NCBI GenBank assembly: GCA_963846435.1
Contig: CAWJVX010000001.1
Span: forward strand, 424,454 to 488,453
Length of the DNA: 64,000 bases
Reading direction: 5' to 3'
Source: an uncultured Gemmatimonadales bacterium
GTDB lineage: Bacteria; Gemmatimonadota; Gemmatimonadetes; Gemmatimonadales; GWC2-71-9
Part shown: positions 1 to 64,000 of the stretch, one piece after another
Position numbering within the stretch: the first letter of the stretch is position 1
Layout of the letters: each line of letters opens with the position of its first letter
Position numbers and translations under genes: made by a program
The notes under the pieces: generated by a model
Databases searched by the model: none
What the model was told of the DNA's origin: nothing
Seen by the model: only the letters and a program-made list of their open reading frames with translations

Positions 1-115
1 GCCAGCCGGCAAACGCTGCCATTGGCAGATCAGCATGCTCCTCCCTTCATCGAAGCGAGGCAGTCATCCTGCCGTCGAGCGACACTGGCGACTCCAGGAG
101 TTATCTCTGTTCGGT

Positions 116-655
116 CTATTGCGCGAGCCGGCGGGCGATGTCCTGGAGCTGACCGGCGTGCCTCGCCTCATGCTGTCCCACGAACAGAACCCATTGATAC
201 AGGTTGAGTGAGCCGAGGAGGGGGTGCGGATACTCGATCCGGCCCAGAGCCAGACCGTCCCCGGCCTCGAGCGCGGAGACCAGCACCTGGCGCGACTCCG
301 TCAGCGCCGCCACCGCCTGCGCGGCGGTAAGGTCGCCTCGCGGCATTACCGGGTCGGGCGCGCTGAGATGGAAACTGCGGTCGAGAAGGCGCAGGGTATC
401 GAGCGAGCCCAGCATGGAGCCGCCTTCGTGCTCCGGCTCGAGGCCGGCGGCCTTGGCCTGCTCCACCGACCGGGTGAGCAACCTGGCAATGCCTTTCTCG
501 ACCCGGTGCAGATGCTCGAGCACCTCCGCAACCGACCAGATGGCGGGATCCAGACGCCGGTCCCGCAGTGCCTCGGGGATAAGCGAGACGGCGTCGAAGA
601 GCCCGGCGCGTTGCCGCTCGGTGTAGGCTAGCAGCTCAGCAAGTCTGGGGTGCAT
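116..655 (-). CDS. DinB family protein
   Basis: 179-aa ORF with a DinB-like pattern (WSVAEVLEHLHRVE and C-terminal GQHEARHAGQL with conserved His positions). Confidence 0.7.
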   Translation of the reverse strand: MHPRLAELLAYTERQRAGLFDAVSLIPEALRDRRLDPAIWSVAEVLEHLHRVEKGIARLLTRSVEQAKAAGLEPEHEGGSMLGSLDTLRLLDRSFHLSAPDPVMPRGDLTAAQAVAALTESRQVLVSALEAGDGLALGRIEYPHPLLGSLNLYQWVLFVGQHEARHAGQLQDIARRLAQ

Positions 656-785
656 GCCAATAACCTAGCCCCGCACGTTTGATGACGCCTGTGTATCCTG
701 CCCCGGTCATGCCGTGAATCCTACGCCCGAGTGTCGCGTAGGGAGATGGACCGCAAGCCCACACCGCAGCGCGGGAGGCTGGATC

Positions 786-1661
786 ATGACTCGACTTCGC
801 CGGGTGATCACGGTCGGCCTCAGCGGCCTGCTGCTCACCGCGGGACAGCGCATCGCAGCCCAGGACCAGAGAACCGCTCTTCTCACTACCGAGCGGGCCA
901 CCGCGGAGCGGAGCCACGATTCGGGTTTTGCGGATGCCGTCCTTGGCAGCATGCACCGGGACGGAATTCTGCTTTGGCCCGGTGCGCCCGTCGTGGCCGG
1001 AGCTTCCGACTTGAAACGGTTTCTGGCGGGGCTTCCCACCGACTCGCTTCAGCTCACCTGGCAGCCGCTGGGTGTCGAGCTCGCCCGGGACTCGAGCCTC
1101 GGCATAACGTGGGGGGTGAGCGTGGCCGGCGCCAGCCGGCGGGCACCCGAGATCGGTAGTTACATCGCTGCCTGGCGACGCGACGGGACCAGCTGGACGA
1201 TCGCCGCGCTGGTGTTTGCTGGAATGCCCCGGCTTCCCAAGCCGAAGCAAACCGGCGGAATCCCGCCGAGCAGGGCGGCCATCGAGGCGCGCGGGAGCGG
1301 GGGGCCTTTTGTCGCCGCCGATCTCGCCTTTGCGCGGCTCGCAGCCGACAGTGGGGCCGCTGTGGCGTTCGAGCGATGGGCTGCTCCAGAGGCGGTCACC
1401 TTCGGGGATCGAGGTCTGCTCACCCGAGGCCCCCGGGCCATCGGCCGAGCGGTGGACTTCCCCGCCCTGTGGCGCTGGCATCCGGTGGCCGCCGGCGCCG
1501 CCGGCAGCGGCGATCTCGGCTGGACCGTGGGCGAAGCCATCATCGCCAGCAAGGATCGTCAGCCTACCCATTCCAAGTACCTTACGATCTGGACTCGGCA
1601 GAGCAACGGGGCCGTCCGATTCCTGACCGACGGCGGCAACGGAAGGCCGGCAACACCGTGA
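786..1661 (+). CDS. secreted hypothetical protein with two NTF2/DUF4440-like halves
   Basis: ATG at 786 gives a signal-like N-terminus MTRLRRVITVGLSGLLLTAGQRIAAQ (the track ORF starts at 714). The C-terminal SKYLTIWTRQSNGAVRFLTDGGN resembles DUF4440/SnoaL-like proteins. Confidence 0.5.
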   Translation: MTRLRRVITVGLSGLLLTAGQRIAAQDQRTALLTTERATAERSHDSGFADAVLGSMHRDGILLWPGAPVVAGASDLKRFLAGLPTDSLQLTWQPLGVELARDSSLGITWGVSVAGASRRAPEIGSYIAAWRRDGTSWTIAALVFAGMPRLPKPKQTGGIPPSRAAIEARGSGGPFVAADLAFARLAADSGAAVAFERWAAPEAVTFGDRGLLTRGPRAIGRAVDFPALWRWHPVAAGAAGSGDLGWTVGEAIIASKDRQPTHSKYLTIWTRQSNGAVRFLTDGGNGRPATP

Positions 1662-1672
1662 GCTGAGCTCGT

Positions 1673-1915
1673 CTAGCGCAGACTTTCCGATACCCGGGCG
1701 AGAAGCGCCACCAGCGTCACGATAGCGAAGACGAGCACCACGGCGGCCGCCATCAGAATCCAGCGGACCCGCCGAAGCCCCGCCTGCTGCAGCCGAATCG
1801 ATTCCTGCTGATTCCGCAGCGCTTCACGGTAGTTCTCGACATGGGCTCGTTGCAGGTCGCGGAGCTCCTCGAGCAGCCGGATCACGCGATCATCGGTCAT
1901 TGGCTCACTCACCAT
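1673..1915 (-). CDS. small membrane-anchored hypothetical protein
   Basis: 80-aa ORF with a charged helical N-half and one C-terminal TM helix (WILMAAAVVLVFAIVTLVALLA). No family recognised. Confidence 0.4.
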   Translation of the reverse strand: MVSEPMTDDRVIRLLEELRDLQRAHVENYREALRNQQESIRLQQAGLRRVRWILMAAAVVLVFAIVTLVALLARVSESLR

Positions 1916-1947
1916 GCCTCCTCCGCCAGGACTCCTTATACTGGGTC

Positions 1948-2334
1948 ATGCTGACTTCCTGGAAACGGGCCGCGGTCTTCCTTTGGCGCGCGCTGCGCCT
2001 CCGCTGTCCCAACTGTGGGGCCGGGCGGATCTTCGAGTCATGGCTCCGCATACGTCCACGCTGCCCGGTGTGTGGACTACGATTGGAGCGGGGTGAGGAG
2101 GGATATCAGGTCGGCGCATACATGTTCAACATCGTCGCGGCCGAGCTGGCGTTCGCCCTCGTCTTTCTCGGCATCCTGGCCGCCACCTGGCCCACTCCCC
2201 CCTGGGACCTGCTCCTGTACGGCGGCGCTGTCCTGATGGTTGTTGCTCCAATCCTGTTCTACCCCTTCGCCAAGACTCTCTTTCTTGGGTTCGATCTGAT
2301 CTTTCGCCCGCCATCCCCGTCGGATTTCTGCTAG
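1948..2334 (+). CDS. DUF983 domain-containing protein
   Basis: Zinc-ribbon CPNCGAGRIF...CPVCGL followed by two TM helices. Start moved to ATG 1948 (MLTSWKRAAV), which removes the overlap with the neighbouring ORF. Confidence 0.65.
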   Translation: MLTSWKRAAVFLWRALRLRCPNCGAGRIFESWLRIRPRCPVCGLRLERGEEGYQVGAYMFNIVAAELAFALVFLGILAATWPTPPWDLLLYGGAVLMVVAPILFYPFAKTLFLGFDLIFRPPSPSDFC

Positions 2335-2777
2335 TCCGACCAGGGCTGGCCGGCACCCCGCACGGCGCGCACTGGCTCTACCTCGTAGGTCGTGACTTCC
2401 AGCCGATACCCCGACGGGTCCGAGAAGTAGACCGACCAGGCACCGCCATGGTCCACCACCCGCGCGTCCTTCACACCGAGCCCGGCCATCCTTGCGGTGA
2501 ATGCCAGAAATTCGGTTGCGCTCACCCGAAACGCCACCCGGTGAAACCCGGCGGTAGGACGGCTCCCTTGGCCCTCGCCGGCGAACAGGGCCAGCTTGGT
2601 CTTGCCACCATCGGGCGAGATCATCATCGGGCCGTCGGGGTCGGAGGCCCACGATTCGGTCCCAGCCACGGGCTCACAGCCAAGCACCCGGGCGTACCAG
2701 GCGGCCGCGCTGACCCGGTCGGGGACGTACAGCTCGACGTGATCCAGGGTGAAGCGGGGCTCCCGGGCATTGCTCAC
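2331..2777 (-). CDS. VOC (glyoxalase/bleomycin resistance/dioxygenase) family protein
   Basis: 148 aa. LDHVELYVPD and HRVAFRV motifs are typical of the VOC fold. Confidence 0.7.
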   Translation of the reverse strand: MSNAREPRFTLDHVELYVPDRVSAAAWYARVLGCEPVAGTESWASDPDGPMMISPDGGKTKLALFAGEGQGSRPTAGFHRVAFRVSATEFLAFTARMAGLGVKDARVVDHGGAWSVYFSDPSGYRLEVTTYEVEPVRAVRGAGQPWSD

Positions 2778-3187
2778 GGAAGATGGCCGAAATCAGAATC
2801 CATGATCACTCCCCCAGCGGTCCGGAATAGCTCTCTGAGCACCGACCGATGGCACCGGGATTCATCGGCGCAGTAGCAGCCCACGGAAAAGTTCTGCCGT
2901 GCGGAGAGGGCGGCCAGCAATGCGATCAGTCGTTGCGCTGCCGGCCTCCGCATCTCGGCCCGGTAGCGGCGCACGAATGTGGCCCAGCGCCTCGGGGTGA
3001 GCGGCTGGGAGGAGGCCCAGGAGACCAGTGGAGCGCTTGGCGCCAGGTCGGGAACCCAAACGTCGAAGTAGTCGCGCCGCCCGAAATCCTCCTTCCGCAC
3101 GCCGCGAGGAGGGCGGCGCACGGTTCCGAGGCGGACGCCCTCGTCATCGTGGCGAGGGGTTCCGAGGCGGACGACGCGGATACCCAA
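2774..3187 (-). CDS. DUF488 family protein
   Basis: The C-terminal CYCADESRCHRSVL plus PRGVRKEDF...VWVPDLAPS match DUF488. The likely start is the in-frame TTG at 3187 ((M)GIRVVRLG); the longer track ORF to 3316 looks like an extension. Confidence 0.6.
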   Translation of the reverse strand: MGIRVVRLGTPRHDDEGVRLGTVRRPPRGVRKEDFGRRDYFDVWVPDLAPSAPLVSWASSQPLTPRRWATFVRRYRAEMRRPAAQRLIALLAALSARQNFSVGCYCADESRCHRSVLRELFRTAGGVIMDSDFGHLP

Positions 3188-3210
3188 GGTGTCGCCTCCG
3201 GCAGCCCTGG

Positions 3211-3582
3211 TCAGCTGTTGCGGAGTTGTGCGGCGAGACGCTTGGGCGCCGCCAGCAGGTAGGCATCGAGGAGCAGATCGGCGAGGTCGTCCCACGCCAC
3301 CGCGCCATCGAGCCACACACCGACCCAGCCACTCGGTCCCACGTACGGCGGCACGAAGAAGCGCCCGGGCTCGGCCTTCACCATCATCGCCTGATTCGTC
3401 GCGGAGGCCTTACACCATACCGCGGGGCGGCCGGCACCATGGTGGTTGCCCGCGCCGGCGTACATGGCGAATAGCTTATTGCGTATCCGGAAGGTCGGTT
3501 CACCCCAGGCCTCGACTTCATGGGCCTCGGGCAAGGCGAGACAGAGCTTACGCAGGCGGGATAGGACGCGTGGCGATGCCAT
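3211..3582 (-). CDS. MmcQ/YjbR family DNA-binding protein
   Basis: 123 aa. LRKLCLALPEAHEVEAWGEPTFRIRNKLFAMY... is the typical YjbR N-terminal pattern. Confidence 0.7.
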   Translation of the reverse strand: MASPRVLSRLRKLCLALPEAHEVEAWGEPTFRIRNKLFAMYAGAGNHHGAGRPAVWCKASATNQAMMVKAEPGRFFVPPYVGPSGWVGVWLDGAVAWDDLADLLLDAYLLAAPKRLAAQLRNS

Positions 3583-3719
3583 CGAGAGAATTCCGGGTCA
3601 GAGCGAGGCTGAACGAGCCCGGAATCTACGTCGCCAGCCGCATTCCGCGCTTGCCCACGCGCGGGTGGAATGCGGCCACGTCCCCGGCCGCCATCGCGTA
3701 GAGGATCCGCGAGGAAGGG

Positions 3720-3995
3720 CTACGCCAGCGGGCCCTTACCCAGGAACTGAATCAGGGTCGCCTCGGGTGTGCGGCTGTTGAAGTGGGTCTCGCTGATGTT
3801 GGCCATGCCTCGTTGCCCGTTGTCCAGCGTCAGCCAGATCCGCTCGCTCGGCAGAAACCCATCGGCGGTGCGGGACATGAACTCCCCATGCCAGGACTGG
3901 CGGCCCGTAGTCGAGTCGGTAACGGTTACCCGCACGTCGACCTCCTTCAACGCCTTCCGGTTGGACCGCTCGATGAGTGCCTTCAGAGACTGCAT
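3720..3995 (-). CDS. hypothetical protein
   Basis: 91-aa ORF directly downstream of the kinase gene on the same strand. Codon usage is GC3-rich; no family recognised. Confidence 0.4.
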   Translation of the reverse strand: MQSLKALIERSNRKALKEVDVRVTVTDSTTGRQSWHGEFMSRTADGFLPSERIWLTLDNGQRGMANISETHFNSRTPEATLIQFLGKGPLA

Positions 3996-4038
3996 GAGAC
4001 GCCTGCTTTCTCGTGTGGGAAATCTCAGTAATCCAGTT

Positions 4039-5622
4039 TCAGGCCCGGGCCGGCTGATGCTTTGACCACCACTTGTGGGCCTGCTGTTCGGTCCATAGCC
4101 CCGCCCCGTTGACCTCTCCCAGCCGGGTCGACAGCTCCCGCGCCGACTGCGGCCGCTCGGTGGGGTTCTTGGCCAGGCAGGAGAGCACCAACTGGTCGAG
4201 CTCCGGTGGTATGGCCTGCTCGGCGCGAGACGACGGGGCCGGCGGTGGAGTATGCACGTGGTGCATGAGGAGCGCCATCGAGGTGTCCGCAGTGAATACC
4301 AGCTGCCCCGTCAGCAGCCAGTAGGCCACGCACCCCGTAGCGTAAATATCCACCCTGCCGTCCAGCTTGGATCGGCCCAACGCCTGCTCGGGTGCGATGA
4401 ATGCCGGTGTGCCGTGGACCGTGTGCTCGCGAGTCAGGGTCTGCCCGGCGTCTCCATGGTCGTCGAACGCCTTGACCAGGCCGAAATCGAGAACCTTCAC
4501 GAAGTCACAGTCCTCACCGTAGCGACACAGAAAGATGTTCGCCGGCTTGATGTCGCGATGAACCAGGCCGCAGGATTCCGCCTCGGACAAGGAGTGACAC
4601 ACCTGGCGCAGCAGGTAGATGGCCCGTTCCGCCGGCACCGGGCCGAAGCGCCGCACCAGCCGGTCTGCGTCGAGCCCATCCAGCAATTCCATCGCGTAGT
4701 AGAAATCGCCGTTGTTGGCCAGCCCGAAGTCGAAGAGGTTCACCGTGTGGGGGGAGCGAAGCCGGGCGATCGCCTGAGCCTCTCGTTCGAAACGGTGCTG
4801 CAGATCGGGTGGAGCACCCCGCCCCTGCTCGGTCGCAAGGGCGGGACGAATGACCTTGATGGCGGCCGGTCGGGCCAGCATTCGATGCTGCGCCCGCCAG
4901 ACCTCGCCCATTCCACCCTGCCCCAGCCGTTCTTCCAGCCGGTAGCTCCCCAACTCCCTCGCCGCCGCCACCTCCCGTCCCAACCGGTAGATCACTCGGG
5001 CACCCATGTAGGCAAACACGACCGCAAAGGCGCCGCTGAAGACCAGGTCGACGTAGTCGCCGGCATTCGCCTCTACCTTGCCGGTCACCTCGAGCAGCAA
5101 GAGCGCCAGCAGAGGCATCGCTGCCGCGAGCATGGCGGCCGCGAGCATCCGGCGCGGCGGCCCCGGCAGGATCAGGGGAAACAGGATGACCACCGCCGGA
5201 ACCCAGGTGAGGTTGGGGAGCTCGCCCTTGTCCAGGTAGAACTGCCAGAAGGTCGCCACCGCCATCACGAAACAGATGACTACTTCGTAGACCAGGCCGA
5301 GGGTGTGAAGGCGGGTCGCAGACACCTTGCGACTGCCTGCGGCCCGCCAGAGCACGGCGGAGGCCACTACGGCGCCGATATTGAGCGCCAGGAACCCGGT
5401 CCTCGCGAACGAGCCGGCGGTCAAGGGAACGCGTGCGAGAGTAGCTACCGACCAGGCAAGAAAGTAGAGAACCGGATCGAAGGCGAAGGCGATGAGGATG
5501 AGCATCGTGAGAAGACGCAGCCGCCCGCGAACCTGCTCCAGGAGATCGGCGGGAAGCGAGGACGATAGACCTCGCTCGTCGGAGCGCGCTTCGGGGGGCA
5601 ACAGCGTAACGTGCTCGTGCAT
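4039..5622 (-). CDS. serine/threonine protein kinase with N-terminal multi-pass membrane domain
   Basis: Hanks kinase motifs are present: GQGGMGEVWRA, AIKVI, HRDIKPANIF, DFG, GTPAFIAPE. About 6 TM helices precede the kinase domain. Confidence 0.85.
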   Translation of the reverse strand: MHEHVTLLPPEARSDERGLSSSLPADLLEQVRGRLRLLTMLILIAFAFDPVLYFLAWSVATLARVPLTAGSFARTGFLALNIGAVVASAVLWRAAGSRKVSATRLHTLGLVYEVVICFVMAVATFWQFYLDKGELPNLTWVPAVVILFPLILPGPPRRMLAAAMLAAAMPLLALLLLEVTGKVEANAGDYVDLVFSGAFAVVFAYMGARVIYRLGREVAAARELGSYRLEERLGQGGMGEVWRAQHRMLARPAAIKVIRPALATEQGRGAPPDLQHRFEREAQAIARLRSPHTVNLFDFGLANNGDFYYAMELLDGLDADRLVRRFGPVPAERAIYLLRQVCHSLSEAESCGLVHRDIKPANIFLCRYGEDCDFVKVLDFGLVKAFDDHGDAGQTLTREHTVHGTPAFIAPEQALGRSKLDGRVDIYATGCVAYWLLTGQLVFTADTSMALLMHHVHTPPPAPSSRAEQAIPPELDQLVLSCLAKNPTERPQSARELSTRLGEVNGAGLWTEQQAHKWWSKHQPARA

Positions 5623-5672
5623 GCCAGGCTCCGCGGGGGCGTTGGCTCAGCTGGGTTGCACCGCGGATCGAG

Positions 5673-5834
5673 TTACTCCTCGAGCGCGATCGGATCGGCC
5701 GGAGCGCCCTCGACCGGGGTCTCTTCAGCCGATTCCTTTGCCCGCTCGAGCTTGCGCTGTTTCTTCTCTTCCTTCTGGCGCTGCTTGGTCAGTTCCTTCT
5801 GCCGCTTCTCGAACCCGTAATTGCGCTTTGGCAA
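5673..5834 (-). CDS. small Lys/Glu-rich hypothetical protein (53 aa, TTG start)
   Basis: Below the track's 60-aa cut-off. TTG at 5834 is preceded by GGAG 5 nt upstream. It encodes (M)PKRNYGFEKRQKELTKQRQKEEKKQRKLERAKESAEETPVEGAPADPIALEE, with a TAA stop at 5675..5673. Confidence 0.35.
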   Translation of the reverse strand: MPKRNYGFEKRQKELTKQRQKEEKKQRKLERAKESAEETPVEGAPADPIALEE

Positions 5835-5915
5835 AGATGCTCCAAGTGATGCAGTCCGGCCGGCGACCGGCCGGACGCTGGGAAAACCGCCTGCGAGCGC
5901 CTGTCAGCTAGACAG

Positions 5916-6317
5916 TTACCACTCGAGCAGGCCGTCTTCTTCGAGGAAGGCTGCAACCAGGACCAGCTGGGGAAAGCTCGGCGCCTCCTTGAAGGCTCGC
6001 GCCGCATCCCGGAGCGCGGGCGAGGCATGTTGGCCGCTGCGCAGGCGAAACTGACGGTGGGTGATGGCCAGCTCGTTGAACACCCGGCGGAGGGAGCTGG
6101 CTTCACGGGTTGGGGTCGGCGTCGCCGTCTGCGGGCTCACCGCTGCGGGCTGGCTGGCTTTCGGCGGTCGCACCCGCTTGGAACGAGGGCGTGAGGCGCG
6201 GGCCCTTTGATCCAGGGCGAGCCCGACTTCGGCCATGCGGGCCTGGACCCGTTCGGCCAGAGGATGTATCGCGGTAGACGCCGTCGGGCTTGGCTGAGCC
6301 GATTTCTTTTTGGGCAT
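5916..6317 (-). CDS. hypothetical protein
   Basis: 133-aa ORF with a basic low-complexity centre and a structured C-terminus. No family recognised. Confidence 0.4.
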   Translation of the reverse strand: MPKKKSAQPSPTASTAIHPLAERVQARMAEVGLALDQRARASRPRSKRVRPPKASQPAAVSPQTATPTPTREASSLRRVFNELAITHRQFRLRSGQHASPALRDAARAFKEAPSFPQLVLVAAFLEEDGLLEW

Positions 6318-6444
6318 GAGGTCCTACCAGAGAGGGAGCAGCCACATCAAGGATGAAGCGGAAGCAGATGAAACTTAACCTCATCGAGGCCCTTTCAGGA
6401 GAGCGTCGAGGCAACTCGCTGCCGCGCCGAGTGATGCGGTGCGC

Positions 6445-6891
6445 TCAGCGGGGCCGAAGCAGCCGAGTCAGGGCCCGGTCCAGGGCGGCGGCAAATGCCT
6501 GTTTGGCCCGGGCATCGTAGGGCGGCGGCCCGCTGGTTACCGCTCCCCCACGACGCAATGCCTCCATGAAATCACGGATGGAAAGCCGTTCCCCTATCGT
6601 CTCGGCGGTATGTTCCTCGCCACGAGGGTCCAGAACCACGACCTGCCTCGGGACCAGGAGCGCGGCCAGAGGAATGTCCTGGGTGACCACCAGATCGCCG
6701 GCTTCGGCGTGCTCGGCGATGTACTGGTCGGCTACATCCGGACCCCCCTCGACCCACACGGCAGTGACCAGCGGGACCCCCGGTGGGGCCTGGAGCCGCT
6801 GATTTGCCACCAGGACGGTTGCCACACCGAGCCGTCTTGCCGCCCGGTACACCAGATCCTTGACGTCCCGGGGCGCGGCGTCGGCATCCAC
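6445..6891 (-). CDS. YaiI/YqxD (DUF188, UPF0178) family protein
   Basis: (RIW)VDADAAPRDVKDLV..., then VANQ and DLVVTQDIPLAALL, match the DUF188 pattern. The true start may be a few codons upstream (CTG at about 6903). Confidence 0.75.
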   Translation of the reverse strand: MDADAAPRDVKDLVYRAARRLGVATVLVANQRLQAPPGVPLVTAVWVEGGPDVADQYIAEHAEAGDLVVTQDIPLAALLVPRQVVVLDPRGEEHTAETIGERLSIRDFMEALRRGGAVTSGPPPYDARAKQAFAAALDRALTRLLRPR

Positions 6892-6927
6892 CCAGATTCT
6901 CAGGGTCGGTCTCCCAGGAACACTGTG

Positions 6928-7404
6928 TCAGCCGTGGTGACCGTGCTCTGTGCCGTGATAGGCATGGACGACGGCATGCCCGCGGCCCCGAAGGATCAAC
7001 CACCGGTTCAAGGGGTAGGCCGCCACTCCCGCGAGCAACAGGGAGGCCGCCATACTGGCCCAGAAGAGCGGGCTGGATACCCGGGCATCCATCGCGCCGG
7101 GAATGACCAGCAGAACGGCGTTGTCGACGATTTCCATCAGTGCGATGGAGAGGGTGTCTGACGCGAATGCCAGCCCAAGCACGGTCTTCCACCCGAGCCC
7201 GGCACTCCTCAAGGGAATGAGGGTGAGCGTGTACCCGAAGATGAATGCCAGGATCACCGCGACGACGATGGTCGTGGGATTGGACCAGCCGAGGGTCGCG
7301 CCGAGGGCCATGCCCAGAATCTCCCCGATGCTGCAGCCGGCGAGGCAGTGCACCGTTGCCCGCAGCGCGAGCTGATGCGGAGAGCTTCCGCGTCCGGCCT
7401 TCAT
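6928..7404 (-). CDS. DUF4396 domain-containing membrane protein
   Basis: HCLAGCSIGEILGM motif, 4 TM helices and a His-rich C-terminus. Confidence 0.65.
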   Translation of the reverse strand: MKAGRGSSPHQLALRATVHCLAGCSIGEILGMALGATLGWSNPTTIVVAVILAFIFGYTLTLIPLRSAGLGWKTVLGLAFASDTLSIALMEIVDNAVLLVIPGAMDARVSSPLFWASMAASLLLAGVAAYPLNRWLILRGRGHAVVHAYHGTEHGHHG

Positions 7405-7421
7405 GTCCCCGGCGATGGAGT

Positions 7422-8183
7422 CTACCTCGCGGACACGGCGTTCAGGTCTCGAAACGATCCGCCGAAGTAGCTGCTGTTCCAGTACGCCTTGTGGGCCACC
7501 TCCGCCGCCACCTGCCGCGCTCCGTCGGGCGTGTCGGCAAAGACAACCACCCGGGTTCCCTTATCCTTCTTGGGGAGCCGCCCATCGTCGTTCGCCGCTT
7601 CAGCCTCGCCCGGCCGAATGTTGACCGCCCCGGGCAGTGTGCCACGGGCAAAATCCGCTGCGGTCCGCGCGTCGACCCACACGGCCGTCTTGTCTCCAGC
7701 CCGGATGTATCGCGCTCCAGCGAGATCGGTCTGCACCGTGTTCCCGAGAGCGCGCCACACCGGCAAGCCGAGCTGGTACCGCTTCACGTTGGTGTACCCC
7801 CGTCCAATCAGCTCCTGAGACAGGCGCTTGGACTTTCCGCAGAACGGCCCATTGCAGTACAGCACCAGCGCCGCCGCCTTGTCCGGGTACGCACGCACGA
7901 CTTGCTCCACTTCCTTTTCGTACAGGTTGATGCTTCCGGGTATGTGCGCGATGGCGTACTCCTGAGCCGAGCGGACATCGAGGACCGGGGTGCTTCTCGC
8001 CTCGAGAAGCTGCTGGAGCTGTTCGGTGCTCAGCTCCGGGGTGACCGGCTGTGGCTCACCGAGCGTGGCCTGCCAGATGGTGGGTCGGGTCTGGGTCGCG
8101 CTCAGCCGGATGGGATTGGGAAGGTAGGTTGCAGCTCCGAGCAGGAGCAGGCATCCTAGCCGGGTCGGCCATGTGGCATGCAT
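7422..8183 (-). CDS. secreted tandem rhodanese-domain sulfurtransferase-like protein
   Basis: Signal peptide followed by two rhodanese-like halves. Active-site loop LYCNGPFCGKS. The ORF is intact with no internal stop. Confidence 0.8.
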   Translation of the reverse strand: MHATWPTRLGCLLLLGAATYLPNPIRLSATQTRPTIWQATLGEPQPVTPELSTEQLQQLLEARSTPVLDVRSAQEYAIAHIPGSINLYEKEVEQVVRAYPDKAAALVLYCNGPFCGKSKRLSQELIGRGYTNVKRYQLGLPVWRALGNTVQTDLAGARYIRAGDKTAVWVDARTAADFARGTLPGAVNIRPGEAEAANDDGRLPKKDKGTRVVVFADTPDGARQVAAEVAHKAYWNSSYFGGSFRDLNAVSAR

Positions 8184-8199
8184 ACAGCCTCCGTTCTCT

Positions 8200-8514
8200 T
8201 CAAGGTTCTACGGGCTTCAATGCCTCAAGTTGGGCACGGAGATCCTTGGGGCGGGTCCCCAGCAGATCTCCGGTGACGCTGACATAAATTTCCGGCCCTC
8301 CCCGCCCAAATCCGGAGGCATTGGGATATGCGATGACCCAGCCGCGCGGCTTGGCCGGCAGATTCGGAATACCGGTGAAGGCGAACCGGCTGGTAGGGGG
8401 GCCAAGTGTAGGCGGATTGGGGCCTACCAGTTTCCCGGCGGTAAAACGGGCGCCGGCATACGAGCCGCCGGCGAGAGCGGCGCCGATGACGAGAAGCAGG
8501 AAGAGCGCTCGCAT
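8200..8514 (-). CDS. small secreted hypothetical protein
   Basis: ATG at 8514 gives a signal peptide MRALFLLLVIGAALAGGSYA. The upstream 98 codons of the track ORF (to 8808) look like an artefactual extension. Confidence 0.5.
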   Translation of the reverse strand: MRALFLLLVIGAALAGGSYAGARFTAGKLVGPNPPTLGPPTSRFAFTGIPNLPAKPRGWVIAYPNASGFGRGGPEIYVSVTGDLLGTRPKDLRAQLEALKPVEP

Positions 8515-8566
8515 AGGGTCTCCTGAGATGCGACGGGGGCCGGGGCAAGTAAGCCATGCGACGACG

Positions 8567-8599
8567 AAAATGCGACACGCCGCGCCTGGAGCGTGTCGC
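8567..8599 (-). terminator. putative intrinsic terminator after the TerB-like gene
   Basis: Minus strand reads GCGACACGC-N10-GCGUGUCGC (9-bp stem) followed by AUUUU. Confidence 0.4.
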
Positions 8600-8675
8600 A
8601 AAAGCGACCAGCCGGCCCTTTGACGGGGGTCGGTCGCCACCGCCAAAGCGTGGCCCGGAGGGGTGACCCGGCCGC

Positions 8676-9134
8676 TCAGGACTCCCGGGTGGCCGCCCGC
8701 CGGGCCTCGGCCAGGTAGGCCGGCTCCAGCTGCATCAGGCTGGCCATCTTCCGAACCAGATGGGTCTCGTGGTCGCTCAGACGCCCGTCGGCCAGGATGA
8801 CCCCCCACATCACTTCGGCGAGTGCCATCCGCTGAGCCAGAGTGTACTCCGCGGCGACCAGCCGGGTGAATTGAAAATGGTCCAGGGATTGGGCCCGTGC
8901 CGCCTCGGCCAGACGCAGGAGCTCTGCCCCCGACGGCTCGTCGAGACCGAATTGGCGCTGGAGCGTGCTTTCGATGTGCCGTTGCTCTTCGGGGCTGAAT
9001 TCGTTGTCGGCATGGGCCAGCTCCAGAAGCAGCGCACAGGCGGCCAGCTGTACCGGGTCGGGTGCCGGGGCGGCGCTGGGATCCGCTGTTGGAACAAGAC
9101 GCTCGCGAACGAATCGGCGAATGGTCTCGAGCAT
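8676..9134 (-). CDS. TerB-like (tellurite resistance TerB/DjlA N-terminal domain) family protein
   Basis: 152 aa. LLLELAHADNEFSPEEQRHI and WGVILADGRLSDHETHLVRKMA are the repeated TerB-type helices. Confidence 0.6.
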   Translation of the reverse strand: MLETIRRFVRERLVPTADPSAAPAPDPVQLAACALLLELAHADNEFSPEEQRHIESTLQRQFGLDEPSGAELLRLAEAARAQSLDHFQFTRLVAAEYTLAQRMALAEVMWGVILADGRLSDHETHLVRKMASLMQLEPAYLAEARRAATRES

Positions 9135-9145
9135 TCAGCGGTCAA

Positions 9146-9442
9146 TCACGTCAGCGCCACCTCGGCGCCGGGGCCAACCACGGTGGTCCAGGGCCGTACC
9201 CGCCACCCGATGACAATACCGCTTTGGACATAGGGGTCAGCAGCCGCAAAGGTCCGGGCCACCTCCGGGGTTGGCCCCCGGAACAACAGCACCGCAGCGT
9301 CCACCGGATCGGCCAGGGCTCCGCCCAGCACCAGGTCACCCCGCTCGACGAAGGGACGGGCGTACTCCAGATGTGCGGCCCGGAACGGCAGGCGGCGGAG
9401 GGCGTAGTCAGGGACGACATCGTAGAACAGGAGGTAGTGCAT
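9146..9442 (-). CDS. YciI family protein
   Basis: 98 aa. MHYLLFYD..., R..H..Y and DPY are typical YciI-like features. Confidence 0.7.
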   Translation of the reverse strand: MHYLLFYDVVPDYALRRLPFRAAHLEYARPFVERGDLVLGGALADPVDAAVLLFRGPTPEVARTFAAADPYVQSGIVIGWRVRPWTTVVGPGAEVALT

Positions 9443-9552
9443 GGAACCTCAGCCATTTGCCGGCCGGTGACGGCATCAACGGGCGGGCACCACAAAAAGT
9501 TAGCCCGCGGTAACCAACAACAGAAGAGTGAACCGGGGGATGGGACGATTGG

Positions 9553-10062
9553 CTATGCGTCTGACGCCAGCAGCCTGATTTCCGGGCCGTCATCGGAGAG
9601 CCGGATCATCCGATCGAAGCTCATGCCGATCTTTTCCAGCACCCTGATCGAGCCGCCGTTGTCCTCATCGGTGATGGCCACGATGCGCCCGAGCCCCAAA
9701 ACGCCTCTCGCGTAACTCATGACCGCGGCGGCCGATTCGACAGCGTATCCCTTGGACCGGTACTGCGGGAGGAAGGCAAACCCGATGTCGACATCGGGCA
9801 AGGTATCGCGCTTCAGCAGGCCGCAGATCCCGATCGGGCTCTTCGAGCCCTTGAGCTCGACCACCCACAGGCCGAAGCCGTGCCGCTCATAGCTGTCCAT
9901 CGGTCCGGTCAGGATATACTGGCGTGCATCCTCCGGCGTCCGCACTCCCTTGTCTCCCACGAATCGAAGGAAAGAAGGGTCGTTGAGCAGCTCGAGGATG
10001 AACTCGGCATCGTCCACCGACATCCGGCGGAGGCTCAGCCGCTCGGTTTGAAGGAGGCTCAC
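9553..10062 (-). CDS. GNAT family N-acetyltransferase (RimJ/RimL-like)
   Basis: LQTERLSLRRMSVDDAEFILELLNDP... and QYRSKGYAVESAAAVMSYA. The GTG start overlaps the upstream stop (GTGA). Confidence 0.8.
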   Translation of the reverse strand: MSLLQTERLSLRRMSVDDAEFILELLNDPSFLRFVGDKGVRTPEDARQYILTGPMDSYERHGFGLWVVELKGSKSPIGICGLLKRDTLPDVDIGFAFLPQYRSKGYAVESAAAVMSYARGVLGLGRIVAITDEDNGGSIRVLEKIGMSFDRMIRLSDDGPEIRLLASDA

Positions 10063-10394
10063 GGGGTCTGCCGGCTCAAGCGCCCTCGCAGGCCGCTACC
10101 CAGTATCGCTCCCAGCAGAGCGAGCACAGTGTAGAAGGCGAGGAACACCATACCGAGCGGCCAGAGCCCGCCACTGGAGGGATCGCGCAGCACGCCTCCC
10201 AGCAGGACCATCACCTGCCCAACGAAGATGCCGGCGACAAACAGTCGCGAATCTCCCGGAAACAGAAGACCTCCCAGCAAGCCGGCACCCAGCAGGGAGG
10301 CCTCGTAGTAGCCGCCCCCAGCGTCCCAGGGCTCCCGTCTTCCGGTGACGAGGGGGGAGAGCAACCAGATCCCAACCCCGATGGCGAGGCCCAT
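10059..10394 (-). CDS. hypothetical membrane protein (3-4 TM, Gly-rich)
   Basis: MGLAIGVGIWLLSPL... An alternative GTG start at 10409 would overlap the MerB-like stop as GTGA. No Cys residues, so it is not MerT/MerE-like. Confidence 0.5.
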   Translation of the reverse strand: MGLAIGVGIWLLSPLVTGRREPWDAGGGYYEASLLGAGLLGGLLFPGDSRLFVAGIFVGQVMVLLGGVLRDPSSGGLWPLGMVFLAFYTVLALLGAILGSGLRGRLSRQTP

Positions 10395-10405
10395 CAGGAA
10401 ACGTC

Positions 10406-11101
10406 TCACGAATCGGGAGAAGCGGCAGGCGGGGGCAGACGCCAGAATGGATCGGTGAGGCCCAGGCTGGTGAACACGGCCTGGGCCTCGGGGGCCGTGC
10501 GGCGGCGCCATGCCGGTTCGAGGCGATCGGCGTACCACGCCTCGGCCAGCGCCCAGGCGGTCGAAAGCGACATGGTCGAGCCGACAGGCCGGCTCCGTTC
10601 CCTGCACCAGCGCGCCACATCCTCCTCCGACCGGAAGAGCAGAATCGTCGATCAGGTAAAGCCGATATCATCCCACCACGAGGCGGCGGGAACTGCGAAG
10701 TGGACCACCCCGGACCCGGCCGAGAGCGAGCGGCCCGTAGTGCGGATCGATGGTGGGTCACCGCAGTCGGGGCAATTGGAAGTGATTTCGGCAGGGGCCT
10801 GGAGCATCGCCGAAATCCCCAGGGCGTCCCAGGCGCAGTTTGCCCACCACTCGCCCCCCGAGGTGCGAACCCGGAAGGCGGTGGGAACTGCCGAGAAGGG
10901 CATGGCCATCCAAAGCCGGCGGCTGGCCGGGTCCAGCACCAGCACGTGGGCGGCGGCGAGCCGTTCGAGACTGGCGGCGACTGCTGCCGGCGCAGTACCG
11001 AGCTGGTCGCTGAGGTCGCGGACCGTGGGAGCGAGGCCGTGACGGACAAAGTGGCGATACACGGACAACCGGACTCGGCCATCGAACTCGGCGGATTCCA
11101 T
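10406..11101 (-). CDS. MerB-like (alkylmercury/organomercurial lyase family) protein with in-frame UGA at codon 150 (candidate selenocysteine; otherwise a pseudogene)
   Basis: Track ORFs 10652..11101 and 10406..10618 are in the same frame, separated only by TGA (10654..10652) plus 11 sense codons. The N-part has a wHTH region and the MerB C-x-x-D motif (WANCAWDAL). After the UGA come STILLFRSEEDVARW, then the C-terminal WALAEAWYADRLEPAWRRRT. A SECIS-like hairpin lies downstream. Confidence 0.6.
10622..10639 (-). promoter_or_regulatory. SECIS-like hairpin (CUCUUCC-GGUC-GGAGGAG)
   Basis: 7-bp stem (6 Watson-Crick pairs plus 1 G-U) with a GGUC tetraloop, starting 12 nt after the in-frame UGA. 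Compare E. coli fdhF, which has an 11-nt spacing and a GGUC loop. Confidence 0.5.
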
Positions 11102-11167
11102 TCAGCCCGCGGCTCCGTAAAGGATGCGTTCTTCCAGGGCGAACCCGGGCCTAATCTGCTGCGCCAT
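11102..11167 (-). CDS. 21-codon upstream ORF (MAQQIRPGFALEERILYGAAG)
   Basis: ATG at 11167 is preceded by AGGAGG (11177..11172) with a 4-nt spacer. Its TGA (11104..11102) directly abuts, in frame, the ATG of the MerB-like gene. Confidence 0.3.
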   Translation of the reverse strand: MAQQIRPGFALEERILYGAAG

Positions 11168-11273
11168 GGCTCCTCCTGGTGGTTGGAGACCTTCCAGCCC
11201 GGAAGTGTCGGGAATCACTGCCGGTACCGGACTCAGCTGGTGATCTTATCTATCCCTTGTCCGCGAGCAACCT

Positions 11274-11633
11274 ATGCCGGCCGTCCACCGCGTGCCCATG
11301 CTTCTCATGGTCCTCTTAACTCTCTCGTGCAGCAGCAGCGGGTCGCCCGACACCACCCCCGAACCCGACTCGGGTGATCAACCGCGAGCGCGGATCGAGA
11401 ATCGCGCCTCCCTCGACATGGACATCTTCGCCATCCGCAGCGATGGCGAGCGCATCCGCCTCGGATTCCTCCCCGGAGGCGAGACCGCCGTGTTCGCCCT
11501 CCCCTCCACGGTGACCGCCGGAGCCAACTCCATCCGCTTCGAGGCGCGGCCAGTACGTCACGGCGGGGACCCGGTGATTAGTGAGCCGTTCGGGGTGCGG
11601 GAACAGATCACCTGGTCGATATCGCCACAGTAG
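11274..11633 (+). CDS. hypothetical lipoprotein
   Basis: Lipobox LLTLSC in MLLMVLLTLSCSSSG. No family recognised. Confidence 0.5.
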   Translation: MPAVHRVPMLLMVLLTLSCSSSGSPDTTPEPDSGDQPRARIENRASLDMDIFAIRSDGERIRLGFLPGGETAVFALPSTVTAGANSIRFEARPVRHGGDPVISEPFGVREQITWSISPQ

Positions 11634-11671
11634 CGGCGCGCGTCTGTCATACCGCCAAGCGGGAGGACTGC

Positions 11672-11890
11672 ATGGCAACCCGGCTGGATAAAACCATCAA
11701 GCGGGAGCTCGAGCTCGAGGGAAAGCTCTACACCGTGAGCGTTGGTCCCCAGGGCGTCAGGATCGTACCCAAGGGCGGACGGAAGGGGCACGAGCTCACC
11801 TGGGACGCGCTGGTGAGCGGCGACGCCGAGCTCCGTCGCGATCTCAACATCTCGCTCGATGTGTATGACGCGCTCCAGCAACCCGAGTGA
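11672..11890 (+). CDS. small hypothetical protein
   Basis: 72-aa ORF (MATRLDKTIKRELELEGKLYTVSVGPQGVRIVPKGGRKGHELTW...). No family recognised. Confidence 0.4.
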   Translation: MATRLDKTIKRELELEGKLYTVSVGPQGVRIVPKGGRKGHELTWDALVSGDAELRRDLNISLDVYDALQQPE

Positions 11891-11943
11891 TTCGGGTGTG
11901 GTTCACCAACTGGAATAAAGAGGGACGACCGGAGGTGCTTCAG

Positions 11944-12027
11944 TGCCCGGGGCGGGACTCGAACCCGCACGGGGTTTCCCCCAAGGGATTTTAAGTCCCT
12001 TGCGTCTACCGATTCCGCCACCCGGGC
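11944..12027 (-). tRNA. tRNA-Leu (anticodon UAA)
   Basis: Cloverleaf folded by hand: acceptor GCCCGGG/CCCGGGC, anticodon arm AGGGA-CUUAAAA-UCCCU, long variable arm, T-arm GCGGG-UUCGAGU-CCCGC. CCA is not encoded. Confidence 0.9.
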
Positions 12028-12051
12028 CAGGGGGTGAGCAAATATACCGAC

Positions 12052-13239
12052 TTAATCGGGAATCGTCTCGCGCCGCACCCCACGGGATGCCCGGGTGCAC
12101 CAGGTCTTGGGCAACCGCTGGTACCGCTTCTGAAAATCACCGCCGATCTCCGCCACAATCCTCGCTTCCCGCGCTGGCGGCGCCAGCACTACCACCGCCC
12201 CGCCCCAGCCCGCCCCGGTGAGCCTGGCACCGAAGGCGCCGTGCTCAACCGCCGAGGTCACGATGAGATCCGCCTCCGGAATCGTGGATTCGTAGTCGGC
12301 TCGAAGTGACTCGTGCCCCTCGACCAGCAGCCGGCCCAGTGTGGCCAGATCGCCGGCTGCCAGCGCACCGGCTGCGGCCCGGGTGCGCGCCGTCTCGGTG
12401 ACGACGTGCCGGACTCGAGGTACCAGGGGAGGGGGAAGCCGGCGCTCGATCTCGGGCAGGTCACCCGGCAAGAGTTGGGCAAGGTAAGCCAACCCCGGGC
12501 GCCAATCCCGACAGAAGGCCAGCGCTTCCTCGCACTCACGGCGTCGTTGGTTGAGCCCGCCGCCGGTGAGCCGGTGGGACACACCAGTCTCCACGATCCA
12601 GAGCCGGCCAGGAAACGGGACCGGTTGCAGCACGCCGCTCGCGGTCTCGAACAGGAGCGCTGAGCTCCGGTGCGCGTGGGCCGCGATGGTCTGATCCATT
12701 CGACCACAACGAACGCCGACCTGATAATGCTCGGCGCGAAACGCCACCTCCACGAGCGCGGCAGGAGAGAGCCGCTTTCCGGCCAGCAGGCTCAACGCCT
12801 TGGCGGCCGCCACCGCCAGCGCAGCCGACGAGGAAAGGCCCGCCCCGATGGGGACGTCGGTGGCCAACGCCAGCTCTGCGCCGGGGGGCGCGGCACGTAT
12901 CGCCCGAAGCTCTCGGACCACGCCGACGACATAGTCGGTCCAGGCCCGCCGCATGGGCGCGGCGATATCGATCTGGTGAATCTCGCCATCCGAACCCGAA
13001 ACCACTGCCCAGTGTGGGGCTGCACGGGCAGCCACTGCGGTGCGCCGTTCCAGGGCCACCGGCAGGACCGGGCCGCCGTTATAATCGGTGTGCTCCCCGA
13101 TCAGATTCACCCGCCCAGGCGCCGATGCTGCCACCGTCGGTCGGGTAGCAAAGGTCGAGGTAAACAGCGAAGTTGCGAGCCTTGCGGACGACAGGCGAGT
13201 CGGGTTGAACGGCTTCTCTCGGGAGGGACTGTGGGGCAT
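12052..13239 (-). CDS. galK: galactokinase
   Basis: APGRVNLIGEHTDYNGG signature and the GHMP kinase motif PIGAGLSSSAA. Confidence 0.85.
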   Translation of the reverse strand: MPHSPSREKPFNPTRLSSARLATSLFTSTFATRPTVAASAPGRVNLIGEHTDYNGGPVLPVALERRTAVAARAAPHWAVVSGSDGEIHQIDIAAPMRRAWTDYVVGVVRELRAIRAAPPGAELALATDVPIGAGLSSSAALAVAAAKALSLLAGKRLSPAALVEVAFRAEHYQVGVRCGRMDQTIAAHAHRSSALLFETASGVLQPVPFPGRLWIVETGVSHRLTGGGLNQRRRECEEALAFCRDWRPGLAYLAQLLPGDLPEIERRLPPPLVPRVRHVVTETARTRAAAGALAAGDLATLGRLLVEGHESLRADYESTIPEADLIVTSAVEHGAFGARLTGAGWGGAVVVLAPPAREARIVAEIGGDFQKRYQRLPKTWCTRASRGVRRETIPD

Positions 13240-13242
13240 TGC

Positions 13243-14763
13243 GTGCGGCGCCTCGGAGTGATCGCCTGTCTGGTCCTGCCATCGCGGGTGTGGGCGCAGT
13301 TCTCACCGGTGGGGGTGCCGGCCGGCACACTCCGGGTCGAGCTGGACGGGTCACTGGAAACCTTCGACCGGCAGTTCCGCAACGGCACGCGGGAGGGCTA
13401 CGGCGCCGATCTTTCCAGCCCGGCGCTCGGCAGCGACCGGATTCCCCTCCTGATAGACGCCGACATGCGAATCGGCCGGATCGTCGGCAACAGCGGCTAC
13501 CATCTCAATCTAGGTGCGCTGACCACGGATGCGCTGGCCGATGTCGGCAAGGGAGGCTTCGGATTGGGCCTTGGTCTCACCAATCGAATCACGATCTTCG
13601 GACGCATTCCGCTGGTGCGTACCCGGGTGCAGCCGCGCCTGCAGCTCGACCCTGCCGGTACCGATGCCGGCCTCAACCCTGGCGACGCCAGCCAGATCTC
13701 CTTCTTTCAGGATTTCGATGCCGCGCTGGCGACGCTGAGCAGCAAGCTCGCCGCTGGTGACTACAACGGAAATCCGGCGCAGCGAACGCTGGCGGAGGCT
13801 ACGCTGGCCGACGCCACCGCCCTGCGGTCCGACCTGTTCGGACTGTTGGCCGATCCTCTAACGGCGTCGCCGGTCGTGCCCACGGCCGCCAGCGGAGCCG
13901 GTGCCACGGTGCTGACCCGCATACAAGGACTCCAGAACACGCTGACATCCAGTCTGGATGTCCCGGGCTTCGACCTGATTCCGGTACTCCCCCTCGATCC
14001 GTTGGGCGAGGATGGATTGAGACAGGTGCTCGCCGGGCCTCTGGCCCTCCGAGTGGGTGAATCCAGAGTGACCTTCCGAGGCGATGCCGAGGCCGGCGTC
14101 TCCTTTACCCTCGTGGATGGTTGGGATCGTGGCGTCAGGCGGGGTGGGCTCCGGGCTGCGGTGTCGGGACTGGTGCGTTTTCCCACCGGACTCCGCGAGC
14201 AGACCGACCGACCGCTCGATATCGGCACGAGTGGCGGCCACACCGATGTCCAGATCGACCTGGTCACCGATATCGGCGCCGGCGCCTTCGGCGCCCGGCT
14301 GGCTGGCAGCTATGTCCGGCAGTTCCCCCTCGACGTGGTGGCCCGGGTGGGACCACCCAGCCAACCCTTTGTCGGGCCCGACCGGCTCGCGCGGGTGCGG
14401 CGAGATCCCGGCGATATCGTTGCGATCGAGGTTCGCCCGTTCTACCGGTTGGCCCGGACGCTGGCACTCCAGGCCGGCGTGCAGCACTGGACCCGCAAGG
14501 AGGACCAGGTCTCCTATTCGTCCCCCGCAGACGCGCTACCCGGTGTGGACCCGGGCGTGCTCGCTGAAGAGACCGCAGCCAATGCCACGCAACTCTCCGC
14601 CGGCATCACCTACTCCAATCCGGGCCGGCTCAGGCCGGGTGGCAAAGGGTTGCCGGTGGATGCGAGCTGGAGCTATGAGCGGGTGCTGCGCTCGAGCAAG
14701 GGCCGGGTACCGGACACCCATCGGGTCCAAGCGAAGCTCAGGATGTATTTCGGGTTGTGGTAA
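13243..14763 (+). CDS. hypothetical outer-membrane beta-barrel-like protein
   Basis: GTG at 13243 gives a signal peptide (M)RRLGVIACLVLPSRVWAQ, divergent from galK. Alternating beta-strand patterns are present and the C-terminus ...MYFGLW is aromatic, as in outer-membrane proteins. The track ORF upstream of 13243 is antisense to galK. Confidence 0.5.
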   Translation: MRRLGVIACLVLPSRVWAQFSPVGVPAGTLRVELDGSLETFDRQFRNGTREGYGADLSSPALGSDRIPLLIDADMRIGRIVGNSGYHLNLGALTTDALADVGKGGFGLGLGLTNRITIFGRIPLVRTRVQPRLQLDPAGTDAGLNPGDASQISFFQDFDAALATLSSKLAAGDYNGNPAQRTLAEATLADATALRSDLFGLLADPLTASPVVPTAASGAGATVLTRIQGLQNTLTSSLDVPGFDLIPVLPLDPLGEDGLRQVLAGPLALRVGESRVTFRGDAEAGVSFTLVDGWDRGVRRGGLRAAVSGLVRFPTGLREQTDRPLDIGTSGGHTDVQIDLVTDIGAGAFGARLAGSYVRQFPLDVVARVGPPSQPFVGPDRLARVRRDPGDIVAIEVRPFYRLARTLALQAGVQHWTRKEDQVSYSSPADALPGVDPGVLAEETAANATQLSAGITYSNPGRLRPGGKGLPVDASWSYERVLRSSKGRVPDTHRVQAKLRMYFGLW

Positions 14764-14775
14764 CAGCCGGTAGGG

Positions 14776-16446
14776 CTATCGCCGGGCGACTCGTTCCTTC
14801 CGCAGCAGCGCCTGGGCATGCCGCCGGGCGGCGTCGCCCTCCGTATCTCCCAGCATGCGCGCAATCTCGTTTATCCGGTCCTCGCCGTGGAGCACCTGCA
14901 CGTCGCTGGTGGCAATCCCCGCGCGGGCCCGCTTCGATACCACCAGATGCCCATCCGCCCGGGCGGCGATCTGCGGCAGGTGAGTGATCACCAGCACCTG
15001 ATGGCGCTCAGCCACCTCGGCCAGGGCAGAGCCAACCTGCGCCCCCGTCTCCCCCCCGATCCCCTGGTCAACCTCATCGAATACGAGGGTGGGGATGGCA
15101 TCGTGCTTGACCAGCACCACCTTCAGCGCGAGCATGAGGCGGGACAGCTCTCCGCCGGAGGCCACCTTGGCCAGGGGCTTGGGCTCGAGTCCTAGATTGA
15201 GCTCCACGTTCAGCTGCACGTTTTCCTGGCCGTGTGCGCCGGCTTCGGCCAGCGAGACCAGCCCCACTGACAACTTTCCTCCCGGAAGTCCCAGCTGTGG
15301 CAGCAGGCGGTTGACCCCTCGCGCGAGCCGGTCGGCGGCCTCGCGGCGGCGGCCACTGAGCGCCGAGGCCGCGGCGCGAAGTGCTTCCTCCGCGGCCGCG
15401 CGACGGGCTGCGAGCGCGCGCAGGTCGGTGTCTGCGGTGTCCAGCAGATCCAGCTCCCCCGCCGCCTGATCCCGGGTTGCCAGGACCTGGTCGAGGGTCG
15501 CTCCATACTTTCCGGTCAGTCGCGAGAGAACATCTCTGCGCCGCTCGACGAGCCCCAGCCGCTCGGGATCCTCCTGCACCGAGCCGGCGTAGTCGGCGGC
15601 GAGCCGGGTGAGCTCCGACAGATTGGCATAGCCGGTATCCAACAGCTCGCGCCAGGTACTCACACCGGGGTCCACTTTCTCCAGGCTGGACAGTGCCCGG
15701 CCGGCTACTCCCAGCGCTCCCAGTGCATTTCCCGTCTCACCTTCAAGCGCATCCACGATCCGCTGCGCCTGCTCCATCAGAGTGCCCGCCTGGCTCAGAC
15801 GGCGGGCCTCGAGCTGAAGGCTCTCATCTTCTCCGGGCTTGATCCTGGCGCCATCGATCTCATCGACCACATGCCGCAGGTAGTCGGCCCGGCGGCGGAC
15901 TTCATCGCGTCGTGCGGCAAGCTCCACCTCCTCGGCACGAAGCCGGGAAAGGGCGGCATACGCCTCGGCAACCGCGGTTCTGTCCGGCTCGGCATGGGCG
16001 AACGCGTCGAGGATCTCGCGCTGCGACTCCGCGTGCAATAACGACTGGGTCTCGTGTTGTCCGTGGAGATCCACCAGAAGTGCGCCGAGCTCAGAGAGCA
16101 CGGCTGCAGTGGTGGGGCTCCCGTTCACCCAGGCGCGCGAGCGACCTTCGGAGGATACCTCCCGCCGCACCACCACCCGGCCATCCTCGACATCGAGCCC
16201 CAGGTCCTCGATCCGCCGGCGGCTGGCAGAGTCGATCTCCTCGAAGGCGCCCTCGACCACCAACTTGGCGGCCCCCGGGCGGACGCTGGCGCCGGCCGCC
16301 CGTTCACCCAGAAGCAGGGAGAGGGCGTCGACCAGCATGGACTTCCCCGCCCCCGTCTCGCCGGTGAGCACGTTGAGCCCGGGGCCAAGCTGAAGGGTGA
16401 CGTCGGCGATGGTGGCGAGATCTCGGACGCGGAGTTCGGTGAGCAT
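14776..16446 (-). CDS. recN: DNA repair protein RecN
   Basis: MLTELRVRDLATIADVTLQLGPGLNVLTGETGAGKSMLVDAL, plus the C-terminal ASGGELSRLMLALK and LVFDEVDQGIGG motifs. Confidence 0.95.
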   Translation of the reverse strand: MLTELRVRDLATIADVTLQLGPGLNVLTGETGAGKSMLVDALSLLLGERAAGASVRPGAAKLVVEGAFEEIDSASRRRIEDLGLDVEDGRVVVRREVSSEGRSRAWVNGSPTTAAVLSELGALLVDLHGQHETQSLLHAESQREILDAFAHAEPDRTAVAEAYAALSRLRAEEVELAARRDEVRRRADYLRHVVDEIDGARIKPGEDESLQLEARRLSQAGTLMEQAQRIVDALEGETGNALGALGVAGRALSSLEKVDPGVSTWRELLDTGYANLSELTRLAADYAGSVQEDPERLGLVERRRDVLSRLTGKYGATLDQVLATRDQAAGELDLLDTADTDLRALAARRAAAEEALRAAASALSGRRREAADRLARGVNRLLPQLGLPGGKLSVGLVSLAEAGAHGQENVQLNVELNLGLEPKPLAKVASGGELSRLMLALKVVLVKHDAIPTLVFDEVDQGIGGETGAQVGSALAEVAERHQVLVITHLPQIAARADGHLVVSKRARAGIATSDVQVLHGEDRINEIARMLGDTEGDAARRHAQALLRKERVARR

Positions 16447-17315
16447 TACGGATCCTGCGCTCGCCCCGACAGATCACCCCAGTGCAGCTTCTGCCGCATC
16501 CGCCCGAAGAATCCGTCGCCACCCAAACGAATCAAACACACGCGATGGTCGGCGCGACACACGTCCACCGACTCACCCGGGGCGAGGGTGGTGCCGGTCT
16601 GGCCATCGAATGAGACCAGCAGATCCTCGGACCAGCCGGCGATCGGCTCGATCACGATCCGGTAGGTCGCGGGAACCACGAGGGGGCGAACTGCGAGCGT
16701 GTGTGCCGCGATCGGGGTAACGATGATGGCCTCGACCCCGGGCACGACGATGGGACCCCCCGCGCTCAGGCTATAGGCCGTGGATCCCGTAGGCGTGGCG
16801 ACGATGATCCCGTCGGCGCTGTACGGACCGACGTTGTCACCGTGAATGAAGACGTTGACCCGGATCACCCGGGCGACGCCACCCTTATGGACTGCCACAT
16901 CGTTGACGGCCATCTGGATCGCGCGGGTTTCTCCCTCCGCATCGCGAATGGCCGCCCGCAGCGCCTGACGCCGCTCGATCTGGAACTTCCCGGTGACGAG
17001 AAATTCCAGGGCGTCATCGAGCGATTCGCGGGTGGCGGTGGTCAGAAAACCCACCCGGCCGAGGTTCACGCCGAGGATCGGGGTCTCGCGCCCGCCGAGG
17101 AGCCGGGCTCCCCGCAGCAAGGTGCCGTCACCCCCAAAAGTGATCAGGGCATCGAGCTGGACATCCTCGAAGGAGGGAACCTCCCGGTTCCAGAACGACT
17201 CGAGGCGGGGCTCACTGTAGAGCGTGATCCCACGATACGGTGCCGCGATGGCCACCTGTTCCAGAACACCCTTGAGGTCCCCGTATCGAGGATTGCCGAC
17301 GACGCCGACCTTCAT
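16446..17315 (-). CDS. nadK: NAD(+) kinase
   Basis: GGDGTLLRGARL and STAYSLSAGGPIV motifs. Confidence 0.9.
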   Translation of the reverse strand: MKVGVVGNPRYGDLKGVLEQVAIAAPYRGITLYSEPRLESFWNREVPSFEDVQLDALITFGGDGTLLRGARLLGGRETPILGVNLGRVGFLTTATRESLDDALEFLVTGKFQIERRQALRAAIRDAEGETRAIQMAVNDVAVHKGGVARVIRVNVFIHGDNVGPYSADGIIVATPTGSTAYSLSAGGPIVVPGVEAIIVTPIAAHTLAVRPLVVPATYRIVIEPIAGWSEDLLVSFDGQTGTTLAPGESVDVCRADHRVCLIRLGGDGFFGRMRQKLHWGDLSGRAQDP

Positions 17316-19207
17316 CTGGCCTCGAGGCTCTCTTCGTGTTGCAATGCCGTGATTCGCCGGGCGATTCCTCCGGCGGTCAGGCCGAAGCTGTCCAGCTGCT
17401 CAGCGCGGGGCGCCTGCTCGATGAGCCGGTCGGGTACGCCCAGTGCCACCACCCGCACCTCGGGATGCGTGGTCTGCAGGGTCTCCGCCAGATAGGAGCC
17501 GAATCCGTTGACGATGGTGCCCTCTTCGACCGTCACCAGAATGGGATGCTGCTGGGCCAGCGATTCCACCATCGCCGCATCCATCGGCTTGACGAACCGG
17601 CAGTTCACCACCGCGCAGTCGATTCCGTCCTGAGCCAGGATCTCTGCCGCCTCTACCGCCGGCAGCACCATGGTGCCTACCGCGAGGATGGCAACATCCT
17701 TGCCCCGCCGCAGCTGCTCCCAGGTTCCATAGGGGACCGGCGGAATATCGGAGACAGGGCGAGGCTCGTCCGGCGCCTTGTCCCGGGGATACCGGGTGCT
17801 GAAGGGGCCATCGTGCGCCAGCCCGGTGCGCAGCAACCCGATGAGCTCGTCGCCATCCTTGGGCGCGGTGACCGTCATGCCGGGAACCGCCAGCATGTAG
17901 GCGATGTCGTACAGTCCCATGTGAGTCTGTCCGTCCTCCCCCACGAGCCCTGCCCGGTCCATGCAGAAGAGCACCGGCAGATGCTGGACCGCGACGTCGT
18001 GAATGACGTTGTCGTAGGCCCGTTGGAGGAAAGTGCTGTAAATGGCGCAGACCGGCCGGATTCCCTGGGTAGCGAGGCCGCCGGCAAAGGTTACGGCATG
18101 TCCCTCGGCGATGCCGACATCGAAGAACCGCTCCGGGTACTTCTTTTGAAAAATGCCGGTGCCGGTGCCCGAAGGCATGGCGGCGGTGATGGCCACCAGC
18201 TCGGGATGCTCTCCCCCCAGTGCCGTCAAGGCTTCGCCGAACAGCTGGGTCCAGGTGGGCGGTCCACTCGACTTCTTGCGTGCTTCTCCGGTGACCGGAT
18301 CGTAGGCGGCCAGGCCGTGCCACTTCTCCTGATTGGACTCGGCGAAGGAAAAGCCCTTGCCCTTCTGAGTCATGACGTGGATGACCCGGGGGCCGCTCAT
18401 CCCGCGCACGAATCGGAGCGTATCGGTGAGCTTTTGCAGGTCGTGCCCGTCGATCGGGCCGAAGTAACGGAAACCCAGCTCCTCAAAGAACATTCCGGGT
18501 GAGAAGAGGTTCTTGACGCTCTCCTCCACGTTCCGGGCGAATTCCACCACCCCCTCGCCGAAGACGCCGCCAAGGGCGAAGGTGAGCCCCTTGATCCGCT
18601 CACGCAGCCGGTTGGTTCTCGGGTCGGCGACGATGCGGCCCAGCGTCTTGCTGATCGCGCCGACGTTGGGCGAGATCGACATGCCGTTGTCGTTCACGAT
18701 CAGGATGATGTCCCGTTCGGAATGGCCGGCGTTGTTCATGCCCTCGTAGGAGAGACCGCAGGTGAGGGCGCCATCACCTACCACCGCCGCCACCTTGTAC
18801 TGCTCGCCCTTGAGGTCCCGCGCGGTGGCCATGCCCAGCGCGGCGGACATGGCGGTGCCCGCGTGGCCGGCGCCAAAATGGTCGTGCTTGTTTTCACTGC
18901 GCTTGAGGAACCCCGAGATTCCATCGCGCTGCCGCAGCGTCGGGAAGGACTCGTCCCGGCCGGTGAGCAGCTTCCACGTATAGGCCTGGTGGCCTACGTC
19001 CCAGACGATCTTGTCGGTCGGCGACTCGAACTCGTAGAGCAGCGCGATGGTCAACTCGACCACGCCGAGGCTGGCCCCAATATGACCGCCGGTGATCGAG
19101 CAGCACTCGATGAGCCGGTCGCGGATCTCCTGGGCCAGGTCAGGAAGCTGGTCCCGGCGCAGGCGCTTCAGGTCGTCGGGGGACTTGATCGTGGAGAGCA
19201 AGGACAT
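17312..19207 (-). CDS. dxs: 1-deoxy-D-xylulose-5-phosphate synthase
   Basis: GGHIGASLGVVELT, DVGHQAYTWKLLTGR and GDGALTCGLSYEGMNNAG are present; length is 631 aa. Confidence 0.95.
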   Translation of the reverse strand: MSLLSTIKSPDDLKRLRRDQLPDLAQEIRDRLIECCSITGGHIGASLGVVELTIALLYEFESPTDKIVWDVGHQAYTWKLLTGRDESFPTLRQRDGISGFLKRSENKHDHFGAGHAGTAMSAALGMATARDLKGEQYKVAAVVGDGALTCGLSYEGMNNAGHSERDIILIVNDNGMSISPNVGAISKTLGRIVADPRTNRLRERIKGLTFALGGVFGEGVVEFARNVEESVKNLFSPGMFFEELGFRYFGPIDGHDLQKLTDTLRFVRGMSGPRVIHVMTQKGKGFSFAESNQEKWHGLAAYDPVTGEARKKSSGPPTWTQLFGEALTALGGEHPELVAITAAMPSGTGTGIFQKKYPERFFDVGIAEGHAVTFAGGLATQGIRPVCAIYSTFLQRAYDNVIHDVAVQHLPVLFCMDRAGLVGEDGQTHMGLYDIAYMLAVPGMTVTAPKDGDELIGLLRTGLAHDGPFSTRYPRDKAPDEPRPVSDIPPVPYGTWEQLRRGKDVAILAVGTMVLPAVEAAEILAQDGIDCAVVNCRFVKPMDAAMVESLAQQHPILVTVEEGTIVNGFGSYLAETLQTTHPEVRVVALGVPDRLIEQAPRAEQLDSFGLTAGGIARRITALQHEESLEAR

Positions 19208-19252
19208 GGTGTGAGAGCCTTGAGTGACACAGACTTAGATCGGATTCTGCTG

Positions 19253-20164
19253 CTAAGAGCTCCTGGTCACAATATACCCGGCCAAGGCCCCCAGTGCCTC
19301 CGAGCTGACCCCTGCCTGGCTGAGGTGGCCCACCGCGCTCTTGGCGAGGCGCTGCGCCTCTGCCCGGGCTCCATCGATGCCGAGCAGGACGACGTAGGTA
19401 GACTTTGCCAGCTGGGCGTCGCGACCGGCCGGCTTGCCAAGCTCCTCGCTCGTTCCGGTGGCATCCAGGATATCATCGGCTATCTGGAAGGCGAGTCCGA
19501 TATCCTCGCCAAAGGCAGTAAGGCCCTTCAACTGAACGGGCCCAGCCTCCGCAGACATCCCGCCGAGGGTACAGGCGGCTCGAATGAGGGCCCCGGTCTT
19601 GCCCCGATGGACCTCGATCAGCTCGGGAAGTGGCAACCTCCGACGCTCGGCTTCCAAGTCGAGCCACTGCCCTCCCACCATCCCCTCGATGCCCCCGGCA
19701 TGAAACAGCTCACCCGCCATCGAACCGAGGGTGCCGGCGGGCAGACCGAGCTCCGCCGACGCAACGGCAAGGAGGCGGGCTGCCACCGGCACCAGCAGGA
19801 AGCCGACCCGGGTCGCCGTGGCAACGTCGAAGGCGCGATGGGTGGTGGGGCGGCCGCGGCGGAGGTCGTCATTGTCCATGCAGGGGAGATCGTCGTGCAC
19901 CAGGGAATAGGTGTGCACGGTCTCGACCGCCGCGGCCACGCCCGCGATGCCCGACGATCTGCCTCCGAGCGCGCGATACGCGGCCATGAGCAGCGCCGCC
20001 CGAACCCGCTTGCCCGGTGTCCGGAGCGCATAGGACAACGCCTGGCCCTGACGGCCGCCGATCTCCAGCTCCAGGCGCTTTGCCCACCCGCTGAGCAGCG
20101 CGTCGGTTCGGTCCCTCGCCTCCGTCAGCAGATCCGTCGCTGCCGCCGAAGCGGCTTCAGGCAT
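19253..20164 (-). CDS. ispA: polyprenyl (farnesyl/geranylgeranyl) diphosphate synthase
   Basis: First and second Asp-rich motifs are present (LVHDDLPCMDNDDLRRGRPT and FQIADDILD). Confidence 0.85.
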   Translation of the reverse strand: MPEAASAAATDLLTEARDRTDALLSGWAKRLELEIGGRQGQALSYALRTPGKRVRAALLMAAYRALGGRSSGIAGVAAAVETVHTYSLVHDDLPCMDNDDLRRGRPTTHRAFDVATATRVGFLLVPVAARLLAVASAELGLPAGTLGSMAGELFHAGGIEGMVGGQWLDLEAERRRLPLPELIEVHRGKTGALIRAACTLGGMSAEAGPVQLKGLTAFGEDIGLAFQIADDILDATGTSEELGKPAGRDAQLAKSTYVVLLGIDGARAEAQRLAKSAVGHLSQAGVSSEALGALAGYIVTRSS

Positions 20165-20399
20165 CGAGATCAGTGACCCTGATGTCGCCGCCCGCCTCCT
20201 CCAGGACGGCCTGTACCTTCACCTCGGCGGCCACCAGCCGTTCTCGCGCGGCTCGGAGTCGGGCCACACCTTCCTCAAACAGCAGCAGCGCCGCGTCCAG
20301 CTCCACATCGTCCGCTTCCAGCTTTCGAACGATCTCCTCCAGCCGGGCGAGCTCGTCGGCCAGGGCGGGAGCCGCGGCGACGGCATCTGATTTCCGCAT
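20157..20399 (-). CDS. xseB: exodeoxyribonuclease VII small subunit
   Basis: ATG at 20399 gives 80 aa with LARLEEIVRKLEADDVELDAALLLFEEGVARLR. The track ORF is N-terminally over-extended. Confidence 0.85.
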   Translation of the reverse strand: MRKSDAVAAAPALADELARLEEIVRKLEADDVELDAALLLFEEGVARLRAARERLVAAEVKVQAVLEEAGGDIRVTDLDA

Positions 20400-20403
20400 G
20401 ACC

Positions 20404-21561
20404 TCACTCCACCCGTGCGCGGACGTCTCCGTCGACCACCCGCAGTCGGAAGCTGGCGTCCTTGATAAAATCGGCCTGCCGCTTGAGCACCCGGCCGGCA
20501 TCGTCCAACGGAACGGCGTAGCCGCGACCGAGCACCCGGAGAGGGCTCAACGCATCGAGCTGGGCACCGAGCCGGTCGGCCAAATTTCGGCGCGAGTCGA
20601 GCACCCCCTCCACGGCCGCATGCAGGCGGTCCTTGCTCCGGGCCAGGCGAGCCGCCGCCAGCCGGGTCCGTCCGGTGAGTCCCGCGGCGAGCCGCAGCGA
20701 CAGGTCGTCAACCAGCCGGAGCACGTCCCGCCGGTCCGCCACCGCCAGCTCCGCCGCGGCGGAGGGAGTGGCCGCACGCAGATCGGCAACCAGGTCGGTC
20801 AGCGAGATATCGATCTCGTGCCCCACGGCCGAGATCGTCGGGACCTTCACGTTGGCGAGGGCCCGGCATACGGCCTCACTGTTGAAGGCGGCAAGGTCCT
20901 CCCGGGCCCCGCCACCCCGGCCCACGATGCAGAGATCGAGTCCCGGAATCCGATTGACCAGTTTGAGCGCGCGAACCAGGTCGTCCACCGCGCCTTCGCC
21001 CTGCACCCGTGCGGAGACCAACAGGATTCGGGCGCAGGGCCATCGCTTGCGGGTGACGGTGACCACGTCCTTGAGCGCCGCACCATCGCGCGAGGTCACC
21101 AGCGCGATGGTGCTGACGTAGGGCGGCACCGAGCGCTTGCGCATCGGATCGAACAGGCCGTCCTGCTGCAGGAGAAGCTTCACCCGCTCCAGCTCCTGCT
21201 GCTTCTGGCCCACCGCACTGGTCGGAAGCATGCGGGCGACGACCAGCTGAAACTCCCCCTTCTCCTCGTACAGCCCCGCCTTGGCCAGCACGAAGACCTC
21301 GGTTCCGTCCGCCGGCGGCTTCCCCGCTCGGGAAGCATTCAGCCGGAACATGCAGCAGCGAACCTGGCTCCGGCGGTCACGCAGGGTGAAGTACCAGTGT
21401 CCACTCGACCACACCTTGCATTGCAGCACCTCGCCGCGCACCCAGATCGGGGGCAGACTGCCGTCAATCAGCCGATTGATCGCAGTGTTGAGCTGACCGA
21501 CGGACCAGACCTGGTCTGAAACAGAGGGGATGTCAAGCGACAGCGATAAGGTCATAGGCAA
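20404..21561 (-). CDS. xseA: exodeoxyribonuclease VII large subunit
   Basis: VWSVGQLNTAINRLIDG..IWVRGEV (OB fold) followed by the catalytic region. Adjacent to xseB. Confidence 0.9.
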   Translation of the reverse strand: MPMTLSLSLDIPSVSDQVWSVGQLNTAINRLIDGSLPPIWVRGEVLQCKVWSSGHWYFTLRDRRSQVRCCMFRLNASRAGKPPADGTEVFVLAKAGLYEEKGEFQLVVARMLPTSAVGQKQQELERVKLLLQQDGLFDPMRKRSVPPYVSTIALVTSRDGAALKDVVTVTRKRWPCARILLVSARVQGEGAVDDLVRALKLVNRIPGLDLCIVGRGGGAREDLAAFNSEAVCRALANVKVPTISAVGHEIDISLTDLVADLRAATPSAAAELAVADRRDVLRLVDDLSLRLAAGLTGRTRLAAARLARSKDRLHAAVEGVLDSRRNLADRLGAQLDALSPLRVLGRGYAVPLDDAGRVLKRQADFIKDASFRLRVVDGDVRARVE

Positions 21562-21562
21562 A

Positions 21563-22450
21563 TCAGTCGAGTTCCGCCTGCTTCATGGCCTGCAGGGTGT
21601 TCTGAAGCAGCATGGCTATGGTCATGGGCCCCACGCCGCCGGGGACTGGGGTGATAGCGGAGGCGATCTGGGCTACCGGCTCGTAGGCCACATCGCCGAC
21701 GAGGCGATAACCCTTCGGCCGCGAGGTGTCATCCACCCGGTTGATACCCACATCGACGACGACCGCCCCGGGGCGGACCATGTCAGCCGTCACGAACTCG
21801 GGCTTTCCGATGGCGGCCACCAGGATATCGGCCTGCCGCGTCACCGCGGGGAGATCGCGGGTCCGCGAGTGGCATACGGTGACCGTCGCGTCGCCACCGG
21901 GCCCCTGCTGGATCAACAGGTTGGCCATCGGCTTGCCCACGATGTTCGAGCGACCCACGATCACGGCGTGCGCGCCTTTGGTCTCGATGCCGGAGCGAAG
22001 CAGCATCTGCTGGACGCCATAGGGCGTGGCCGGCCGGAACGCGGTCGCGTCCCCGGTCACCAGCTTGCCGACATTCACCGGATGGAAGCCGTCCACGTCT
22101 TTGCCCGGGTCGATCCGGCGCAGCACCTTTTCGCTGTTGATGTGCTTGGGCAGCGGCAGCTGTACCAGAATGCCGTGAATCGCAGGATCGCCATTGAGCC
22201 GGTCGACGGTGGCCAGGAGCTCGGCCTCGGACGTGTCGACCGGCAACCGGATGGTGACTGAGTGCATTCCGGCTTCCTCGCACGCCTTGCCCTTGGACCG
22301 GACATAGACGGCGCTGGCGGGGTCTTCGCCCACCAACACAGCGGCGAGTCCGGGTTTGCGCCCATCCCGCCTCACGCGTAACACCTCAGCTGCTACTTCC
22401 TCCCGAATCGATCTGGCGATTGCCGTGCCGTCGAGGATCCTGGCGCTCAT
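21563..22450 (-). CDS. folD: bifunctional methylenetetrahydrofolate dehydrogenase/cyclohydrolase
   Basis: ILDGTAIA..., [29 protein letters not shown] and [14 protein letters not shown]. Confidence 0.95.
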
Positions 22451-24027
22451 CGCGCGAAATCCACGGCTCGGGTCTCCCGGATCACCACCACCTTGATCTG
22501 ACCGGGATACTGAAGCTCGCCCTCGATCTTTCGGGCGATCGACTCGGAGAGCTGCGCCGCGGCGCCGTCGTCAATCCGATCGGGGGTCACCACGACCCGG
22601 ATCTCCCGGCCCGCCTGGATGACGTTGCTCTTCTCCACCCCGGGAAAGGCATTAGCGATTTCTTCCAGCCGGGTCAGCCGCTTCACGTAGCTCTCGAAGG
22701 CCTCACGCCGGGCCCCCGGCCGCGAGCCGCTGATGGCGTCGGCGGCCTGCACCAGCACCGACTCGGTGGATTCGTGGGGCACGTCGTCGTGATGAGCCTG
22801 AATGCAGTTGATCACGGCAGGGCTTTCCCCGTATTTCCGGGCCACTTCCACGCCCAGCTCCACGTGCGTCCCCTCGCTGTCGTGGGTGAGCACCTTGCCC
22901 ACATCGTGCAGCAGGGCGCCTCGCTTGGCCAGGAGGACGTCCACGTGCAGCTCGGCGGCCATCATACCGGCCAGCCAGGCCACCTCCTTGGAGTGGTCGA
23001 GGATGTTCTGGCCATAGGAGGTGCGGTAACGCATCCGGCCGATCAGCTTGATCATCTCGGGGTGGAGCCCGTGCACACCGGTGTCGTACGCCGCCTGCTC
23101 GCCCAGCTCGACCAGCTGGTTTTCCAGCTCGGCCCGGACCTTCACCACGATCTCTTCAATCCGTCCGGGGTGGATGCGGCCGTCCACGATGAGTGCCTCG
23201 AGTGACCGGCGCGCCACCTCGCGGCGGATCGGATCGAAGCAGGAGATGATCACGGTGTCCGGGGTGTCGTCGATGATGACGTCGACCCCGGTGGCGGTCT
23301 CGAAGGCACGGATGTTCCTGCCCTCCCGCCCGATGATGCGGCCCTTCATCTCGTCACTTGGCAGGGCGACCGCGGCCACCGTACTCTCGGCCGTGTGCTC
23401 GGCACCCAGCCGCTGGATCGCCATGGAGATGATTCGCCGTGCATCCCGGTCAGCGCCGCGGCGGGCCTGCTCCTTGATGTCGCGCACCAGGGCAGCGGCC
23501 TGGCCGCGGGCCTCGTCCTCGATCCGCTGGAGGATCTCGCGCCGGGCATCCTCGGCAGTGAGTCCCGCGATGCGCTCCAACTTGACCCGCTGTTCCTGCG
23601 CCAGCCGGTCGGCCTCGCCCTCGCGACTGCGGAGGTTCAGCTCCCGCTGGGTCAGCGCCTCCTCGCGGTGCGCGGCTCCCCGCTCCCGGGTATCGATTTC
23701 CTCGAGCTTGCGCTCCTGGGCCCGGGCGCGCTCCTCGGCGCGGCGCTCCAGCCGGTCCCATTCCTCCCGCCGGCGGAGGATCTCGCGGTCGAGTTCCTCC
23801 CGCAGCTTGAGGGTCTCCATCTTGGAGCTAAGCAGCAGCTCGGCTTTGGCCGCCTCAGCCTCCCGCTGCCCCTCCGAGCGGATTCGCTCAGCCTCCGCTC
23901 GCGCGACCGTGAGAATACCGGTGGCGCTCCGTCGCTGATTCCGGGTGTAGAACAGGATGAACAGCAGGGAGCCGCCGAGTGCCGCAGCCACCCCCGCGAA
24001 AACCGCCAGGAGGACAGACTCTAGCAT
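22447..24027 (-). CDS. rny: ribonuclease Y
   Basis: ATG at 24027 gives an N-terminal TM helix ([26 protein letters not shown]), a coiled coil, a KH domain ([15 protein letters not shown]) and an HD domain (LLHDVGK). The track ORF is extended by 59 codons. Confidence 0.9.
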
Positions 24028-24040
24028 GGCGATTCTTCCC

Positions 24041-24349
24041 TCAGGAAACTGCGCGAGTACCGCGCTTGGCTGGTGGGAGGAGCCGGGCCAGGTCATCCGC
24101 CATGGCGGTGAGCCGGTCGGCGACGTCGCGGTCGCCCCGGCGGGCCTGAAAGAGCTCGTCGGTGATGGAGAGCGCCGCCAGGATGGCAGCCTTGTGCGTC
24201 TCAACCATCGGTAGGGTGTCTCGCACCCGCTTCAGCGCCGCGTCGAGGTATGCGGCCACCTCACGGGTATACTCGGGCGGAAGCTCGGAGCGGACAGTGT
24301 ACTCCTCGCCCCCGATGATGACTCGAACCGCATTCTTGGTCGTACTCAC
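24041..24349 (-). CDS. zapA: cell division protein ZapA
   Basis: VRVIIGGEEYTVRSE...AAILAALSITDELF is the typical ZapA pattern. The gene lies next to rny and pheT, as in many genomes. Confidence 0.8.
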   Translation of the reverse strand: MSTTKNAVRVIIGGEEYTVRSELPPEYTREVAAYLDAALKRVRDTLPMVETHKAAILAALSITDELFQARRGDRDVADRLTAMADDLARLLPPAKRGTRAVS

Positions 24350-24663
24350 GCGGCGTTGCCTCCACCATGCTGCTCCAGAAAGGTGAGCCGGCCGGTCAGA
24401 GTCTTGAGCCGCTCCTTGGCTCCGTCGATCCGCTGCCGCAACGCCTGGTTTTCCATCTCGAGCTCGATCACCCGCTGGCGGGCCTGATTGAGCTCCGGGC
24501 CGGCGAGCACGCCGCCGTTGGCGCGGACGTCCTGCAGCTCGGCCTCCGCCTTTAACGTTCTCCTCCGCCAGCCGGCCAGCTCTTCGGCCAGATTATGGAG
24601 CAGCTGCTCCAGATCGGCCATGGCCTGCTGGTCGGGCCGCTCGTAATGGTAGACCACGTTCAC
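24346..24663 (-). CDS. coiled-coil hypothetical protein
   Basis: 105-aa ORF with 4-nt overlaps to pheT and zapA. Heptad-rich sequence (LKAEAELQDV...IELEMENQALRQRIDGAKERLKTL). Confidence 0.5.
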   Translation of the reverse strand: MNVVYHYERPDQQAMADLEQLLHNLAEELAGWRRRTLKAEAELQDVRANGGVLAGPELNQARQRVIELEMENQALRQRIDGAKERLKTLTGRLTFLEQHGGGNAA

Positions 24664-27053
24664 TCTCCACCCCTTGGGGCGCCTGCATCGCGGCGCTGGA
24701 CGCCGAGCTCGGTGGCCAGCGCAGTGAGCATGCGGACCTCGATAGCGTCTATTTCCGGATCGCGCAGGGTACGATCGGCGGCCCGGAAGGTGAGCCGGAA
24801 CGCCACGCTGCGCCGGCCGGCCGGCAGCTCGGGCCCCCGATAGTCGCTCTCGACCAGGATCGACTCGAGCAGCTCGCCGCCAACCCGTCGAAGCAACTCC
24901 TCGACTTGCCCTACCGTGATGCCCTCACCAAGGAGGAGAGCGAGCACCCGTTCGGACGACGGGGTCGAGGGCAGGGTCGCGAATCGCACCGGGCGGCGCG
25001 GAGCCGGATCCAGCAACAGCTCGAAACCGAAGAGCGGAGCGGCCCAGACAGGGGCATCGGCTGTCACCGGCGCCGCCCAACCGACGGTACGGCCCTCCGA
25101 GTCCCGGGCGATCCATTCCGACCCTTCAACCTGCACCGCGCCTCCCGGAATCGCCAGAGCAACGGCCGCCTCGAATTGCCCCTTGAGATCCCAGGAATCG
25201 AATCGATCCTGGCCCGTGCCGGTCCAGTGCGGCGGCTCCCGGTGGCCGGTCAGAACCGCCGCCACATGGTACTCCTCGCGCGGGCGCTCGCCGTTGGCGG
25301 CGGCGGTGAACACGGTGCCGATCTCGAACAGCCGCACGTCGGCGACATGCTTCGCCCAGTTGCCTTCGACGAGCCGCACCAGGCCAGGCAACAGGCGCCG
25401 GCGTAGGTACCCCTCGGTGCTCGACAGCGGGTTCAGCAGGCGCACGCTGTCCGCGCCGTCGGCCGGTCCGGTTGGCAACGGCGAGACCTCGAAGAATCCC
25501 TGGCGGGCGAGCCCCTCACGCACCACGGCCGCGGCGCGCTCGATCGGCGCGTCGGGCAGCAGGCCGGGCCGGAACGGGCGGAGATCGGCCGGGAACTTCT
25601 CGTAGCCGTGCAGCCGGGCGACTTCCTCGATGAGGTCTACCTCTCGCACCAGATCGGGGCGCCAACTGGGCGCTTCGACTGCAATGCGAGCGTCTTCCGG
25701 CTTGGAGACGAGGGTGGCGCCGACCGCCACCAGGTAGCTCTCCAGCAACTGCCAGGGCAGCTCCACGCCAAGGATTTGGGCCACCCGTGCCGGCCGCAGG
25801 AAGATTCGCGGGGGATTCGACGGCCCGGGCCCCACATCCACCGGGGCCCCGGTCAGCGCGCCACCCGCGCTGGGACCGATGATCTCGATGCAGCGCCGGA
25901 GGGCCTCGACTCCACCCCAGCGATCGATGCCACGCTCGAACCGGTAGCTCGCTTCGGTCGAGAGTCCCAGCGCGCGCCGGGTGCGCCTGACCCCGGCGGG
26001 CGTGAAGTAGGCACACTCGAGGAATACATCAACCGTCTCGGGGGTGACCTCGGTGGCGGCCCCACCCATTACGCCCGCGATCCCGATCGCTCCGCCATCG
26101 TCGGCGATCACGGTCATCTCAGGCTTCAGGGTGCGGTCTATGCCGTCGAGGGTGATCACCGTCTCCCCGGCTCGCGCCCGCCGGGCCACCACGCTGGGTC
26201 CCCGCAGCCGCGCGATGTCATAGGCGTGCATGGGCTGGTTGAGCTCCAGCATGACGTAGTTGGTGGCGTCCACCACGTTGTTGATCGACCGGACGCCGGC
26301 GGCCTCGAGCCGTCGAGCCAACCAGTCCGGCGAAGGACCGATCTTCACTCCCCTGATGACGGCCCCGAGGAATCGGGGACAGCCCTCGAGATCCTCGATG
26401 GCCACCCGCACCCCACCGACCTCCGCGCTGTTGCCCACCCGACGCACCGGAGGCACCTCGATGGTGGGTGAGCCCGGAATGACTGGCAGCCGGAACGGCA
26501 CCCCATACGACACCGAGAGCTCGCGGGCAACGCCCTTGTGCCCCAACAGGTCGGGACGGTTGGGACCGACGTCGACGATCAGCCGTTGATCCTCGACCGG
26601 CACCGCTTCCAGCAGGCGGGTGCCCGGGGCGGCATCGGTCCCCAGGTCCCAGATCCCCTCGCCGTCCTGACCCAAGCCCAGCTCCCGGGCGGAACACAGC
26701 ATCCCCTCTGACGCTTCACCCCTGAGCTTGCGCTTTTCAATGCGGAGGCCGCCTGGCAGCGTGGCGCCGACCGGCGCGAAGGGGTACTTCCGTCCCGCCG
26801 CCACGTTCGCTGCGCCGCACACGACGTTGCGCCGCTCGGCCGTTCCGTCGTTCACCAGGCAGACCCGAAGCCGGTCGGCGTTGGGATGCGGCCGCACCTC
26901 CTCCACCAGTCCGATGAGCACGTCACCCAGCCCGGCATGGAGTGGCTCCACGGCATCCACCGGGGCGCCCAGCATGGCCAGCCGCTCGATGACGTCTTTG
27001 ACGTCCAGCCGGCGGCGGAGGAAGTCCTCGAGCCAGCGGAGGGAGACGTTCAT
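24660..27053 (-). CDS. pheT: phenylalanine--tRNA ligase beta subunit
   Basis: 797 aa starting MNVSLRWLEDFL, with tRNA-binding, B3/4, B5 and FDX-ACB regions recognisable. Confidence 0.95.
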   Translation of the reverse strand: MNVSLRWLEDFLRRRLDVKDVIERLAMLGAPVDAVEPLHAGLGDVLIGLVEEVRPHPNADRLRVCLVNDGTAERRNVVCGAANVAAGRKYPFAPVGATLPGGLRIEKRKLRGEASEGMLCSARELGLGQDGEGIWDLGTDAAPGTRLLEAVPVEDQRLIVDVGPNRPDLLGHKGVARELSVSYGVPFRLPVIPGSPTIEVPPVRRVGNSAEVGGVRVAIEDLEGCPRFLGAVIRGVKIGPSPDWLARRLEAAGVRSINNVVDATNYVMLELNQPMHAYDIARLRGPSVVARRARAGETVITLDGIDRTLKPEMTVIADDGGAIGIAGVMGGAATEVTPETVDVFLECAYFTPAGVRRTRRALGLSTEASYRFERGIDRWGGVEALRRCIEIIGPSAGGALTGAPVDVGPGPSNPPRIFLRPARVAQILGVELPWQLLESYLVAVGATLVSKPEDARIAVEAPSWRPDLVREVDLIEEVARLHGYEKFPADLRPFRPGLLPDAPIERAAAVVREGLARQGFFEVSPLPTGPADGADSVRLLNPLSSTEGYLRRRLLPGLVRLVEGNWAKHVADVRLFEIGTVFTAAANGERPREEYHVAAVLTGHREPPHWTGTGQDRFDSWDLKGQFEAAVALAIPGGAVQVEGSEWIARDSEGRTVGWAAPVTADAPVWAAPLFGFELLLDPAPRRPVRFATLPSTPSSERVLALLLGEGITVGQVEELLRRVGGELLESILVESDYRGPELPAGRRSVAFRLTFRAADRTLRDPEIDAIEVRMLTALATELGVQRRDAGAPRGGE

Positions 27054-28123
27054 GACCGGTTCTGCCCCGGCGCAAACTGCTCCAGGAACCGCATGTCCCC
27101 GTCATACAGCAGCCGGATGTCCGGGATGCCGAACCGCAGCATGGTGATCCGATGCGGGCCCATGCCGAAGGCCCAACCGGTGTAACGCTCGGGGTCGACC
27201 CCGGTGTTTTCGAACACGACGGGATGGACCATCCCGCAGCCCAGGATCTCCATCCAGCCGGTCCCCTTGCAGGCCGGGCAGCCGCTGCCGTGGCAGAGCT
27301 GGCACTCGACGTCCATCTCCGCCGACGGCTCGGTGAAGGGGAAGAACGAAGGCCGGAAGCGAACCTTGGTGCTCGGCGAGAAGAACCGATGGGCGAAGTG
27401 GGCTAACGTGGCCTTCAGATCCACGAAGGAGATGCCCTCGTCGACGGCCAGGCCTTCGATCTGGGAAAAGGCCGGCGCGTGCGACGCATCGAAGGGGTCG
27501 TTGCGATAGACCAGCCCGGGAATGATGACCCGCACCGGGGGCGGCGACTGGAGCATGGCGCGGATCTGCACCGGGGAGGTATGGGTCCGCAGTAACAACC
27601 TCCCTCCCTGCTCACCCGGAATCGGTGGCGCATCCACGTACAGCGTGTCGTGCATGTCCATGGCCGGGTGGTCGGCCGGAAAGTTGAGCGCGGTGAAGTT
27701 GTACCACTCGGTCTCGACCTCGGGACCGACGGCCACCGTGAAACCGAGCGCGCGGAAGATCTCCACGATCTCGTTGACTACCCCGGTAACCGGATGCTCG
27801 GCTCCAACCCAGCGCCGGCGGCCCGGCATGGTGAGGTCGATCCCGGCCGACTCGCGGCCGCGACGCTCCGCGTCCAGCACCGCCCGCCGGGCGGCGAACG
27901 CCGCCTCGAAGCTGGCCTTGAGCTGGTTGACGGCGGCACCATAGCCCTTCCGCTGATCGAGGGGCAGCGAGGGAACCGATTTCAGCGCCTCAGTGAGAGC
28001 TCCGTTCTTGCGACCGAGCACGGCAATCAGCTCGGAGGCGAGCTGGTCCACGCTGAGGCGGGGCACAGCCTCGAGCCGGGGCAGGAACGCATCGAGATCG
28101 GGAAAGCCGGTTGGCTTGGACAT
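27050..28123 (-). CDS. pheS: phenylalanine--tRNA ligase alpha subunit
   Basis: Class II motifs are present (HPV..V..EI..IF..LGF; FRPSFFPFTEPS; GWAFGMG..R). Confidence 0.95.
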   Translation of the reverse strand: MSKPTGFPDLDAFLPRLEAVPRLSVDQLASELIAVLGRKNGALTEALKSVPSLPLDQRKGYGAAVNQLKASFEAAFAARRAVLDAERRGRESAGIDLTMPGRRRWVGAEHPVTGVVNEIVEIFRALGFTVAVGPEVETEWYNFTALNFPADHPAMDMHDTLYVDAPPIPGEQGGRLLLRTHTSPVQIRAMLQSPPPVRVIIPGLVYRNDPFDASHAPAFSQIEGLAVDEGISFVDLKATLAHFAHRFFSPSTKVRFRPSFFPFTEPSAEMDVECQLCHGSGCPACKGTGWMEILGCGMVHPVVFENTGVDPERYTGWAFGMGPHRITMLRFGIPDIRLLYDGDMRFLEQFAPGQNRS

Positions 28124-28153
28124 CTAGCTCGGAGACGATGATGTGAGTACGCC

Positions 28154-28221
28154 GATGGGGCCGCCCGCCCAGTGCGAAACGGCCCCATCCGGGCAAGGCA
28201 GACCCGCAACTCCGTGCGGGT
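28154..28221 (-). other. two GC-rich hairpins between rplT and pheS
   Basis: On the minus strand: ACCCGCA-cggagu-UGCGGGU (28221..28202) and GAUGGGGCCG-N16-CGGCCCCAUC (28189..28154). Neither has a U-tract. Confidence 0.3.
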
Positions 28222-28236
28222 TCCACCGGGCAGGCC

Positions 28237-28596
28237 TTAGGAGCGGTCGGCGCTCTTTGCCATCTCGGCGATCTTGGCAAAGGCATCGAGATCGTGCACC
28301 GCCAGGTCGGCCAGGACCTTCCGGTTGATGTCGACCCCTGCCTTCCGAAGGCCGGCCATGAGGCGGCTGTAGCTCATGCCCTGAATCCGTGCCGCTGCGT
28401 TGATGCGGGTGATCCAGAGGGCCCGGAACTCGCCCTTCTTCTTGCGCCGGTCGCGGTAGGCATAGCGCATGGCGCGCTCGGCCGTCTCCTTGGCCGCCTT
28501 GTATAGCTTGCTCCGGCCGCCCCGTGCACCCTTGGCGGCCTCCATGATCTTCTTCTTCCGGGCGTGGTGTGCCACGCCATTCTTGACCCGAGCCAT
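28237..28596 (-). CDS. rplT: 50S ribosomal protein L20
   Basis: [43 protein letters not shown]. Confidence 0.95.
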
Positions 28597-28605
28597 GAGA
28601 TATCC

Positions 28606-28800
28606 TTACGCCTGAAGGAGACGGCTGACGCGAGGGAAATCCGCCGGGCTGACGAGATCGGGCTTCTTGAGCCGATTCTTCCGCTTGCGGGTCTTCTTGG
28701 TCAGGATATGCGTATGATTGGCATGCCAGCGCTTGAGCTTCCCCGTTCCCGTCTTCTTGAAGCGCTTCATAGCGGCACGCTTGGTCTTCATCTTCGGCAT
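28606..28800 (-). CDS. rpmI: 50S ribosomal protein L35
   Basis: [25 protein letters not shown]...H. Confidence 0.95.
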
Positions 28801-28822
28801 TGTTGCTCCCGTTGGTCGCGCC

Positions 28823-29344
28823 CTATTTCGGCGCGATCACCATCGTCATGTTGCGGCCCTCGAGCTTGGCGTCGGATTCGATTTTCCCGACATCCGCCAG
28901 GTTGGCCGCCACCCGGTCGAGCACCGCCTTGCCCAGCTCGAGATGAGCCATCTGCCGGCCCCGAAACATCATGGTCACCTTGACCTTGTTGCCTTCGCCC
29001 AGGAACTCCCGCGCATGGCGGGTCTTGAAGTCGAAATCGTGGTCATCGATTCCGGGGCGGTACTTCACTTCCTTGAGCTGAATGATGTGCTGCTTTTTCT
29101 TGGCCGCGCGGGCGGCTTTGGCCTCCTCGAACTTGAACTTCCCGTAATCCATGATCTTGACCACGGGGGGCCGAGCGGTCGGCGCTACTTCCACGAGATC
29201 CAACCCGCGTTCCAGGGCGGCCGCCAGGGCCTCCTCGATCGGCAGGACCCCGAGCTGCTCACCGGCGGCGGTGATGACTCGCACGGGGCTGATCCGGATC
29301 ATGCGGTTGACGCGGATTCGCTTTTCGCGATCGTTCGTGGACAG
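28823..29344 (-). CDS. infC: translation initiation factor IF-3 (probable CUG start)
   Basis: [32 protein letters not shown] aligns with the IF-3 N-domain. The frame is open upstream of the track's ATG (29302) with no ATG/GTG/TTG. CTG at 29344 lies 6 nt after GGAGG (29355..29351). Confidence 0.8.
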
Positions 29345-29361
29345 TTCGTGCCTCCAACGCG

Positions 29362-29398
29362 AGAAAGAAAAAGGGCACCCGGCGATGACCGGATGCCC
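29362..29398 (-). terminator. intrinsic terminator/attenuator immediately upstream of the infC RBS
   Basis: On the minus strand: GGGCAUCCGG-ucaucg-CCGGGUGCCC (10 bp, one G-U) followed by UUUUUCUUUCU. It ends 6 nt before the infC SD. Confidence 0.65.
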
Positions 29399-29524
29399 AC
29401 GACGCGAAGCCCACGGTGGCGAGAGCCTACCGATTCACTTCGAAGCCAGGACCCGGCTGCGCTGCGGCACGGGCCGGCAGGCTCAGGGTGGGGGAACTCG
29501 ATTCCCCGCTTTCACGAGGTGCGG

Positions 29525-29553
29525 AAGGTAGCCAGCACCAAGGCAAGTGTCAA
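29525..29553 (-). promoter_or_regulatory. candidate sigma70-type promoter for the infC leader
   Basis: On the minus strand: TTGACA (29553..29548), 17-nt spacer, TACCTT (29530..29525). Confidence 0.3.
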
Positions 29554-30470
29554 CCAGAAACCACGTTGCCCGGCTGGGGTGCGGGCGTAATATCGCGTAA
29601 CACCACCCCTTTTCCATCCCGCACCGGCGTCGCCAGGGCCACCTGGGGGTCGTGCTCGAAGATCAGGCGCCATCCGCCGGCCACGGCTTCGTTCAGGACC
29701 GCGCGCTTGCTCTCCAGGGTTCGGAGCGGCTCCAGGTCGTACCCCATGATCCACGGCAGCGGCAAGTGGGCAGTGGTTGGAAAGAGATCACCCACGAACA
29801 GCGCGGTCTCGCCCCGGTTCCGCAGCATCACGGCCTGATGGAACGGCACGTGCCCCGGTGTCAGCCGCACCGAGATTCCCGGCAGCACCTCGCTGTCCCC
29901 ATCCAGCAACCGCCAGCGGTTGGCCGCCACGATGGGCTCGAAGTTGTGCGGCAGATAGCTGGCGCGGGTTCGCTCGTTGGTATGGCGGGCAAACTCCAGC
30001 TCGCCCCGCTGCACGACGTAGGTGGCATTGGGGAAGGTGGGCCGGACGTGTCGCCTGGGATCATTTTCCAGGTCGGGGTCCATCGTGGTGTTCCCGCCGG
30101 CGTGATCGAAGTGAAGATGGGTGTTGATCACCCACTTCACGTCGCGAGGCAGAAATCCGGCCGATGCCAACGCATCCTCCAGCTGGGTGGCGCCCTCGAG
30201 TCCCTGGTTCTCAACTCCGTAGATGTCGAGAAACTTGGCATCTTCCTTGTTGCCCAACGCGGTGTCGATCAGGATGAGCCCATCGTCGTGCTCGATCAGC
30301 ACGCAGCGCATGGCCAACGGGATGCGGTTGCGCTCGTCGGGCTCGATCCGGGTTTTCCAGAGCGTCCGCGGCACCACCCCGAACATGGCACCTCCGTCGA
30401 GACGCTGGAGCCCTCCCTCCAGGGTGTGACAGCGGAGCCCGCCGACCTTGAACGAGGAGAGCAGTGTCAC
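29550..30470 (-). CDS. MBL fold metallo-hydrolase
   Basis: HLHFDHAGG motif. The GTG start at 30470 overlaps the upstream stop (GTGA), and the N-terminus VTLLSSFKVGGLRCHTLEGG fits the family. The track ORF is extended by 51 codons. Confidence 0.8.
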   Translation of the reverse strand: MTLLSSFKVGGLRCHTLEGGLQRLDGGAMFGVVPRTLWKTRIEPDERNRIPLAMRCVLIEHDDGLILIDTALGNKEDAKFLDIYGVENQGLEGATQLEDALASAGFLPRDVKWVINTHLHFDHAGGNTTMDPDLENDPRRHVRPTFPNATYVVQRGELEFARHTNERTRASYLPHNFEPIVAANRWRLLDGDSEVLPGISVRLTPGHVPFHQAVMLRNRGETALFVGDLFPTTAHLPLPWIMGYDLEPLRTLESKRAVLNEAVAGGWRLIFEHDPQVALATPVRDGKGVVLRDITPAPQPGNVVSG

Positions 30471-31345
30471 GCCAGCTCCTCCTGGCACGAGTCCGCCCGG
30501 GGCTCGGTCGGCATCGCGGATCGCCTGCGCCGCCGCCGGCCGCGGGACCGCCGCGCCTCGATCACCATGAGATCCTGGAGAGTGCGGGCACCTTCTTCCC
30601 GCGCCAAAAGGAGAAGCCGGCACAACAGCTCGGCGGTGACCAGGGCGTCACCGGCAGCCCGGTGCCGCGCAGCGTTGTGAAATCCAAAGAAGCGGCAGAG
30701 GTTGTCCAGCCCGCACGAGCGTACCCCTTTGACCAGGCGGCGGGCCAGACGGACGGTGCAGAACCGGGTTCCATCCAGGGTGAGGTCACGGGAACGGCGC
30801 AGCTCGGCACTCACGAAATTCCAGTCGAACCTGGCGTTGTGAGCCACGAACACCCTTCCCGCGAGGGCCGCCAGCAGCCGCTCGGCGACCTCGGAGAATC
30901 GGGGGGCGTGGCGCACCATCTCATTGGTGATATTCGTGATACTGCAGATGCCGCGGGGAATGGATCGCTCGGGATTGACCAGAGATTCGAATATGATCTC
31001 CCGGCGCTCGCCGTGGACCACGGCCACCGCGATCTCGGTGATGCGGTCGCCGTAGCCCGCGCGCATACCGGTGGTCTCCACGTCCACCACGGCAAAGGCG
31101 CAGTCGTCCAACAGCGGGGAGCCCTGTGCCTCCGGCACCAGCCCCCAGCGACCGTCATCCAGCTGCCGCACCCGGGGATCGGCACCCAGCAGGGCAATGG
31201 CAACCCGATCGCAGATGGCCGCGGGGGCACCCAGGAGACCGAGCACCTCGTGACACAGGATCGAGGGCGTACGTGGACCCAGTCGGAGCTGGGCCAGCAC
31301 CCGTTCCAGCAGGGTGCTGTCGGGATAGGCCGAGGTGCCGATCAC
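30467..31345 (-). CDS. DnaQ-like 3'-5' exonuclease domain protein (Pol III epsilon family)
   Basis: DEDDh motifs are present: VVDVETTG, VAHNARFDWNF, HRAAGDAL. An N-terminal extra domain of about 90 aa precedes them. Confidence 0.75.
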   Translation of the reverse strand: MIGTSAYPDSTLLERVLAQLRLGPRTPSILCHEVLGLLGAPAAICDRVAIALLGADPRVRQLDDGRWGLVPEAQGSPLLDDCAFAVVDVETTGMRAGYGDRITEIAVAVVHGERREIIFESLVNPERSIPRGICSITNITNEMVRHAPRFSEVAERLLAALAGRVFVAHNARFDWNFVSAELRRSRDLTLDGTRFCTVRLARRLVKGVRSCGLDNLCRFFGFHNAARHRAAGDALVTAELLCRLLLLAREEGARTLQDLMVIEARRSRGRRRRRRSAMPTEPRADSCQEELA

Positions 31346-32571
31346 AGCGCGGCCCGGCGCAGGGGGAGCGACATGCAGCGGGGGCCACCCCCGCCTCTGG
31401 CCAGCTCGCTGCCCTCGACGGTGATTACCGTGCGGTGCTTCGCATCGGTCCAGTCATCGAACGCCAGGAAGTTGACCGCGGGCACAACCCGGAAGCCGAC
31501 ATTGGTCAGCTCGCAGAGCGTGGCGTCGTTCCGGCGATAGCTCACCACCGTGCCGGGGCGTACCGCCAGGAAGTTGCAGGCGGAACTCCATTGCTCCCGC
31601 TCCTGGTTGATGCGCCGCTCGCCCCCGGCGAAGACCGGCTCCAGCGGCAGGTTCACCGCTTGCAGGGCGGCAAAGAAGTTAGGCATTTCACGCACGCCAT
31701 CGGTTCCCTTTCGGCGGTGGAGCACCGCCAATCGCTCGGGCCCCACGAAAAACGGAGGATAGACCACACATAGCTCGTGGTCGACCTGGGAGAAGATCAT
31801 GTCCAGATGAATCGCGGCCGGCGCCTTCGGCATGACCACAACCAGGACGTCGGTGACCAGGCCGCGGTCGAAGACCGTTTCGCACAGTTGATCCAGTGCC
31901 GCCGGGGAGGTTCGCTCACTGAAGCCCACCACCAGCAAGTCGGGACGCAGGTAATGCACGTCCCCGCCCTCCAGGGTGTAGTTGCTGCGCCGTTCTTCCG
32001 ATCCGTCGTACAGCAGGCCGGCGTTGGCCAGCTCCGGATGGAACCGGAAGAGAGCGTTGATCAGCAGCTCCTCGGTCCAGCGCACCCCGTGTCGCATGGC
32101 GCCGACGACGACGTGCTCGCCGATGACCATCCCGATGTCCCGAGGGAAAAACAGATTCGGCAGCGGAGGAAAGGCAAACCCCACCTCATTGAGCGCCCGC
32201 GAGATCGGCCCACTTTCCTCCTCGGTGCCCTCGATCAGCATGTTCACGATCTCTTCGGCAGGCAGCCCGGTCAGGCGCTGGGCCAAGGCGTCCGAGGGAA
32301 CCACGTCCATCGTCTTGCTGATGAGATAGTCGCGCCCCTCCGGTTGGAGCAGAATCTCGGCCAGGAGGTCGCGCACCTGGAGTACCCGGGCAAACCGCTT
32401 GAGCACCGAGACGAACTGGCGATGCTCCCGCTGCGCGATTTCCAGATCGATGATGTCGTCGTAGAGGTAGTCGGCCCGATTGCCCGGTGTCACCGCCTCG
32501 AGCTCACGCCCGGGGGTGTGCACCAGCACGGATTGCAACACACCGATCTCAGAAGTGACATGAACGGACAT
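31342..32571 (-). CDS. arcA: arginine deiminase family protein
   Basis: ATG at 32571 (MSVHVTSEIGVLQSVLVHTPG). FFPRD, EGGDV and the C-terminal GGGGPRCMSLPL catalytic-Cys motif are present. The upstream 30 codons of the track ORF are encoded by the repeat element. Confidence 0.75.
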   Translation of the reverse strand: MSVHVTSEIGVLQSVLVHTPGRELEAVTPGNRADYLYDDIIDLEIAQREHRQFVSVLKRFARVLQVRDLLAEILLQPEGRDYLISKTMDVVPSDALAQRLTGLPAEEIVNMLIEGTEEESGPISRALNEVGFAFPPLPNLFFPRDIGMVIGEHVVVGAMRHGVRWTEELLINALFRFHPELANAGLLYDGSEERRSNYTLEGGDVHYLRPDLLVVGFSERTSPAALDQLCETVFDRGLVTDVLVVVMPKAPAAIHLDMIFSQVDHELCVVYPPFFVGPERLAVLHRRKGTDGVREMPNFFAALQAVNLPLEPVFAGGERRINQEREQWSSACNFLAVRPGTVVSYRRNDATLCELTNVGFRVVPAVNFLAFDDWTDAKHRTVITVEGSELARGGGGPRCMSLPLRRAAL

Positions 32572-32589
32572 ACAAGAAACTAGTTGAAG

Positions 32590-32717
32590 GACGGGAAAGA
32601 CGGGAAGGATGGGAGTTGGAAGAACCACCTCATGCCGAGTGTAACGAGGGACCTCCTCCATCGGTTCGGGACCTTGAGGTCAAAGATCGAGCAAGCAACC
32701 TTCCCGTCTTTCCCGTC
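32590..32717. repeat. inverted repeat element (GACGGGAAAGACGGGAAGG arms) filling the rex-arcA spacer
   Basis: 32590..32608 is the exact reverse complement of 32699..32717 (19/19), with a 90-nt lower-GC centre. The right arm overlaps the rex stop codon. Confidence 0.85.
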
Positions 32718-33336
32718 ATCTGTTCGCTAGGGCGTAGCTCAGGGTCTCCAGCTCTAAGGCAAGGTTCACCGTCTTCACCACCACATCATCGGGAACCGCG
32801 AGCTGTACCGGCGCGAAGTTGAGGATGGCCTTGACGCGGAGCGCGATGAGGCGGTCGGTAACCGCCTGGGCGACATCGCCGGGGACCACGAGCACCGCCA
32901 TGTCGAGCGGTTCTCGGCCGAGCTCCTTCTCCAGCGTGGCAATGTCCTGCACCGTCAGACCGTTCCACTGCCGGCCGATCTTGGAGGGATCGCTGTCGAA
33001 GATGGCCACGATGTCGAACCCGCGCTGCTTGAACCCGCGGTACTGCACCAGCGCGCTGCCGATCTTCCCTGCCCCGATCATCCCCACCCGGTAGCGGCGC
33101 TTCAGCCCCAGGATTCCCCGCATCCGGTCGGCCAGCTCCGGAACCGGGTAACCCAGCCCGCGCTTGCCGAAAGAGCCGAAGAAGGAGAGATCCTTCCGCA
33201 CCTGCGCCGAGGTGGTGCCGCCCCGCGAGGCCAGGGCGCCGGAGCTGACGGTATCGATGCCCTGTTCTTCGAACTCCTCCAGAAAACGGAGATAGAGCGA
33301 CAGGCGGCGGACGGTGGACTCGGCGACTTTGCGCAT
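32716..33336 (-). CDS. rex: redox-sensing transcriptional repressor Rex
   Basis: RLSLYLRFLEE wHTH region plus the Rossmann motif VGMIGAGKIGSAL. Confidence 0.9.
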   Translation of the reverse strand: MRKVAESTVRRLSLYLRFLEEFEEQGIDTVSSGALASRGGTTSAQVRKDLSFFGSFGKRGLGYPVPELADRMRGILGLKRRYRVGMIGAGKIGSALVQYRGFKQRGFDIVAIFDSDPSKIGRQWNGLTVQDIATLEKELGREPLDMAVLVVPGDVAQAVTDRLIALRVKAILNFAPVQLAVPDDVVVKTVNLALELETLSYALANR

Positions 33337-33348
33337 TCACCCTGATTT

Positions 33349-33366
33349 ATGTGAAATGTTTCACAA
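33349..33366. promoter_or_regulatory. Rex operator (ROP box)
   Basis: ATGTGAA-ATGT-TTCACAA compared with the consensus TTGTGAA-N4-TTCACAA. It lies 13-30 nt upstream of the rex ATG. Confidence 0.6.
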
Positions 33367-33368
33367 AG

Positions 33369-34172
33369 CTACCGCATGCTCCAGCCTCCGTCAACGAGTG
33401 ATCGGCGCAGCTGCACGAATTCCGCCGGAGTCAGCACCTCAGGGCGCACCGTCTCTTGGATCCCGGCCGCGGCCAGCACCGCGCTCACCCGCGCGGCGTC
33501 CCACCCGGTGAATTCCCGCATGCCGCGCAACATCTGCTTGCGGCGGAAACCGAACAGACCAACCACCAGAACCCGGAAGCTCTCCCGTTCGACATCGGCA
33601 ATGAGCGGCCGGCTCAATGGCGTCAGCCGCAGCACGGCGGAATCGACCTTCGGCCGCGGCTGGAATGCTCCCGCCGGTACGGTGAACAATCGTTCCGCCC
33701 GGGCGACGGCCTGCACCCCGATGCTCAGCGCCCCGTAATCGGAGGTGCCGGCCGCAGCCGTCACCCGGTCAGCAACTTCCTTCTGCACCAGGAAGACGAT
33801 GCGGGCGGGTGTCGGCGGCAGCAGCGCCTTGTCGATGAGCGGAGAGGTGATGTTGTAGGGAATGTTGCCGGTGACCAACAGTCCGGGTCCGCCTGGCGGC
33901 GCGAAGGGGTGCCAATCGAGCTCGAGCGCGTCGGCCTCGATCAGTTCCAGTGCGGGGAACCGGGATTTCAGAATCGGAATCAGTTCCCGATCCTTTTCGA
34001 TGGCAATGACACGTCCCGCCCGCTCGAGGAGCGGCGCGGTCAGGCCTCCCCTTCCCGGCCCGATCTCCAGCACCACATCGCCGGCGCCCGCCTCGAGCGC
34101 ATCGGCGATCCGCGCCAGCAGCCTGGGATCGGTGAGAAAGTGCTGTCCCAGGCGGCGCTTCGCATGGGGCAC
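33369..34172 (-). CDS. rsmA: 16S rRNA (adenine1518/1519-N6)-dimethyltransferase
   Basis: LGQHFLTD, VLEIGPGRGGLT and NIPYNITSP motifs. Confidence 0.9.
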   Translation of the reverse strand: MPHAKRRLGQHFLTDPRLLARIADALEAGAGDVVLEIGPGRGGLTAPLLERAGRVIAIEKDRELIPILKSRFPALELIEADALELDWHPFAPPGGPGLLVTGNIPYNITSPLIDKALLPPTPARIVFLVQKEVADRVTAAAGTSDYGALSIGVQAVARAERLFTVPAGAFQPRPKVDSAVLRLTPLSRPLIADVERESFRVLVVGLFGFRRKQMLRGMREFTGWDAARVSAVLAAAGIQETVRPEVLTPAEFVQLRRSLVDGGWSMR

Positions 34173-34174
34173 CG

Positions 34175-35713
34175 CTAGATCCGAAGAACCAGGAGCGTAC
34201 GGTCGTCGGTGGGACGGGCACCAAAGGCCTCCGCCTGCTCCAGCACCGCGCGGACTATTGCCTCGGGAGTTTCGTGCCGATGCACGCCGACCTCGTGGAG
34301 CAGCCGCTGCTCGCCGAACGGCTCACCCGCGTCGTTTCGTGCATCCACCAGGCCGTCGGTCCAAAGGACCAGGAGGTCCTCACCGATCGACCAGGGGAGC
34401 TGGCGTCGCTGAATGTTACCGGCTGTAGCCAGTCCGAGTGGGGGCGCCGTGGCCTCGAGCCGCTCGGGCGGACCGGTGCGCGGCATCCGGAACGCGTGGG
34501 GATGGCCGGCACTGGCGTATACCAGACGTCCGGCATGGGGATCGAGCATGCCGTAGAACACACTGAAGTGCATCTCGGTCCGGGCCAGCTCGGTCGATAG
34601 ACTGTCGAGCAGCGCGCTGAGAGTTTCGTCCGGAGTCCTCGAGGTGGCCGCATGGATCCCTGCGGCGGACATGACCAGCGCCATCACCAGCGCGGCAGAG
34701 AACCCGTGCGACGCCACATCGCCCAGCATCACACCCACCTTGCCCCGTCCTAGCCGGCTGAAGGTGTAGAAGTCGCCGCCCACCGAGTCGGCCGGCAGGC
34801 AGCGTGCGGCCACCTCGGCATCGCCCTGGAGCACTGCGGGTGAGGGAAGCAGCTTCAGCTGGAGATCGTGGGCCAGCTCGAGCTCGCGCTGCAGCCGCTG
34901 CTGCTGGGCATCGCGTTCGACCAACCGGGCGTTCTCCACGGCGGCGCCGATCTGGTTCGCGACGGCGCTCACCAGCTTCCGGTCGTCCAGCGTGAAGCGG
35001 TCACCACCGATCCGGTCGGTCAGGTTCATCACCCCCACGCAGCGGACCTCAGTGCCGGGGGCGGCGTAGGTTATGGGTACACTGAGGAACGAATATCCCC
35101 GGTAGCCTCGCGCGCCACCGCATTCGGACGGCACCGAGTCCGGGTCCGAGGGGTCGAACGTCACGGTGCGCCTCTCACGGTAGACTCGGGCTGCGATCGA
35201 GCAGTCGTCCTCCACCGGCACCGGAACCAACCCTTCGGGCGCAAAGCCCCGCGCAGCCACGGTCCGGAGGGCACCGCTGGTCTCGTCGAACACCATGATG
35301 GACGCCCGGCGGGCGCCAACTACCGCGCTTACCTCCCGCACGATGATCTGGGCTGCCTCCTCCAGCCGGACGGTGCGCCCCAGGATCTCGCTGATCGCAT
35401 AGAGCAGCTCGATCTCCTCGTACCGGCCCGCCAACTCCTCGGCCACGTAAGCCCGCTGCCGTTCCGATTCCAGCAACGCCGCTACCAGCAACAATACTCT
35501 GGGCGCCGCCTGTCGCAGGTCGTGTTCGTCCTGCCCCGCCACCTCGAGCCAGAGGCCAGGCGCGCCGGTCACCGGCTGGAGCCACGCCGCACCCCCAGGG
35601 GTGGGCCCGATGCCGGGCCGCGCCGGAGGCGCGAGGGTCCAGCCCGGGTCCTCACCAGCCACCAGGTGCAGGGCGGAACCGTTCGAGCGCCACAGGCGCA
35701 CCCGTCCGTCCAC
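34175..35713 (-). CDS. GAF domain-containing PP2C/SpoIIE-family serine phosphatase (RsbU-like)
   Basis: A central GAF region is followed by PP2C motifs (GGDFY..., LGDVASHG, SAGHP, TDGL, DDRTLLVLR). Confidence 0.85.
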   Translation of the reverse strand: MDGRVRLWRSNGSALHLVAGEDPGWTLAPPARPGIGPTPGGAAWLQPVTGAPGLWLEVAGQDEHDLRQAAPRVLLLVAALLESERQRAYVAEELAGRYEEIELLYAISEILGRTVRLEEAAQIIVREVSAVVGARRASIMVFDETSGALRTVAARGFAPEGLVPVPVEDDCSIAARVYRERRTVTFDPSDPDSVPSECGGARGYRGYSFLSVPITYAAPGTEVRCVGVMNLTDRIGGDRFTLDDRKLVSAVANQIGAAVENARLVERDAQQQRLQRELELAHDLQLKLLPSPAVLQGDAEVAARCLPADSVGGDFYTFSRLGRGKVGVMLGDVASHGFSAALVMALVMSAAGIHAATSRTPDETLSALLDSLSTELARTEMHFSVFYGMLDPHAGRLVYASAGHPHAFRMPRTGPPERLEATAPPLGLATAGNIQRRQLPWSIGEDLLVLWTDGLVDARNDAGEPFGEQRLLHEVGVHRHETPEAIVRAVLEQAEAFGARPTDDRTLLVLRI

Positions 35714-35751
35714 GAGAGCACCGAGGCCGTCGAGCAGGTGATCGAGCCGCC

Positions 35752-36216
35752 CTACGGGCGGCGCAGTATCATGCAGATGGAGTTCCCTTGCTCGTTGAAC
35801 TGCACCGCATCCACGAGCTTGCGGATGAGATAGAGGCCGCGCCCACCGGCCTCGTCGAGCTGCTCCGGCCGGAGCGGCTCGGGTACCGCGCCCGGATCAA
35901 AACCGGGACCTTCGTCGGTGACCGAGAGTCGAATTGCGTCAGGGACCAGCTCGACCCGGACATCGACCCATTTGGTGTGGTCCTCGCCGTTCCCGCGCAC
36001 GATGGCGTTGCTGAGCGCCTCCGAGAGCACCACTCGAAGCCGGAACTGAATAGTCTTGGTGGTGTAGTGACCGGCCAGGCAATGCCGGGTGACGAGCTCC
36101 ACCGCCTCCTCGATGCAATTCACATCGCTGGGGAGGCGCAGAGTGACCAGTGTCGCCGAGCCGGTGGCCTCCGATGCCGAGGTCCGGCGAACGCAGAGAC
36201 GGAGCGGCGAAGTCAT
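35752..36216 (-). CDS. anti-sigma regulatory factor, HATPase_c serine kinase (RsbW/SpoIIAB-like)
   Basis: N-box E(A)LSNAIVRG and G-boxes DEGPGFD and [11 protein letters not shown]. Confidence 0.8.
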
Positions 36217-36229
36217 CCGGTCAGCGAGG

Positions 36230-36565
36230 CTAGAAGCTGGTGAGGGCTTGCTCGGGCGTCTCGGTGATGGCGAAGAGGGTATCGAGCTTCGTCAGCTCGA
36301 AGAGGGATCGAAGGTCGTCGTTGAGCCCGGAGAGCCGGAGCTCGCCGCCCACCTCCCGAATCCGCTTCGAAATCGACACCAGCGCGCCGAGACCGGAGGA
36401 ATCGATATACCCGGTGCTGGAAAAATCGATGAGCAGGCGACGCTCACCCCGCTCCAGCGCGGCCTGCACCAGATCCTTGAGCTCATGTCGATTGCCCACG
36501 ATGAGCTGCCCCTCCACCTGTACCACGACCACCCCGTTGGGGCCCTTGGTCTGGCTAAAGCCCAT
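36230..36565 (-). CDS. STAS domain anti-sigma factor antagonist (RsbV/SpoIIAA-like)
   Basis: [20 protein letters not shown] contains the phosphorylatable Ser in the DSSG context. Confidence 0.85.
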
Positions 36566-36576
36566 GAATCACTCCC

Positions 36577-37512
36577 TCAACTGGTTACACCACTGGATTG
36601 CAGCGCCACCATCGCTGCCACCACGACAATATCATCGGGGGTGGCCCCCCGCGACAGGTCGGCCATCGGGCGCGCCAGCCCCTGCAGAATGGGGCCGATG
36701 GCTATTGCACCGGCCAGGCGTTGGACCAGCTTGTACCCGATGTTTCCGGCGTCCAGGTCGGGGAAGACCAGCACATTGGCGCGGCCGCCTACCGGGGAGC
36801 CGGGTGCTTTCCGTTCGCCTACTTCCGGGCTGAGGGCGGTGTCGGCCTGAATCTCCCCATCCGATGCGATGTTGGGCGCAAGCTGGTGAAAATGGCCGGC
36901 CGCCTCCTGCACCCGAGCCACGTGAGGACCGCCGGCGCTTCCCTTGGTGCTGTACGAGAGGAACGCCACCCGGGGCGAGTCGCCGACCAGCTTGGACCGG
37001 TCCCGCGCCGCGGCCAGCGCAATCTCGGCCAGCTGGCCGGGTGTCGGCTCCGGAACCACGGCGCAATCGGTGAAGGTCAGCACGGTGTCGTCGGGCAGAA
37101 CCATATAGAAGGAAGAGCTCACCAGACTCACGCCGGGAGCGGTGCCGATCGCCCAGAGCGCGGCCCGCACGACCTCGCCGGTTGGGCAGGCTGCGCCGGC
37201 CACACACCCCTCCGCTTCGCCCAGCGCCACCAGTGCGGCCCCGAAGAGCAGTGGATCGGCGGCGATGTCGAGGGCATGCACGCCGTCTCGTACCCGCTCG
37301 GGGCGGCGTTCTCGAAGAAACTGGGCGATCTTGCCGAGACGAGGATCTTTGGCCGGATCGAGTCCGGGGCCGCCGAGCACAATAGGATCGAGGACGCCCT
37401 TGGACCGGAGTTCTTCCGCCGCCGCCTGGACTCGTGGGTCGGCCCCTTCACAGAGGACGATCCTCGCGCGCCCCGCCGCCGCGCGCTCCAGCAAGCGGCT
37501 GCGAAAGCTCAT
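36577..37512 (-). CDS. pta: phosphate acetyl/butyryl transferase (short form)
   Basis: [12 protein letters not shown]... plus the C-terminal [18 protein letters not shown] and [10 protein letters not shown]. Confidence 0.75.
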
Positions 37513-37991
37513 GCCTGGAATCGCCGGGCCAGCGCGGTGGCCACCACCGGGTGGACCATCGGCCGCACGTCCCCACCGAATCGCGCTACCTCGCGCACCA
37601 GGCTGGAGCTGAGGTAGGTCAGGTCTACCGCAGGGACGAGAAAGACAGTCTCGAGCGACGGATGCAGCTGCCGGTTCATCAGGGCCATCTGAAACTCGTA
37701 CTCGAAGTCGCTCACGGCGCGAAGCCCGCGCACGATGATGCTGGCGCCCACTCTCTTGGCAAACTCCGCCAACAACCCGTCGAACGATTGAAAGGAGACC
37801 CGGGGCTCATCGCCGATGGCGGCCCGCAGCATCTCCAGCCGTTCCTCGACCGAGAACAGCGGCTGCTTTCCGACGTTCACGGCCACCGCAACGATGAGCT
37901 GGTCGGCCAGGGCCAGGCTCCGGCGAACCAGATCCTCGTGGCCCCGGGTCAGCGGATCGAATGAGCCGGGATAGACGGCGATGCGAGTCAT
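37509..37991 (-). CDS. coaD: pantetheine-phosphate adenylyltransferase
   Basis: [30 protein letters not shown] and ISSSLVREV. Confidence 0.95.
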
Positions 37992-38500
37992 GGCGCGTGG
38001 CAGAAGGTGATGGCGGTGTCGCCGTAGCGGCGGGTATCGCCGTCGAGCTCGAGGCTGCTAGGATGCTCGACCGAAAGAATGCGCCCGAATGGGTTTCGGC
38101 GGAAGAGCGCCACCAGTCCCGATGCAAGGTCCGGCGTGTAGGGGGGATCGGCCAGCACCAGGTCGAATGCTTCCGGTGTGAGGCGCTCGGCGAAGCGCAT
38201 GGCATCGCCGCGGTGCACCGTACTGGCCGCTTCCGCGCCGAGAGCGCCGATATTCTGATGCAGCGCTTTGAGTGATGGCGGGTTCAGCTCCACGAACGTC
38301 ACCGACTCCGCACCCCTCGACAACGCCTCCAGACCCAGGGCCCCGCTGCCGGCAAAGAGGTCGAGCACCCGGGCGCCGGCCAGCTCCTCACCCAGAATGC
38401 TCATCCAGGCTTCCCGCACCCGGTCGGCTGTCGGACGCACGCGCGAATCCTTCGGCATTACCAACCGGCGTCCGCCGAACTGCCCCGCGACGATTCTCAA
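37988..38500 (-). CDS. rsmD: 16S rRNA (guanine966-N2)-methyltransferase
   Basis: (M)RIVAGQFGGRRL...RPT.DRVREA.F, DLFAGSGALGLEALSRGA and DPPY. TTG at 38500 was chosen as the start. The in-frame ATG at 38548 (MESRFPVFPSFPSFPP) would translate the repeat arm. Confidence 0.8.
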   Translation of the reverse strand: MRIVAGQFGGRRLVMPKDSRVRPTADRVREAWMSILGEELAGARVLDLFAGSGALGLEALSRGAESVTFVELNPPSLKALHQNIGALGAEAASTVHRGDAMRFAERLTPEAFDLVLADPPYTPDLASGLVALFRRNPFGRILSVEHPSSLELDGDTRRYGDTAITFCHAP

Positions 38501-38631
38501 GGGCGGGAAGGACGGGAAGGACGGAAAGACGGGAAAGCGTGACTCCATGGCGAGGAGAACGACAATGTTGGAGCAGGGCAGTACTCCTAGCGAACCTTTC
38601 CGTCCTTCCCATCCTTCCCGTCTTCCGTCTT
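38501..38631. repeat. inverted repeat element (tandem GACGG(G/A)AAG units) filling the recJ-rsmD spacer
   Basis: The left arm 38501..38537 is G/A-rich and the right arm 38596..38631 is C/T-rich. The best pairing is 15/15 (38514..38528 with 38596..38610). The element spans exactly from the recJ TAG to the rsmD TTG. Confidence 0.8.
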
Positions 38632-40329
38632 CTACGTCGAGTGGGGCGACAAGGCGCACAACCTCGCCTGTAGCGTGACCATCCCGTTCCACTCGTTGCA
38701 CTCGATCCGAAAGGCCGCATCCACCAGGTCGTCTCCCAGCCAGGAGACCCGGTCGGACCACTGAAAGCCGATCACCGGGACCCGGCTGCGGCCGTCATCG
38801 AGCACGCCCTTGAGATGTCCGTTGCCCACCGTGCAGCGGTTGGTGAAACGGACGCCCCTGACCCCGAACACCGGTCCCGGGTTCCCCTGGCCACACGGCT
38901 CCAGGTAGCGGCAGAGGCGTTCCAGCTCGTGGGTCACTTCCTCCAGGCCGATCTCAAGATCGACCCGCTGCTCGGGGCCAAGGTCTTCCGGGCCGAGCTT
39001 CTGCCGAGCCACGTCGCCGAACCTCTCGCGGAATTCATCGAGATGGGTCCGATGAATCGTGAGTCCGGCGGCCATCCGGTGACCACCGAACCGCTCCAGC
39101 AGGTCGCCGCAAGAGAGGAGGGCCGCATGGAGGTCGAAACGCGAGGTGCTTCGACCGGAGCCCTTGCCGATGTCGCCATCGAAGGCGATGAGGAAGGTAG
39201 GACGTCCGTAGCGTTCGACCACCCTCGAGGCCACGATGCCGACGACGCCGGGGTGCCAGCCGTCGCCGACGAGCACCAGGCCCGCATCGCGCTCCGGATC
39301 GGCGGTGCGCTCGACCTGTTCCAGCGCTTCGTCCAGCATCCGCTGGTCCAGCGCCTGGCGTTCGACGTTGAGCCCTTCGAGCCGTTGCGCCAGTCCCGCG
39401 GCCTCTGCCGGGTCGTCACTCAACAACAGCCGGAGCCCGTCGGTGGCATCGGCGACCCTCCCCGCAGCGTTGAGTCGGGGACCGAGCACGAAACCCAGGT
39501 GGCGGGCCACGATCTCCTTGCCGGCCAGCCCGGTGGCTTCGACCAGGGCTCGAACTCCCAGCCAACGGCTGTCGGCCAGCAGCTTGAGCCCGTGTCGCAC
39601 CAGGATCCGGTTCTCGCCCTGGAGTGGAACTACGTCCGCCACGGTGGCCAGCGCCACCAGGTCCAGCAGATGGAATGGAAGATTGGCGGGGAGACCGAGC
39701 GCAGGCACCAGCGCCTGAACCAGCTTGAATGCGATTCCGGTTCCGCAGAGGTGATTGGCCCCCGAGCGGTCGTCCGCCCGCTGTGGGTCTACCACCGCCT
39801 GGGCTGGCGGCAACTCCGCCCCGGGCAGATGGTGATCGGTGACTACCACCTCGATGCCCGCCTCCCGGGCGGCGCGAACAGCCTCGACTGCCGTGATGCC
39901 GCAATCACACGTGATGATGAGTGAGGCACCGGCGGACCGGGCCGCCTCGAGGCCGGCAGGCCCGAAGTCGTAACCATCCCGGAGACGGTGGGGCAGGAAG
40001 GGCAGCACATCGGCACCGGCCAGACGCAAGGCGCGGGTGAGGAGTGTCGAGGAGCACTGGCCGTCGACATCGTAGTCACCATGGACCAGAATGCGGCCGC
40101 CGGCGCGGACAGTGCCGGCGATGGTCTCCACCGCCTCAGCCATGCCGGCCAGCGCGTGCGGGTCGGATAGCTCGTCCAGGGACGGCCGGAGGAAACGGCG
40201 CGCCGCCTCCTCCGACCCGTGGCCTCGCTGCACCAGGAGGGCGGCAAGCGCGGGCGGAAGCCGGAGAGCGGCAGCCAACGCCTTCACCTGTGCGGGATCC
40301 GGCTCCGGCATGACCGCCCAGCGAAGCAT
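38632..40329 (-). CDS. recJ: single-stranded-DNA-specific exonuclease RecJ
   Basis: DHH motifs are present (ILVHGDYDVDG, TDHH, and DHHA1 GGHRMAAG). The start is uncertain: ATG 40329 or 40311. The track start 40515 overlaps the upstream gene. Confidence 0.9.
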   Translation of the reverse strand: MLRWAVMPEPDPAQVKALAAALRLPPALAALLVQRGHGSEEAARRFLRPSLDELSDPHALAGMAEAVETIAGTVRAGGRILVHGDYDVDGQCSSTLLTRALRLAGADVLPFLPHRLRDGYDFGPAGLEAARSAGASLIITCDCGITAVEAVRAAREAGIEVVVTDHHLPGAELPPAQAVVDPQRADDRSGANHLCGTGIAFKLVQALVPALGLPANLPFHLLDLVALATVADVVPLQGENRILVRHGLKLLADSRWLGVRALVEATGLAGKEIVARHLGFVLGPRLNAAGRVADATDGLRLLLSDDPAEAAGLAQRLEGLNVERQALDQRMLDEALEQVERTADPERDAGLVLVGDGWHPGVVGIVASRVVERYGRPTFLIAFDGDIGKGSGRSTSRFDLHAALLSCGDLLERFGGHRMAAGLTIHRTHLDEFRERFGDVARQKLGPEDLGPEQRVDLEIGLEEVTHELERLCRYLEPCGQGNPGPVFGVRGVRFTNRCTVGNGHLKGVLDDGRSRVPVIGFQWSDRVSWLGDDLVDAAFRIECNEWNGMVTLQARLCALSPHST

Positions 40330-40378
40330 GGGGGCGGGAAAAACGCTCACCATGAGAGAGTAGCCCGGAGGGAGAGCA

Positions 40379-41098
40379 TCATGCCGACCCGGCCGCCTCG
40401 TTTGGGTACAGAATCGCTCCGCAGGCCTCGCACGCGTCGACCACCTGTCCGGCTCGGATCTGGCCTCTGCGGTTGAGCGGCACCGCGGTGTGGCAGCCGC
40501 CGCAGGTGCCGCCAACCAGGGGCACGATCACATCATTTGAGCGGCTGCGCCGTAGGCGGTCGTAGCGGTTGCGGATCGTCTTGTCGAGCTGGGCTGCACT
40601 GGCTTCGCGCACGCCCAACGCGGCATCCCGCTCGGCTTCCAGCGCGGCCCGACGCTCCGCCACCTTCGCGCGTTCGGGAGCCTGCTCGGCCTCGACTGCC
40701 TCGAGACTCCGCTCCGCATCCTTCACCTTGACCTCCAGCTGAACCACCGCGTCGGCACTCCGCACCCAGTCGTTCTCCTCCTTGGCCATAACCGACTGCG
40801 CCAGGTCCAGCTCGGTCATCAGGGTCGAGGCGTCCTTCGGGTTCCGCACCTGTTCCAGCCTCAGGCGCCGCCGGTCCTGCAGTATCCGGTAACTTTCGAT
40901 TTTGGTCTCCAGCTCGTCGCGGCGACGCTGCCCGTCGGCGGCGGTTTGCCGGGCCTTCTGGAGCAGATCACGAGCGCCTTGGAGAGCCTGATCCAAGCCG
41001 GCCGTCTCCCCGTTCAAGTCAACCAACCGCTGTTCACATGCAGCCACCTTTGCATCCTTCGCTTGAAGATCGATCAGTTTCACTAGGTCAGGGTGCAT
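40379..41098 (-). CDS. C4-type zinc-ribbon coiled-coil protein (DUF164/COG1579)
   Basis: A long coiled coil is followed by CGGCH...CEACGAILY. Confidence 0.7.
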   Translation of the reverse strand: MHPDLVKLIDLQAKDAKVAACEQRLVDLNGETAGLDQALQGARDLLQKARQTAADGQRRRDELETKIESYRILQDRRRLRLEQVRNPKDASTLMTELDLAQSVMAKEENDWVRSADAVVQLEVKVKDAERSLEAVEAEQAPERAKVAERRAALEAERDAALGVREASAAQLDKTIRNRYDRLRRSRSNDVIVPLVGGTCGGCHTAVPLNRRGQIRAGQVVDACEACGAILYPNEAAGSA

Positions 41099-42892
41099 TC
41101 ATGCTCCTCGGGAACGATTCGCAGTGCGGGTGGCCCTCGCCGCCGCCTTCTGGTACGCGTACCAGTCGTCCGCGGCGGGATACTGAGTCCTTAACGCCGC
41201 TCGCTGCTTTTGCTTTTCGCCGGGATCGGTGAGTGCGTCCATCTCACGGTAATGGGAGCGGGCCCTCAGAATCTGTGCAGCGCTGTCGTAGAGCGAGGAT
41301 ACTTCCTGGTTGCTCAGCTCCTCAGCGGATTCCTTCACGTATGACCATGCCGCGGCGGCGTTCTCGGTCAGGCCCTCCGGCAATTGACCAGCCGCCGCAT
41401 CACTCCGGATCAGGGTCTCGAAGATCTCCCGCAGCCGGGGATTTTCGAGAAGCAAGGGGGCGATGTCCTCCTTGGCACGGGCGATCAGTTCCGGCGCGGC
41501 CAGCATTGCAGCTAACAGGCGTGTCTCCGGATTACGCCGACCGCGGGGACGCTTCGTTGCCTGGTCTTGAGGGCGACTACGCCGTGGATCGGTATCAGGA
41601 CCACTGCCCTGCCCCCTGCCTTCCCGCAGCTCCTGCTCGAGCACCTCCTTGCTGACGCCGGCGCGTTCCGCGGTGAGCGAAAGATACAACTCACGGGTAA
41701 TCGGATCCGCGGCCGCGCGGATCGTGGGCAATAGTCGGTCGAGCGCTTCGCGCCGGTGCTCGACACCCTCGAAGTAGCCCTTCCGCTCCAGCATCTGGAT
41801 CTTCCGCTCGAGCAGGTCGATCGCGTCCCCCAGCACGCCGTCGAGCGCGGCGACCCCTCCCCTTTTCACCAGCGTGTCGGGATCTTCGCCCGGTGGCAGC
41901 GTGGCCACCCGAACCCGGATGGCGTGACGCAGGAGCTCGTCCCCGGCGCGAAAGGTGGCGCGAAGCCCGGGTAGATCGCTGTCATACAGGATGGTAGCGG
42001 CGGGGGCAAAGCGCTTGAGCAACGTGGCCTGATCCGGCGTGAGCGCCGTGCCCAGCGGCGCGATCACGTGCTCCACTCCTACGAGCGAGAGCCGGATCAC
42101 GTCGAAGTATCCCTCGACCAGGAGCACCGACTCCTCTTTTCGAATCGCTCCCTTGGCCTGGTGCAGATTGTAGAGCTGCTTCCCCTTGTGAAAGATGTCG
42201 GTCTCGGGTGAGTTGAGGTACTTCGGCTCGCCGGGCCCGAGCAGCCTTCCTCCCAACCCGACGACCCGTCCCCGCAGGTCGTGGATGGGAAACAGGAGCC
42301 GGCCCCGGAACCGCGGTATCACTGAGCCGTCTTCGCGCTGCGCCGCCAGCCCTGCCTGGAGCAGGACGGACTCGGCGATTCCGAGATCGGCCATGGCCTT
42401 GAGAAACGTCTTGCCCGCGGGGGCAAAGCCTAGACCCAGCATGGCGCCGGTATCCAGCGGGATGTCCCGGCCCTCGAGGTACTCCCGAGCGGTCCCGGCC
42501 TCGGGCTGTTCCAGCAGCTGACGGGCAAACCAATCGTGGGCCACCGCCACGGCACTATAGAGTGGCTCGTGCGGGTCGGGGCCGGCGCGCTCCGGGCGCT
42601 CCGGAATCACGATCCCCGTCCGCCGGGCCGCCTCGCGAACGGCGGTGGGATAGTCCATGCCAAGCCGTTTCATGAACCAGGAGAAGACGTCTCCCGACTC
42701 ATGGCACACGAAGCAGTAGTAGCGGCCCTTCTTCGGAATGACGGCGAAGTTCCGATTGGTGCCGCCGTGGAACGGGCAGGGGCCGCGATAGTCTGAGCCG
42801 GTGCGCTTGAGCGCCACCGACTCTCCGATCAGCCCGACAATGTCGGTGCTGTCGCGGACCTGCTCGATGGTCTCGTCGGGGATCATGCTCAT
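41099..42892 (-). CDS. dnaG: DNA primase
   Basis: Zinc finger CPFHGGTNRNFAV....YYCFVCHESGD, followed by a TOPRIM region (LVEGYFDV). Confidence 0.95.
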   Translation of the reverse strand: MSMIPDETIEQVRDSTDIVGLIGESVALKRTGSDYRGPCPFHGGTNRNFAVIPKKGRYYCFVCHESGDVFSWFMKRLGMDYPTAVREAARRTGIVIPERPERAGPDPHEPLYSAVAVAHDWFARQLLEQPEAGTAREYLEGRDIPLDTGAMLGLGFAPAGKTFLKAMADLGIAESVLLQAGLAAQREDGSVIPRFRGRLLFPIHDLRGRVVGLGGRLLGPGEPKYLNSPETDIFHKGKQLYNLHQAKGAIRKEESVLLVEGYFDVIRLSLVGVEHVIAPLGTALTPDQATLLKRFAPAATILYDSDLPGLRATFRAGDELLRHAIRVRVATLPPGEDPDTLVKRGGVAALDGVLGDAIDLLERKIQMLERKGYFEGVEHRREALDRLLPTIRAAADPITRELYLSLTAERAGVSKEVLEQELREGRGQGSGPDTDPRRSRPQDQATKRPRGRRNPETRLLAAMLAAPELIARAKEDIAPLLLENPRLREIFETLIRSDAAAGQLPEGLTENAAAAWSYVKESAEELSNQEVSSLYDSAAQILRARSHYREMDALTDPGEKQKQRAALRTQYPAADDWYAYQKAAARATRTANRSRGA

Positions 42893-45339
42893 GCGGAAAA
42901 CTCGACGATGGTCACGCCAGTACCACCCTGGTTGCGGGGCGCGAAAGCGTAACGCAACACCCGGCCGTCCTTGGAGACCACCCGCTGCACTCTTTCCCGA
43001 ACCACACCGGTACCCATGCCATGAATGATGCGCAGATAGGGATGCTCCGATAGCACTGCAGCGTCCACCGCTGCCAACGTCGCCATCTCCGCCTCCTCGC
43101 CAGTCATGCCCCGGAGGTCGATCTCGAGGGGGGATGGAGAAGACGGAGAGGACGGATGGACGGGCGGACGGACGGACGGAGCAGCCGCACTGAGCGCTGT
43201 TGGCTCAACTACCATGCGTACGGCTCCAGAGCCTACCACCAACTTTCCGTCTGAGCGAACCTCCAGGACTTGACCGGTAGGACCTCCCGTCACCTTAACG
43301 CGGTCGCCAGGTTGAAAACCGCCCGGCTGTCCATCTGTCCGCCCGTCCGTCCTCTCCGTCCTCTCGGCCTTTTCTAACGCCTCCCCCTCCGTCCGAATGG
43401 CATCTTCAACCAGCCTTCTGGCTTCGCGCGCCGCAGCCTCGTCTGCCGCGCCACGGGCGGCGGCCAGCGCCTCCTCCACCCGCTGTCGAGCCTCGAGCAG
43501 GTAGGTGCGGGCCTGCTGCCGGCCCTGGCGCTCCGCTTCCTTTTCCCGCCGCTTGAGCTCCGCTTCTCGGACGGTCTGAGATTCATTCTGTAGCGCAAGG
43601 CGGGCCGACAGGGAGTCGAGGTCCACCGCGCGCTCCGCCAGTGTGCCCTGTGCGATCTGAAGCTCGCGCTCCCGCTCCTCCACCGCGGCGAGCAGGGCAT
43701 CCAGGCTGCGTTCGGCAGCGGGGACCCGCGCTTCGGCATCGGTCAGAATTCCCGGGTCCACACCCAGCCGTCGAGCGATGGCGAGCCCGTACGAGCGTCC
43801 CGGAATGCCCTTCAAGAAACGGTAAGTGGGAGTGAGAGTTACGCCGTCGAATTGAAGTGATGCATTAACGATTCCCGCGGTATGGCTGGCCAGATCCTTG
43901 AGCGATCCCAGGTGTGTCGTCGCCAGGGACACGGTTCCCCTTTGGGTCAATGAGACCAGGGACGCTCCGGCCAGCGCCGCGCCTTCCGCGGGATCGGTTC
44001 CGCTTCCGATCTCATCCAGCAACACAAGGGTGGCATCGTCCGCCTCCTCCAGCATCCGGCGGAGCATGCGCACATGGGCACTGAACGTAGACAAGCTGGC
44101 GGCGATGGATTGTCGGTCGCCGATGTCGGCGTAGAACCGGCGAAAGATTGGAAGCTGGCTGCCGGGACCGACCGGTGGAATGATACCGCTTCCTGCCAGG
44201 GCCGCCGCGAGACCAACGGCTTTGAGCAAGACGGTCTTGCCGCCCGTGTTCGGTCCGCTGATGAGCAGCGTGCGCTCCTGCTCCTCCAGATCCAGATCGA
44301 ACGGGATCACCGGCGCCGAGCCGGCGAGCAACAGGGGGTGGCGGCCATTCACGATCCTGAGGGCAGCCGGTGCGGCCGCCACGCCCGGGACCTCGCCGTT
44401 GGTCGCCACCGCATAGCGCGCGCGGGCGACGAGGTCGTCCACCGCGACGCACATCTCGACGGCATTCCGCACCAGCGGCAACTCCGGCCGCAGGAGGTCG
44501 GTGAGCTCGCGGAGGACCCGCAGCGTCTCCCTCTCCTCTTCGACCTGCGCCTCGCGCAGCGCGTTGCCCAGCTCGATCGCGTCTGAGGGCTCGATGAAGA
44601 GGGTCCCGGCGCTCCCCGATTCGTCATGGATGATTCCCGGTGGCCGGCTCCGGGAATCTCGCCGCACCGGAATCACGTACCGTCCCGCGCGCAGGGTGAC
44701 CGACGCGTCCGAAGGCGCCGTCCCCGCGTCCAGCCCCCGGAGCAGCGTGTCGAGGCGGCGGAGCAGACGCTGCCTGGCGGCCTGTACTTCGCGCCGCGCG
44801 GCGGCCAGCCGGGGACTGGCGGTGTCCAGCAGGTTGCCATCGGGATCCAGGGAGAGCTCCAGCCGGCGCTCGATCGCCTTATCCGGCAGCGAGCGAGCGA
44901 GACCGCCGGCCAGTGGGGCCGTGTCCGCCACCCTCCTCAGATCCGCGTGGACCAGGCGCGCGGCGGCCAGCACGCGCTGCAGCCCGGCAAGCTCCACTCC
45001 TTCGAGGACGCTGCCCTCGATTCTGAGCCGCGCCACCGCTCGGGTGACGTCGGGGATAGGCTCGGCCAGGAGGCTATCGCCCCGGCGGAAGAGGCCCGCC
45101 ACTTGTCCCACGCGGGCCAGCTCCTCCTGGATCCACTCGACGTCGTCAGTCGGCCAGCGATCCCGGACCCGTGCGGCGCCGAGGGGGCCCACCGCGTGGC
45201 CGGCCACCTGCTCGAGCACGGCGGCGAACTCGATGGTGTCGAGCGCGTCGGCGCTCTGCTCCGCCGGCAACGGCAACGGGGTGCCGCCCTGTGTGTGGGC
45301 CGGCACCCCGGGATGAGTCTGCGGTTCCACCTGCGGCAT
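42889..45339 (-). CDS. mutS2: endonuclease MutS2
   Basis: Walker A GPNTGGKTV, DEIGSGTDP, a KOW-like PGDRVKV segment and a C-terminal Smr domain (IDLRGMTGEEA...IIHGMGTGV). Confidence 0.95.
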   Translation of the reverse strand: MPQVEPQTHPGVPAHTQGGTPLPLPAEQSADALDTIEFAAVLEQVAGHAVGPLGAARVRDRWPTDDVEWIQEELARVGQVAGLFRRGDSLLAEPIPDVTRAVARLRIEGSVLEGVELAGLQRVLAAARLVHADLRRVADTAPLAGGLARSLPDKAIERRLELSLDPDGNLLDTASPRLAAARREVQAARQRLLRRLDTLLRGLDAGTAPSDASVTLRAGRYVIPVRRDSRSRPPGIIHDESGSAGTLFIEPSDAIELGNALREAQVEEERETLRVLRELTDLLRPELPLVRNAVEMCVAVDDLVARARYAVATNGEVPGVAAAPAALRIVNGRHPLLLAGSAPVIPFDLDLEEQERTLLISGPNTGGKTVLLKAVGLAAALAGSGIIPPVGPGSQLPIFRRFYADIGDRQSIAASLSTFSAHVRMLRRMLEEADDATLVLLDEIGSGTDPAEGAALAGASLVSLTQRGTVSLATTHLGSLKDLASHTAGIVNASLQFDGVTLTPTYRFLKGIPGRSYGLAIARRLGVDPGILTDAEARVPAAERSLDALLAAVEERERELQIAQGTLAERAVDLDSLSARLALQNESQTVREAELKRREKEAERQGRQQARTYLLEARQRVEEALAAARGAADEAAAREARRLVEDAIRTEGEALEKAERTERTDGRTDGQPGGFQPGDRVKVTGGPTGQVLEVRSDGKLVVGSGAVRMVVEPTALSAAAPSVRPPVHPSSPSSPSPLEIDLRGMTGEEAEMATLAAVDAAVLSEHPYLRIIHGMGTGVVRERVQRVVSKDGRVLRYAFAPRNQGGTGVTIVEFSA
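43137..43365. repeat. inverted repeat of the GACGG family inside the mutS2 coding sequence
   Basis: 43137..43156 matches the reverse complement of 43346..43365 at 19/20. After a 4-nt indel, 43161..43169 matches 43337..43345 at 9/9. The arms encode ERTERTDGRTDG and PSVRPPVHPSSPSSPSP, flanking the KOW-like segment. Confidence 0.75.
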
Positions 45340-45788
45340 CAGCCGGCCTGGAGCTCCTCGCGCACGATCTGGTTGATCACCTTTCCATCCGCCTTGCCCT
45401 TGTAGCGGGGCAGCACCTGGGCCATGACTTTTCCGATATCCTTGGCACCGCCGGCGATGGCTTGCCGCACTGCGACCCGAATCTCCTCGGGATCCACCGC
45501 CGGCGGCAGAAACTCCTCAAGCACCTTGATCTGGGCAGACTCCGCCTCGGCAAGCTCCGGCCTGGACCCCGTGGTGTACTGCTCTACCGCCTCCCGCCTG
45601 ATCTTGATGCCCTTGCGCAGCACGTCCACCACCTCGTCGTCTGAGGCGGGGCGTCGCAGTTCGATCTCTCGATTCTTGAGGTTGGCGAGGATCGTGCCGA
45701 GAACGAGGGTGCGTTCTTTATCCTGCGCCTTGCGGGCGGCGTTGAGCGCGGTCCGCAAGGTGGCGGTCAGGCTAGACTCTGGGGACAC
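45339..45788 (-). CDS. GatB/YqeY domain-containing protein
   Basis: [33 protein letters not shown]...[16 protein letters not shown]. The start is uncertain (GTG 45788 or a TTG slightly downstream); the track start overlaps rpsU. Confidence 0.7.
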
Positions 45789-45969
45789 GCGGACCCCGCC
45801 GGGTTTTGCGGACCGCAGCACTCATTTTGCGCTTCCGCTTTTCGCTCGGCTTTTCGAAGTGACGGTGCTTGCGAAGGTCCGACAGGATACCGGCCTTCTC
45901 GCACTTTTTCTTGAACCGTCTGAGCGCCCGCTCGAAGCTCTCGTCATCATGAACGATGACCTCTGGCAT
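45772..45969 (-). CDS. rpsU: 30S ribosomal protein S21
   Basis: ATG at 45969 gives [48 protein letters not shown]. Confidence 0.9.
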
Positions 45970-46038
45970 TCGCTTACTCACCCCTCTCGGCCCGGTAAGG
46001 GCGGCTATCAAACAAGTTGAAAACTTATTCGGGAGAGA

Positions 46039-46124
46039 GTTGGGGGGCAAGAATCGGCCTCGAGATCCTTCGCTGTGCTCAGCATGACATCGTCGCCACT
46101 CTCCCGTCCTTCCTGTCCTTCCCG
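46039..46124. repeat. composite intergenic repeat (GACGG-type arm plus GTCATGCTGAGC..GAAGGATCTC motif plus GGGGGGCAAGA motif)
   Basis: The C/T-rich arm 46099..46124 abuts the HIT-gene TAG. 46061..46087 is the reverse complement of GTCATGCTGAGCACAGCGAAGGATCTC. TGGGGGGCAAGA (46040..46051) recurs at 62353..62364. Confidence 0.6.
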
Positions 46125-46472
46125 CTAACCCGGGGGCCACGTCATCTTTCGCCCGCCGAGCAGGTGCAGATGCAGGTGATCCACGCTCTGACCGGCATTG
46201 CGGCCGGTATTGGTCACAATCCGATAGCCCTCTCGGTCCAACCCCTCCTCGCTCGCTACCGTGGCAGCAAAAGCCAACAGCTTGCCGAGCAGGCGCTCGC
46301 CATCGCCTCCCTTCGCGTCTCGCACGGCCGCGATGTGCCGGGTTGGGATCACCAGCACATGGACTGGGGCCTTCGCATCGATGTCTCGGAAGGCCAGGGC
46401 ATCATCCGAGCGTTTGACGATCTTCGCGGGAATGTCGCCCGCTACGATCTTGCAGAAGAGACAGTCAGCCAT
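46125..46472 (-). CDS. HIT family protein
   Basis: [16 protein letters not shown]... and the histidine triad HLHLHLLGG. Confidence 0.85.
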
Positions 46473-47175
46473 GATTCCCCCGCAGTCTCGCCGTTCCAGC
46501 CACTGCTGCCGCCGCAAGGGCAGCAGTCTCGAATCTCAGAATGTTGGTCCCCAGCGCCACCGGCCGATATCTGGCGGCTACCAGCGCCGCCCGCTCCTCG
46601 GCTGTAAACCCACCCTCGGGTCCAATTACCACGACGAGCGGAGTGTCATCCAGCCTGTCCGGAGGGAGGACTCCGGCCGGATCGGCCAGCCAACCGCTGC
46701 CGGGATTGGGGCGGGTGAGAAACCTTTCCAGCGCGACCGTGGGCTCGATCGTGGGCGCCCAGGCTGCCCCGCACTGCTTAGTGGCCTCGAGCACCACGCG
46801 TCGAAGCTTCGCGGCGTGGACCTCCCGGAACCGCGTTGCCACGCCCGCGGTGTGCGCCGTGTCGAGGGGAACGATCGCGCTGACCCCGAGCTCGACTGCC
46901 TTTTCCGCCATCCAGGTGAACCGCTCCCGATCTCCTGCGGCAACAGCGAGCGTGAGGTGCGGTTGCGCCGGCTGGCGTTCCGCTGACTGGATCTCGACCA
47001 TCCAGTCCGGACCGACCCGCACCAATCGCCCCGTTCCGGTCAGCCCCGAGCCATCCAGCACCTCAACTCCCTCATCCTCCCGAGCCCGCCGCACACGCAG
47101 ATGATGCGCCTCGCTCTCGTCCAGACTCGCCCGCTTCCCCACCACCGCGCTGCCCGGCGAGATGAGCACCCTCAT
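46465..47175 (-). CDS. rsmE: 16S rRNA (uracil1498-N3)-methyltransferase
   Basis: ATG at 47175 (MRVLISPG...EAHHLRVRRA), then C-terminal VVIGPEGGFTAEE and LGTNILRFETAA. Confidence 0.85.
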   Translation of the reverse strand: MRVLISPGSAVVGKRASLDESEAHHLRVRRAREDEGVEVLDGSGLTGTGRLVRVGPDWMVEIQSAERQPAQPHLTLAVAAGDRERFTWMAEKAVELGVSAIVPLDTAHTAGVATRFREVHAAKLRRVVLEATKQCGAAWAPTIEPTVALERFLTRPNPGSGWLADPAGVLPPDRLDDTPLVVVIGPEGGFTAEERAALVAARYRPVALGTNILRFETAALAAAAVAGTARLRGNHG

Positions 47176-48011
47176 TGCAGGGCGGGAATGGCGGCCACCC
47201 CCCACCAGCCATCGTCCAGACTCTCACCAACCGGCGTGAAATCCGCCGTCCGGAGTGCCTGGAGGAACTCGGAGGCCTCCGTGTGCTCCATACCGGAGAA
47301 GATCACGCAGCCGTCCGGCTGAAGGGCTCTGGTGATCGAGGGGAGCAGTGCGGTGTTGGCGGTGCGAAGGATGTTCGAGAGGATCAGGTCGGCCGGTCCA
47401 ACTAGCGGAGCGAGAATGCCGGCGTCGCCTTCCAGAAACTCGACCCCGGCGGAAACACCATTGCGGTCGGCGTTCCGCATGGCGACCTCGTTGGCTTCGG
47501 CATCGGTCTCGATCCCGATGGCACATACTGCACCCAGCTTCACGGCTGCGATGGCCAGAATGCCGCTTCCACTGCCGAGGTCCAGCACCAGGTGGCCGGG
47601 TTGCAGCAGCTGCTCCAGCAGGGTCAGGGCGACGCGGGTGGAGCCGTGTTCCCCGCTGCCGAATGCGCTCTCAGGGTCGAGCACGACGGTGTGCTGGTCC
47701 GGATAGGCCGCTTCCGGCGCCCAGGAGGGAACAACCGTGAGCCGCCCGAAGCGCCGTGGCCCCAGGCCGTCACGCCAACGGGTGGACCAATCCACCGTTT
47801 CCAGCAGGCGGCGTTGAGTCTCGGTCGAGGGGTCGACCTCGCGCGCCAGCTGCGCCACGAGCGCTTCGGCACTGGCCTCATCAGCAGCAAAGGTGACCAG
47901 TGTTCCGTCGTCGCGCTCCTCCACCGCATGCCCAGTCCGGGCAACCAGCCACGCCGTTATCCGATCTCTTTGCTCCGCCGTCGGGCGCACGTCGATGGCC
48001 CACCAGCTCAT
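47172..48011 (-). CDS. prmA: ribosomal protein L11 methyltransferase
   Basis: ATG at 48011 overlaps the dnaJ stop (ATGA). AFGSGEHGSTR and DLGSGSGILAIAA motifs are present. Confidence 0.9.
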   Translation of the reverse strand: MSWWAIDVRPTAEQRDRITAWLVARTGHAVEERDDGTLVTFAADEASAEALVAQLAREVDPSTETQRRLLETVDWSTRWRDGLGPRRFGRLTVVPSWAPEAAYPDQHTVVLDPESAFGSGEHGSTRVALTLLEQLLQPGHLVLDLGSGSGILAIAAVKLGAVCAIGIETDAEANEVAMRNADRNGVSAGVEFLEGDAGILAPLVGPADLILSNILRTANTALLPSITRALQPDGCVIFSGMEHTEASEFLQALRTADFTPVGESLDDGWWGVAAIPALQ

Positions 48012-49126
48012 GCGCCCAGCGCTTCCTTGAGCTTGGACCAGAATCCCGGTGAGTGCTTGGGTGGCTCCCCCTCCAGCTTGGCCAACTCCTGGAGGAGCCG
48101 TTCCTGTTCGCTGGTCAGGCGCTCCGGGGTCCACACGTGCACCCGAACCAGCAGATCGCCTTTGCCATCCTGCCCCAGGATGGGAAGCCCCTTGCCTCGG
48201 AGCCGGAGCACTGTGTCGGTCTGGGTGCCGGACGGAATCCTCAGGTGTTCTTCGCCGTAAGGCGTCGGCACTGTGTGCTCGCCGCCGAGCGCTGCCTGCG
48301 AGAACGAGAGCGGAAGATCGTGGATGAGATCGTTGCCCTGCCGCTCGAAGCGGTCGTCGTCCTTGATGTCGATCATCACCAACAGATCGCCACTCGGACC
48401 TGCGCGCGGGCCAGCAGCACCCTGTCCCCGCAGGGTCAGGTAGTTATTGCTCGAGACGCCGGCAGGGATATCCACCGATACCGTGCGCTCCGCCCGTACC
48501 CGCCCCTCACCGCGGCAGACCTCGCACGGCTCGAGCACCAGCGACCCTTCCCCGTTGCAGGTGGGACAGGCGCCCACTGAGACAAACTGCCCGAGAATGC
48601 TGCGCGCTGCCCGGCGCACCTCGCCACTGCCGCCGCAGCTGGTACAGGTGGTCGGCCGCGTTCCGGCCTTGGCTCCGCTGCCGTTACACACGGTGCAGCG
48701 TTCCGGGCTCTTGATCTTGACTGTCTTCTTCACTCCCAGCGCCACTTCGGTCAGCGTGAGCCGGACCGTCACCCGCACGTCCTGACCCCGGCGCTCGTCG
48801 GTGCGGGATCGGCCCCCGCCGAAGATGGACTCGAATCCACCGAAGTCGCGCATGAAGATGTTGAGCGCTTCACTGAGATCGACATGATGGAACCCGAAGC
48901 CGCCCCCCGCACCGACCCCGGCCTTGCCGTAGCGGTCGTACGCCGAGCGCTTCTGGGCATCCCGGAGCACCTCGTAGGCCTCGGTGATCTCCTTGAACCG
49001 TGCCTCAGCCTCGGGGGCGGAGTTCCGGTCGGGGTGATACTCCATGGCTAGCTTGCGATACGCCTTCTTGATCTCCAGCTCGGTGGCCGTGCGCGTGACT
49101 CCGAGCAGCGTGTAAAAATCATTCAC
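48008..49126 (-). CDS. dnaJ: molecular chaperone DnaJ
   Basis: J-domain HPD (YHPDRN), a G/F-rich region and four CxxCxGxG zinc motifs. Confidence 0.95.
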   Translation of the reverse strand: MNDFYTLLGVTRTATELEIKKAYRKLAMEYHPDRNSAPEAEARFKEITEAYEVLRDAQKRSAYDRYGKAGVGAGGGFGFHHVDLSEALNIFMRDFGGFESIFGGGRSRTDERRGQDVRVTVRLTLTEVALGVKKTVKIKSPERCTVCNGSGAKAGTRPTTCTSCGGSGEVRRAARSILGQFVSVGACPTCNGEGSLVLEPCEVCRGEGRVRAERTVSVDIPAGVSSNNYLTLRGQGAAGPRAGPSGDLLVMIDIKDDDRFERQGNDLIHDLPLSFSQAALGGEHTVPTPYGEEHLRIPSGTQTDTVLRLRGKGLPILGQDGKGDLLVRVHVWTPERLTSEQERLLQELAKLEGEPPKHSPGFWSKLKEALGA

Positions 49127-50160
49127 TCCAGCAATCCCTCCACCAGACGGCTGGTGTGCTCCACCAGTCCGATGATCTTGTCATAAGGCATCCGGGTCGG
49201 ACCCATGACCCCGATCACCCCTTTGAGGCCGCCCGCCTCGTAGGAGGAGGTGACCAGGGTAAAATCGCTGAGTCTGGTGTCGGGGTTCTCTCCCCCGATG
49301 GTGATAGAGAGCCCCCGCTGCCGGCGCGACTGGAGTGCCTGTTTGAGCAGGTCCCGCCCCTCCGTTAGCCGGAGGAGTTCACGCATGCGGGAATTGGAGG
49401 CGAACTCCGGCTGGTCGGCCAGCATTTGGGCGCTGCCCAGCACAACCGTGCTGTCTTCGTTCGAAAGGTCGAACAGACCGTCCCCCTCGGCAATAAAGAT
49501 GTTCAACAGCTCGCGCCCACCCTCGCTCCCGGCAGCATCACGGAGGCGTTCCGGCAGGGTATTGCGAATCTCCTGGAGCGTGAGCCCTGCGAGCCGCTCG
49601 TTGAGTATCTGGGAGACCTGCTGGACCGAGGAAGCAGGGACCAGACCGGGAATCTCGACGAAAATGGTGCGGACCACCCCGCTGCGGAGGTTGAACACCA
49701 GCAACAGGCGCTCGGCGGCAACCTGAACCAGCTCCAGCCGCTCCATGACCATCTGATCCAGCGCGGGCGCAACGGCCACCCCCAGCTCCTGGGTCAGAAC
49801 GCCGAGCACCTGGGCCGCCCGGCGGAGCACCTCCTCCACCACGCTCCGGGTCCCGATCAGTTCCGATCGGAGGGTATTCTGCTCCTCATGACTCGGTGGC
49901 GAGAGCCGCATGATGGCATCCACGTACGTGCGGTAGGCCCGGTCGGTGGGTATCCGTCCAGCCGAGGTATGAGGGTGGAAGAGGTATCCCTTGTCCTCCA
50001 GCTCGCTCATGATGCTCCGGATGGTTGCCGGAGACACGCCGAGGCCGAACCGGCGGGCGATCGTCTGGCTGCCCGCCGGCTCGGCAGTCTCGATATACGT
50101 GTGCACGACGGCCTCGAGCACGCGCAGCTCTCGCTCACTCAGCTGGTCTGGGGTGGGCAT
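49123..50160 (-). CDS. hrcA: heat-inducible transcription repressor HrcA
   Basis: LSERELRVLEAVVHTYIETAEPAGSQTIA...SPATIRSIMSELEDKGYL.HPHTSAGRIPT. Confidence 0.95.
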   Translation of the reverse strand: MPTPDQLSERELRVLEAVVHTYIETAEPAGSQTIARRFGLGVSPATIRSIMSELEDKGYLFHPHTSAGRIPTDRAYRTYVDAIMRLSPPSHEEQNTLRSELIGTRSVVEEVLRRAAQVLGVLTQELGVAVAPALDQMVMERLELVQVAAERLLLVFNLRSGVVRTIFVEIPGLVPASSVQQVSQILNERLAGLTLQEIRNTLPERLRDAAGSEGGRELLNIFIAEGDGLFDLSNEDSTVVLGSAQMLADQPEFASNSRMRELLRLTEGRDLLKQALQSRRQRGLSITIGGENPDTRLSDFTLVTSSYEAGGLKGVIGVMGPTRMPYDKIIGLVEHTSRLVEGLLE

Positions 50161-50215
50161 GCACGAAATCTAGAGGCAGCGCTGGACCGTGAGAAGTGAA
50201 AGCGGCTTACCGGCC

Positions 50216-51319
50216 CTACACTGCAATGGAAGGCACCAGGGCGTCGAGCCGCAGCCATCCCTCAGGGGTGAGCTGCAACCGGCCCGCGCCGGTGGTGGCC
50301 CAGCCGGCCTCCTCCCACTGCCGGGTCAGCGGGGCCGGAACCTGATGCAACGCCAGCCCTTCGCTCGTCCGCAGGCCGAGGTAGAGCTCCTCCAGCGTTA
50401 CGGCAGCAGTGTCCAGGAATTCCCGGCCCTCCAGCGGGGACCTGCCTGACTCGATCAGCCTCTGGTAGGCAGCCCATTCCCGTACGTTCCAACGCCGCTC
50501 GTTGCCCGCCCCGCTGTGGGCAGCGGGACCCAAGCCGATGAACGGAGCACGGCGCCAGTAGGCCGAATTATGTCGGGCCCGGTGTCCGGGCCGCCCGGCA
50601 TTGGAGATCTCGTAGTGCTCGTACCCGTGAGTGCCCAGAACATCGTGTGCCAGCAGGAACTCCGTCGCGTAGCGGTCTTCATCCACCGGAGCAACCTCTC
50701 CCCGCTCGGTCCAGCGGCCAAGCGGAGTGTGCGCCTCCACCGTCAAGCCATAGAGCGACAGGTGCTCGGGCCCGAGCGCAAAGGCGCGCTCCAGATCCGC
50801 GGCCCAGTCTCGTCCAAGGGCCGCCGGCAAGCCGAAGATCAGGTCCAGCGACAGGTCCTCGATGCCGGAAGAACGGAGGGTCTCGACCGCCAGGGGAACA
50901 TGGTCCGCGGTATGGGTGCGATGCATCCACTCGAGCACCGCGGGGTCGAAGGACTGCACGCCCAGCGACACTCGGTTGACGCCGGCAGCACGCCAGGCGG
51001 CCGCCGCCGCAGTGGTCACATCTTCGGGATTGGCCTCCAGTGTTATTTCGGCATCGGCTGCAACGGCTCGGTCCGCTCCGATCTGGTGCAGCACCCGCGC
51101 GATGGAGAGCGGGGTGACTCGCGAGGGAGTGCCACCACCGAAGTAGATGGTTTGAACTTCGGACGAGAGGTCCCAGGCGGGATCGGCCTGCCGGAGATTC
51201 CACTCGCGGAGGACCGCATCGACATATGCCTCGGAGGGCACTTCGCGCCGGACGGCGATGGCAAAGTCGCAATAACTACACCGGCGGGCGCAGAAGGGGA
51301 CGTGGAGGTAGAGGTGCAC
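50216..51319 (-). CDS. hemW: radical SAM family heme chaperone HemW
   Basis: GTG start. LYLHVPFCARRCSYCDF carries the CxxxCxxC cluster, and a HemN_C-like tail follows. Confidence 0.9.
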   Translation of the reverse strand: MHLYLHVPFCARRCSYCDFAIAVRREVPSEAYVDAVLREWNLRQADPAWDLSSEVQTIYFGGGTPSRVTPLSIARVLHQIGADRAVAADAEITLEANPEDVTTAAAAAWRAAGVNRVSLGVQSFDPAVLEWMHRTHTADHVPLAVETLRSSGIEDLSLDLIFGLPAALGRDWAADLERAFALGPEHLSLYGLTVEAHTPLGRWTERGEVAPVDEDRYATEFLLAHDVLGTHGYEHYEISNAGRPGHRARHNSAYWRRAPFIGLGPAAHSGAGNERRWNVREWAAYQRLIESGRSPLEGREFLDTAAVTLEELYLGLRTSEGLALHQVPAPLTRQWEEAGWATTGAGRLQLTPEGWLRLDALVPSIAV

Positions 51320-51344
51320 ACAGGAATGTAGACGGGTGGGGGGC

Positions 51345-51385
51345 TGTCATCCTGAGCCGAACCTCGCGCGGGTGTCATCCTGAGC
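51345..51385. repeat. two direct copies of TGTCATCCTGAGC (28-nt period) in the dprA-hemW spacer
   Basis: Copies at 51345..51357 and 51373..51385. The second overlaps the last dprA codons and the stop. Confidence 0.6.
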
Positions 51386-52481
51386 GCCGGAACAGTCTCC
51401 CCGGACACTGCTCGATCACGCCCGCGATCTCGAGTCCAGAGATCAGCCCCAACACCTCCCCAATTGGCCGCTTGGATCTAGTAGCAAGCTCGTCAGGATG
51501 AATCGGATTCGCGCCCACCAGACCGGCCAGCTCCCGTTCTTCGAGCGAGAGTTGTTCCGGCAGCGGGCGGGATACCGGGGGAGAGACGGTCTTGGTGACT
51601 GTCGAGCCCATGAGGTCGGGAAAGTGCTGGAGGAGATCGGCCGGCTCGAGGACCGGGGCGGCACCATCTCGAATCAGCCGATTGGTCCCGGCTGAGAGAG
51701 GGCTGGTGATGTTGCCCGGCACGGCCATCACCTCCCTGCCCTGATCCAGTGCCGCGCCTGCCGTGATGAGGGCACCGGATCCGATGGCCGCCTCCACCAC
51801 AACGGTGACCCGGGAGAGCCCACTTATGAGCCGGTTTCGGCGGGGAAAGCTGCCCACGTGAGGACGCTCGCCCGGCGGGAATTCACTCAGCAGGAGACCC
51901 TCGCTGGCCACACGATCGTAGAGCGCCCGGTTAGCCGCCGGATAGATGACCCCGAGCCCGTTGCCGAGCACACCGATGGTGCTGCCGCCGGCATCGAGCG
52001 CTGCGGTGTGCGCAATGGCATCGAGCCCGCGAGCCATGCCGCTGACGATGACCACCCCTGCCTCGGCCACGGCACCGGCCAGGGAACGACAGGCAGCGGC
52101 ACCGTAGCTGGAATGGTCGCGGCTCCCCACGACGGCGGCAGCAGGGCGGAGCAGGAGCGAGTGATTCCCAAGGCTGAAAAGCACCGGTGGCGGATCCGGG
52201 ATCTCGCCCAGGAGTGGCGGATAGTCCGGGTCTCCCGGCACGACTACTACTGCACCCAGCCTGGAGGCATCGTCCGCGATCCGTCTGCCGGCCTCCAGCG
52301 GCGTCGCCTTGATAGCGGTGGCAATGGCCCGGGAAAATCCCGCCAAGGATCCTAAAAATGCAATCGGCGCCGAATGGGCGCCGATTGCGGTCTTGCAGGT
52401 GGAGAGGAGAGTCTGAAGTCGAGCCGCTCCCATTCCGGGAACCTGAGTGAGGGCCAGGTAGGCCACGCGCTCGTTGTCCAT
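51375..52481 (-). CDS. dprA: DNA-processing protein DprA
   Basis: A Rossmann-like DprA core (VVSGMARGLDAIAH, GVIYPAANR, VVVEAA..SGALITA) with a C-terminal wHTH. Confidence 0.9.
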   Translation of the reverse strand: MDNERVAYLALTQVPGMGAARLQTLLSTCKTAIGAHSAPIAFLGSLAGFSRAIATAIKATPLEAGRRIADDASRLGAVVVVPGDPDYPPLLGEIPDPPPVLFSLGNHSLLLRPAAAVVGSRDHSSYGAAACRSLAGAVAEAGVVIVSGMARGLDAIAHTAALDAGGSTIGVLGNGLGVIYPAANRALYDRVASEGLLLSEFPPGERPHVGSFPRRNRLISGLSRVTVVVEAAIGSGALITAGAALDQGREVMAVPGNITSPLSAGTNRLIRDGAAPVLEPADLLQHFPDLMGSTVTKTVSPPVSRPLPEQLSLEERELAGLVGANPIHPDELATRSKRPIGEVLGLISGLEIAGVIEQCPGRLFRRSG

Positions 52482-53513
52482 CTAGCTCTCCTCCTCCGCC
52501 AACCCGGCGCCGGCGTCGGCCACCTGGCTGGCCTTAGCCTGCCCGATCAGCCTCCAGAAGTACTCCTTGAGCTCGTCGAGGCCGGTGCCAGCGGCACTGG
52601 AAACCGTGCGTACCCCGAGAGCCTCGGGGGCGCGCAATTCGGGCAACGGGTGGTCGGCCGGGAGCAGGTCCCGCTTGGTCAGGACCACCACGTGCTCCTT
52701 GTCCGCCAATGCGCTGCTGTACTGCCGGACCTCACTGCGAAGTCCATCGTAGCTGGCCTGTGGATCCTGGCTATCGAGCGGAACCAGAAACGCCAGAATG
52801 CGGGTCCGCTCGACGTGCTGAAGGAAACGGAAGCCCAGCCCTTTGCCCTCGTGAGCCCCTTCAATGATGCCGGGTATGTCCGCCACCACGTACGACCGGT
52901 GCCCCGAGAGGCCTACCACGCCAAGGTTCGGCTCCAGCGTGGTGAACGGATAGTCTGCGATCTTGGGATGCGCCGCCGAGATGACCGAGAGTAAGGTGCT
53001 CTTCCCGGCATTGGGCTCTCCCACCAGTCCCACGTCGGCGATGAGCTTCAGCACCAGCTCGATCTGACGGTCCTCGCCCTCTTCGCCCGGCTCCCATTCG
53101 CGGGGGGCCTGGTGGGTGGAGGTGGCGAATCGGGCGTTGCCACGACCACCGCGACCACCGCGCGCCACCCGCAGCATGTCGCCGGCCTCGAGCACCTCGC
53201 CGATGAGATCGCCCGTCGTGGCATCGCGCACCACGGTACCCGGAGGGATCGGGAGGTAGACGTCCGACGAGGAGGCACCGGTCTTGGTGGCCCCCTTCCC
53301 GTGTTCACCTCGCTCGGCCTTCCACAGGTTGCGGTACCGATAGTCGAGCAGGGTGGCCAGGTTGGGGTCTGCCTTGACGTAGACGCTCCCGCCGTGGCCG
53401 CCGTCTCCCCCGTCGGGCCCGCCCTTGGGCTTGTACTTGAAGCGCGCGAATGAGCTGGCACCCGATCCACCGGTGCCGCCGACCACCCGCACCACCGCGC
53501 GATCTATGAGCAT
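52482..53513 (-). CDS. obg: GTPase ObgE/CgtA
   Basis: ATG at 53513 (MLIDRAVVRVVGGTGGSGASSF...GGPDGGDGGHGG). G1 GEPNAGKST, and G3/G4 motifs are present. The track ORF is extended by 170 codons. Confidence 0.95.
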   Translation of the reverse strand: MLIDRAVVRVVGGTGGSGASSFARFKYKPKGGPDGGDGGHGGSVYVKADPNLATLLDYRYRNLWKAERGEHGKGATKTGASSSDVYLPIPPGTVVRDATTGDLIGEVLEAGDMLRVARGGRGGRGNARFATSTHQAPREWEPGEEGEDRQIELVLKLIADVGLVGEPNAGKSTLLSVISAAHPKIADYPFTTLEPNLGVVGLSGHRSYVVADIPGIIEGAHEGKGLGFRFLQHVERTRILAFLVPLDSQDPQASYDGLRSEVRQYSSALADKEHVVVLTKRDLLPADHPLPELRAPEALGVRTVSSAAGTGLDELKEYFWRLIGQAKASQVADAGAGLAEEES

Positions 53514-54205
53514 CAGTCTCCCGGAGACCAACCCTCGCGCACGGTGCGCCAGAGCTGTTTGACTTTTTTCCACTGATCGAATGAGAGCAGTGGGTTTACG
53601 ATCGAGAGCACCCCTTCGATCTGGCCGAAGGTGGCGCCGGCATTGAGCGCGCCTCGGAGGTGCGAGTGAAGCTGACGAGGGGCCTCGAGGACCGCGGTCT
53701 GGGCCACGGTGCACAGCTCCCGGAGCTTGAGGTCGAGCCCGCCACGAGCGAGTGTGCGGCCGTATCCCTCGGTGATCATCCAGGAGTCGATGGCCGGATG
53801 CAGGGTTCGCACGCTCTCTCGGAGCTTCTGGTAGTTCTCGCCGTAGACCACGGCACACAACTCCTCGCCCCGGCGGGTCCATTCGGGGGCCCGGGCGTAG
53901 TCCTGATCCGGATCGATGGCGGGCCCCGCAACACCACTGAACTTGCGCCACACGGTAAAGGCAATGAGCGCCCTGGGATAGCCAACCATCAGGACGCTTT
54001 GCAGCAACAGCTCCTCGACCCATGCCACCGGTACCTGGGATGATCGCAGCGGCCCCACCCGCTCCCGGAGCTCCGGCTCGTAGCCTTGCGCGATAGCCGC
54101 GGCGAACCGGACGAGATCGCGCACCTGGGGATCGAGGCTGACCTGTTTCGCCATCATCATACCCGGTTTCGGGACGGCGCTCGGATCAAATCGATGCGTC
54201 GGCAT
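53513..54205 (-). CDS. carboxymuconolactone decarboxylase (AhpD-like) family protein
   Basis: Two CMD-like halves (LVRFAAAIAQG.., LRELCTVAQTAVLEAPRQLHSHLRGALNAGATFGQIEGVL). The start may be at the internal MMMAKQ. Confidence 0.55.
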   Translation of the reverse strand: MPTHRFDPSAVPKPGMMMAKQVSLDPQVRDLVRFAAAIAQGYEPELRERVGPLRSSQVPVAWVEELLLQSVLMVGYPRALIAFTVWRKFSGVAGPAIDPDQDYARAPEWTRRGEELCAVVYGENYQKLRESVRTLHPAIDSWMITEGYGRTLARGGLDLKLRELCTVAQTAVLEAPRQLHSHLRGALNAGATFGQIEGVLSIVNPLLSFDQWKKVKQLWRTVREGWSPGD

Positions 54206-54319
54206 TCATCCAAGCGCGCCGTCGCAGCGATTATCGAGCGTTTGTCACCGCAGAAGATAGTACGGGCACTGGGCTGCCGCCCCTTCAATATTGCTCCTGC
54301 ATCCTTAGCTTTCGCCGCG

Positions 54320-55829
54320 ATGCACGCACCAATCAGCCCTCTCCTCGTCGCGATGGCACTGGCCGGCGTGCTCACCCCGGCGCAGGCCACCGCTCAGGCT
54401 TCCCCCTACATCCCGCTCGACGATCCCCGCCTGCCGTTGCTCGAGCATTTGATCGCTCGGGGTGAGGTGGAGGATCCCTCGCCGATGATTCGCCCATTCC
54501 GCCGGGCCGATGCCGTTCGGGTGCTCGCCGCCGGGGACAGCGCCGCTCCTGCGTCGAGCGCGCCTCATCCGGCGCTTACGGCAAGACCTCGAGGACCCGG
54601 CGGGGAATCGTTGGCGGATCGAGGTGCGGGCCGGCGGCCAGGCGTACTCCCACGCCCGGCGGGAGCTGCTTCACCCGGCCGGCCCGGACGGCGCCCGGCC
54701 GTACGCCGAGCTCCGGGGTGAGGCGATATTCGGCAACCTCCTGCTGGTTACTCGACCCGTCGTGGAGCCTCGGCTCACCGGCGACCCCGACTGGCCTGGC
54801 CGGCAGGATGTCGATATTGCCGGCCGCATGGCCGACGCGTACTTGGGCGCCCAGTTCAAGTACGCCAGCGTCTTCTATGGCCAGATGGACCGGAATTGGG
54901 GCCCGGTAGGCCTGCCAGGCATACCGCTGAGCGGATACGGATACGAACGGCAGGGCCTCGCTCTCGAGATCGGTACCCACAAGCTGGGCCTGTCGGCCAT
55001 GGCGACCGAGCTCCAGGACGAAACCGACAGCCTGGGCCGTACCGTCCATCGGTACTACTTCGTCCATCGGCTGCACGCCGGCCTTTCGCGCCGGCTCGCG
55101 CTGGCGCTGTGGGAGGGAGTGGTTCTGGCCGGGGCCGATCGCAACTTCGAGACCCGCTATCGCAATCCACTGTCGCTCAGCTACCTGGCGAATACCCTCG
55201 GGCTGGGTGACCGGGGCAACGTGCTCCTCGGCGCCGACGTGCGCTGGCAGGCGTTTGGACGAACCACTTTCAACGCGCAGCTCGCCCTGGACGACTTCTG
55301 GTACCGCAACCGGCAGCGTAACCGGGATCGCTGGGCGTTTACGCTTGGCGCGGAAGGACCCCTCCTCGCCACCGCAGCCTGGCACGCCCTGTATACCCAG
55401 GTGTCGAGTTTGGCCCTGCGAGCGTTTGAGCGCGCCGACAACTTCACCGATGCCGGGGTGGGGATCGGGCGGAATTTCAGCGACCAGGATCAGCTTTCGC
55501 TCCGGGTGACGCTTCCGGTTCAGAGCCGTTGGCTGGTGTCGCCCGAGCTGACATTGCTGCGCCAGGGGGAGGGCCGGATCAACGATCCCTACCCTGAACC
55601 CGACGCCGGCGGGGTGCTCTCCACGCCGGCTCTCTTCATCGGAACCGTCGAGCGCACCTACCGCGCTGCGGTCGGGCTGAGCGGGCGGACCGGCCCCCTG
55701 GATCTCGCGGCCAACGCCGGCTTCCATCATGTCGTAAACAGCGGGCACCAGGAGGGTCGGACCGTCAACCGCTTCGAGGGACGGATTCAGGCGACGCTGG
55801 GGTTCTCACGGGGAGGAGTGGTCCAATGA
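54320..55829 (+). pseudogene. Wzi-like capsule-assembly outer-membrane protein, reading frame broken near 54555-54570
   Basis: The signal peptide and N-domain (MHAPISPLLVAMALAGVLTPAQATAQASPYIPLDDPRLPLLEHLIARGEV...) are in the frame of track ORF 54086..54721. The remainder (LIRRLRQDLEDPAGNRWRIEV... to 55829) is in the frame of ORF 54510..55829. Confidence 0.5.
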
Positions 55830-56860
55830 GACAACCGCCGCAGCCCCTTACCCGCGACCGTGTACTTCACCTCATCCAGCGGATGAAGAGCAGCCGCGTG
55901 GTGGTGGTGGGCGACATCATGCTCGATCGCTATCTCATCGGGGATACCGAGCGGCTCTCGCCCGAAGCCCCGGTGCCGGTGGTGACGGTGCGGGAGCGCC
56001 ACGCAGCACTGGGCGGTGCGGCCAACGTGGCCGCCAACGTCGTCGCGCTGGGTGCGCGCTGCCTGCTGGTCGGTGCGGTCGGGGACGATGTGGATGGGGC
56101 GTCCATCCGCCAGGAGCTGGCGGTCGCGCGGCTGGAGGATCGCCACGTCCTCACCATCGCGGGCCGGCCCACCACCTCCAAGACCAGGATCATCGCGCGG
56201 GCCCAGCAGATCGTTCGGATCGATGACGAGGTCGATTCGCTGCTCGACGGGCCCGATCTGGTCCGGTTGACGGCAGCGGCACGCGAGGCGCTCGCCGATG
56301 CGGACGCCCTGCTGCTGGAGGACTACAACAAGGGAGCGCTGCCTCCCGGGCTTATCATGGCGGTGATGGAGATCGCCAAGCGGAGGGGCATCCCGGTCGT
56401 CGTCGACCCGAAGTACCGCCAGTTCTTCCAGTATTCAGGGGCCACGGTCTTCAAGCCCAACCGGCGGGAGCTGGAATCCGCCCTCGGCGCGGCCGTAGAC
56501 CTTCAGAACGGGAATGCGCTGCCGGAGGTGCTGAACCGCCTCAAGGTGGACAATCTGCTGGTGACGCTCGGCCCCGAAGGCATGGTGCTCGTGACCAAGG
56601 ACGGCGGCCTGACCCAAATCCCGAGCATCGCCCGCCAGATCTACGATGTGTCCGGCGCCGGCGACACGGTGACCGCCTGGCTGGGAACGGCGCTGGCCGC
56701 CGGTGCCTCGGTCCGGGAGGCCGCTCAGCTTGCCAACTACGCCGCCGGGGTGGAGGTCGGAAAGCCGGGGGTGGCCACCGTATCGCCGGAAGAGGTCCTG
56801 GCAGCCCACGAGGAGCGATTCGATCAGATTGGGAAGCTACGGAGGGGAGGGCTGATCTAG
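55826..56860 (+). CDS. D-glycero-beta-D-manno-heptose-7-phosphate kinase (RfaE/HldE domain I, PfkB family)
   Basis: VVVVGDIMLDRYL.G...R.SPEAPVPVV and GAGDTV motifs. The ATG overlaps the upstream stop (ATGA). Confidence 0.8.
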   Translation: MRQPPQPLTRDRVLHLIQRMKSSRVVVVGDIMLDRYLIGDTERLSPEAPVPVVTVRERHAALGGAANVAANVVALGARCLLVGAVGDDVDGASIRQELAVARLEDRHVLTIAGRPTTSKTRIIARAQQIVRIDDEVDSLLDGPDLVRLTAAAREALADADALLLEDYNKGALPPGLIMAVMEIAKRRGIPVVVDPKYRQFFQYSGATVFKPNRRELESALGAAVDLQNGNALPEVLNRLKVDNLLVTLGPEGMVLVTKDGGLTQIPSIARQIYDVSGAGDTVTAWLGTALAAGASVREAAQLANYAAGVEVGKPGVATVSPEEVLAAHEERFDQIGKLRRGGLI

Positions 56861-56873
56861 GCGATGGGCCCCC

Positions 56874-58007
56874 CTACACCTCCACGCCGGTCCCGAACCC
56901 CAGCCACACCCGCCAGGTCTCCTTCACGTCCTCGATGTAGCTGCTCAGCCGCCCCGCCGCCTCGGCGTAGGCCGGAGCGAGCTCAACCGTCCCGGATACG
57001 GCCATGCGTTCGCGTACCCCTTCCGCGCACTCCTGGAGCGCCAACTCGGCGAGTCGTTCCTTGCTCCAGGACTTGGGCGCGCGAACGCCACATTGCGCCA
57101 GAAAGCCGAGCAGGTCTCGCCGGGTCCAGCCGGCCAACCAGGCTGCCAGGTCCGAGGCCGGGATTACCAGGCCACTTTGCAGGATCAACCGGGAGGAATT
57201 GTCCACATCCAGGCCCCGCCGGCGGGTCTCATGGCGGCTCAGGCTGGCCAGAGTGCGGGGGACACCGGGGTCGGCGCTGAGATGGCGCAGCGCATCCACC
57301 GCATGGGCGCGCGTGCCCAGCGGCAGGGAGGCCAGGGTACTGAGCATGGATTGGAAACCCGAATCCCGGGGGGGTAACGGGGAACGGATCGCATCCAGGG
57401 CCAACGGCGCCCAGCACGCCCAGTAGTCCATTCCCTGGCCCATTTCGCCCACGAACTCGTTGCGACGCTCCACCAGGACCGGAGAGCCGATGAGCCGGAA
57501 GCTGTGGGGGGCCATCACGGCGGCCGTAAAATCCGCCGCCTCCCCTGCCATGATGAAACCGGAAAAGGTCTCGTGCGCCGCCAGCATTACCAGCAACACC
57601 CGGAGGTCGAGGTAGGCCTCGGTGGTGCCGTCGGACAAATATTGCGACAGTGGCGCCGACATCACCGCCCGCACCAGCTCACTGTAATGTCCCTGGATCA
57701 GGTCTCCGTTGCCTTCGGCCGGGTTGGCACGGCGCACTCGCCAGAGGTACTCGCTCAACCCATCGAAGTCGTGGCGCCGCACCCGCTCCCTGAGCCAAGG
57801 GGAGAAGTCGGCGCAGGGTACGCAACTAGACGGGTTGTGGGTCCGGGACAGACAGCCAAACTCGCGATGCCCACGGCCGGCGGCAAAGCTCAGCAGATCG
57901 CAGGAGCTTGGATCGTCGGCGGTGAGGACGGCGGAGTCTCGGAACGACGCGAATGTCAACATTCTATCCAGGTTGAGAAGCTCTGGAATGTTTTCCAGAA
58001 AAGCCAA
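56874..58007 (-). CDS. hypothetical protein (377 aa, orphan)
   Basis: Long ORF with genome-typical GC3 lying directly 3' of tRNA-Val. No family recognised. The C-terminal LLGFLAQCGVRAPKSWSKERLAELAL faintly resembles a SAP/HeH helix pair. Confidence 0.5.
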   Translation of the reverse strand: MAFLENIPELLNLDRMLTFASFRDSAVLTADDPSSCDLLSFAAGRGHREFGCLSRTHNPSSCVPCADFSPWLRERVRRHDFDGLSEYLWRVRRANPAEGNGDLIQGHYSELVRAVMSAPLSQYLSDGTTEAYLDLRVLLVMLAAHETFSGFIMAGEAADFTAAVMAPHSFRLIGSPVLVERRNEFVGEMGQGMDYWACWAPLALDAIRSPLPPRDSGFQSMLSTLASLPLGTRAHAVDALRHLSADPGVPRTLASLSRHETRRRGLDVDNSSRLILQSGLVIPASDLAAWLAGWTRRDLLGFLAQCGVRAPKSWSKERLAELALQECAEGVRERMAVSGTVELAPAYAEAAGRLSSYIEDVKETWRVWLGFGTGVEV

Positions 58008-58058
58008 CTCGGCAAGGGGTTTGACACGCAGGGGGACCCGGAGGGCACAACCAGCGAG

Positions 58059-58132
58059 TGGGCGATGAGGGGCTCGAACCCCCGACCTCGCGCATGTGAG
58101 GCGCGCGCTCTAACCAGCTGAGCTAATCGCCC
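58059..58132 (-). tRNA. tRNA-Val (anticodon CAC)
   Basis: GGGCGAUUAGCUCAGCUGGUUAGAGCGCGCGCCUCACAUGCGCGAGGUCGGGGGUUCGAGCCCCUCAUCGCCCA folded by hand. CCA is not encoded. Confidence 0.9.
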
Positions 58133-58215
58133 GGGCAGTTCGGAAGGGGGATTCTAAGCTGACGGGATGAGCCAGGCAAGCACCACCTATCCCTGAGTGG
58201 ATCATGGAATTGCGT

Positions 58216-59745
58216 CTAGGGTCCCCCAACGGTGATCGTGACGGTGGCTGGGTTCGAGAGGGACCCGTCACTGGCTGCGTAGGTGAAGGTATCGCTTCCA
58301 GAGAAGCCGGCGTTGGGGGTGTAGTTGAATGAGCCGTCGCTTGCCAGCGACAGCGTCCCATTAGTAGTGGGGTTCACAATGGCGGCGGTGACATTGTCAC
58401 CGTCCGGATCTGAGTCGTTCGCGAGTACTCCAGGCCCCGCAACAGTCAGGGGGACATCCAGGGCTGTCGCGTAACTGTCGTCGCCGGCGTCAGGGGCTTG
58501 ATTGGGTGGCGGAGGCGCCGGCGCCACGATCACATCGTGCTCGACTGTTCGCTCTGCACCATCGTTGTCGGTCACGGTGAGTCTTACCCGGTAGGTGTCA
58601 TCCGAGGCATAAGTATGGGTCGGGTTTTGCTGGCCGGAGGTTCCCCCGTCCCTGAAATCCCAGCTCCAGGCCACGATGGACCCGTCGCCGTCGCTGCTGC
58701 CGTCGGTGAACTGGCAGGCCTGGCCTGCTGTGCAGCTGGGCGGGGTGAATGCGGCCGTCGGTGGCTGGTTCGGCGGCGCGGTAGGCTTTGCGTCGCGAGT
58801 CCGGCTGTCGGGAGCCCCGTCATCATCCGATATGGTGAGCGTCACGTTGTATGAGCCCGGTGCACTGTACGAGTGCGAGGGGTTCTGGATGTCGGCGCTC
58901 TGGCCGTCGCCAAAATCCCAGTGCCAGCTAACCACACTGCCGTCATCATCCTTGCTCTTGTCCGTAAAGGTGCAAGTCAGGTTCGCGCAGCTGACCTCGA
59001 AATCAGCCTGGGGCGCCTTGTTAGGCGGCGGCGGCGGTCCGTTGACGGTCACGCTGTGCGACACCGTGCCGGTTGCCCCATCGTCGTCCCTGACCGTGAG
59101 GACCACTTGATAGGTGCCTGCCTGTCCATAGTTATGCGACGGGCTCCTGGCCCCGGAGGTAGCTCCGTCTCCGAAGTCCCAGCTCCAGTTCACGATGGTA
59201 CCGTCGGGATCGTTGCTTCCGCCCGAATCGAATGAGCACCCGAGGTTGAGGCAGCTGGAGGTAAATGCCGCCGTTGGCGCCTGATTAGGCAACGGCTGGG
59301 AGACGACGGTGTGAGGCTCCGTGTCCGAGCTCCCGGACAGACCCGGCCCGCCGGAGTAGGTGGCCGTGATGGTTCTCACGCCCAGGCCGCCCAGTCTCAG
59401 CGAGCAGCTCCCCACTCCGCCGGACAAGGTGCCGGTACAGGTCGCCGGCCCCCCACTGACCGTCACGGTAACGGTTCCCGTGGGGGTCGCGCCCGCCGAG
59501 GTGACCTGGAACTCGACCGGAAATTCCGAGTTCGCAACGGAGGGGTCCGGTAAGTCACGGGTGATGGTGGTCGTAGTTCCCAGGGCCGTGATGTCTATCT
59601 CGTTGGAGGTGACACCTGCCAGGCCGGACGCGGTAAAGAGCAGGGTGCGCGTGCCGGGGGCACCGGAGATCGAGAGGTCGGTAAACGTCACGCGGCCCGG
59701 AGGCGTCGGTGGCGCTTCGAGTTGTGCCACCCAGGTCTCCGCCAC
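58216..59745 (-). CDS. C-terminal part of a giant surface protein: Ig-like region, 3 PKD domains and a cadherin-like domain
   Basis: Three repeats of WDFGDG...(S)H.Y...G.Y.V.LTV.DDDGA, then NQAPDAGDDSY...LANDSDPDGD...FTYAASDG. The apparent N-terminus continues the upstream ORF in another frame. Confidence 0.75.
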   Translation of the reverse strand: MAETWVAQLEAPPTPPGRVTFTDLSISGAPGTRTLLFTASGLAGVTSNEIDITALGTTTTITRDLPDPSVANSEFPVEFQVTSAGATPTGTVTVTVSGGPATCTGTLSGGVGSCSLRLGGLGVRTITATYSGGPGLSGSSDTEPHTVVSQPLPNQAPTAAFTSSCLNLGCSFDSGGSNDPDGTIVNWSWDFGDGATSGARSPSHNYGQAGTYQVVLTVRDDDGATGTVSHSVTVNGPPPPPNKAPQADFEVSCANLTCTFTDKSKDDDGSVVSWHWDFGDGQSADIQNPSHSYSAPGSYNVTLTISDDDGAPDSRTRDAKPTAPPNQPPTAAFTPPSCTAGQACQFTDGSSDGDGSIVAWSWDFRDGGTSGQQNPTHTYASDDTYRVRLTVTDNDGAERTVEHDVIVAPAPPPPNQAPDAGDDSYATALDVPLTVAGPGVLANDSDPDGDNVTAAIVNPTTNGTLSLASDGSFNYTPNAGFSGSDTFTYAASDGSLSNPATVTITVGGP

Positions 59746-60913
59746 CCGATCCGATTGCTACCGATACCTGAACCCCCGCGACGCCGACCTCGTGACCTTG
59801 GCCGTCTCGCAGCTGGATGACCGGTTGCCGTCCGAACGCCACTCCGTTTCGGGCAGACCCGGAGGGCTGGGTCCGGATCGACAGCGCAGTTGGGGCCCGC
59901 GAGGTGGCAGTGGCGCGGAAGGTGGCGACACCGACTCCCGACACCACGGCATCGAGTCGCTGGTCGCCGACGGTCTCGCCCAGGGTCCACCTGGCCGAGG
60001 TGAAGCCGCCGTCATCGGTGGTGCTGATTTCCGGGTCAGCGCTTCCACCCCCGGTTGCCACCACCCAGCTGACTGCCGTTGCGGGGATGCCGTTCCCGTC
60101 GGCGTCTACCAGCCGCACCACCAGGTCTGCTGAAAGCGCGGTACCAACGCTGGCCGACTGGCCGTTCCCCGAGACGACCGTCAGACGGGAGGCGTCCCCG
60201 GCCAGAGCGGTATGCACGAAGGTCACCGGAGATCCGGCGAGCCCCTGGGAGCTGGCTACCGTCGTCTGCTGCCCAACGGTGGGGCCCAGCGTCCGCTCTA
60301 CCCGAGACTGGCCATCCTCATCGGTCGCGACCACGGCGTCACTGACGCTTCCCCCTCCCTCAGCCACCCAGCTGATCGGTACCCCTTGAACCGGATTCCC
60401 GAACCCATCGGTGACTTTCACCACCAGCCGGTTGTCCAAGGCGGACCCTACGTGGCCGGTCTGGTCCTGACCTGCCACGGCCGCCATGCTGTTGGCATTC
60501 TCGGACAAGGCAATGGCGCTGAACACGGCCTGGACCGGGGGCCTCCCCTCCTGGGTGACCACCCGAGCGTTGCCGGTCTGACGTCCAACTGTGGTGCCCA
60601 GCACCAGCCGAGTGTCGGCCATCCCGTTGGCGTCGGTACTCTTTTCGTGGGGAACGATATTGGAGCCGGCGGAGGTGAGCTCGAAGGCGACGGTGGCGCC
60701 GGGTACCGGCCTGCCCCTGGTGTCGGTTACCTGAACCACGAGCGGGTCGTTCAGGGGCTCACCCACCCTGCCCTGCTGCCCATCACCGTCAAGGACGGTG
60801 ATGATCGCGGGTTCGCCGTCGTCCGGCAGAATGATCCCGTCGCCTCCCCCGCAGCCTCCAAGGAGTGTCAGGGAAACCAGCAGCGGCGTGAGGGCCGGCC
60901 TCTTTGATCGCAC
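59555..60913 (-). CDS. N-terminal part of the same surface lipoprotein: lipobox and about 4 Big(Ig)-like repeats
   Basis: MRSKRPALTPLLVSLTLLGGCGGG (lipobox), then repeated G..L...LVV.V.D..GNPV.G..V.F/W domains. The last 45 or so codons look out of frame. Confidence 0.75.
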   Translation of the reverse strand: MRSKRPALTPLLVSLTLLGGCGGGDGIILPDDGEPAIITVLDGDGQQGRVGEPLNDPLVVQVTDTRGRPVPGATVAFELTSAGSNIVPHEKSTDANGMADTRLVLGTTVGRQTGNARVVTQEGRPPVQAVFSAIALSENANSMAAVAGQDQTGHVGSALDNRLVVKVTDGFGNPVQGVPISWVAEGGGSVSDAVVATDEDGQSRVERTLGPTVGQQTTVASSQGLAGSPVTFVHTALAGDASRLTVVSGNGQSASVGTALSADLVVRLVDADGNGIPATAVSWVVATGGGSADPEISTTDDGGFTSARWTLGETVGDQRLDAVVSGVGVATFRATATSRAPTALSIRTQPSGSARNGVAFGRQPVIQLRDGQGHEVGVAGVQVSVAIGSGGGDLGGTTRSATDASGPRDVYRPLDLRCPRHAHPALYRVRPGRCHLQRDRHHGPGNYDHHHP

Positions 60914-61261
60914 GGTTTCGACTCTCGACGACGCCCGCAGGGCGTGAGATCGGTTGATCCTATTGCAACGGTCCCGGGCCCGCTGGGCGAACCCGTCGGG
61001 TGAGTAAACCTAAGGGCGGCATTGCGCTGAGGAAGTGACGGCGGTTACACCAACCTGGACGGCGAGGCGTGATCCCGGTACGGACCAGATAATGTGTGGG
61101 GGCGGTCGCTCAAGTGTAGTTTGCCGCGCGCCACACCTTTGCCGACCTAATGCGTATCTCATTGGCAGGATGGGGGTAGCCTCGTCGCACTTAGGGTCCC
61201 AATCTTGCGGCCTCACGAAAAATGACCGTGCGTCCGTGGCTACCCCTGCCCGGAGATCCCG

Positions 61262-62341
61262 ATGCAACCGCGTTTAGGTGTGCGTCCTCCAGTCGCTGCC
61301 TTCCGAACCCCGCAAAGCGCGCCGACTCTTCCGATTCTGGTGGTCCTGCTGCTCGCTGCCTGCGGCGACGAGGTGACCCGACCGAGCACGCCTCCGCTTG
61401 TCTCCGACGTTGCTGTCCTTTCGGCCGGAACCTGGGTAGCCAAGACACCCAGCCCATTCCGCACCCAAGGGGCAGTGATCGGCACGGTAACCAATGCGGC
61501 GGGGAGGCCCCTTCTTATCTCAGCGGGCGGGTTCACCCCTTTCATGAGAAGGGTCCTCCGTCGGGTGGAGGCCTATGACCCCAGAACCGATACGTGGTCG
61601 CGGCTGGCCAACCTGCCCGTTGGGTTCGCGGGCCAGGCCAGCGCCACCCTCAACAACAAATTTTATGTCATCGGCATCCGAACCCTGCGGGGAGGCTCCC
61701 GGCTGGATAACCTGTTCCCGAGACTCTATGTCTATGATCCGATCACGGACCAGTGGAGCCGCAAGGCCGACCTGCCGGCGCTGCTGTCTCAGGGCATCGG
61801 CTTCAGCGCGAACGGCCTGATTTACGCGCTGTGGGGCTCCTGTGATGAGTGCACGCTGGATTTACCCGGAGGCCGGCACACCGCACGCTTCCTGTTCAGC
61901 TACGACCCCGCGACCGATCGATGGACCCGCCGCGCGGATGCCATATACCGGCACCGTGGCGGCGGCGGTGCCATGATTGATGGGAAGTTCTACGCCGTCA
62001 CCGGCAACATCTCGCGGGTAGACCGACTCGAGGTGTACGATCCCGCGACCGACACCTGGACACCCAGGGCGAAGCCCCCGCGAACGGGGAGCAGTGCCGT
62101 GGCCGCGGTGGGTAAGAAGCTGTATGTCTTCGGAGGCGAGTTCGATGATCCCACCCGGGTCGATAGTTACGACGCCGCCAGCAACAAGTGGACGGTGGCC
62201 GCCCCCCTTCCCACCATCCCATTCTCTCGTGGCGCCGTCCGGTTCACCGTGGGTGGGATACCGCGCATCTTCGTACCCGGCGCCAGTCAGAGCAGCACTG
62301 GAGGTTCCATAATCGCCGTCAACGAAATGTTTACCCCGTAG
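61262..62341 (+). CDS. Kelch repeat-containing lipoprotein
   Basis: Lipobox VVLLLAAC. Five or six repeats of the type ...YV.GG......V..YDP.TD.W...A. Confidence 0.8.
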   Translation: MQPRLGVRPPVAAFRTPQSAPTLPILVVLLLAACGDEVTRPSTPPLVSDVAVLSAGTWVAKTPSPFRTQGAVIGTVTNAAGRPLLISAGGFTPFMRRVLRRVEAYDPRTDTWSRLANLPVGFAGQASATLNNKFYVIGIRTLRGGSRLDNLFPRLYVYDPITDQWSRKADLPALLSQGIGFSANGLIYALWGSCDECTLDLPGGRHTARFLFSYDPATDRWTRRADAIYRHRGGGGAMIDGKFYAVTGNISRVDRLEVYDPATDTWTPRAKPPRTGSSAVAAVGKKLYVFGGEFDDPTRVDSYDAASNKWTVAAPLPTIPFSRGAVRFTVGGIPRIFVPGASQSSTGGSIIAVNEMFTP

Positions 62342-62400
62342 TCCGGGCGGGCTGGGGGGCAAGAGTTGGGAGGAAGAGCGCGCTGAGGTGTAGGTCGGAA

Positions 62401-62437
62401 TGGGCCCTCTGGGATTCGAACCCAGGACCTCCGGATT
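62401..62437 (-). repeat. 3' fragment of the tRNA(CAU) gene (att-like direct repeat)
   Basis: 36/37 identity with 62932..62968 (T-arm, acceptor 3' strand and anticodon-stem 3' strand). No 5' acceptor, D-arm or anticodon loop is present, so it is not a functional tRNA. Confidence 0.8.
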
Positions 62438-62631
62438 CGAGGATGCGATCCGCCGTCCTTCAACGACGGTGATCGAGACGGTCAAGAAGCCGAAATCTAA
62501 GTAACTAGATCTCTACGAGCGGCGGCGTTGCTGTGAGAGGCGCGCCGCCCTCTCTGACTCTTGAATCATGCTTCGCGAATTCTGGTCAAGACTATATCGT
62601 GAAGCTGATCGAGGACGCGGAAGCAGCGCAA

Positions 62632-62739
62632 CTACCTAAACAGTTCCGGCCTGATCGTAATGAACAACCCTATCATAAGCCCGATTACCACTCCCATGAT
62701 TGTGCCGGCAGCAAGCATCTTTTTTTCGCTGGTCGTCAT
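62632..62739 (-). CDS. 35-aa single-TM hydrophobic peptide
   Basis: ATG at 62739 lies 5 nt after GGGAGG (62750..62745). It encodes MTTSEKKMLAAGTIMGVVIGLMIGLFITIRPELFR with a TAG stop at 62634..62632. It sits in the low-GC islet. Confidence 0.35.
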   Translation of the reverse strand: MTTSEKKMLAAGTIMGVVIGLMIGLFITIRPELFR

Positions 62740-62931
62740 TTCAACCTCCCAAAGGCATGGGAAACCCTACCACCGCCCTCGGCCTCTGCACACACAGATA
62801 GGGCACTGGTCGCTTTGTCATTGGAACCACCTCGGGAGAGGCACCGGGAGAGACATCGAGCGCCAACTGCACTAATAAGGGCGTTGACCGCTTTACCGCT
62901 AAGTGGTTGGAAGAAAACTGGCTACTGCTAG

Positions 62932-63005
62932 TGGGCCCTCTGGGATTCGAACCCAGGACCTACGGATTATGAGTCCGCTGCTCTAACCGTCTGAGCTAAG
63001 GGCCC
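62932..63005 (-). tRNA. tRNA with CAU anticodon (elongator Met or lysidine-type Ile2)
   Basis: GGGCCCUUAGCUCAGACGGUUAGAGCAGCGGACUCAUAAUCCGUAGGUCCUGGGUUCGAAUCCCAGAGGGCCCA folded by hand. It resembles E. coli ileX, but the identity is not decidable by eye. Confidence 0.9.
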
Positions 63006-63098
63006 CGCGGGCGGAAAAATCATTGACCATCATCGGTTTCACAAGACGGTTCCGCCTACCGGCCCTCTTCCTGCAAGCGAAAGCTCAAAACGGATCTC

Positions 63099-64000
63099 CT
63101 ATCTCGATTTGGCCACCCCTGCGAGGGTCACGGGCTTGGCCGCCTCAAAGTTCAGGTGCCATGCCGGGCGCTGCCGACTCGCGCGAGTTGCCGCCGCGAT
63201 GAACTGCTCAACCTGGTCTGCGGCTCGGAGCTCCATCGGCTGCTTCTCTCCGATCGAGCGGAGCACGAAACCCGCCGACAGCAGCAGCTGAAGGAACTCC
63301 GAGGGATCGGCTCCCATCTGCTGCAAGCCGTAGGGCCAGAACTCGAGCAGAATCCGCAGACGGGGCGCCGCCAGCAGCCGCTCGGCTCCGCGAAACGCCA
63401 GCAGCTCCGCCCCCTGCACGTCAATCTTCAAGACGTCAGGCTCGATCCCGCCATGCCGGGCGATAAACGAGTCGAGCGTCATCCCCGGAACCGCCTGGGA
63501 GTACGAGTCCCGGATCCCGGTCGCCTCCGTGTTCGCTCGCGCCAGGGAGTTGATGCTCGGATTGTTCTGGCTGAAATGAAGATCCACGTTGCCGTCACGG
63601 TCGCTGACCGCCACCTGCGCGACCACCACGTTCTCCAGCCCACGAGCCCTGAGGTTCCGGTGAATGATCTCCACGTTTCGAGGGTCCGGCTCCAGGGCGA
63701 ACACCCGTCCGGTGGGACCCACCGTCTCGGCAGCCAGTACCGTGTAGTATCCGATGTTGGCACCGACGTCATACACCGTCATCCCCGGTTTCAGCCGCGA
63801 GCGAAAGAGCTCGATGGCCTCCGGTTCGTATGCGCCCCGTAAGAGGATATTGCGGTTGAGCGCGCTGGAGGTCGCGGGCAGCCAGAACGGCCCGCCGAGA
63901 AAGGTGGTGCGATAGAGCCGGTCTCCGCGAAGTCGGGTGTATAACGGCGCGATAACCCGGCGTTTGAGCCGAGCATACAGTACCCCGGGGATGGCTCTCG
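63099..64000 (-). CDS. FkbM family methyltransferase (5' end beyond the window)
   Basis: YDVGANIGYYT, LEPDP and the FkbM C-terminal pattern. The frame stays open upstream of the track's ATG (63782) through to 64000 (...FLGGPFWLPATSSALNRNILLRGAYEPEAIELFRSRLKPG). Confidence 0.8.
   Translation of the reverse strand, partial: RAIPGVLYARLKRRVIAPLYTRLRGDRLYRTTFLGGPFWLPATSSALNRNILLRGAYEPEAIELFRSRLKPGMTVYDVGANIGYYTVLAAETVGPTGRVFALEPDPRNVEIIHRNLRARGLENVVVAQVAVSDRDGNVDLHFSQNNPSINSLARANTEATGIRDSYSQAVPGMTLDSFIARHGGIEPDVLKIDVQGAELLAFRGAERLLAAPRLRILLEFWPYGLQQMGADPSEFLQLLLSAGFVLRSIGEKQPMELRAADQVEQFIAAATRASRQRPAWHLNFEAAKPVTLAGVAKSR

Follow-up and report, generated by a model that had tools for sequence, protein, structure and literature searches.

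We describe a solitary gene that very probably encodes a selenocysteine (Sec)-containing enzyme of the MerB fold, in which an in-frame UGA at codon 150 would be decoded as Sec at the position equivalent to Cys159 of MerB, by means of an fdhF-like hairpin with a GGUC loop. The gene lies on the minus strand of the window, by which we mean the whole 64,000-nucleotide (64-kb) stretch of DNA analysed here. The first-pass annotation had placed Sec at this catalytic thiol position, a proposal that is now strongly supported. Sec decoding is the best explanation of the codon because the TGA, the reading frame downstream of it and the hairpin are all conserved across 11 phyla, in 78 of the 80 best-matching related loci, where each species is represented by a single genome.

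Results

A MerB-family reading frame with an in-frame UGA

The upstream part of the gene is an open reading frame (11101..10652) of 149 codons, whose translation ends ...WWDDIGFT at a TGA. The same frame then remains open for 81 further codons (STILLFRSEEDVARW...), giving a joined product of 231 residues (Table 1). A second, shorter open reading frame had been called from a GTG that is the 12th codon past the TGA and in frame with it. These elements, including the end of the first frame and the length of the joined product, had been described at first pass, and their coordinates were all confirmed.

Table 1. Features of the MerB-like gene and their positions in the window
Feature	Position	Strand	Description
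Complete predicted selenoprotein gene	10406..11101	-	231 codons (149 + Sec + 81) and stop TGA at 10408..10406; MerB-family product
In-frame UGA, predicted Sec150	10652..10654	-	Column equivalent to MerB Cys159; TGA in 78/80 related loci
Candidate bacterial SECIS-type hairpin	10622..10639	-	7-bp stem, 5' arm CUCUUCC (10639..10633) and 3' arm GGAGGAG (10628..10622); apical loop GGUC (10632..10629)
C-A-W-D motif codons	10826..10837	-	Cys89 (10837..10835) and Asp92 (10828..10826), corresponding to MerB Cys96 and Asp99
C-P-D-C motif (Cys110, Cys113)	10763..10774	-	Second cysteine pair, typical of the clade; putative role only
MerB (alkylmercury lyase) Pfam domain, aa 69–190	10532..10897	-	Profile positions 1–125 of 126
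N-terminal three-helix, winged-helix-like region, aa 3–50	10952..11095	-	AF2 helices; part of the MerB fold
Separately called 70-aa 'ORF' with GTG start	10406..10618	-	C-terminal part of the predicted selenoprotein, no gene of its own

Searched as one 231-aa sequence, the product matched the Pfam MerB family (PF03243) across the TGA with an E-value of 6.1e-35 and a score of 120.4 bits against a gathering cut-off of 27. HMMER aligned the UGA column to Cys159 of MerB, in the segment FCSHVHFF (chain 3f2g, a C160S mutant), and to the Cys of the segment GTCKQIHYF in MerB2 (5c17), showing that the original alignment with MerB, made by eye, was correct. In the same comparisons Cys89 and Asp92 paired with Cys96 and Asp99 of MerB. 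The MerB triad of Cys96, Asp99 and Cys159 is thus matched by Cys89, Asp92 and the predicted Sec150, with Sec rather than Cys as the third residue. All three columns are nearly invariant among the 78 TGA-bearing members, with Cys89 present in 77, Asp92 in 78 and the UGA in 78. A further pair of cysteines, Cys110 and Cys113, is kept in 71/78 and 67/78 of these members, at a site where the aligned MerB and MerB2 segments carry a single Cys.

An AF2 model of the protein (pLDDT 90.6) supports this assignment, in that MerB and MerB2 chains account for all 11 of its Foldseek matches at E ≤ 0.001 (E 2e-9 to 4e-6, TM 0.5–0.7, sequence identity 17–22%). The N-terminal region is modelled as three helices (residues 3–21, 27–34 and 38–50) and shows weak Pfam matches to LexA_DNA_bind and HTH; the HMMER alignment with MerB2 begins at residue 18.

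The UGA codon and the frame beyond it are conserved in 11 phyla

The 78 related loci with TGA at exactly the same column belong to Gemmatimonadota (39), Actinomycetota (11), Acidobacteriota (10), Chloroflexota (7), Planctomycetota (3) and Marinimicrobia (3), with one locus each from Myxococcota, Desulfobacterota, Calditrichota, NC10 and Eremiobacterota. The hosts are for the most part metagenome-assembled genomes (MAGs) of soil and water, from Gemmatimonadota, Acidobacteriota, Actinomycetota and Chloroflexota. Protein homology among the related loci reaches to about residue 222, at 42–79% identity, and the frame stays open for 71–86 codons after the TGA in all 78. Among the 10 closest relatives, differences at codon positions 1/2/3 number 127/88/316 downstream of the TGA and 78/66/303 upstream of it; this third-position excess, much like that of the upstream part, indicates that the downstream part is translated.

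Conservation sets in directly after the TGA and continues without a break through the 11 codons that precede the GTG, as illustrated by T152 (76/78) and F156 (78/78). The residue before the predicted Sec is Thr in 77/78 members, giving the motif T-U-[A/S]-T. Because the 70-aa reading frame is in frame with the upstream part and conservation begins right after the TGA, ahead of the GTG, we assign it, on the strength of sequence comparison, to the C-terminal portion of the predicted selenoprotein rather than to a separate gene.

Homologues without TGA mostly carry Cys at this column, encoded as TGC. Cys occupies the UGA column in the full-length homologues P0080, P0088, P0109 and P0118, and the codon is TGC in loci L081, L083 and L086. 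Variants with Trp, Gly and Arg are also present (L082, L084 and L085), and may be either true substitutions or errors. Database entries are nevertheless cut at the TGA: more than 100 homologues with 58–91% identity are annotated as proteins of about 149 aa with an identical end point, and NCBI 'organomercurial lyase' records of 149–154 aa from Gemmatimonadales end at the catalytic residue. The 149-aa product of the gene itself is 79–91% identical to L001 and P0001.

An in-frame TGA, taken alone, lies one base from a Cys codon, and could be read as a nonsense mutation (TGC or TGT to TGA) that has turned a Cys-containing MerB-like gene into a pseudogene; some relatives do look damaged, with an internal deletion in L019/P0016 and a 1-nt deletion just past the TGA in L013. 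However, 78 of 80 species-level genomes, drawn from 11 phyla, share the TGA at this column, and the downstream frame is intact, under purifying selection and accompanied by a co-conserved hairpin. Neither the independent origin of identical nonsense mutations nor the persistence of a pseudogene down to 42% identity is credible. A true codon of TGC or TGT at 10652..10654, altered by an error of sequencing or assembly, fares no better, as assemblies made independently, in many projects and on many platforms, show the same TGA, and the gene here has an intact hairpin, which is otherwise found with TGA and not with TGC forms. Both alternatives had been raised at first pass; conservation of the TGA, the frame and the hairpin excludes them, and we attach a negligible probability to each.

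A SECIS-type hairpin is conserved at the nucleotide level

The hairpin starts 12 nt past the UGA, as first annotated, and its apical loop lies 19 nt past the UGA. The stem forms on folding, at -8.8 kcal/mol for the hairpin alone, but the fold of the surrounding region (10590..10660) in this single sequence is no better than that of shuffled sequences (z = +1.05), so that it is the comparative data that establish the hairpin as non-random. No RNA family was matched in Rfam, either across the whole window at gathering thresholds or in a permissive search of 10540..10720; RNA families give poor coverage of bacterial SECIS elements, which are short, so this result says little.

Across the 78 TGA sequences, the hairpin is kept without gaps at the fixed spacing of 12 nt. 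Paired cells make up 94.3% of the hairpin alignment, compared with 48–65% in slid controls, and four of the seven stem pairs have changed on both sides in a compensatory manner, values that none of 500 shuffles attained. The closing C-G pair, for example, is replaced by G-C in L055, L068 and L069 and by A-U in L040. The codons that make up the hairpin are constrained beyond the residues that they encode: the Arg codon is CGG in 74/75 sequences (30% elsewhere in the same genes), the Ser codon is TCG in 70/73 (35% elsewhere in the same genes), and the TTC codon is unchanged in 78/78. Synonymous codons are therefore frozen, and the hairpin is conserved at the nucleotide level. Cys homologues have lost the hairpin, including those that retain the F-R-S-E peptide (P0088, for instance, uses CGC TCC), and a homologue with Ser at the column (L054, TCG) lacks it as well.

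The hairpin resembles the SECIS of E. coli fdhF in being an in-coding hairpin that starts 11–12 nt after the UGA and carries a GGUC apical loop, and the bacterial SECIS model accommodates both its position and a loop that begins with GG. It differs from fdhF in stem sequence, and most members lack a bulged U, although one may be present in L062, whereas E. coli SelB requires this bulge in fdhF; SelB binding here is a prediction.

These data also bear on whether the UGA might be a true, conserved stop codon. The gene would then yield a 149-aa protein, with the C-terminal part made separately (for example from the GTG at 10618) or with a hairpin that has another function, such as regulated termination, mRNA stability or read-through without Sec. 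Gene callers and NCBI do annotate a product of 149–154 aa, a GTG is available 12 codons downstream of the UGA, and the window and the 80 loci yielded no Sec machinery (see below). On the other hand, amino-acid conservation is unbroken between the TGA and the GTG, a split would divide the MerB domain precisely at its catalytic residue, full-length homologues have Cys at that column, and the placement and loop of the hairpin suit a SECIS element. A true stop is in our estimate improbable, with only a slim chance of being correct, and Sec insertion at UGA150 remains the reading that we adopt.

Sec machinery and genomic context

Genes for selA, selB, selD and tRNA-Sec were found neither in the 64-kb window nor in the 80 related loci. 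With ARAGORN, neither the window nor the loci yielded a tRNA-Sec, and tblastn searches of the window and 1.2 Mb of loci, using approximate query sequences, gave no match to E. coli SelA, SelB and SelD, a result that is uninformative about the complete genome. Pfam searches of 20 large ORFs of the window returned housekeeping genes only, such as dxs, recJ, dnaG, rny and hrcA, along with dnaJ, pheT, mutS2, obg and dprA. Other genes with in-frame TGA were sought in the window by a GC3-based scan, which produced antisense shadow ORFs only and at its strict setting missed the MerB-like gene itself. We found no report of Sec use in Gemmatimonadota in a literature search. Reassignment of UGA to Trp or Gly was considered and set aside: it is implausible in as many as 11 ordinary phyla, and TGA also serves as the final stop in 43 of the 78 genes.

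Neighbourhood clustering of the 78 loci (±6 kb), in which a conserved operon of the mer or SAO type was sought, found no neighbour family common to more than 15 of them. None of merA, merR, merT and merP is a conserved neighbour among the 78 loci, for which individual annotation covered part of the neighbours. The MerB-like gene stands alone on the chromosome, outside any mer operon or SAO locus. Its neighbours in the window encode GNAT, YCII, TerB, rhodanese and galK products; the nearby TerB and rhodanese genes are not conserved neighbours.

Relationship to SaoL, MerB and MerB2

A MerB-like 'selenocysteine-assisted organometallic lyase', SaoL (NCBIfam NF040728), was described in 2022, with a predicted Sec that aligns to Cys159 of MerB, hosts that are exclusively anaerobic, and a setting within a nine-gene SAO locus that includes an ABC transporter (Haft & Gwadz, bioRxiv 10.1101/2022.07.06.499078). 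The first-pass annotation had been aware of no characterised Sec-containing MerB; this holds at the level of biochemistry, but the prediction and naming of SaoL preceded it, and the idea of a Sec-containing MerB-like protein is not new, since SaoL had already been described.

Like SaoL, the proteins of the present clade belong to PF03243, have database entries that end at the in-frame UGA, place the predicted Sec at the Cys159 site, keep the equivalents of Cys96 and Asp99, and continue for about 50–80 residues past the Sec. The protein here nevertheless reaches only 39 bits with NF040728, whose cut-off is 140, over residues 30–121 only, and has T-U-[A/S]-T where SaoL has a C-U dipeptide. Its gene is solitary and lacks a SAO locus, as judged from the neighbourhoods of 78 loci, and the hosts are MAGs of soil and water as opposed to the exclusively anaerobic hosts of SaoL. 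Further differences are the C-x-D-C pair of the clade and its conserved C-terminal tail (W198, F219). Judged by its sequence, the protein is not SaoL. A 2026 inventory of prokaryotic selenoproteins lists SaoL as the sole MerB-like selenoprotein, and MerB goes unmentioned in the papers on BSepDB and deep-Sep; the clade would add a second MerB-type selenoprotein beside SaoL.

With MerB (plasmid R831b; PDB 3F0O, 3F0P, 3F2F) and MerB2 (PDB 5C17), the protein shares the fold, according to its predicted model, and the catalytic Cys and Asp in a C-x-x-D motif. The third ligand follows at a similar distance, with the UGA 61 residues after Cys89, compared with 63 in MerB. Unlike MerB, which has Cys159, the protein is predicted to have Sec as this ligand; it falls below the curated NCBIfam cut-offs and lacks a mer operon context. 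Its sequence identity to MerB and MerB2 is low (17–22%), and it carries a conserved C-terminal extension of about 35 residues as well as the C-x-D-C motif. No NCBIfam model reaches its cut-off for the T-U-[A/S]-T MerB-like clade.

Proposed mechanism and function

From these comparisons, we propose that 11101..10406 is one gene, whose product would be a 231-residue MerB-fold enzyme with UGA at codon 150 read as Sec. By analogy with the bacterial Sec pathway, the hairpin would bind SelB-GTP-Sec-tRNA(Sec) and so bring Sec to the ribosome at the UGA, after which the 81 further codons would be translated. Sec150, Cys89 and Asp92 would then stand where MerB has Cys159, Cys96 and Asp99. If the chemistry follows that of MerB, the substrate held between Cys89 and Sec150 would be an organometal, with organomercurials such as methylmercury the most plausible candidates, and Asp92 would protonate the carbon, breaking the carbon-metal bond. 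More speculatively, the C-x-D-C pair may accept the metal afterwards. The Hg–Se bond is very strong, which could hinder release of the product and advises caution about mercury as the physiological metal.

Sec might also be inserted into a protein that is no organomercurial lyase, and that instead acts on another organometal or organometalloid, or serves in binding, sensing or trafficking of metal or selenium. We regard this as a quite realistic possibility, though we would not bet on it. In its favour, the gene is solitary, none of merA, merR, merT and merP accompanies it as a conserved neighbour, and the protein scores far below the cut-offs of the NCBIfam models for true MerB, EC 4.99.1.2 (46.7 against 193 bits for NF009710 and 33.1 against 200 bits for NF033555). 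Genes for TerB and rhodanese lie nearby in the window, though not as conserved neighbours, and similar doubts have been voiced about SaoL, given that MerB is able to bind other metals (Haft & Gwadz, bioRxiv 10.1101/2022.07.06.499078). Set against this, the triad of Cys, Asp and Sec in place of Cys is nearly invariant in the family, and the modelled fold matches MerB and MerB2 only. In addition, the Asp that serves as proton donor in C-Hg protonolysis is kept here, whereas it is absent from the natural Asp-to-Ser variant MerB2.

On the reading of the protein as a carbon-metal lyase, we tentatively put forward a broader proposal, which we consider rather doubtful as it stands: that the family may be a widespread, unrecognised Sec-dependent lyase for methylmercury or other organometals, located outside mer operons in soil and marine Gemmatimonadota, Acidobacteriota, Actinomycetota, Chloroflexota and other phyla, in which the change of Cys159 to Sec, together with the C-x-D-C motif, would allow demethylation with high affinity at the trace concentrations of the surroundings. 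If this were true, methylmercury would be degraded in the environment by this route and Sec use in these phyla would have an explanation, and current merB surveys and selenoproteome inventories would miss the lyase because it is annotated as a 149-aa fragment. Estimates of demethylation in soils and sediments that are based on merB would be incomplete if the enzyme demethylates methylmercury. Hundreds of public entries are cut off at the catalytic residue, leaving a widespread family annotated short, and the data imply Sec decoding in many soil phyla, with none reported in the literature searched. The clade also contains natural Sec/Cys pairs at what would be a metal-ligand, not a redox, position, offering a clean system for the contribution of Sec to carbon-metal cleavage.

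A MerB-fold protein with an in-frame UGA at a catalytic position

On the minus strand of the window, an ATG-started reading frame of 149 codons ends in ...VPAASWWDDIGFT at a TGA, past which the same frame (STILLFRSEEDVARWCRERS...) stays open for 81 codons up to the TGA at 10408..10406. An ORF listed on its own (10406..10618) opens with a GTG that lies in the frame of the upstream ORF, as the twelfth codon past the internal TGA; re-reading the sequence bore out the first-pass annotation on both points. Fusing the two parts, with Cys put in for the internal stop, gave a 231-residue product that matched the Pfam MerB profile (PF03243; E 6.1e-35, residues 69-190, profile positions 1-125 of 126) continuously across the TGA position, in keeping with the family first assigned to it.

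Among PDB sequences, MerB2 (5c17, E 6.9e-12) and MerB (3f2g) matched best, and each aligns its catalytic Cys with the TGA column (MerB2 'GTCKQIHYF', MerB 'FCSHVHFF'), as had been proposed for Cys159; because 3f2g is a C160S mutant, the Cys left in its segment is Cys159. The previously noticed C-x-x-D signature also held: N-C-A-W-D aligns to W-C-A-L-D of MerB, so that Cys89 and Asp92 correspond to MerB Cys96 and Asp99. With 14 aligned sequences as input, AlphaFold2 gave a confident model (pLDDT 90.6, pTM 0.87). Its 11 Foldseek matches in the PDB at E <= 0.001 were without exception chains of MerB or MerB2 (E 2e-9 to 4e-6, TM 0.5-0.7), followed only by winged-helix regulators matching the N-terminal helices. 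The product thus has the MerB fold and a complete catalytic triad, save that UGA stands as the codon of the third residue. Its scores against curated MerB models lie below their cut-offs (46.7 versus 193 bits and 33 versus 200 bits).

Features of the predicted selenoprotein gene and its surroundings in the window
Feature	Position	Strand	Remark
Double-rhodanese-like protein	7422..8183	-	1.5-3 kb downstream region of selenoprotein gene
TerB tellurite-resistance-domain protein	8676..9134	-	1.5-3 kb downstream region of selenoprotein gene
Hydrophobic 111-aa ORF (MGLAIGVGIWLL...)	10059-10394	-	Starts ~10 nt past selenoprotein stop
Selenoprotein gene	10406..11101	-	Frame open across TGA; 231-aa joined product
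Hairpin, 7-bp stem, GGUC loop	10622..10639	-	Fold and comparative alignment
In-frame UGA, codon 150	10652..10654	-	MerB catalytic Cys column
C-P-D-C motif (Cys110, Cys113)	10763-10774	-	Family conservation
tRNA-Leu(TAA)	11943-12027	-	~840 nt upstream of selenoprotein gene, before galactokinase
Galactokinase (galK)	12052..13239		Beyond tRNA-Leu(TAA)
Long ORF, 697 aa	12670-14763	+	Start overlaps galK
Long ORF, 448 aa	20173-21519	+	Overlaps opposite-strand 385-390-aa ORF
Long ORF, 439 aa	54510-55829	+	Overlaps opposite-strand 385-390-aa ORF

The UGA and the downstream frame are conserved among relatives

A protein search with the query returned 1278 homologues, the best 120 of which were inspected. 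More than 100 of these share 58-91% identity and, at ~149 aa, span 62-65% of the query, and hence all end at the same point; among them are several NCBI entries from Gemmatimonadales MAGs that carry the name 'organomercurial lyase'. The few full-length proteins include four with Cys at the Sec column (P0080, P0088, P0109, P0118), the residue for which the first-pass annotation had suggested looking, and, unexpectedly, three with Trp, Arg or Gly there (P0101, P0111 and P0116, respectively).

The query was also aligned by tblastn to the DNA of the 80 best relatives in a collection with a single genome for each species. TGA lies exactly at the query-150 column in 78 of them, and the homology reaches roughly residue 222 (42-79% identity). 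By record title, these loci belong to Gemmatimonadota (39), Actinomycetota (11), Acidobacteriota (10), Chloroflexota (7), Planctomycetota (3), Marinimicrobia (3) and, with one each, Myxococcota, Desulfobacterota, Calditrichota, NC10 and Eremiobacterota. All 78 keep 71-86 open codons after the TGA. In the ten closest relatives, differences at codon positions 1/2/3 number 127/88/316 downstream and 78/66/303 upstream, the downstream pattern indicating that the post-TGA part is under purifying selection as protein. The two relatives without the TGA are L054, an Ignavibacteriales locus with a TCG (Ser) codon, and L019:10001-10582 (= P0016), a Gemmatimonadales locus in which an internal deletion or frameshift takes out the Sec region. 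Another Gemmatimonadales locus, L013:2239-2918, has a 1-nt deletion directly after the TGA; L019 and L013 may be pseudogenes or assembly indels.

Across the 78 TGA-containing members, Asp92, His134 and Sec150 occur in 78/78, Cys89 and Thr149 in 77/78 and Thr152 in 76/78. A C-x-D-C pair is common (Cys110 71/78, Cys113 67/78; about 86-91%), whereas the aligned segments of MerB and MerB2 have a single Cys; the C-P-D-C of the window may pass on metal or act as a redox pair. Conservation also extends past the Pfam domain into the C-terminal ~35 residues (W198, F219), for which the model is confident.

A SECIS-type hairpin co-evolves with the UGA

Starting 12 nt after the UGA, the mRNA can form CUCUUCC-GGUC-GGAGGAG. 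This hairpin is present in the centroid fold (-8.8 kcal/mol in isolation), but the 71-nt stretch alone is no more stable than its shuffled versions (z = +1.05), so that the hairpin of the single window sequence is not statistically remarkable.

The 63-nt alignment around the TGA in the 78 members is gap-free, with the hairpin always starting 12 nt past the TGA. Standard pairs fill 94.3% of the sequence-by-pair cells of the 7-bp stem, against 48-65% with the 3' arm slid by 1-3 columns; two-sided changes occur in 4/7 pairs, and the observed pairing, covariation and pair-type counts were reached in 0/500 shuffles. Compensatory changes at the closing C-G, to G-C in loci L055, L068 and L069 and to A-U in L040, alter the Arg codon or residue together with the Ser codon. 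The strongest signal is at synonymous sites: in the peptide F-R-S-E, encoded by the loop and inner stem, CGG encodes Arg in 74/75, although it makes up only 30% of Arg codons in the rest of these genes, TCG encodes Ser in 70/73 (35% in the rest) and TTC encodes Phe in 78/78. The fdhF-like GGUC hairpin reported at first pass is thus conserved, with covariation, frozen synonymous sites and a fixed spacing.

The Cys and Ser controls behave as expected of a SECIS, the hairpin that directs Sec insertion. Cys homologues have the codon TGC and a decayed hairpin, including P0088, which keeps the F-R-S-E peptide but spells it TTC CGC TCC GAG; the Ser copy (L054:10001-10654, from a MAG) is without the hairpin. 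With its apical loop 19 nt past the UGA, a four-base loop starting GG and a 7-bp stem, the geometry agrees with the model of bacterial SECIS elements and is similar to that of E. coli fdhF; no Rfam family matched the hairpin.

Three loci with other codons in place of TGA, L082:255-950 (P0101, TGG), L084:68-775 (P0116, GGA) and L085:1082-1759 (P0111, AGG), nonetheless keep a perfect CTCTTCC-GGTC-GGARGAR hairpin. Each is a single short metagenome contig, and TGG and GGA are one base off TGA; these codons could be recent Sec-loss substitutions inactivating the catalytic site, or sequencing errors.

Proposed decoding and catalysis

The gene has a single continuous selected frame, a UGA where MerB has a catalytic Cys and, downstream, a hairpin that co-evolves with it and that the Cys and Ser copies lack, and these support the earlier proposal that UGA150 is read as selenocysteine, which we consider very probable. 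By the established bacterial pathway, SelB-GTP-Sec-tRNA(Sec) would bind the hairpin and Sec would be inserted at codon 150; a search of the 64-kb window and the fetched loci turned up no tRNA-Sec and no sel genes. By MerB chemistry, an organometal would be held through its metal by Cys89 and Sec150, with Asp92 protonating the leaving carbon. The triad argues for an organomercurial substrate, while the missing mer context, the low curated-MerB scores and the strength of Hg-Se bonds argue for caution. Substitution of Cys159 abolishes the activity of canonical MerB, and the Ser copy L054 may therefore serve another role.

Relation to known MerB-type selenoproteins

The hint that this would be the first Sec-containing MerB did not hold, since SaoL has already been described (NF040728; Haft & Gwadz, bioRxiv 10.1101/2022.07.06.499078). 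The SaoL sequence as found breaks off at a C-U dipeptide whose Sec aligns with MerB Cys159, and its gene lies in a nine-gene locus (SAO) of strictly anaerobic bacteria; SaoL is the only MerB-type selenoprotein listed in reviews of 2022 and 2026, and MerB goes unmentioned in the papers on BSepDB and deep-Sep. Identity with SaoL was rejected (a score of 39 bits, confined to aa 30-121, where the cut-off is 140). The present family differs in its motif, T-U-[A/S]-T rather than C-U, in having no SAO neighbourhood and in its hosts, half of them Gemmatimonadota (39/78). Public annotation of the clade stops at ~149 aa, and within the literature searched it appears undescribed as a selenoprotein, although it may have been described elsewhere. 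The family is a new, widespread and mis-annotated addition to the already known MerB-like selenoproteins.

Genomic surroundings

The window, at 66% GC, carries chromosomal housekeeping genes, including dxs, recJ, dnaG, RNase Y, hrcA, dnaJ, pheT, mutS2, obg and dprA. Its three long plus-strand ORFs had no Pfam match at E <= 1e-5 and, given their overlaps with galK or opposite-strand ORFs, may be partly or wholly non-coding shadow ORFs.

When every ORF up to 6 kb either side of the gene was clustered over the 78 loci, no neighbour family was common to more than 15, the common ones being limited to close relatives, and neither a conserved mer operon nor an SAO locus was found; the gene therefore stands alone. 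One flank holds an ORF of no known function, tRNA-Leu and galactokinase; the other holds a small membrane ORF, then GNAT acetyltransferase, YCII, TerB and rhodanese genes. The double-rhodanese-like and TerB genes share the strand of the selenoprotein gene and belong to families associated with the chemistry of sulfur, selenium or tellurium; TerB is common only to ~9 close relatives, so that any functional link would be tentative. The adjoining 111-aa ORF, without a Pfam match, may be co-transcribed with the selenoprotein gene.
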